41,921 nt of DNA, taken from assembly GCA_001179505.1 (NCBI GenBank), contig CDMY01000618.1, positions 1 to 41,921 of the forward strand, given 5' to 3'. The position numbers and the translations under genes are program-made. Shown here in pieces: positions 1 through 41,921 of the stretch. The DNA comes from Vitrella brassicaformis CCMP3155 (Eukaryota; Protista; Chromerida). Below the pieces are notes generated by a model. It searched no databases, had not been told where the DNA came from, and saw only the letters and a list, made by a program, of their open reading frames with translations. Each line of letters opens with the position of its first letter. Positions within the stretch are counted from its first letter, which is position 1.

Positions 1-440
1 AGGGGAGGGTTTGCGGGACTGGGGTGTGCTGATGGGGCGGGGATTGATCCCTCCTCCCCTTGAGCCTGTTTGACTCTGCGTGCTGATGGGACTGTATTTG
101 TATGAGTATCACGGACACACAGACGAGTGTTACGGTTAATGACAGTTTCCCTCCAGCAAGACGACCATAAATTGGCACCGGTAACACCATAACAATGAGT
201 CCCAGTGTTTTGGCAGTTAAGGGCTCGACGAAAAACCTTGTCCCTTGGCCTGGCGTCGCCAGCCAGAAGGAAAACGATCCACTCTTGAAGCTGAGCTCGC
301 ATAGATGGAGCGGGAGGAAGAGAAATAACCATTTTTCTGTGCAAGGGGCAGAGGGGAGCGGGGCAAAGGACCACAGCTGAAGAGATCGTCTCGTGCCAGC
401 CGTGATCTGTGAGGCTTCGTGTGCGGTGTGCTGTAAGGAA

Positions 441-3400
441 ATGCGTGCCCTTCTCCTCGTCTGCCTCATCAGCGGCTGCCCGCCCTTCATGCGGCGTGGT
501 GGAGCGTTCCGGATGGTCCAGGAACCAGACGGTGAGAGTGTGGCATTGGTCAACACACATCATGCACTTGGTTTGACTCGTTGCAATTCAGGAGGCTGTG
601 TGGAGGACAGCAGGAGATCTAGTGACTGCTCAGATGAAGACCATGTCACCGTGGCCCCTCCAGCGAATGCCACGTGTTACGAATGGGATTATACCTACGA
701 GGGCTTCGATCTGCCTGACGAGCTCGGCCTTGGCCACACTGTCGCCAGACCATAGTAAGACAACAAACACACCGACTGACGTCGACAGCCAAGGAAGGCC
801 ACGGCTACTTTACCGCACTCATTCCCCTGTTGGCCCTCTGTGTTTGCAGTGACTGTCAGCGGGGGTGTGCGAGTAATGAGAGGTGTGTGGGGTGGACGCA
901 CTCGAAGATTGAGGGCTGCTACCTGAAGTCATCCAACGCGGGGCGGAAGCCCATGCCGCCAAACAAGACCGAGACCCAGGAGAACTGGTTCGTGTCGGGC
1001 GACAAGTTCAGTACTGACTGCGACAGGGGGTCGCTCGTGTCGCCCTGTTACGAATACAATGTAAGCCCAGGGCAGACACACGGCACCACCATAGCTATGC
1101 ATGGTGTCAACTGATGGATGGATGGTCTTCCTTCCGTTCCGCTCTCGTGTCCTCAGGTAGCGTGCATCACCGGTTGGGCGCGCAGCCATTACCGCGAGGG
1201 CATGGCCAATGTGACGCTGGAGGAGTGCCATGACTTGTGCCGCGGCGTGCCGATGTGTACGGTCTTCGCGTGGCACCATCGATACCCGAGGGACATGAAG
1301 GTCTACGAGAACATGTGAGCCCCCCAACCAACACACACACACCCAGTACTCACTGGTCGTTGTCCCTCCCTGTCTGCCTCATTAATTATGTCAGGTGCAT
1401 CCTCTGCAACAACAAAGACAGGAAGATCTGTACGCCAGGGGCAATAATGGGCCAGGTGGAGGGACGCGACTGTGGCCCCCCTGCCAGCATCACATTCCCG
1501 CCACAGCCCTTGCCGCCGCTGACTGAGGATGGCATGCACGGAAAGCTGGCCGACCCAGCGAAGTACTGGGGGCTTCCGACTGACAGCAACGCCAGGGCCC
1601 TCGGCAAAGAGGGAACGGCAGAGGAGCTGGCGTACCAGCGGGGCGATCTCGGAGTGCCATCCTTTCTGAGCAAGCCGCTGCGCTACGGCGTCACCGTCAA
1701 TGACACGGACAACAACGTCTACTACCATCTGGAGAACTGCGGATGCTGTAAGCCCTTGCCGGCACGCAAATGGACGGATGGATGGATGCATCTGGTCCAT
1801 CGGCTGTGTGAATGCAGATCACTTGGGCGTACAGCCGGATCCCAAGTCGTCAACGCTGCTGGCGAGCATGAAGTTGTAAGCCACCTCCACACGCGACACG
1901 ACACACGTGTGTGTTCCTTGGCACCTGTGTGGCTATGGATGTGTGCTGTGCTGTGCTGTGCGGGTGGCTACATCTGACAGGCAACTATACCCTGCCGAGC
2001 AGTGCCAGCAGCTGTGTCAGGAGGACGCCCAGTGTGAGGCCTTCACATCTTCGTTCTTCGTCTGTCTGCTGTGGAAGGACGTCTCTAAGTGGGTTTTGGA
2101 TCAAGTGGAGCCCATTGTGGTCTCAGGCCCCAAATGGTGCCCGGCAGCGCTGATTGACGCCGGCTACTCGTGTTCGATTGAGCACTACCGAGCACGGTTC
2201 AGTTCCTGGGCTCTGCTGTTCCTGTATGTGCCGAGCGATGTCACGATGCCCTATGGGCAAAGCTGCCCGTTCCACGTAGGACCCAGGCACCCTCAGAGGA
2301 GCGAACGACAATCTTGTCTGTCTGTTCATTCAGATTGACGTTGGCGTTATTGCGTTTCTGATGGTGGCGTGTGTGCTGCTGTTGACGGCTGGTGGGCTGG
2401 CGTGGCACAGCAGGAGGAGGCATGGCAACACAGTCGTCTGGCGAGTCATGGTGGCGACCGTCGCAATGCTGGGCACCGTGTTCCAACGTAAAGACCGACA
2501 GCGCCTCAGATGCATCTGCTCTCACTCCATCCACACGCTGCGTGTCTGTGTCTGTGTGCTTGTCTTGCGTGCGTCAGTCGCCTTTGCGGCGTTCCTGTTT
2601 GTGGATTCTTACAAAGGGTGGCTCGTGTACGTCACTATGATCCACCTCATCTGCATGGTCCTCTTCAACGAAGTGGTGGTCATCCTCAAGAACCTCAATT
2701 GGGTCAGTCAGTGCTCAGTGCAGTGCGTGGCTAATGTATGCCACCACACCACAAGACTCTCTCGGTCTCACATCTGTGTTTGTTTGTGTGTGGATGCAGG
2801 TAATGTCAGACCCATCCTATCGCCAGTGGTTCGACTCCTCGTCTACAAGCCCCGACAGACGGACCTTCAAGCTGCAGGGCAGTGACCGAGGGAGAGGCCA
2901 CGGAACCCTCCTTAAGAAGGCCGTGACCTGGTGTACCGTCGAGAACAGGCTCTCCGGGTCCACGTCGACGCCGCCAGACGAGGACGAGGACGAGCTTGAC
3001 AAGGACGAGGACGAGGACGAGCCTTTCACCATCAATTTTCCTATTGACCTTCTCAGTGATGCCACGGTGTTCCCTCCCTCCCTGGTTCTCCACCACCACC
3101 AGGAGCAGGATGAGCAGCAGCCTGCCCGGCCGGAAGTCGAGCCACACGAGCATCCGCATGGCGACGAGGCCATCCTGTCCGTGCAGTCGGTGGATGATGC
3201 CACCCCGCCCGGCACGCACTCCTTGCCGACCTTCTCGGCCTCCCTGGATGACTCCTTTGGTGTGTCGACCGACATGCTGGTCAAGGAGCCGCACCGTGGT
3301 GCGGAGATCAGGGCCAGTGATTCCCTAGAGTGGGAGGAGGGCAGGGGGCTCATGTTCGTCCTATTCGCCAGGTGAGTGAGTGGCGGAACAAACAAGACAG

Positions 3401-3914
3401 ACAAAGGAGGGGGGAGGGAGGGAGGGAGGGAGGGAAGGAGGAAGGTGGGATGGTAAGTGTGCATTGTATCGGTGCATATGTCTGTCTGTCTGTCTGGTGT
3501 GTGTGCAGCTTCTTCTCCATCTCGGTGCTCCACGTGTGCTGGTCGAATTTGTGGAGCCGGGCGTTCTTTGCCATCCCAGTGGCGTCCGACGCCTTCGTGT
3601 CGCTGGAGCTGCTCTCACTCGTCGGATCCCTTCCCATGCTCGCAATACAGGTACCTAGGTCAGAGAAGCCCCTCCCCGGCTTGACTCCTGCGTGCATGCG
3701 TCCATGTGGTGGCTCCTTCCTGTGTTGTTCTCACTTGCTGTCTGACTGGCAGGCGTGTGCGGTGTTCCTGAGCAGCAGCGACGGATTCCTGGCTGCCTAT
3801 GTGCCCCCCGTGACCCTCACGTGTCTGGTGCTGTCAGCGATTAATGTCGTCGGCGTGTTGGTGCGGTTTGTGTGGTGGCTCGTCGCGCGACGGCAGCCTC
3901 CGAAGGGCAAGTAG
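441..3914 (+). CDS. Signal peptide + 3 PAN/Apple domains + about 6-TM membrane region with an acidic loop (11 exons: 441-754, 850-1060, 1157-1314, 1395-1747, 1818-1875, 1981-2275, 2334-2487, 2578-2702, 2800-3371, 3509-3650, 3753-3914)
   Basis: GT-AG joins stay in frame. N-terminus MRALLLVCLISG. Apple-type Cys patterns: CYEWDYTYEGFDL..DCQRGCASNERCVGWT..CYLK; EECHDLCRGVPMCTVFAW; EQCQQLCQEDAQCEAFT..VSGPKWC. Several hydrophobic segments follow; TAG at 3912-3914. Confidence 0.8.
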
Positions 3915-5662
3915 TCAGGTCGGACATGCGTGCTGCCGTGGTTGATGGGGCGGCACCGATGGATGGGTGGATGGATGGATGGATGGATGGGGGGCATCAA
4001 TACGTGTGTGCCTGGCTTTGCCCATCAAGAAATCCGTGTGCCCGAAGATTCATCCGTTTGTGTGTATGACATACACACACGCTCATGCCAACACGCTGGC
4101 TTCATCCACATGTGGGCAGCTGGTGTTTTATGCTATGCCGACAGGCTGTTTGTGACCATGGTGTTCTCTCGGTATGCATGGGTGTTGGGAGGGGGATTGG
4201 TGCATTCATGTGTTCTTGGTGCATTCATCTGCAGTGAGTTTAAGGGAGGGTGAGTTCTTTCAAAAGGGGACACGACACGTCCGTCCCAAGGTTTATAAGT
4301 TGCTGATTGTGCATCATGCCGTGTGAGGTTTCTGAGAGCTTCATACTGTGCGGCTTGTTTGCCCGTCCACCCCATCCCCTCGTTCGTCCGTCCGCCCGCC
4401 TGCGGGAGCAGGCACTGGCCGATCGAGTGTAGGGCATGCAGGCAGACAGACAGGCCGCTGTCGTGTGCCTGCGTGCGGCGAAAGAGAGACAGGAAAGAGA
4501 AGTCCGCCGCCTTTGAAGCGATGTGTGTATGTGTATGTGTGTGTATGCATATTTGCATGCCATGCCACTCCCTCCTTGTGATTTTCGTTCGTACAACGGG
4601 TGTTGCCGCATAGCCTATGTAGGCTGCGTGTCCGTTGGTGTTTTCTGTGCTGCTCGGTGCCTGCCTTCCTGCTGATAGATCGGCATTCGGTCGTCGATCG
4701 ACGATTTTGGCTGGTGTGTGATTTACCTTCGTGTGGTGTGTGGGGACGGCACCTCAGGTGCGTGGGATGCCCTCCTCACTCACACATAGACAGAAAGGGA
4801 CGTCCGGACATTCATTGGTTGCCAGCTCAGCCCTCCATTGACGTCTGTGTGAGTGGCTGGCTGGCCGGGATTTGTGTGGTTTGTATGGTCTCTATGCATT
4901 ACATCAGTCACATCAGACAGACAGACAGGCAGTACCTTCCTTCCTACTGAGGGCAGGGGTGACGCCACGTGAGTGAGGGCATTTTTGCCGCCTCTCCCGG
5001 CCTGGCCGCGGCCTGTGTACGTACGTATGTGTAATGAATGAATGAATGAATGGCTGGCTTTGCCTACCGTGCCGTGCCGTGCGTGATTCATGGCCGGAGA
5101 TATGGATGCATCCATGTGCGCAGCGCGAGTTTGTTTGGTGCTTATCGCTCCTGGAACCAACTGAGCTGTCGCTCGAGAGTGCGTGTGAGGCTGGGACACT
5201 CACTGCTCTGCTTGTGTGTCCAGCCCTGTATTGTCTGTCTGTCTGTCTGTCTGTCTGTGGTTGTGTTTTTTCTATACGTCCGTATGCGGTCATGTGTGTA
5301 TAATATGTCTGTCGTCCCACTCTCCTCCTCGATGCTTCCTTCCTGTGACTTAAGGCGGTGTTCCGACTTGATGGTCTGGATGTTTCTTCCTTTGTGTTCG
5401 TACAGCGCCGTACGTACCGACATTTTGCGACTCATGCAGACGATGATCAGACGTGCCCTGACCGCTTTAAGGGCAGGAATGCAAAGAATGCATCGAATGA
5501 CAAATGACAAAGGCGCGATCTGCGAGCCTAGCTCAGGAGCTTTCCGAACTCGGAATCTGATGTGGTGAGCGTGTAGCAGCCATTTTCTGAATCTACCGAC
5601 CGGTGATCTTCCCTCCCTCCCTTGTGCTATAGTGCGCTCACGATAAGGCATCCGATCTGAAG

Positions 5663-8600
5663 ATGTTCTTCAAGCGCGTGTTCTCTGCGGGCAAGGCACG
5701 GGCCAGGCGGCAGCAGCAGCAGCGGGAGGGACCCAGCCCTCGGAGCCGTTCTCCCGAGAAGCCACCGGCCGAGCCGACCCTGAGCCCCTCCCACTTCAGC
5801 GCCAACTCACCGCTGCCGCTGGGCATGTGCAACTCCACCGATCTCATGGCGTACGACCCCGTCCTGCACCTCATGGCGCTCCCACTCAACACAGGCAACA
5901 TGCGCATCGTCTCAAGGTATGTCAGCGGACAAGCGAAGCAACACACAGACACACACACATGCCGGGTGTCAGTCAGATGGACGGATGTGGTTTGGTGTGT
6001 GGCTTCTCTTCTGCAGTGAGCTCGAGTACATACTCGAGAACACGGCAGTGGCGGTGCGCTTCGACACGGTGGCCTTCATCGCCGGCAAGGGGCTCATCAT
6101 CACCACAGGCGTGTCCGCCACCGGCAGGCACCTCATCCAGTTCTGGAACCTCGCCGCTGCCGACACCGTGGCTGCCTCAGAGTTCTCCCCCTCCACCCTC
6201 ACTGTCCGCTTCCGCACTACCGTGCTGGAGAAGAGCACTGGCACCCCTGCACTTGGCCCCGTCACCCCCGTCATGAGCCCGGCGGCCTCACCTCGGCTCT
6301 TCTACCTGGGCACCGATGAGGGCGATGGTGAGTGAGCAGACTGCAAAGAAAGGGTATCTATCACACATCATGTCATGCCTGTCTGTCTGTCTGCATGTCT
6401 GTCTGTGTTTGTGTGGTACGGTACATGGTGCGTTCAGTCCGGATTGTAGACGCGATGCGTCGGGAGCTGACGTCATACTGCATCGCTCGCGAGATGGTGG
6501 GCAAGGAGCTGACCAGTGTGTTTGGCAACGGATGGGCCGAGGCATTTGCTGACCCTGTCAAGCCACTGCCTGTCCGCCTGCCCGAAACGGCCACCTCCCG
6601 CCCCACCGCCACTGTCGGGTTTGTGGTCACGGGCATCGCTGAGAACCCCGTGGAGCCATCACGTCTGCTCATCGGCTATGCGGGGGGCATTGTGGTGGAA
6701 TGGAGCCTCGACAAATGCAAGTGAGCCAGAGAGACCACTGAGGGAGGCAGGGAAGGAGGGAGGGAGGGAGAGTGGTCTGGCATGCGTAGGTGATTATATG
6801 TGATGTGGGTGCTGTGTTGGATTGGTGCGGTGCCTGCAGGGTGTCCCGTATCTTTAGTTCAGTCGGCAGTGGTCGCCCCGGGCTGCCCAACTTTTCGGTC
6901 CACTCGCTGACATGGCACCCCGACGGTCGGCTGTTTGCCGTGGCGGGCATGGGTGGAGGCGGGGCCATCCCGCGGGAGCCCCTGGTGCTGGTCTTCAACT
7001 CTCACGGCAAGATCGCCTGCCCCGCTGCTACCGTGTCGCTCCCTGGCGTCACTGGCGCCACACTCAGGGTTAGCGAGAGGCCACACACCACACCAGCAAC
7101 TAGGTGCCCTGCATAGAGGCATCTCCGGTCTTCCTGTCTCTTGTGTGTCGTGTTCGCAGGCTGCGATCGTGCCGTTCATTTACTGGGACGCCCCCGCCAC
7201 CACAGCTCCCCCTCCACCCCCACCAATCATCAAGACACAATCACCCTCGACGCCGGGCGGTCGCCCCCAAAGACCCCCTCCTACTGCTGCAGGCTCATTG
7301 CAGGTGCCCGCTCAGGCACCTCCAAGCGCAGTCGTTATCGGTGGATCCATCGCAGCATCGCGGGGCCATCCCCAAGCGTCGTCGGCCCCCTTACCTCAGG
7401 GCGTCACCGTCCCGGCCCAGCCGCATGCAGCGTCATCGAGCGGCGAGGGTCTGTCGTCATCGGCAGTGTTGATTGGCCATCTGTATGTGATGACTCGCCC
7501 GGCGCCATCGGAGGGCTTCGTTAGGAAGGGCACCAAGATGGAGGAGCTGGTGCCTGAGCCCGATGCAGCAGAGAAGACCAAGGACAAGCCGCCGGCGGCG
7601 GGGGACGAGCAGAGCCCGCAGTCCAAGAACGTGTTCGAAGCCTTGGCGCAGGAGCAGCAGCTGGATGACAAGACGACCAATGCCGAGGCAGCTGATGCTG
7701 GTGCGAGTGTGGAGGCGGAGGTCGACGTGGCGGCCTCGCCGCAGGGCACCTCCTACTCCCTCCCCACCATCAGCGTGAGGTCTTCAACGGACCTCAGAGT
7801 CAATAGCGGCGACGAATACAATTTGTGGAAGCTCAAGGGCCACCTGTGGACGCAGGCCACCGCCATCTTCGCTCCCGCATCCTGCCCCGACGGCCTCGAC
7901 GCAGTCACGCTCATCCCACCCCCTCAGATCAGGCTGCCGCCCGGGGCGTATCGAGTCACCAACGGCCTGGTCGGCCCGGGGCTGCCACTAGATGTGGAGG
8001 CAGCGGGAGGGAGAATAGGCGACGAGGTCCACCGGCTGATCACCCCGGTCGAGGGCGGGCTCTCCGCCATCGCATTGACGGCCGCCCCCTACCACCGCCT
8101 GATCGGTGCCGTGTTGGTTGCCGGCTCCGTGAGCTCTTCATCGAGCCCGAGGGGCAGCTCTGCGTCACTTCAGGAGGGGCAGTGGACGGCAGTTGAGGCG
8201 TGCGAGTCGGCAGAGCCCCGCAGGCTGACCCATCCGATAGAGTTCACCCCCGAGTGGCAGTCGCTTCAGATGGGAGGCGTCAGCTCCATCAAGTATGTGC
8301 CCAGGGGAGGGGCAGCGGGGGGCGAGGGCGACGCGGGCACCACCGAATCCAACTCGGTCGACCATTCCGTCAACGCCATGTTTACCACGCGGACGCGGCG
8401 GATGCTGGGGCAGCTGAGGCGATCGATTGACCCACTGGCCATGGCCACTGCGGGGTCGGACAGCGGCGAGAGGGATCGAATGGAGCTGAGACAGGAGGAC
8501 ATGATCCCCATCGCGTCGAGCACATGGGGCAGATCGACGGAAGAGTTCTACAGCGGTGTCCTCGTCACGGGCCACAAGGACGGCAGCGTCAAACTGTGGG

Positions 8601-11524
8601 CGGTGTTCCACGCCCACCTGGTGCTCCTTCACGTCATCTCGTGCATCAGCAGCCCGCTCGACCACCCATCCCGCCGTAGCTCGCGAGTGTTCGGTGAGGT
8701 GGGGAGTGACAGTGGCGGCGAGAGGTGCGTGTTGGATGAGGCGGACAGCCGTCCAGTGGTGAGGCTGATGCCGATGGAGCCCTCGGTGAGTGCCGTGGAG
8801 GTGTGGGTGGACGCCAAGGAGCTCGAGAGGCGGGACTATGTGGTGATGGGGTGCGAGAGCGGGGAGGTGTGCGTGTGGAGATGGCAGATGACCGCTGCAC
8901 CACTGGCGCCGTCCGAGTGCCTCGAGATGCAAGTACAGCAAGTGAGTGAGCCGAGCGAGCCACATTCCACCAGACAGGCATGGGTGTGTGGATGGATGGA
9001 TGGATGCTATGTGTCTTCTTTGTCGCCGTTGGTTGCCTGCCTGCAGATGGTTGAGACGGAGCCGGGTCATGAGCAAGAGGTGCACGAGCAGCTCACATCC
9101 GCCCAGATCCCCTCTCCCTCGCAATCCCCTTGTCCCTCCCAGCCTATTGGTCCCCGACAAGCCATGTTCATGCGACAAGACACCCGAGACCAGAAGCAAG
9201 GCTCACCGACACACTCCCCCACACATACACATGGGAGGCAGCCCACCGGCCCCTCCGCCCCTCTGCTGTCATACGGGTTTCAGTGCTGTCTGCGGGTCAT
9301 GCACCACCACAACCCCATCACTGTCGTGGCCATCGTACCCCTCTCGATGCTCGAGACGCAGAAGCTGGTCCTCGTCTCTGCTGGTGAGGAAGGAGCGCAC
9401 TGCATGGTGCACACGCAAAGACGTCCGGGGGCGGTGGAATTGAAGCAGCCCTTTGGTGTTTGCCCTGCTTGTCTGTGTGTGTGCAGACGCTATGGGTCAG
9501 CTGTGCGTGACGGATCTGACCACAGGGGACTGCCTGCTCAACAAACTAGTGCCAGAGGGGGAAACCAACGAGGGTGCCGCCCGCGAGCTGGCCAAAGCCT
9601 TCAGCGTGGGGTCTCTCGGCTGGACGTCCATCGACGCATTTACGCCCCTCAAAGCCACCCACCCCCTCAGCTTCTCGCAAACAGACCCAGCCGACTCACC
9701 AGAGGAGCCGCCGACTGACCTCCAGGCCACCACGCAATGGACAAAGGGATATGGACTGATCGGTCTGTCCAACGGGGAGCTGGTGCAGCTGGACTTTGCA
9801 GCCAATACCGTGTTGACGGGGGCCGTGTACCGCACCACGCTGCCAGAGGGCGGACACATCATACTGCTGGAGGAGCTGGGCGGCGACGAGAGGGAGAGTG
9901 AAGGAGACGAGGGGGGTCGACGCAGCAGCGAGGAGTCATCGAGCGGGGCAGCGATGCCCATTAATGTGGTGGTGGCTGTGAGGGCGCACTGGGCGGGAAT
10001 CGTCCACTGCGACAATGGACAGCCCGCAAGGGTGGGTGACGGGAGGCCAGGGCGTGGGAGTGGACGCAGATGAGTGGTGTGTGTCATGAGTTCTTTCTCT
10101 ATGGTTTGTGTGTGTGTGTGTGTGTGTGTGTGCAGGTGACGGGCGTTGCCTTTCAGCGAGAGGCGATCCACGCCTGCACAGCCACATTTGAGGGATGCCC
10201 ATGCCTGGTACATACGTATGCCAACACACTCACTCACTCATTCGTCTGCACATCTCATCCTTTATGTCTGTCCCGGCGGCCACCATCGCAGGTTATCATC
10301 TTCCGCGGCGGCCACGTGCACGTATTCCTCATTAGAGTCTCAGAGGAAGACCCGTCCCCCTCCCTCTCCCCCCTGCCCACCCTCACCCTCCACCTCGCAT
10401 CGTCCCTCTCGGCCCTGCAGCAGCTCCTCACACCCACGGACCGATCGTCCAAGCTCCACCGATTCAACCTGGCGTCATTCGTGCCAACCCCCTCATCCCA
10501 CGCCCTCATCGCCACCCGTCTGAGCGACGAGGAGACCTGGCGTGGCGGTGACCCATCAGGCGTCTTTTGGACGTCCATCGCACGGTCGTCACGGGACAAG
10601 GACGCCCGGTGGCGCGCCGACAACTGGCGAACACTCTCCAGGTTGTGTCAGTCAGTGGCGATGGGCGAGCGATGGCAGAGGGGGAGCGGGAGTGAGGATG
10701 ATGGAGGGGGCGGGGTGCGGCCGACATCCTTCTGGCAGAGCATCAACCGGAACCTCTTTGGCGGGCCCAGGTCGGGGAGTCTGTCGGACTGGATTGACGA
10801 CGGGGCCAGCAGACGGGAGACCAACGGCGACCTCATCGATGCCCAGAGGGGGTGGAAACCTGCACAGGAAGACTTCTCGCCGGGACCTGGTACACACACA
10901 CACACACACACACACAGAGAGAGAGACGGCTCGTACCAGTTAGTTCATCATCTTCCTCCCGTGCACGCATCGTATCGTGTGTGTCATGCAGGCGATCCGC
11001 AGTACAACCGTGCGTCGGTTCCCAAGCCCCGCCCGCCGCCCCCGCCCACGACGGCAGTGAGAATGAGCGACCCTGACGTGGCGGCATCGGCATGGATGGA
11101 CCAGGTCCGCGCCACCAAGGCACCACCGCCGTCGACACGAGCAGCCGGCAATGACACCAATGCGGAGCGTCAGCGTGTGCGTGAGGGCGCGGCTGGGGTG
11201 CAGCAGTCGCTGGGGCAGGCCAAGGACACTGTGGGCAAGAACATTGAGCGACTGCAGGTAAGTCGACGGACGGATGCGGCGACATTGATTGATTGCACGA
11301 CTGGGTGGGACCTTTTCTGTGTCTGTCTGTCTTTGTGTTGTGTGTGGCCTGGACTGCCTGCAGGGTGTGTCGCTGAAAACCGACCAGTTGGCGGCCGATG
11401 CCCAGGAGTTCTACAGCATGGCCAAACAGGCAGGCAGAACAAACTATAGCCAGGAGCAGAAACTCACAACCTCTTATCTGTTTGCGGCCCTGTTTGTCCG
11501 CAGTTGGCCAACCGCTACAAGTAA
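5663..11524 (+). CDS. Tomosyn/Lgl/Sro7-family WD40 protein with C-terminal R-SNARE-like motif
   Basis: Family motifs AYDPVLHLMAL, ENPVEPSRLLIGYAGGIVVEW, LTWHPDGRLF, LVTGHKDGSVKLW. C-terminal heptads LQGVSLKTDQLAADAQEFYSMAKQ(LANRYK). Exons 5663-5916, 6017-6328, 6439-6720, 6840-7068, 7160-8941, 9048-9384, 9488-10030, 10136-10207, 10292-10889, 10992-11257, 11363-11429, 11504-11524 (some internal junctions may be off by 1 nt). Confidence 0.85.
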
Positions 11525-12133
11525 AGAGAGAGTGAGTCGACGAGCTCGCAGGGCAGGCGGCGAAGGTTTTCAGTGCGTGTGCTGCTGGTGCGGTCTTGTG
11601 GGGTGTGTAGATCTGCGCCAGTGAGTGCAGACAGACGATAGATGGATTGATTATGTAGGCCATTCATTTCGTATTGTGTGTGACGCGACGTTTTGTGAGA
11701 CGTGCCATGCGAACGAGCAACCATTCATTCATTCATTCACATGCCATCCATGTCTGTCTTTGCCGTACGTCCATGCCCCCACCACCCCACCCACCGAGGC
11801 CGCTCCCCCCCTCTGAACACATTCACGAGTCCGTTCCTTCCGAGACAATCGATCAGTCAGTCATTTTGTCAGTCGCTATCCGCGTACCTATACACTGCCT
11901 ATGCACACCGCCGACATGCCAGGCCAGCAAGGCACCATGCCATTGCCTTCTCTCACTGTGTCAGTCAGTCAGTCATTGTATACATCCATCCCATCCATCC
12001 ACCAGCCAGACAGGAAGCCATACAGCCATACCGACATCCATCCATCCATCCAAAGGTAACCCAACCCCCCAAAGCGAAATCGACTCCACGGCCTCTCTCT
12101 CTCTTTGCTCTTCCTTCCTCCGCATTCCGTCGG

Positions 12134-13631
12134 TCAGTAGAGGGGCTGCGAGAAAGTCTGCATTGGGATCGCCTGGCCCGTCACGACCGGCATGTCGATC
12201 GGGAAGGTGGCCAGCTCCATTTCCTGGGCTGCAGCGATCTGCGGCTGGTAGATCAGAGGCCACCCCTCCGTCGACTGCATCTGCATGGCCGCGGCGAAAG
12301 GGTCATGCATCTGCGCGGGGGGGTAGGATGGGTAAGAGAGTATGGGCGCCAGCACTGGGCCCGGCCCCCTGGGGCCAGGCGGGAAGTCGCGCGGCAGGGG
12401 CTGGTAGGTCTCGCCGCCGAGGGCGCGGGGTGGCGGCCGCTGTCTGGGGTTGTTGATCATTTCCTCAATGTCGACAAAGACGAGCGATTTGCGGCAGAGG
12501 CCTTTGCAGAAGTCGAATAGGTTGGCGCAGATGTTGGGGGAGTAGAAGTACCAGTTGGTGCGGTAAGACCGCTTGTACCGCTCGTTGGTCGTCTGGTTGG
12601 TCAACGCCAGCCACGAGTGGTAGAGCGTCAGCCATCCCACAAAGCCGCCGAACGCCACGCAGTGCAGACACCAGACCAGCGACACCCACGACTGCCAGTG
12701 GAACCGCCTCAAACTGCCTGCATTGCATGCGAGGGATGGATGGATGGATGGATGGGCAGACACGCACTCACAAACTGTCTGTCCACTTGTCTGTCCGTTC
12801 CTGTCTCCTCTCGTCTCTCTGTGTGAGTGTGTTACTTCTTTTGCTTACTGTTGAAGTCCATGTGCAGGAATCCCTTAGGAAGGTCGTATGCGAGTAGTTT
12901 GGCGTTGACGGTGAATCCCTCGAGCAGCAGTAGGCTGGTGAGCCATAGCCAGAGGAGGAAGCATGGGTGGTTGCGGGCGCCGATGCACTGGCTGACCCAG
13001 GGGCAGTGGTGGTCGAACCGGTCCACACACATGTCGCACCAGCTGCAGTGCTTACCACGCAAAGGACGCCAGATCTTGCACGTGTCACACCTGGATCATA
13101 TCCACACACACATACACACACGCAGACCAGACAAGTGTCTGTCTGTCTCTTTGTGCGTCTTCTGTGATACCATTTTCGCCAGATTCGGTGTCCGTTGACA
13201 TAGACGTCTTTGCAGGTGTTGCGTGGGTGGTCCTCAGTGGGGTGCGGGTTCCTCAGGCAGAATCCCGGCTCACGCCAGACGATCAACACGAACAGCACCA
13301 CAATCGACACCACCGTCAGGACCGGCATGTACACCAGGTGAAAGAGCACCTCCCTCTCACCCGCCAGGTCGTCGCTATGCACGTACAGCCACGGCAGCGT
13401 TACCACCACAGACCATATCACCGGCGCCAGCTTGGCCAGCAGCGTCGTCCACACAGATGGGAGGGTCTCCCGAGCCATCAGCCCCCGGCCGTCGCAGCAC
13501 ACGTCGTGGTCGCCACGCCAGCCGTCGGGGCCGATCAGCAGCTCAGGGCATGAGCATGACTGTGACGGCATGAGTGCCATGAGGTCTTCATCGACCTCGA
13601 CGATGCGCAGCGGGTCCAGTGGAGACCGCAT
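12134..13631 (-). CDS. DHHC palmitoyltransferase (S-acyltransferase)
   Basis: Exons 13631-13171, 13090-12849, 12717-12134 give [40 protein letters not shown], flanking TM helices and a TNQTTNE (TTxE) motif. Confidence 0.92.
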
Positions 13632-14048
13632 TGAGTTCCTTGCTTCAAGGCAGCCTCAGGGACTCGTGATAGCGGCCGCCTGGCAGAGGGGGGAGCCTCC
13701 CAGAGCACCAACAGATGGGATGGATGAGAGGCCTCCACCGCGGAGGAACGGTCCTGTAGAGGGCAATTCGCTTAGAAAATGCCAGCCTTCTGTCGTCGAT
13801 TCGGGGGTGAATCAGTAAGATTGGGCTTGATATTGACAAAAGGCGAGACGGGATGGGCGAGCTCAAAAACGGGAAGCCCCCACGATCCCCGGCTTTTCCC
13901 ATTGCAAAGCGATGTCCAGACGAACGGGGTAGCTGTCAAATGTGTGTATGTGCCATTGTATGAATGAATCCTCCACACGCACGGCGCAGACATCTGTCTG
14001 TTTTTCTCTGTCTATCTGTCTGTCTATCACTCGCTCACTCACTCGCCC

Positions 14049-14348
14049 NNNNNNNNNNNNNNNNNNNNNNNNNNNNNNNNNNNNNNNNNNNNNNNNNNNN
14101 NNNNNNNNNNNNNNNNNNNNNNNNNNNNNNNNNNNNNNNNNNNNNNNNNNNNNNNNNNNNNNNNNNNNNNNNNNNNNNNNNNNNNNNNNNNNNNNNNNNN
14201 NNNNNNNNNNNNNNNNNNNNNNNNNNNNNNNNNNNNNNNNNNNNNNNNNNNNNNNNNNNNNNNNNNNNNNNNNNNNNNNNNNNNNNNNNNNNNNNNNNNN
14301 NNNNNNNNNNNNNNNNNNNNNNNNNNNNNNNNNNNNNNNNNNNNNNNN
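14049..14348. other. Assembly gap (300 N)
   Basis: Run of N; lies between the FYVE gene 3' end and the DHHC start. Confidence 1.
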
Positions 14349-14504
14349 CAGGCCAGCCATACATCAGCCATCCGTCGCCTCGCGTCTTAACCACAAATAA
14401 CAAATCCCTCACTGAGTGCCCTCCACACTGCCTTGTCTCTCTGACATGATCCATCCATCCAGCCTGTCCCCTCACCCATCTGCATGCATTATGTGTCTTG
14501 GCTA

Positions 14505-17423
<2,919 letters not shown>

Positions 17424-17845
17424 GATCATTGGAGCGACGGATGGGATGGGATGGATGGATAGATGCTGACAGACAGACGGCCTGACTGAGCTGACTGGTG
17501 TGGTGAAGAAGAAAGCCACAACAGTGAGATCCTGGTTATCAGCAGCTGCCCTGTGCGCCTGATAAATGCGGGAACGTTGAAGAGTCGAACGCTGCGAGCT
17601 TGGCCAAGAGATTCTCGAGCTCGCACTTTCCGTTTCCTTCTTCGGCGCTTTCGGCATCTCCTTTGATATAGATGTACATGTAGCAGTCTGATTCATCGCC
17701 TCTTTTCCAGATGACGATGGATGCCAGCGCTGTTCAGGCGAGAAGAGCAGCGGGGCCGAGCAAAGCACGGAGATCCCGGCGTGAATCATCGTGTGTGCTG
17801 TCTGTGTTTCTGTGATTGTGTCGTTTGTCATGGGAATCTCTGCAG

Positions 17846-19677
17846 ATGTCAACGTCGGCGATGCGGCAGCAGCTGCTGGCACAGATAACAGGCTATCAGA
17901 CCAATCAGGCGAGGGTACGCAATCAACACACTCATTCATTCATTCACTCACTCACTCACTCAGTCCATCGCTCATCGGTGCCTGTGTGTGTGCTGCGGTG
18001 TACAGGTCAACAATTGCATCGGCCGACTCTCTCAGCTGGACACCGCTGCGATTACACCCCTGGTGCGGCCAGACTGCCACACAATGACAGCACAAAGGCC
18101 TCTGTGTCATGGTGCTGTCGTGTGCTCTCGTGCGGTTCATTCGTCAGATGTTGGCCAGGGGTCAGTCGTCAGCTCGCCAACGAATCGGCCCGTCTGGCCC
18201 AGCTGGCGGACGACATCGACTCGACCATCGCACTCACAACACACACCCGCACTCAGGTGAGAGAGAGACCACACACAGGCACACAGCTGCCGGTGTGTCT
18301 TTCTATGTGTCATCAGGCCCAGCGGCGGTTGCACCTGACTGACATTCCCGCCGAGCCGATGAGTATCGTCCTGGCACTCTCTGACCCCACCGCCGTCGGC
18401 CGACTCAAGGCGACAGCCCGTCACTTGAGAAACGCCCTGCGGCCCATCATCCGCCGTATTCGGCTGCGGAAGGCCATCGAGTGTGCGGGGGTGGGCGGTG
18501 TGGTGCGGTTCGACGATCAGCTGTGCCACGGCGATGTGATGAAGGCCATGTGGGTGGTGGAGGAGGGGGGCGAGGGTGGCTGGGGGGAGGCGGCGGACAC
18601 ACTCAGATTCGCTGAGCATTTTGGCTATTGCCAGCTGCCGGTCACTGTGGGTGCTGGAGATCTGCAGATACACGCTAGCAAGGCGGTAAGCGCGACACAC
18701 ATGAGAAGAGGCAATGGGGCAATGGGTGGATGGCTCTCTGTGTGCTTGTGTGTGTGTTGGCTGCAGGAGTACTGATCGCTGGCCCGTTTCTGTGCGCAGT
18801 GGATGCTCGTCGGCCGCCATGTGGCCCTCCGCCGGCCCACTGGCCAGCATGACGGCACCCTCCAGCTGTTCCGCCGCACCAACGAGATCCGCGCCATCCG
18901 CAACCAACCCAACTTCGCCATCACCATTAACCCGCCCCTCCCCCACCCCACCCGCCGCGGCCATCCCTTCTCCCACCACCCCTTCCAGCAGCACGCCAAG
19001 CCGCACGACCCGCCCGTCCGCTCCCGCATTCTGTGGCAGTTTGGTGCGGGCTGGGCGACAGCTGACGCCAACGACGGGAATGTTTACGCGTCGACGAGTT
19101 CCCTGCTGAAGCTTCTGTTGCTGGTTCACCGGAGGGTGGTTGTGAGCGGCACGTCCGGCTCAGGAACAGTGATGGTGGACCGGTAAGTGGATGGACGGCA
19201 GGCCACTCCAGGGTAGATGGCCTACGTTGTGTGTCCTGCGTCCATGTGTGTATGTCAGGAGTGTGCGTGGTGGCCATCTGGATCGCATGCTGACTCGATC
19301 GCCGCACACGCCCCTTGACGCATGCTCACACGTGCTGACATTTGAGGCGGTCGGTGGGGCGTGTGGGCAGTCGCATGTGCTGACATCATCGGCCGACCCG
19401 TTCACCGCATGGGTTTCCCCTGGCGTCCTTCCAGGCGAAAACCAGAACGGTACGCATACACCTAAGAGACCAGCAAACCCGCAATGCCTGTTGTGCCGTC
19501 CTGTGGCCTCTTCTCTGTCTGCGTGCAGTGCGCGTCACCATCTATACCACCGAGGCTGCAGCAGCAGGTGTGGCCCATCACGCGCCATTCGCCCAACGAT
19601 TCCCCCTGACGGCAGCCAAAGTGCGTCTCGTCCTCGGCCTCATCGCACCCATCATCCTCGACGGCCAGGCACCTTAG
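17846..19677 (+). CDS. Hypothetical protein: N-terminal coiled coil, possible F-box-like segment (LTDIPAEPMSIVLAL); in-frame TGA at 18773 unless acceptor 18799 is used
   Basis: Model MSTSAMRQQLL.. (17846-17914), 18006-18062, 18173-about 18256, 18317-18685, 18767 or 18800-19182, about 19259-19449, 19529-19677. Coding-like codon bias; 5' exons uncertain; no recognised catalytic domain. Confidence 0.55.
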
Positions 19678-20200
19678 ACAGAAGGTGAGGGCCAGATAGA
19701 GGACGCAGAGGACCCGATGTATGTGCTGTTGTGTGGGTGATGGTGTGTTCTGCAGGGTGGCTGGCTGACGTCAAGGAAAGACACACAACTTGCAGTAGCG
19801 GACTGGGTGCTGCATGATGGACATGAGTGCGTGCGCAAGGTCTGGGTGTGACGAATGCGTGTTGAAAGCATTATTCCCGAGTCGCCTACCCACATACGTA
19901 AGACCAGCAAACCCACAACACCCCCATGCTGTCGTATGGCCTGATTCTGTGCTCATGGCTGCGTGCAGGGCGCATCATGATTCATACCAGCGAGGCTGCT
20001 GCAGCAGGTGTGGCCAATGACGCGCCCTTCGCCCAGCGATTCCCCCTGACGGCAGCCAAAGTGCGTCGCGCCCTCGGCCTCACCGCCCCCATCGTCCTCG
20101 ACGGCCAGGCGCCATAAGACAGAAGGTGAGGGCACACACATAATGCAGATGACTTGGTATGTATTGTGTGGGTGTTGGTGCGTGTTCCGCAGGGCGACTG
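19450..20200 (+). repeat. Diverged tandem duplication (period about 440 bp) of last intron + terminal coding exon + 3'UTR donor
   Basis: 19529-19677 VRVTIYTTEAAAAGVAHHAPFAQRFPLTAAKVRLVLGLIAPIILDGQAP* vs 19969-20117 GRIMIHTSEAAAAGVANDAPFAQRFPLTAAKVRRALGLTAPIVLDGQAP*; both followed by gacagaag|gtgagggc. Confidence 0.92.
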
Positions 20201-20851
20201 GATGGTTTCAACGAAGGAGACACGAGTAACTGACTGTCTGCCGGGTGAGCGGAGGAGTGTCTGGTGGTGTCTGATGGACAGTGTCCATTGTATCCGCTGG
20301 CCACATGTCTGAAAGACTGCCTCGTAGGAAACTCTGGCTTTGAGTGAGGGGACAGGAGAGGGGGGGATTAGTGCATGTGGGAGGGGGGGGGAGAGCCCTC
20401 GCTCGCCATGCCATGTGATGGTGATGGATGGGACGGTTATACACAAGGGACCGATCGATCGCAGACAGACGACGTACAGACGAGCTGCTTCATCAGTCAA
20501 AGTTATTTGCATTCGTTCGCAGGTACGCAAACGACAGTCAGTCCGCTGTTGTGCTGCTCGTGTCGTCATCGATCAGATAGACAGAGAGACAGGAATGACA
20601 TGACATGCATCGCATCGCATCTTGTCACAACGACAAAATGACTGACAGAAAGGCCGACCACCACAGCAGTCAGTCAGTCAATCAACATTACTCACTCACA
20701 AATAAAGGCTCAAAACAGACACACACTTACACACAGACAGCCACATCCCTCCTGCAGTCAGTCCACAACTGCCCGCCCAACCCAGCTGCCGGCCATTCAT
20801 CCACCCATGGGCCGACCCCATCGGCCGATGTATGTGTGGATGGAATGCCCA

Positions 20852-23800
20852 TCACCACTCGACGCCGACTCTGCTGCGACGCGCCCCTCTTATGTCGGCC
20901 GCGGGACCCACATGCCGCGGGTGAATGGGCGTACGGATGCTCTGGGGACACAGACATGACATTGACATGACCGCATCGCATCGCATCAATCGTTTGTATG
21001 TCTCTGTGGTGTGGTGAGCTGTCTACTGTACTGTACGTCCCGGCACAGCATACCTACATACCTACCTGTGGTTGCGATTCGGGTGTGAGGAATACGGCGT
21101 ATTTTGCGTCGAGCGTCATGAGCTCCTCCTGCACCGGCTTGACGTGCGGCGTGTAAATCATCGTGCACAACGTACCTGTGGGGGGTGGCACACACAGAGC
21201 CGAGCCGAGCCAGCCAAGCCCAGTGTAGTGTGTGCCTTCCCTTCTGGCTGGCGTGTTGGTGTGTGTAGGGTAGGGTACGCTTACCAAGTATGGCGGTGAG
21301 GCAGCAGATTAGTAGGTTGAGTGAGCGTGTCGACTGCTCCAGGAGGGCCCAGGAGAAGACCAGGCCCAGGAGGGCACCCACACGGGCTGCTGCTGTCGCA
21401 ATGCCGTGAAACGTCCCGCGCACCTGATGTCATGCGGCACCCACACAGAGATACACACAGGTGGGCAGGGCATGTGTGTCACACTGCCTGCGGTGGACGG
21501 AGCACAGCACAGCACAGCACATACCTGTGTGTGGAAGCACTCGAGGGGTATGAGGTATGTGGTGAGGTTGGGGGGGAAGTTGAAGAACCTAAACACCGAG
21601 TCGTACAAGAGTGACGCGCCCACGTAGTCACGGATCTTGTGGCTCGAGTAACTTGATATACTGCATACCCACATCACACCACATGACATGAAAACAAACA
21701 CGCCATGCAGCCCAGCCAACACAACACACCAAAAGATACATCACATCCAATGTCCCCTCTCCTCTCCGGTGTGTATCATGTCATGTGTGTGTCTGACCGA
21801 CGCCTAGATTGACTGACTGACCTGTACAGTGAGAGCGCCAGTCCGTAGAAGACAAAGGCCAGCACCACAAAACCGACTAGCTGCAGCTGCACACATGACA
21901 TCACATAACACAAGATACAACACACAAGGAGAGGAGAGGAGAGCGGGAGACGGTAGGTACAGACACAGCACACTGAATGAATGGGGGGTGCCTCTGGTCC
22001 TCGCCTGGCCTGGCGCCTGGCCCACCTACCTGTTTGGGTGCCATGGCCGATATGAGGAAGATGGCCAGCACGTAGCCCACAAATGACACAGACACCACAA
22101 CTGCATTGCATGGCACCCAACCACGCCACACACACACACGACAGAAAGGAAGAAACATACACAGACACGCACACGCCCATGCGCTCATTAAATCTGCTGG
22201 CTGCCTGGCCTGGCCTGGGCTGGCTGACCGAGTGATGTGAGGTTCTGTTGCCATGCGCTGTCGTAGCCCCTGATCTGGTGGACGAGAAGGAAGTGGAAGA
22301 CGCCGTTGCCGTAGAAGGTAAAGTCAAACAGCGCCCACGGCAGCGTCACACCCAAAATGGCCCGCATCGTACGCCGACCGTAACGACACGTCGTCCGCAG
22401 GAAACCGCAGAAATGCTGCCGGGTGCGGTGGAGCTTGTACACCTGCATGCCATGCACGACAGACACGATTGCACACATTTATCCATTCACATGTGCACTC
22501 TCTCCCTCTCTCTCTCTCTGTCTGTGTGTGTGTGTGTGTGTGTGTTGCGATAGTACCTCCGGTTCTCTGCATGCGATGAGTGTGATGAAGAAAAGGATGA
22601 TGGAGGGGACCACTGGAACGACCACGAGAATCCTGACAGACACCACACCCCCACACACACGCAGATACCTCCCATACGACCACAGGTGGCTGGGTGGCTG
22701 GGTGGACTGTTGTGTAGCTCTCCCATCCCCCCCTCCCTGACCTCCACGCGAGCCCCCTGGTCATGCTGGGGACATATCGAAAAGCTATTACCACCGTCAG
22801 CCGAACCAAGATGTGCGCCAAACCTGTTTGATTTGATCCCATCAATCACACCAGACCACACCAGGCAGACACAAGACAATGAATGACCCACACATCACCC
22901 AACCCTGTTTGGCCGCTTCAGCTGTCTGTCTGTGTGTCTGTGTGTGTACCTTACCCTGCATGCAGAAGAGGCAGGCCACTTGCACATGCCTTCCCGGGTA
23001 CACGGCCAGCTTCTCTCTCCCCTTCCCTCGCCGCCCGCCCAGCCCCAACACGTCAGGCTGGATCTGACCCGTACCCTCAAAGTTGCTGCCCCGCCTTAGC
23101 CGCTCCCTACTCCTCTCCCTCTCCCCCTCCTCGGCATCCTCCTGACTATGCTCATGCTCACGCTCTTCCTCTTCGTCTTCCTCATCGCCGTCATGCACCG
23201 ACGCAACCATGCTCTCGATGGCGAAGGTCCCCACCACCGGATACAGACCGCAGCAGCCGAACGACAACAGAGTGCCCACCAGAAAGATCAGCAGAGACCA
23301 CACCCACGACGGCAGGACACTCGCTTGTGCAGGGTGCAGCTGCATGGCGGCGATGTTGACCTGCCCGGTGAGCACGAAGCACCCCGCCGAGCCCGCACAC
23401 ATGACGACGAAGCAAGCCAGGAGAGCCTTCTTGCGGCCGTAGTAGTCGGCCGCAAAGCCGAACAGGAGGGCGCCGATGCCCTGCATGGCGAAGTGCAGGA
23501 TGAGGAAGAGTTTGATGAGGAGCTCTGTCTGGGGCTGCAGGGGCAGGTTGGTGCTCGGCAGGATCGACAGGGAGGCTATCATCCACGCGCACAGGAAGAA
23601 GGCCGCAAAACTCACCCACACACGGACAGGACGCTGTGGTGGTGGCACACCACACCCACACACACAGACACACACAGGGGGGGGGACCAATCCATACCAC
23701 AAGTGTGGTGTGGCGTCAGATCAGATCCATTCGTTCCACTCACTTGCTGCAGTCTGCCATCGATGATCTCCTGCTTGTATCCCCTCCCAAAACAGCCCGA

Positions 23801-23998
23801 ACTTGCAGCAGCAGCCTCCCTCCCTCGCTCGTCGAAGGTCACTCCCCGTGCCGCGCTGCCCTCTGGCGGTCTGATGAGCGACTCGTGTCCCCCCGACGAG
23901 TCAGCCACCACATTGCGTGCGTTGGGGTGATGGGTGGGCGACTTGCCTTCCGTCCCGATGAGTGGCGACCGGAGATCTTTGCGCACCGACTCACTCAT
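20852..23998 (-). CDS. MFS phosphate:H+ symporter-like protein (PHS/PHT1/PHO84 family)
   Basis: FGFAADYYGRKK, GCCGLYPVVG (cf. GGDYPLSA), LFCMQG, WALFDFTFYGN (cf. WFLLDIAFY), FFNFPPNLTTYLIPLECF (cf. FANFGPNATTF..AE.F), VRGTFHGIATAAARVGA. Start and last exon (20941-20852) are less certain. Confidence 0.88.
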
Positions 23999-24723
23999 CG
24001 ATGGATGCAACAAATCGATGGGTGTGCTCGTCGGGACCCACGCCTGACGATCTTTGTCGTGTCCCTTCCCCGCGTGGCAGTTCCTCCCGGCTAAGCTCGC
24101 AGATGCCGTGTGCGTGTGTGTAGGGGTGTGAGTGTGGATGTGGGCGTGGTCTGTGTGTGTGTCTTGCCGCCCTTCTACTTATCCCAGCGGTGATGTGTAT
24201 ATGGGCGTGCACTGAGGGGGTCTACGGGTCGGCCGCCTGCCGCCCCTCTCCGCCATGGAGAGTGGGGCGGCGGCGCGCTCTCATACACCCCCAGCACTCC
24301 GTGCGTGGTTGTTATAAGGGCGTGTTTGTGTGTGACTGGGCGATCTGCACTGGCTGGCCACCTGGGGATGGGCGGTATCTACGTATGGAGTCATGGTGCA
24401 GGATGCACGCATGCACGCCGCCTTCAAGCTGCTGCTGGGGTGGCGTGTGTGCGACGTTGTGTGCCTGCCTGTATGTTGCCGTCGTTCGCAGCGCATTGCA
24501 TATCCTCCTGTTTGCTGCATCTGCCCTCTGCGTGCTGCGTGTTGCGTGTCCGGGTTGCCTGTTAGGGTGCGTGTTTTCATGTTGGACAGACCAACAGGGG
24601 ACTTGGCCGCCAGGCCGCCTAGGGTGCTCCCTGAAACCGCTGCCGTGAATCCCCCCGCTGCTGACCGTGAGTTCCAAATCTGCCTCCCACAGGCTCGAAA
24701 AGTGTGTTGTTGATAGCCAGACA

Positions 24724-25654
24724 ATGGAAGAAGAGGCAGGCCGCAAGAAAAGACGGAGGAAGACCACGGCCAGAAGAGTCGACGAAACCAAGGACGCCGG
24801 AATGGAGGAAGATCATCAGGTCCAGACCTCACAGCACACTTCCGAGGAGCCAGCTGAGGACGAGAGTGCCCCTGCAGCAGCCGACTTCAGCTCACTGCTC
24901 GACATTCGCCGCATGCTTAATCCCACAGCCGTCCGCCAGTCGCCACGGCCGCCGCCCAACGAGAAAACGGGAGATCAAGACGATAAGGATGATGCCGAGG
25001 ACGCCAAGTCGCTGTTTGGTGAAGGTGGTGTCACTGATCAGGGTGCTGGTCCACCGTCTGGTTCATCAGCGACGGAAGCGGCCACTCCGCGGCCCGATTG
25101 GACGTCGCGATACTGGGTGGTGCAGCCCATGAAGGCAGCAGCAGCAATGGCTGATGAAGAGCAAGAGGAGAAGCAAGGTGGTGGCCAGAGAAAGAAGAGG
25201 AAGAGGAAGCGGGGCGCCTCTGCTGATAATAACAATGGGTTTGACGAGGGAAGTGTCGGTGGGTGGTTCTCCAAGTGGGGCGTTGCGCTGCATCCGAGGG
25301 TGGTGGACGTGCTCAGACGCAACTCGATTGGACATCTTTTCCCAAGTGAGACCGTGGCCTGGACGACACGACGGGCGGAGAGGGCCGCGTGTGTTTGTGT
25401 TGTGTTGTTTTGTTATCTCTTATGGTATTGTGTTGTGTTGTGTGCAGTTCAGGAGGCTGTGATTCCGTTCTTGCTTCGCGGCTCCGATGCCGACGTGGAC
25501 TCTTCATTCGCATCGGACATGTGCGTGGCGGCGCCCACAGGTGAGGGATACATGGATGGAGGGATGGATGAATATATGGGTGGATGAGCTGACAGATACA
25601 CACAACCGCACGCACACACGGACACGGACGTTTTCAATGCCAATGGCTTCACTT

Positions 25655-25690
<36 letters not shown>

Positions 25691-27828
25691 GTCAGGTCAG
25701 GGCAAGACTCTGTGTTACGTCATTCCGATCGTGCAAGTGCTCTATGACCGACTGGGTAATAAATACACAATCCGGTCAATCACATTGCAATGGGATGGGA
25801 TGGATGGATTGATACTTACTTTCATCCCTTCGCCTTTCCTCCTCCCCTCCCCCTGCCCGTCTGCATTGCCCGCATTCATGCAGTGCCCCGCATCCGTGCA
25901 GTGGTGATCGTGCCCACACGCGAGCTGGCCGACCAGGTACACACCGTCTTCAACAAATTCTGCGGCACCCCGCACGCATCCTACACAGGCCCATCCACAG
26001 CAACTCTTCGAGCAGTGTCTCTCGTCGGCCAGACGTCCTTCAGCGAGGAGCTGCGGCAGATCGGCGGTAGCAGCAGCAGCAGCGGTAGCGGCCCCCCTGA
26101 CATAGTGGTGTGCACCCCTGGTCGGCTTGTGGAGCACTGTCGACACGAGGGAGGGGGTGGAGGCATCTTCGCGGCCGTCCGGTGGCTTGTGCTGGACGAG
26201 GCAGACCGGCTGCTCACGCAGGTGTGGGCGACAGACATGTACCCGTCGATGCGATGCCTTGATTCATTTCCACAGGGGAGCATGTGTGTTGTGTGTGGTG
26301 TGGATGCAGGCGTATCAGCAGTGGCTGCAGGTGGTCATGCAGATGGTCCATCGGCGGCATGGACCACCTCAAGGCATGTCGGACGGTCCAGGTCGCCAAA
26401 TGGTCAGCCTCAACACAGGAAGATGCCCGCTTCAGAAACTACGTAAGAGGCATGAAAACCAGATACGCCACACACAGAAGGGATGGACCGGATCCCTCTT
26501 GACCATGTCATGTGTGCAGTGCTGTCAGCGACCATGACCAAGAACCCCCAGAAGATGGCCCACCTGCAGCTGCACCGGCCCCTGTTCTTCCTCTCGTCAG
26601 ACACCGGCCAGTACGGCACGCCGGCATCCCTCTCGCAGTTCTATTGCGTCTGCCAGGACGACAAGAAGACCCTCGCCCTCACACACATCATGCTCCACCT
26701 GACGGGCCAGGTCTCTGCTGCCGGTGAGGATCGCCTGCGGTGTGTGGTCTTCTGCGCCTCGCGAGATACGGCCCATCGGCTGGCCAGGCTGCTGCAGATC
26801 CTCGTCCAGATGGAGGCAGGACAAGGGCAGGAGGGTGACGAGCGTGAAGAGGGTGGTGATGGTGGATTGTCTGGCCTTCGCGTGGCGGAGTTTTCGGCGT
26901 CACTGAATCAGCAACGGCGGTTCAAGCTCATGAAGGACTTCAAGTGACATTCGTGGGGAAATAGGTGTGTGTCCACGTGGATGTGTGTGTGTGTGTGCAG
27001 GAGCGGTTCGATTGGGTGTCTGGTGTGCTCCGATGTGGTGGCCAGAGGTGAGAGCGAGCCCAGCAACGACTAGTAGGGCCCATCGTGTGCATGCTTGGCA
27101 CATGTGGTGTGGCCGTGTAGGTATCGACATCAGCGATGTGGATGGCGTCCTTAACTATGACGGTCAGTCAGAGAGATACTCCACGCCACGCCCGCATAGC
27201 ATACCCTCCCTGCACACGCCACACACACGAGCTGCCCTGCCTGCTGATTCGATTCGGTCAGTGCCGACGTCCCTCCGCACGTACATCCACCGAGCTGGCC
27301 GCACAGCACGCGCAGGCAGGCTCGGGGCGACTTACACACTCGTGCGGCCCAAGGAGGTACAGACAGACAGACAGACGGACGGACCCACATGGACTGGACG
27401 GCAGACCAGACAACATAACATGTTTTGTGTGTGTATGTAGATGCATCACTTCAAGGGGATGCTCAAGAAAAGCGTCGACTCGTGGTCAGTCAGGCCAACA
27501 AGTGCACCATCGATTGGCCATTATGGGCCTCTCTGTCTGCTGTCTCTGGGATGTCAGGGACCGAATTCAGCGCCACAGCGTGCCCATCGAATTCTACCGT
27601 GAGAGGGCCCAAAGGTGAGGTGAAGTGAAGGACAACACAACACAACACACACGGTTGGTTACTGCGATTCTGATCGATGGTATGGATGGATGGAAGTGTG
27701 TGATGTCTCTGTGCAGGCACCGTGATGCGGTGGATTTGCTGCAGAAGTGCCTCACTCTCGAGAGCAAAGGCCTGATCCGGTCCACCGATCCTGTCGGGGC
27801 CCCCCTCTCAGACCTGCAGAGTGATTGA
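24724..27828 (+). CDS. DDX51: DEAD-box RNA helicase, DDX51/DBP6 subfamily
   Basis: FPIQ (Q motif), APTGQGKT, PTRELA, TPGRL, DEADRLL, SATMT, SDVVARGIDI, YIHRAGRTARAG; long acidic/basic N-terminus; TGA at 27826-27828. Confidence 0.9.
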
Positions 27829-28116
27829 CTGACTGACTGTACAGGGGACATTACTTGGATTGCATGACGGTGCTTGAGAGAAGGAAGGGAGACCTTCACA
27901 GTTAGTCGCCTTCACCGACATCATGTCACTCACGACCGATGAACAAATCCGTACGGTACAGTCAGCCAGCTCCACACGAGTGCCGTACCTACCGTAGCAG
28001 CGAGCGAACCATGCCACACGACGCCATCCATACCACGCTATGCTATGCCATGCCATACAGGGGGGCAATGCTCATCATCTAAGCATCTCCATCCATCCAT
28101 CCATCGACCACCGTCT

Positions 28117-30417
28117 TCACACACTTGATGACCCGCTCTCAGCACCGTGATGCCCCTCCTTGACAGCAGCCGTACCCCCACCACTCGCATCCCGCTCGTC
28201 TGCACCGCTGTGCTGCTTCCTGAGCCTGGCCTCGAGTGCTGTGTCGATGCGCTCATCACTCGACGCCCACAGCCACCACACAACACCAATCAGATAATGA
28301 GCTATGCACTGCACACACAGATGCACACAGACAGGGGAACGACGAAGGCATGTGCTGTGGAGGTCTGTATGTGGGCGCTGCGCATCCCTGCTCTCATCAC
28401 TCACTCCCTCACCATAAAGAAGACCCATCGCCACCTATCGCCCACAGCCATTCCCGCCTCCTCGCCCTTCCTCAATAACCACCCCACAGTCGGCACCGAA
28501 ACGATCCCCCCGAGGTTGCAGAATGTGTTGCTTGTCCCGTACAGCAGCCCAGCCATCGTCGGCGCCATGTCCAAGTGCATCACATTTAGCGCTCCGTACC
28601 CCAGTGCATCGCTCCCAGTCGCCAGGGTGAGGAACAGTGTTGCGACGAGGGGCGAGGCGGCCTCGTAAGCAAGGCCCAGGATGGCCAGGGCGGCCGTCAG
28701 CATCGACACTGCCTGGATGAACCGGCGCACATGAATCACGCGCCATCTGGATGGAGAACAGCAAAGGAAGCAAAACAGAGATATTGATTGCCCAATTATT
28801 TTGTTGGCAGCGAGAAGGCACTGTCAACTAGCTCAGCTGCACACCAATTTACCCTTTTCGGATCATCATGTCGGCGAGCAGACCAGCGAAGGCACTGGCA
28901 ACCGCCATGGCCACATAGGGCAGTGACGAGAAGAACCCCAGCTCTGCATCAGAGACGGAGAACCGGTCGTTGATAAACGAAGGAGCCCACGTCATCAGCG
29001 CGATCTGTGTGCGGAGGAAAAGAAAAGAAAGGATCAGAACAAAGGTTTCAGACCGTTTCGTGTGGGCGTGCCGTTGGGTGCTCACCCTAGGTCCGCAGAC
29101 AGCGTAATGGCACCCGAGAAGAGCCCACACACTCCGATAAGACAGCAACGCAAACCACATCCGCAGTGTGTAACGCCACGTGTGCTTGGCAGCCTTTTGT
29201 GCAGGTGGACGCTCTCGTTTCCCCTCCATCGCCGCCTTGAGCCTCGCTTGCACAGGCAGGGTGCGCGGAGGGCGCTTCGGGGAGTCCTTCCTCTCTCGCA
29301 CGGGGAGTTTGGGGGCATCCAACGAAAGAAGGCCAGTCCGCTCGCCTTTGCGCGGACTGTCGTCAGCGGCAGCAGGGCTGTCTTGGGAGTCCATGTGGGG
29401 CCTGGTGGGGAGGGGTGGAGAGATGGCGTCCTCCGACGGGACGGAGGGGACGGGCTGTGGACTCATCAGCTCGTCGTCACTCTTGAGGCGATTCACCTCA
29501 GTGGGGCTGTTGTCCTCTTGCACCTTGCTGCTGGATGATTCGGCACACGTCCGAGTGCTCTCGCTCAGACCCCTCACACGCACCGACAGGCCGTCGCGGA
29601 TTTCACTCTTAGCGGCATCGCTAGTGGACTCCTTGCCGCCTAAAGAAAGCCCCGTCCAGAAGGGAAGCCACAGTAGCGTTGCGGCCGAGAAGAGGAAGAA
29701 GGGCAGGCTCCACTCAGGGAACCAGGTTTGCAACCAGCTGCTGCCTGTGTCTGCTGCTGCTGGTGGGACAACTTCCCCCTTCTTGCCGCCGACGAGAGGC
29801 GTGATGAAGAAGGCGGACACGAGCCCCACGTACAAGGCCGAGTGCGGGAGGGCAGAGGCAACCGACATGCTGGAGGGGGGGATGTGCCGGCTGACGAGTG
29901 AGTGGATGCTGGGATACATGGCGCCTTGCACAAGACCCATCGCGACTCGAACAACAATCAGGCCCCAGAGCCCAGAGTGGAGCGTCTGCATTGCATTCAG
30001 CGAATCAATGAATCAATGAACACAATTGCAAGCACACACGCTCCTTCGCTTGTGTGTTACCGTCGAAGGTGTGGCGGCACCGAGCAGGGCACTGCCGACC
30101 ACACTCACGGTCAGCACTTCCTTCGCAGAATAGTCAGCCACAGAGCCGCCGATGATCTGCGTCGACACGTAGCCCCAGAAGAAGGCTTGTAGCACAAAGC
30201 CCTGCTGCTGCTTGTCCCATCCCATCGAGCCGCTCATCGGAATGATGGCCGACGAAAGGATCATCCTCTGACACCACCACAAACAGCACAGCACCACAGC
30301 ACTTGACGCATGGATCTCCCTCCAATCACACACAACCTTTGTTGTGCGTACCTGCAGGAAGTTGAGGAACACGCCTATGCACACAAGGCAGAGCATCTTC
30401 ACCCATGATGACGACAT
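28117..30417 (-). CDS. MFS anion:cation symporter (SLC17/PHT4/sialin-like)
   Basis: NFLQRMILSSAIIPMS..GWDKQQQGFVLQAFFWGYVSTQIIGGSVAD, RVAMGLVQGAMYPSIHSL, TWAPSFI, HLDMAPTMAGLLYGTSNTF; long central loop. Confidence 0.9.
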
Positions 30418-30689
30418 TGGCGCTGGAAAGATAAGTTAACGATCAGATCTCCTCCAGTTGCTTCCCTCTCATCTGGGACCGAGCTCGGCCTCAATGGTGT
30501 AGGGTTTGGGTTTCAGGGTTTTGCCGAAAAGGGCGAATGCCCGGCCAAGGCCACCGCAGTGTTGTCAAGGGCGTCTAGGCTACCTGTCAGGCTTGACCAC
30601 CGGACTTTTGTAGGCTCTCAAACACCAGAGATCCGCTCCCCCTCTTGGATCGTCGTGCTCTGGGGCCGGAGAACAACGACAGGCGTAGA

Positions 30690-33158
30690 ATGGCCACGAC
30701 AGCTGCTTTCTTGTTGGTGGTGGTCTTGGCCGCTGGGGCCTACGCAAAAGATGCCACATCGAACCAGGGGGCTTCATTGAGAGGCCTCAAAGTGCCAGAA
30801 GGTGAGGAGCGTCTGGCAAGCCATCCATATGTCGCCCATCGGCGCCACCCCATCTGTTTTCTCTTTCTCCTTCCCATCCGTCAGGTTGCTACACCCCGGG
30901 CAAGGACTACGCGGGGTCCGATGTGGTGAACTGGAAGGACATCAGCTCCGCCGAGCACTGCCAGTCCAAGTGCCAGGCACACGCCAAGTGCGCCGTCTTC
31001 AACTACCGCGACAACGAGAAGGAGTGCTGGCTCAAGTCCGAGAAGGCCCTCGAGGGCAAACCGAAAGACGACCCGAGGGCCCTCACTGGGCCAAAGACAT
31101 GCTTCCCCGGTATGCATGCCGGAATCTTATGAGAGGGGGAATGAATGCCCCCTTGGGTTTTTCTTCTCTGTGTCGGTGTGTGTCTCGTTCGTTCATGGTG
31201 TGGCTGGCTGCCAGAGTGTTATGAGGAGGGCGTTCAGTTCGAGAGCAAGCTCGTGCTCAGGGTGCGTAACGTGCTGACAGCCGAGGCGTGCCAGCACCTG
31301 TGTCAGGGGAACAAGGAGTGCAACGCCTTCACCTTCGTCCCGCTGCAGATGCGATGCAAGCTGCACCGGTCGAAACAGAAGAAGACAAAGCAGACTGGGG
31401 ATGCGCTGACTATCTCTGGACCGAAACAGTGCAAAGGAGGTACGGATATATAAGGCAACGCAACCGGGGCAGACTAGACTGTGCCGTAGATAGAAGAGGG
31501 AGGGAGGGAGACATGGCATGAGTGTTGCTCTGCTACGGTTCATGTGTCACTGTCACTGGTGCATGAATGGAATGCCTGTTGTGTGGTCAGCTCCGCCCAT
31601 GCCTGACGCCCCGGACGCCCCGGACACTCCTGGTGCTCCGAACCCGGGCGGCCAGGAGAAGTTCCAGCTTACCACTAAGGACTCTTTCATCAAATTCGGC
31701 AAGTCGCAAGAAGGTATGTGTGCCTAGTTGTCCACTTGTGCCCACGAATGATACGAACTCATATATCTTCTCTGTGTCCCTCTCTCCACATATGTGCGTA
31801 TCCAGGCACTCTTCGTGCGTTGGCAGACAGCCGTAAGCTCTACATCGGCTCGGCCATCAACACGGCCAACATGAACGACCAAAAATACCTCCGCACCCTC
31901 GCTGAGCAGTACAACATGGCCGTCGCCGAGTGGGAATGCAAAATGTCAGAAATGGCGCCAAGCAACGGCAACAACATCAACTGGGGCCTCTGCGATAAGT
32001 CAGTACGATGGATGGCTAAGGAAGAAAGGAACGACCCATCCATCTGCATGTCTCTGTGTGTCGGCGTGTCTCAATAGGATAGCTGATTTCTGCGAAGCCA
32101 GTCGTATGGGGTTCCGCTACCACGCCCTGGCCTGGTACTATTCCATCCCGGGCTGGTTCAAGGGACTCAGCCCTAACGACAAGAAAACTGCCCTCAAGAC
32201 CTTCACCGACAAGGTGGTCGACCACTACGTTGACAAGGCCCTCTGGTGGGATGTCGCCAACGAAGGTGAGACAGGGACGGAGGGAGAGGGCGTCCAGGCA
32301 GACACAGTGCAGAGGCATGTTGCTGATGTTGGTGTGTGCACTCAGCTCTGAACGACAACCAGCCTGACGGTGGCAAGACCCCCAAGTACCGCGAAGACGG
32401 TGCCCTGTACCCCGCCATCCCCGACTGGGTGTCGTATTCCTTCCACCTCGCCCACAAGGCCCTGTCGGCCAAGGGCAAGCCATTCAAGCTCTACTACAAC
32501 GACTACGGCGTCGCCTCGATGGTACGCACTCACGACACACCGAGAGACACATGCGAGCACCATTCCCTCCATGTCTCTGGTCTGGTGGTTTGCCCAGGAT
32601 GGTTGGTCGAGCGGCAAGTCCAACGCCATGTTCAACATGGTCAAGGGTCTGGCCAAGGACAACTCCATCGACGGCGTGGGATTCCAGCTGCACATCAACA
32701 CCTACTACGACCTGGTCCCCGGTGTGCGCAAGAACATCCAGCGATACGGCGAGCTCGGCCTGGAAGTCCAGTTCACCGAGCTGGACGTGGGCTGCGGTGA
32801 GTGGCAGGCCCCCACTGGCGAAATGGTGGGCGGCGACAAATGGGTCCCATGCCCCGACTGGGACAACGGACAGGCTGCACGCCAGGTAGGTGGGGAGGGA
32901 GAGCGTGGAGCAGGCAGGCCACGGACGCATTTCTCACCTTACAGGTAGATGTATCCCTTGTCATTGCAGGCTGAGGTGTATTCAAGGCTGATGGCAGTGT
33001 GCCTGGAAGAGCCCAACTGCACCGCCTTCGTCATGTGGGGCGTCTCCGACAAGAACACGTGGCTCAAGAACTCCCGCCCACTCCTCTACGACGAGAACTA
33101 CGCGCAGAAGCCCGCCTGGTGGGCTGTGCACGACATGATGAAGAGCTACGGCAAGTAA
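30690..33158 (+). CDS. Secreted protein: signal peptide + 2 PAN/Apple domains + Pro/Asp linker + GH10 endo-beta-xylanase domain
   Basis: MATTAAFLLVVVLAAGAYA; CYTPGKDYAGSD..HCQSKCQAHAKCAVFNY..CWLK..LTGPKTC; CYEEG..ACQHLCQGNKECNAFTF..ISGPKQC. GH10 motifs VAEWECKM, RYHALAW, WDVANE (E at 32262-64), YYNDY, DGVGFQLH, FTELDV (E at 32778-80), WGVSDKNTW, PLLYDENYAQKPAW. Confidence 0.93.
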
Positions 33159-33725
33159 ACCCAGTCTCACCACACCAACTGCCTGCCTGTCTGCCTGAGG
33201 GGCCGGCGGGTGGGCCGTCTTTGATTATTGTGATTTTGGGGAAGGGGGCGGCCTGGGTTTGGTTTAATTGCATGGATTGGTTTGCTGGATCGATCTGCCC
33301 TAGAAGTAGGAACATATAGCGCCCGATTTTCCCCAGCTGGACCGCGCTATATCCTGACGACTGTGTGTGTGTGTGTGTGTGTGACTGCGCTAGTTGGCGG
33401 TTTTTGTAAGAGACACCCACACAACAATGCACTTTTTGTGAAAGGCACACAGCAACACACGGCAGACATACGACTGACATGTTTCTTGATGATTGATATA
33501 ATCATCCGCTCGGGTTCCGTTTGCTGACTGACGTGCGTGTTTCCTCGGGGGTGTGGTTAGATGTTAGTTCATGTGACACACGGACTGGAAAGGAACGCGA
33601 ACATTGCGATGAAGCGCATTCACACGTACGTCGACGTCATCAGTCCTCACACACCAGACGTACGCACGCAGACATTCTGTATCTCTCCGCCGGTCACAGA
33701 TGCGTGTATTCCTTTGTCCGTTTGT

Positions 33726-34697
33726 TCATTCTTCGTCGAGCTCTGGTGGGAATTCGAAGTGCTTGTTGATTTCCTCCAGCGGCGCGCCCTGCTCACGGGA
33801 CATCCATCGACGGGCCGTGATGATGTTGTCGGTCCTACACACACACACACACACACACAGAGGACACAGAGAGATAGGGAGCTCGTGCCTGTCGCTAGAC
33901 GAATGAGTGCATGTCTTACCATCTCTCGACGGCTTGTTTGGCCATGTCGATTTCCTGTCGCTTCTGCTGGATGGCACGGGGGTCGTTGGAACGGAACGCA
34001 GCCAGCGACTTGTCCAACTCCTGTCACACAGCACAACACCATGTCTCTCCTTGTCTTTCTCTTGTGCGTGTGAGTGTGACCTCCGTCTCCTGTTGCAGTG
34101 TGAGCATTTTGTCGAGGTTGGCCTTGTATGTCGCGTCACCGGCACTCTTGCGGGCCTCGTCCAGCTTGACCGACATCGACTCGAGCTCATCACGCAGACG
34201 AGCCTCCTCCTCACTGACACACAACAACTCGATGACACACACTGATGGCACAGAGACAGGAAGGCCGCCTCACCGCAACGAGGTGAGCAGCCTTTCCTGA
34301 GCCTTCTTCTGCTCAGATGGCAACGCCCTGCGCGGCCAGTCCACACACAGACACACAAAGAACGGCACATCCATGCACGTGTTTCGCCTGATGGATGGAG
34401 TTGGCTGACCACTAGATGTTGGATGCGCCGACTTTGTCTGTGAGTATGATGCCGTCTTTCACGAGCTCATTCACCACGTCCTTGACCGACTGAAGCACAA
34501 TCCCGACACCAGTAGCTGCACACAGACAGAGTGAGACACAATCAACCATGGGCAGCGGCGTGTGATCACTTACCGAGCTTCTCTAGTTGCTTCATGGTGA
34601 AGAATGACTTGCTCTTGTGCATGGCGTCGGTGAGTCTGCGCTTCTTCTCGTCGAACGAGAGGCCCTTGCCGCCCTTGCCTCCACCCTTGGGCGGCAT
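33726..34697 (-). pseudogene. MND1: MND1 meiotic recombination factor interrupted by in-frame TAG (pseudogene, null allele or sequence error)
   Basis: MPPKGG..KGLSFDEKKRRL..FFTMKQLEKLA..GIVLQSVKDVVNELVKDG..DKVGASNI*WALPSE..NDP..VERWTDNI..FEFPPELDEE*. TAG at 34414-34412; the rest splices in frame. Confidence 0.85.
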
Positions 34698-35193
34698 GCT
34701 GGTGTGACCGACAGCCGGATGGCCAGACGAATGAATCGGTCGAGCAAAGAGAGAAGAGACAAACAGTGAGTCAGTCAGTCAGTCGACCCAAGACGTCGTG
34801 GTGTACACGTATGCATGTGTCTAAATATTGGACGTCGATCGCTTGATGTCAGTGTGAGTGCCCCCATGTGATGGTCAGTGATCAGTCAGTCAGACGTCTG
34901 TGTCTCTTGGTCTGCCGTGTCTCTCTCTCTTCCTCTTTCTTCGTTCTGTCTGCGCTCTCATAAGCAAACTTCCTGGTGCAACTAGTACTTACTGTGGGCA
35001 TTCACTTGTGTAATATTGTGGGGTGGAAAGGAAAGCAAATGCACTGAAAGGAAAACAACGAGGAAAGATGAGTAAACAAGAGTGCATGTACTCGTCTCCT
35101 TCCCCCACAAGCCATCCATGCCAGTGATGCCCCACAGCCCCACAAAGGACACTGATGAGTGTCTTTTACTTGAAGGCAAAATGAAGATATCGA

Positions 35194-38100
35194 TCATAGC
35201 TGGGCTTGATGTCCATCCACACTGACACGCACATCATCCGCTGTCACAGCTGACCGCGTTAGAAAAGGCCAAAACGCGCTCTTGCCATGCCCTCTCGTGG
35301 AGCCATCCCTACTCCGATCGGCCCCCTCCACCATTTTGCAGCCGCCTTCTCTGCCTCTCTCCCGTGCCCCCTTTTTCTGCAGCATATAAGTGAAATCGGT
35401 GTCTCCCCCAGACGGGGGAGTGTCGATCCATCGTTCCAGATCGTCGCACCAAAGACATGGGTCGCCCATCACCAGGGTGAGGAACTGCTCCAGGGCTTTG
35501 ACACGTCCCGAGCTCTCCGACCCTTTGTGATGATTGGCAATGCCCGTCAGACCAAGCTGAAGCCGGGAAGGTAAAGTGGGCAGCAGCAGGAAAGGGAACT
35601 TGGCCTCTAGGGTCGCTCTTAGAGTCTCGAAATCAGCCCATGTCTTGAACAGTCGCCTGGTCTGTGTGTCGACCTTCATCTCGATGGCATATCGACAACC
35701 ACGGTAGGGGAGGTGCTGTCGAGGGCTGCGTGGAGTGTCTTCTGCTGCGTTTGTTGAAGGATAGACATGTCTCGGAGAGTGCGAGGGCGTAGGCAGTGAG
35801 GAGTCGCTTGTGTCCGTCGCTCGTCTGGAGCGTCTCGATGACACGTCTCCAGCGATCTCCGTGACAACAATGTTGCTGACGAAGTGGTTACGGCGCCTGA
35901 ACGTGTGCAAATCAGATATACGGAAGAGACAAGACGGCAACACGAAGCGTTGTGCCATACCAGGTGCCCTGATAGTAGTATGCCTTGACGAGGTAATCGA
36001 TGTGCGCCGGATTCGGCGCGTTGACGAACGCCAGCAGAGCAGCGGGAGACGTCTCCCCGACAGCATTCAGAAATCCCTGCATGTCGTCTCTCCTTCTCTC
36101 CATTTGCTTGTCAAACCGCACGTATCTCCCACTCCCGCACGGCGGCCGCGCAAACAGCCGCCGAAATTGCCCCATCTCACTTTTTCCTTCTACGCTGGGC
36201 CCGCCATCTCTTACGCTTCGCCACAGCTCAGCAAAATCTGTCCATCTCTTGCCAACACATTTGAGACTGAGCCTGTCCGGTCCGACAAGTCTTACAACGA
36301 AGACCTCGAAGAGCCGTCGTGTCATCGCTTCTTTGAGCAGGAGGGGCTGACTGTCCAATTCGACATTCACTTTGGCGAACAGCATACAGGCGTGGTTGTT
36401 GACCTTGTCGAACTTTGTTTGACCTTGTCTACCACACCGATCTCCTGTGCACTCGCTCTCATTGTCCTCTCCTCCTCTCGTTGGTGAGACTGGCTTCTTC
36501 CCAAGTGAGGCTTTGTGCTCGTCATCCTTAACGGGCGCATGGCGGGGCTGGCTGTCAGTGAGAAGGAAGGAGCTTCCAATGTCCGCCAAATCCAGCTCTG
36601 TAACGGCCACGGCAAAACAAGGATGAGACGAGATATTCATGTTCCCATCGGCTTACCTCCGATCGACGATGGACATGGCCTGATCAACACCGAGCTGGTC
36701 GAAAGGAAGGATGGCATCGTGAGGGGCAGCGCGGCTTCCCCATTCATGTCGTCATCATCGTCGGCACTCGACAACTCCCCTTGCTCATCATCCTCCGAAA
36801 AGACCCCAGGGCTCTCCTTGACCCGACCTGCAGCTCGTGTGTGGTGTGTGAATGCCGGATGGCTGGCGAGGGCGGGGGACGAGAGATGTTTGGGCAGTGG
36901 GGGCGAAGGAGATGAATGGCAAGGGGGGCTTGGCGGTCCCGCTTGGTCGTGTCTCCGATCATTCCCCACGCACACCTCCCTCACGACCAGCGGTGATGGA
37001 TCTCCGTTGTCCCCTTCAAGCTCCTCCGGGACCGTGGTGAAGGCACTCACTCGGCCAAAGTGGCTGCAAGTTCTCTCACCCTCATCCATAGCTCTCTCGA
37101 CATCACGGCTTTCTAGAGGCAGCTGCGTCATCATGGTGGCTTTCCCTGTCGACCTCTTTAGCTCCGTCACCCATCGATCGCGCCCAGCGACAGATCCAGC
37201 CCTGAAGTAGAGAGGCGCCCTCAGATGCGTCTGGCCGATGCTTGGAGGGAGACCATGGCCGCTGAGCAGCTCTTGTGTCGGTTCATCCTTCTGGCTGGAT
37301 TGGCCCCTTGAGATGGGAAGCGGGTCAGGGGGTGGCGGTGCGGGGACAATCTCAAAACCTTCAGGACAGACGGCGGCGAGGGCTGACGCCTCTGGCGATG
37401 CATCGCGGTCCTGAAGTCACAGATGCGGGGATGACTGCATTTTGGTTTAGTGTGTCTCTCCACAAATGTTTCGTTGTACGGTGAAGAGATGGATCGATGC
37501 CCCGATGAGCGGGATCTCCGTGAGAGGCGCGCCCTCGACAGGCGACTGGTACGTCAGAGTGTCTTTCGATATGCAACAAAATGTCTGCTGCCAGGCTTTC
37601 GCAATCCCGCACCTGACCGCCAGACACCGCACAGAAACACCACATCTCTCGTATTACGGGACATCCACTTAGCTGTCGTCACCGGTTCACCTTTTGTCCA
37701 GCCATCCCTGAAACCCCTGCGCCCATGACCTGTCTCTGGCGTCTCGACCTCTTTTGCCGATCAGACCGAAAGCCCTCCTCTGATGCGCCAATGGGGTGAG
37801 CGGGCCTCGCAAATGTCCCTCATCTCTCCCTGCTTCATTTGGTGCCGGAAATGAAATACATGGGCGTCGAGGAGTCGTCTCAGATGTCCCGGAGCTGACC
37901 TCAGATGGTGCATCACCAGGACGGCTCTCCGATGCTCGGAGTTTAGAAGCCACTTCAGATAGACAGATACATAGGCATACAATGCAATGCTGGAGGCATA
38001 GATGTCTCTTGCCTACAAATGTCAGAAGACAGGGAAGTCAGCGCCTTGCTCGCTCCTTTGTGCGTGTGGAAGCGTGGCCGCAGACTCTCTGAGTCAGCTC

Positions 38101-39503
38101 GTGGCGGGCCTCCAACGTCTTCCAGCAATATCTGCCGCAGTGCAGCTTTCCGGTGGCGATGATGGCGCCTGCCGTGCCGTCGAGTGGTGGCGCGGTCAGC
38201 CCGGAATAAATGATACCTTCAGGCATGGATAGATTCGTATAAGCGGGAACATAACCACACCAAAGTGCCATTACCAGTTTCCAAACGCGTCGGAGGGCGC
38301 CGGCGAAGTGCGTGAGTCGAGAGACGGGTCTCCAGTTGCGAGTCCGGCCTCAATGGCCTCTTGGTACATCACATCGATCGCCTGTAGTCAATGTCTCGAT
38401 CGTCTATTTAGGTGTCTGTGCTGCATAGTGTCTGTGTCTCACGTACCTGGAAGTTTGGGGCTCTTCGCGGCGACAGTGGGACAACGCTCGGGCGCCGGAC
38501 GACAATCACAGTCCAGTCACCGTCGTCGGGAAACGCCGCAAGGATACCTGTGGATGACAGTCAGTCATTTCCTGCATCTCATTGCCCAGAAAAGCCCTGT
38601 ATGTCTCTCACCGATGAGGACAGCCGCGATGGAGCCAACCAGCGTTGCGAAAACGCCGCACTGGCGAAGCCACTGCGGCACGCTCTTCGCAGTCGGGACG
38701 TGATTGTGGTGGTGCGACGAAGCGGGAAGGCCAACTTCAACTAATGCATAAAACCACGCCAGGTGAACAAAGGCCTGGACCGCCCAAAACACGCGGGGAG
38801 CCTGATGAGAGCACACAAGACGTGCGCCAGCGCATGTGTGTCTCCCCACGTGTGTCTTCGCTTGTTTTTGTACGATGGTCTTTGAGACACCATCCTTGAC
38901 AACCCAGAGAAAACACAGCGCCTGACACGCGAGAAGTGAATCAATCGATATCCATTCATACTTAACAGAGCGGATGCCGCCCCTTCTGCGTACCCACAGT
39001 GCGACTTGCAGCATAACTGACATGTTGGTATCGAACGCGCCCCAACCAACGGCGGGGCTCCCAAACACGACCACACGAAGCTGCAACGACACAAATGACA
39101 TGTCTGCCGTGATGTGGACGGACGCTTTTATGTACCTACCAAGAGAGCAGCGGATGCGATGGCCATGAAGAGGGTGAGTCGCAGATACCGCCGCCCGAGA
39201 CAAAAGTACTGGAGGACGTACACATGCCTGCACACACCACGGCCGACACACAGATAGGACGCTGCTGTGCCGGCCATGCATCTCATGTGCGGCTTTCGTC
39301 TGTGCCTGCTTTGGTGGATGAGAAGTGCAAAGAGGATGACGCCCAGCAGGTCGGCTGGGATGCACACGAGGAAGCTGACCTCACAAAAAGACAGGCTGAG
39401 CCACTGCTGCGAACAAGAGAGAAATCGATGAGTCCGCTTCTCTTGCAATGTGCACTGTCGTGACCCGGCTTACAAATGGCCCTGTGCAGAGCAGCCCTGT
39501 CAT
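35194..39503 (-). CDS. N-terminal multi-TM region + PH domain + two PX-like domains
   Basis: About 12 exons join in frame. Hydrophobic N-terminus (EVSFLVCIPADLLGVILFALL; LRLTLFMAIASAALL; VFWAVQAFVHLAWFYAL). PH: GWLDKRCGIAKAWQQTFCCISKDTLTY..EIPLIGASI..LYFRAGSVAGRDRWVTELKRS. PX-like: KRWTDFAELWRSV..ERRRDDMQGFL and KTWADFETLRATLEAKFPFLLLPTLP..RVKALEQFL. Start ATG 39503 or 39584. Confidence 0.72.
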
Positions 39504-39622
39504 TGCAGCGGAAATATGGCCCCGAGGCGTCTTTGGGGGCGTCTGAGCTTGCGAAGAAGCCGCCTGCCAGCAGCATCTGCCCATTTGTTGCCCCCACCAC
39601 CCGCCCCATCACACAGCACACC

Positions 39623-40727
39623 ATGGGCAGTAGCTACTCCAGCCGTGTGAGGCCTGCGCCGCCCCGAGGGGACTCCCACACCCTCTACCGAGAGGCCGGG
39701 GACCGTGAGGTGGCCACCACTGCCCTCAACGACCTCGGCTACATCCTATTCGACTATTGGGGTCGGCGCAAGGCGTTTAAGGCTGCCAAGAGGGAGGAGG
39801 CCCGCGAGCGCGTCAGGGAGATCCCCGTCAGCTGCGCCGAGGTGGATGTGGAGGACGGCTGGTGCGCTTTGGGCCACAATACGATGTAAGCTGGACGAAG
39901 TGCTGCTCTGCATGCATCGACCATTTATCCATGGCTCTTCTGTCATCCCTGTTTCTCCATCTGCATGTGTCTCTTATGCAGTGCTCAGGGCAGCACTGGT
40001 CCGTCCGACAACACCACCGACGCGCAGCACAACGGGGATACCACCGACACGCCGCGGCCTCCCCCACAAGATGACTGGGTCATCATCTCACCAACCGACC
40101 CAGCAGCCCCAGGCGGCCACCGCCACCGAAGAGGCGGGCGAGACGGAAGATGCCGGGGCACAGCAGGCGGGGGAGGAAGATGATAAGGGAGAGGAGGAGG
40201 GAGATGATAAGGGAGAGGAGGAAGAGACCGCCCCACACTACGACAGCCCACCCAAGACCGAGGGGGCCGAGGGAGAGGGGGAAGGAGCGGCCGACACAGT
40301 CGATAACACCAAGGCCGCACAGCAAGGCGAGGAGGCCGCCGTCAAGGGAGGGAGTGGAGGAGAGGAGGACAACGGCCAGGGCGCCACCAGTGGGGAGGAG
40401 GGAGGGGCCAGCGGGGGAGGAGGAGAGGACCAGATCGTCGACTACGATCCGGTTGGGGATGCCATGCGTTTGTGGGGCCCCCCGCCGAAGGACGAGATGG
40501 TCTTCGACTTCGACCTCGCCGGGAAGTACTTCGACAGCAAGCCATACTACTACGACATGGAGGTGTACCCCCACTACCCCCCCGAGTGGATCCTCCCCGA
40601 CCCAACCACATGGGTCCGCACCAAGGCGTCCCACCACACCATCGCCATGTGGGCAAACGAGGAGCGGCGCGAGAAGGCCCGCAAGATGCTCGCTGGCCTG
40701 TGGCGGGTGCCGGAGGGGGCGGTGTGA
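39623..40727 (+). CDS. Hypothetical acidic low-complexity protein with possible N-myristoylation (MGSSYS); frameshift near 40095 or alternative acceptor
   Basis: Exon 39623-39885, intron from 39886 (GTAAG), exon 2 from 39982 or 39989. Glu/Gly-rich region then FDFDLAGKYFDSKPYYYDMEVYPHYPPEW; TGA 40725-40727. Upstream in-frame ATG at 39476 also possible. Confidence 0.6.
40179..40226 (+). repeat. About 24-bp coding tandem repeat (DDKGEEEG / DDKGEEEE)
   Basis: gatgataagggagaggagga occurs twice, 24 bp apart. Confidence 0.85.
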
Positions 40728-41921
40728 GGGAACTAAAGGTGGGAGGCCGATTGATACAGCGGCCTGGTGGCGGGTGGAGGCGGTGGTGCGGGGTGTGGTG
40801 TGTGTGATGGCGGCGGGCGGTCAGTGGGCGGTGAGTCGGTGGGCGGCTTGTCGTGTTGTTTGTGTTGCATTGTGTATGGTTCGTGTGGTGACTCGTGCGT
40901 GGTGACTCTCATCTTTGACTGTCGGTGCTATTTTTCGTCTGATTGGCCAACCCGTGACGGCCGGGAAGAATTGACATCAAACGTCTCACAACACACACAC
41001 ACGCATCACACACACAGACAGACAGACAGACCCACACACATCACACCGGACAGACAGACAGACAGACAACCCAGGTTACATACACGCAACTCAGAAGGAA
41101 AACCCACAGACTCACCCACGCACTCACAGACGCATGGATGTCAGCTGCCCTGCCATTTGACCAGCCCATGACATGACACACTGCCGCCTGCCACGTCAAT
41201 CGATCGGCCAGCGCCTCACATGACTTATCGCCCCTCCGACGCCACGGCCAGCACACCGCACCTCACACCCATGCGGCCCACTCGGTGCAACAGACAGACA
41301 GACAGGCAAACAGAGGCTGCCCCGCATGAGCACTTGTGTCGTCTGCTGCTCTTGCCTGTGCGTTTGTTGAGCACCTCACCTGTCAGCCGGGGACTCAACA
41401 GGCCACGGCCATCTAACCGCTCAGGCCACACCAACAGCAGCCACTGCCTGCACACACCAAGACACACACACCGACCCGCGGCCTTTGTTTTCTGCTTATC
41501 TGCTCGCTTTGTGACGTCCATTGAAGTAACAATGACCCTCCAAAACCATTGACAGGCCCGCAAAAGCCACTCGAGTACTTTCCACCGACGGAGGATCGAC
41601 TTGAGGCGCATCTGCCCCTGTTTGCTGTTTTCTCCGCTCTGCGCACCGCTTGAGCTTCCCACTGCCTGACGTGAGCAAAACATCCATCAGAAATGGCACT
41701 TGAATCCCTCTTTCAATGTGTGCCTCTCCGTTCTGGGTGTGCACCGATAACCAACCAGGCAGACAAGCGTACACGGCGGCTGGAGGCACACCGGCATGTT
41801 TCACCGACACCAAGGCACTGACGGATGACTCATGATACGGAGAGCAAGCCATTTCCGTCGTGGCTCTCAGCGGCCAAGTAAGCCACACGCAGAGAGGGAG
41901 GGGCGGACTACGGGGGGGGGG

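What the first reader, a model, noticed from the sequence alone, without database searches (positions are those of the whole stretch)
30690..33158. Secreted Apple-Apple-GH10 xylanase: microneme-type adhesion modules fused to a glycosidase
Seen: signal peptide, two Apple domains, a PDAPDAPDTPGAPNP linker and a GH10 domain with both catalytic Glu motifs (WDVANE, FTELDV), split by 8-9 introns. Known: GH10 xylanases usually carry CBMs on such linkers, and some apicomplexan Apple domains (e.g. TgMIC4) are galactose lectins. Inference: the Apples act as carbohydrate-binding modules for digesting algal xylan or remodelling the cell's own wall. That would link free-living wall digestion to the adhesin modules of parasites. 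The many introns mean any bacterial origin is old.
Basis: partly seen in the sequence, partly recalled or inferred. Interest (0 to 1): 0.8.

Follow-up and report, generated by a model that had tools for sequence, protein, structure and literature searches.

The report
Secreted Apple-Apple-GH10 enzyme of Vitrella
A coral-reef alga related to malaria parasites makes a secreted xylanase-type enzyme carrying two 'Apple' modules like those its parasitic relatives use to grip host sugars. The gene is real, expressed and one of at least five such genes in this alga (a probable sixth is only partly seen), but what it cuts and what the Apples bind is untested.

Summary
Window 30690-33158 (+) is a nine-exon gene with eight GT-AG introns. 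It encodes a 572-aa protein: signal peptide, two six-cysteine Apple/PAN domains, a disordered Pro/Asp/Ala linker, and a complete GH10 barrel with both catalytic glutamates (E355, E475).

- **Expression.** Spliced contigs from three studies confirm all eight junctions. One 1764-nt contig runs from the 5' leader through the Apple exons into the last exon, so the fusion is a single transcript.
- **Already public.** The protein (Vitrella brassicaformis CCMP3155, auto-named endo-1,4-beta-xylanase) is in public databases with these Pfam domains. No paper in the held library describes PAN+GH10.
- **Not unique in this alga.** At least five mapped Vitrella genes combine PAN and GH10, and a sixth is seen only in part. 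Outside Vitrella I found one orphan GH16-PAN-GH10 on an AT-rich contig, and PAN-like modules on protist GH10s.
- **New details.** Apple domains are bounded by phase-1 introns in all five mapped genes. The GH10 sits in a protist clade, not the bacterial one. The closest trio replaces the conserved -2 subsite Asn with Trp.
- **Apple fold.** Its best structural match is the galactose-binding microneme lectin SML-2.

A CBM-like role for the Apples is plausible but untested. The earlier scan noted related PAN-enzyme fusions elsewhere in this genome.

The parts
30537..30578 (+). 13-codon upstream ORF in the 5' leader (minor feature)
   Evidence: Read. X7 contig 13 starts about 73 nt before 30600, so the leader is transcribed. 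Function not tested.
30690..30801 (+). Exon 1: start codon, signal peptide (aa 1-19, likely cleaved after AYA) and a short spacer; ends in phase 1
   Evidence: The signal peptide is judged by inspection. In the model it is a helix at 4-14 with low pLDDT.
30885..31109 (+). Exon 2 (225 nt, phase 1-1): Apple/PAN domain 1, aa 38-112, six Cys
   Evidence: PAN_1 E 2e-13. PDB sequence hits to kallikrein, TgMIC4 and SML-2. Model pLDDT 94.8. Best fold match SML-2 2yil, TM 0.79.
31215..31439 (+). Exon 3 (225 nt, phase 1-1): Apple/PAN domain 2, aa 113-187, six Cys at the same spacing
   Evidence: PAN_1 E 7e-10. PDB sequence hits to FXI, EtMIC5 and SML-2. pLDDT about 80 in the full model.
31591..31713 (+). 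Exon 4 (123 nt, phase 1-1): Pro/Asp/Ala-rich linker, aa 188-228
   Evidence: No Pfam family. pLDDT under 50 for residues 188-210 and 216-219. Poorly conserved against paralogue P0152.
31806..33158 (+). Exons 5-9 with introns 5-8: GH10 catalytic domain, aa 229-572, and stop codon
   Evidence: PF00331 E 3e-71 over aa 231-565. pLDDT about 97. TM 0.90-0.95 to solved GH10 xylanases.
31931..31933 (+). Trp271 codon, at the position of the conserved -2 subsite Asn (E-N-E-x-K becomes E-W-E-C-K)
   Evidence: Alignment to 1xyz. About 65 of 79 aligned GH10 domains have E-N here. Only P0151, P0152 and P0001 have E-W.
32262..32264 (+). Glu355 codon: catalytic acid/base in WDVANE, the last full codon of exon 6
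32778..32780 (+). Glu475 codon: catalytic nucleophile in FTELDV
32522..32597 (+). Intron 7. Its first 63 nt recur, 98% identical, as an extra intron at a different site in paralogue P0152.

Best explanation
This is an expressed nuclear gene of the chromerid alga Vitrella brassicaformis. It encodes a secreted, modular glycoside hydrolase.

**Shown.**
- A signal peptide sends the protein into the secretory pathway.
- Two tandem six-cysteine Apple domains are joined by a roughly 40-residue disordered Pro/Asp/Ala linker to a GH10 (beta/alpha)8 barrel.
- The barrel keeps the complete retaining machinery: acid/base E355, nucleophile E475 and all -1 subsite residues.

**Inferred.**
- The GH10 domain is an active endo-beta-glycanase of the xylanase type.
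- The Apples act as non-catalytic targeting modules, CBM-like lectins, that hold the enzyme on an insoluble glycan or glycoprotein surface.
- The most likely site of action is the alga's own cellulose/hemicellulose wall, during growth, wall turnover or release of daughter cells from the sporangium.
- The Asn-to-Trp change in the -2 subsite, specific to this three-gene clade, suggests a substrate preference that differs from textbook beta-1,4-xylanases.
- The fusion arose within the Vitrella lineage by joining phase-1-bounded Apple exons to a protist-type GH10, and then spread by gene and segmental duplication.
For: **Gene and transcript.** The exon model is confirmed junction by junction, and the Apple and GH10 exons lie in one contig.

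**Domains and fold.**

**Catalytic and -1 subsite motifs.** They are conserved across a 79-sequence alignment.

**CBM-like placement.** The linker is disordered and divergent.

**Selection.** Both Apples keep all six Cys and show dN/dS below 1 against the 68%-identical paralogue: 0.62 and 0.32, compared with 0.15-0.40 in the GH10 exons.

**Recurrence of PAN on GH10.**
- PAN recurs on GH10 in five mapped Vitrella genes, and a sixth is partly seen.
- Outside Vitrella there is a GH16-PAN-GH10 orphan.
- PAN-like modules sit on Pro-rich linkers of GH10s from Stephanoeca and from marine metagenomes (hhalign probability 89.5%, E 2e-6).

**Lectin precedents.**
- TgMIC4 Apple 5 binds beta-galactosides (PMC13672358, citing Marchant 2012).

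**Own-wall target.**
- The wall of the sister chromerid Chromera velia contains 4-linked and 2,4-linked xylose, 8% galactose and about 60% 4-linked glucose (PMC9293442).
- The transcript is found in the assemblies of three separate studies.
- Paralogue P0023 sits in a 4960-nt gene, the same length as the expansin-like/four-PAN/GH10 gene of earlier scan note s1-248668. I confirmed only the PAN and GH10 parts.
Against: - No binding or activity data exist for any PAN+GH10 protein.
- Apple domains also mediate protein-protein contacts, as in FXI/kallikrein and in MIC4 A1-A2 with MIC1.
- I could not check the galactose-site residues, because the SML-2 and MIC4 structure papers are not in the held library.
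- Trp271 replaces a substrate-binding Asn, so xylan is not assured.
- Wall composition is known for Chromera, not for Vitrella.
- Apple 1 has a fairly high dN/dS (0.62), and the exons are short.
- The culture conditions of the runs are coded and unknown, so expression without an external substrate is assumed, not shown.
Confidence: 0.55

Rival explanations
1. Nutritional enzyme. The protein is secreted into the surroundings to digest foreign polysaccharides, such as walls of other algae or detritus in the coral skeleton, for osmotrophic carbon gain. The Apples target that foreign substrate.
For: The GH10 family is expanded in Vitrella. Relatives occur in heterotrophic or mixotrophic marine protists, namely Stephanoeca, Norrisiella and Triparma.
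Against: Vitrella is a walled phototroph. The transcript is present in three studies' assemblies. A chromerid wall itself contains 4-linked xylose (PMC9293442). The neighbouring MFS gene shows only a generic MFS_1 match, which does not identify its substrate.
Confidence: 0.2
2. The Apples are protein-binding anchors or oligomerisation modules. They would tether the enzyme to a wall or surface protein, or make dimers, as in FXI or MIC4-MIC1. They would not be lectins.
For: Sequence and fold similarity to kallikrein/FXI Apples and to MIC4 Apples 1-2 is as strong as to the lectin SML-2. MIC4 A1-A2 binds MIC1 (PMC13672358).
Against: The best fold match is a galactose lectin. PAN recurs on several unrelated carbohydrate-active enzymes in this genome and on a fungal AA5 oxidase. 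That pattern fits glycan targeting better than a specific protein partner.
Confidence: 0.2
3. Not a canonical xylanase. The clade-specific Asn-to-Trp (W271) and Gly-to-Tyr/Phe (before the conserved His) changes, and an insertion after the nucleophile strand that several solved GH10s lack, retune the cleft for another beta-glycan or for transglycosylation. This could hold together with the best explanation.
For: Only P0151, P0152 and P0001 of 79 aligned GH10s carry E-W-E-C-K and Y/F-H. There is an insertion of about 17 residues relative to 1xyz after FTELDV, which the model shows as a hairpin.
Against: All -1 subsite and catalytic residues are canonical. From memory of the Cellvibrio Xyn10A mutagenesis literature, -2 subsite mutants keep activity on polymeric xylan.
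Confidence: 0.25
4. Annotation artefact: two adjacent genes, an Apple protein and a GH10, wrongly read as one.
For: None beyond the general risk with multi-exon models.
Against: One 1764-nt spliced contig carries the leader, both Apple exons, the linker and the GH10 exons. All junctions keep the frame. Two paralogues have the same layout.
Confidence: 0.02

Closest known systems
Modular GH10 endo-beta-1,4-xylanases with CBMs (e.g. Clostridium thermocellum XynZ catalytic domain 1XYZ; Cellulomonas fimi Cex/Xyn10A with CBM2)
   Same: The GH10 barrel matches with TM 0.91-0.94 at about 30% identity. Both catalytic Glu and the -1 subsite are kept. The layout is the same: a binding module, a flexible Pro-rich linker and a catalytic domain.
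   Different: The accessory modules are Apple/PAN domains, not a recognised CBM family. The -2 subsite Asn is Trp. The gene is eukaryotic with eight introns. The enzyme belongs to a protist clade.
Apicomplexan microneme Apple lectins: Sarcocystis muris SML-2 (2YIL), Toxoplasma MIC4, Eimeria MIC5
   Same: Six-Cys Apple fold. SML-2 and MIC4 are the best structural matches to Apple 1 (TM 0.79, 25-28% identity), and there are full-length sequence alignments. Tandem Apple arrangement, secreted protein, related lineage (Myzozoa).
   Different: Those proteins have no enzyme domain and act as host-cell adhesins released from micronemes. Sugar binding by the Vitrella Apples is untested.
Phytophthora CBEL (CBM1-PAN/Apple wall glycoprotein)
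   Same: PAN/Apple modules in a secreted protein that acts on a cellulosic wall. Gal/GalNAc lectin activity was measured for CBEL, and its authors hypothesise the PAN/Apple domain mediates it (PMC3532174).
   Different: CBEL is non-catalytic and pairs PAN with CBM1. That paper states that no enzymatic activity is associated with CBM1-PAN proteins.
Colletotrichum graminicola AA5_2 copper radical oxidase with N-terminal PAN domain (6RYV/6STX)
   Same: A PAN domain appended to a secreted carbohydrate-active enzyme. It is a structural hit to Apple 1, TM 0.76-0.81.
   Different: Oxidase rather than hydrolase, fungal, a single PAN, 14-18% identity.
Vitrella paralogues P0152, P0001 (2 PAN + GH10) and P0023, P0010 (4 PAN + GH10)
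   Same: Same architecture class. P0152 is 68% identical and has a copy of the same downstream neighbour, MND1. Intron positions are shared.
   Different: Linker length, number of PAN domains, extra modules, and Asn kept at the -2 site in P0023.

Membership tests
Glycoside hydrolase family 10 | Full-length match to the family profile (PF00331) | tested here: met
   aa 231-565 against profile positions 2-310 of 311, E 3e-71. The exons match collinearly.
Glycoside hydrolase family 10 | (beta/alpha)8 barrel superimposable on solved GH10 enzymes | tested here: met
   pLDDT about 97. TM 0.90-0.95 and rmsd 1.4-2.0 to 1xyz, 3wub, 2exo and others.
Glycoside hydrolase family 10 | Acid/base Glu in the N-E motif and nucleophile Glu in T-E-x-D | tested here: met
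   E355 in WDVANE and E475 in FTELDV align with the catalytic residues of solved xylanases.
Glycoside hydrolase family 10 | Conserved -1 subsite residues: His and Trp of xHxLxW, Gln and His of GxQxH, and the two Trp of WG..D..W | tested here: met
   YHALAW, GFQLH and MWGVSDKNTW.
Glycoside hydrolase family 10 | Glu-Asn pair of the -2 subsite (E-N-E-x-K) | tested here: not met
   The motif is E-W-E-C-K, with Trp271 in place of Asn. This is unique to the three-gene clade among 79 domains. It is a substrate-contact residue, not a defining catalytic one.
Glycoside hydrolase family 10 | Measured endo-beta-xylanase activity | not testable with these tools
   Needs recombinant protein.
PAN/Apple domain | Match to PF00024 and six Cys in the Apple pattern (C1..C6, with C2-C5 in the core) | tested here: met
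   E 2e-13 and 7e-10. Cys at positions 1, 25, 29, 35, 47 and 72 of both 74-aa exon translations. Disulfide pairing is inferred.
PAN/Apple domain | Apple fold | tested here: met
   Apple 1 model has pLDDT 94.8. It matches SML-2, MIC4, kallikrein and FXI with TM 0.74-0.79. Apple 2 appears only within the full model, at pLDDT about 80.
Carbohydrate-binding module (functional sense) | Discrete non-catalytic fold within a carbohydrate-active enzyme | tested here: met
Carbohydrate-binding module (functional sense) | Demonstrated carbohydrate binding | not testable with these tools
   There are lectin precedents only (PMC3532174, PMC13672358). Ligand-site residues could not be compared.
Microneme adhesin (MIC4/SML-2 type) | Apple-only adhesin delivered from micronemes to bind host glycans | tested here: not met
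   The protein carries an enzyme domain, and the organism is a free-living alga. Only the module type is shared.

The most novel reading that the evidence does not exclude
In the free-living ancestors of apicomplexans, Apple domains were glycan-binding modules of secreted wall-active enzymes (GH10, GH16, AA12-type). They moved between genes as phase-1-bounded exon cassettes, and parasites later kept only the binding modules as host-glycan adhesins. In addition, this three-gene clade evolved a new GH10 specificity through the Asn-to-Trp change in the -2 subsite.
Probability: 0.25. Interest if true: 0.7.

Novelty: new variant of a known kind. Interest (0 to 1): 0.45.

Why it matters
If the Apples prove to be glycan-binding modules, PAN/Apple would become a eukaryotic CBM-type family. 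It would also give a concrete pre-parasitic function for the module that Toxoplasma, Sarcocystis and Eimeria use to bind host sugars. The phase-1 exon boundaries offer a testable route, exon shuffling, for how one module came to sit on several enzyme classes in a chromerid. The altered -2 subsite flags a possibly new GH10 specificity in marine protists. Against this, the gene is already in public annotation, the family is ordinary in chemistry, and nothing functional is shown yet.

Tried and rejected
- **Joined model not typed.** The stored protein P0151, returned and shown to hold every exon translation in order, was used for whole-protein steps.
- **Apple-pair word search.** It found only the protein itself and P0152, which says little about distant relatives.
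- **ESM Atlas look-ups.** They returned only generic GH10 and PAN clusters, with no PAN+GH10 cluster.
- **Relatives of the orphan GH16-PAN-GH10 protein P0005.** No locus in viral contigs, and only one weak partial hit (11% of the query) among proteins.
- **Exon mapping of P0264 failed.** Its introns were left out of the comparison.
- **Literature.** Vitrella+xylanase, PAN domain+GH10, Vitrella+apple domain and chromerid+glycoside hydrolase+PAN gave nothing relevant.
- **Galactose-site residues.** The SML-2 and MIC4 papers were not in the library, so conservation of the ligand site was not tested.
- **Functional pairing with the upstream gene.** Considered and rejected. The gene shows only a weak generic MFS_1 match, and that flank has no counterpart at the paralogous locus.
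- **Plastid targeting.** Considered and rejected. Only about 19 residues lie between the signal peptide and Apple 1.
- **Limit of the architecture survey.** It covers only the 150 best representatives for exon 8 and the 120 best word-search hits, so PAN+GH10 in more distant GH10 lineages is not excluded.
Full report
**What is there.**
Reading 30400-33500 and translating the three forward frames gives a clean nine-exon model on the + strand. The exons are 30690-30801, 30885-31109, 31215-31439, 31591-31713, 31806-31998, 32078-32265, 32346-32521, 32598-32885 and 32970-33158. There are eight GT-AG introns of 76-151 nt.

- Exons 2 and 3 are PAN_1 domains (E 2e-13 and 7e-10).
- Exon 4 has no family.
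- Exons 5-9 match the GH10 profile PF00331 in order, at profile positions 2-60, 65-128, 148-175, 178-242 and 253-310 of 311.
- Each Apple exon translation has six cysteines at the same positions, 1, 25, 29, 35, 47 and 72.
- WDVANE, FTELDV and the PDAPDAPDTPGAPNP linker are present as described.
- The signal peptide (hydrophobic core, then A-Y-A before K-D) is judged by eye, because no predictor was on hand.

**Is it one expressed gene?**
Yes. Eight public runs hold the stretch. I laid four of them on 30600-33300.
- Runs X1, X7 and X8, from three studies, carry contigs that skip all eight introns at exactly the predicted GT..AG boundaries.
- X3 covers the introns unspliced, as genomic DNA would.
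- X7 record 13, 1764 nt long, runs from about 73 nt upstream of 30600 through exons 1-8 and across the last junction.

So the Apple and GH10 exons sit in a single transcript. Contigs cannot exclude rare isoforms.

**Identity and public status.**
A search of all representatives with exon 8 led to P0001. A word search with P0001 then returned P0151. P0151 is 572 aa, lies on a contig of 41921 nt, and is named 'unnamed protein product [Vitrella brassicaformis CCMP3155]' by NCBI and 'endo-1,4-beta-xylanase' by UniRef. It carries precomputed Pfam families PF00331, PF00024 and PF14295. Every exon translation lies in P0151 in order, joined by the junction residues that the split codons predict.

The gene model and its domain content are therefore already public. 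I used P0151 as the reference for whole-protein steps and never typed or sent a joined sequence. Four literature searches found no paper on PAN+GH10 or on Vitrella xylanases.

**Anatomy of the protein.**
Pfam on P0151 places the first PAN_1 domain at 41-110, reports a second (Apple 2, the exon-3 product, aa 113-187), and places GH10 at 231-565. An AlphaFold model built on a 74-row alignment gives the following.
- Two Apple domains at pLDDT about 80-90.
- Disordered segments at 188-210 and 216-219 (pLDDT under 50).
- A barrel at pLDDT about 97.

The barrel superimposes on solved GH10 xylanases with TM 0.90-0.95 and rmsd 1.4-2.0. Apple 1 modelled alone reaches pLDDT 94.8. Its best structural matches are, in order:
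- the galactose-binding microneme lectin SML-2 of Sarcocystis muris (TM 0.79, rmsd 1.9, 28% identity);
- Toxoplasma MIC4 Apples 1-2;
- kallikrein and FXI Apples;
- the PAN domain of a fungal AA5 copper oxidase.

Sequence searches of the PDB agree. 'Microneme-type Apple' is thus a fair description of the module, though it is about equally close to the vertebrate Apples.

**Active site.**
Alignment to solved enzymes and a 79-domain alignment show what is kept and what has changed.
- Kept: the acid/base Glu (E355), the nucleophile Glu (E475), the His and Trp of xHxLxW, the Gln and His of GxQxH, and both Trp of WG..D..W.
- Changed: the E-N-E-x-K motif of the -2 subsite reads E-W-E-C-K. Trp271 replaces an Asn present in about 65 of the 79 domains.
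- Changed: the Gly before the conserved His is Tyr or Phe.

Both changes are confined to the three closest paralogues, P0151, P0152 and P0001. An insertion of about 17 residues follows the nucleophile strand relative to 1xyz; paralogue P0002 has a similar segment at the same place, so it is not confined to the trio. The catalytic chemistry looks intact, and the substrate preference may not be textbook.

**Family context.**
Vitrella has many GH10 genes.
- With PAN: P0151, P0152 (68% identical), P0001, P0023 (four PAN), P0010 (four PAN), and a 1236-aa gene lying head-to-head with P0010 that I saw only in part.
- Without PAN: P0002, P0159, P0012 and P0264.

In a quick maximum-likelihood tree of 79 GH10 domains, the trio is a starred clade (SH-aLRT 98). 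It sits inside a loosely supported, mostly Vitrella group (SH-aLRT 94). That group lies in a clade of protist and marine-metagenome sequences (Norrisiella, Triparma, Stephanoeca), apart from the bacterial and anaerobic-fungal clades. The root is not inferred and many rows are unnamed, so this argues against a recent bacterial transfer rather than proving vertical descent.

**Exon structure.**
I mapped five proteins onto their loci.
- In every gene, the Apple domains are bounded by phase-1 introns.
- They are single 225-255-nt phase 1-1 exons for both Apples of P0151, for Apple 1 of P0152 and P0001, and for most of those in P0010. One P0010 PAN exon is 309 nt. In P0152 and P0001 the Apple 2 exon starts in phase 1 but, in the annotated models, runs on into the linker (300 and 345 nt).
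- In P0023 some are split internally, but the domain boundaries are still phase 1.
- The linker exon is also 1-1, and the GH10 domain always begins at a phase-1 intron.
- Within GH10, the intron directly after the acid/base Glu (phase 1) and the intron at P0151 residue 510 (phase 0) are shared by all five genes.

These introns therefore predate the family's expansion. The symmetric phase-1 layout is what exon shuffling needs. Among paralogues, however, it could simply be inherited, so shuffling remains an inference until unrelated PAN fusions are checked.

**Is the architecture found elsewhere?**
The survey covered 271 fetched proteins.
- Pfam-grade PAN+GH10 outside Vitrella appears once. P0005 is an intronless 768-aa GH16-PAN-GH10 on an 8.45-kb contig of 24-31% GC, next to bacterial-type topoisomerase and AAA genes. 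It has no full-length relatives.
- GH10s from the choanoflagellate Stephanoeca diplocostata and from several marine metagenome proteins carry a Cys-rich module on a Pro-rich linker. Pfam does not call this module, but a profile comparison links it to the PAN core (probability 89.5%, E 2e-6).
- Earlier notes of this scan report PAN fused to GH16 and to an AA12-type dehydrogenase in the same genome; I did not re-test those.

Repeated attachment of PAN-type modules to secreted carbohydrate-active enzymes is the best indirect support for a CBM-like role.

**Function.**
- **Shown:** a secreted modular layout, an intact retaining GH10 machinery, and expression.
- **Inferred:** the Apples target the enzyme to a glycan surface.

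The precedents are the beta-galactoside binding of MIC4 Apple 5 (PMC13672358, citing Marchant 2012) and the Gal/GalNAc lectin activity of CBEL, which its authors hypothesise is mediated by its PAN modules (PMC3532174). Against P0152, both Apple exons keep all cysteines and have dN/dS of 0.62 and 0.32, compared with 0.15-0.40 in the GH10 exons, while the linker diverges freely. That is consistent with functional binding modules, though the exons are short.

For the site of action I favour the alga's own wall.
- The wall of the sister chromerid Chromera velia is about 60% 4-linked glucose, with 2% 4-linked xylose, 0.7% 2,4-linked xylose and 8% galactose (PMC9293442). So both a plausible substrate and a plausible Apple ligand exist there.
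- The transcript is present in three studies' assemblies.

Digestion of foreign algal xylan, protein anchoring by the Apples, and a non-xylan substrate remain open rivals.

**Verdict.**
What is new here is:
- RNA proof of the fusion;
- the phase-1 cassette structure;
- the protist-clade placement with shared old introns;
- the clade-specific Trp in the -2 subsite;
- the structural closeness of Apple 1 to a microneme galactose lectin.

Noticed in passing
window 32522-32597 and L002 3688-3762: The first 63 nt of intron 7 of this gene recur, 98% identical, as an extra 75-nt intron in the last exon of paralogue P0152. The window gene (33009|33010) and P0001 have no intron at that site. P0152's own intron 7 looks clearly different by eye. 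Both insertion sites end in GATG before the GT. This is a candidate recent intron gain by copying a paralogue's intron.
   Followed up: partly
window 33512-34826 and L002 4092-5397: The downstream flank carrying MND1 (minus strand) is 94.6% identical to the flank of paralogue P0152, while the GH10 genes themselves are only 71% identical. This points to a segmental duplication followed by later conversion, or to a second, younger copy event. At window 34412-34414 the minus-strand codon is TAG, where the other copy has TAC (Tyr). The window's MND1 therefore looks like the damaged duplicate. This bears on note s1-233344.
   Followed up: partly
L001 4001-6307: An intronless 768-aa GH16-PAN-GH10 protein (P0005) lies on a 24-31% GC contig (Logan ERR7850081), beside bacterial-type topoisomerase (Toprim/Topoisom_bac) and AAA genes. 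Possibly a giant virus or an AT-rich microbe. It has no full-length relatives in the protein or viral collections.
   Followed up: partly
P0143 30-100, P0181 445-582, P0039 358-426, P0059, P0061, P0129: GH10 enzymes of the choanoflagellate Stephanoeca diplocostata and of marine metagenomes carry a conserved Cys-rich module (consensus TCxNA...CxxxCD...CxAVDTDGxxCYLKS) on Pro-rich linkers. Pfam does not call it, but hhalign links it to the PAN core (probability 89.5%).
   Followed up: partly
window 28404-30435 (minus strand): A multi-exon MFS transporter gene (weak MFS_1 matches on three open stretches) is transcribed divergently from the GH10 gene. Its start lies roughly 250 nt upstream of the GH10 start codon. 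That flank has no match at the paralogous locus.
   Followed up: partly
L004 5605-12960 and L005 1-5887: Other Vitrella GH10 genes are clustered. P0023 (four PAN + GH10) lies head-to-head with the PAN-less GH10 P0264. P0010 (four PAN + GH10) lies head-to-head with another 1236-aa PAN+GH10 gene.
   Followed up: no
window 30537-30578: A 13-codon upstream ORF lies in the transcribed 5' leader of the GH10 gene.
   Followed up: no
window 35197-36066 (minus strand): An open stretch with a PX domain (E 4e-7) lies downstream of MND1.
   Followed up: no
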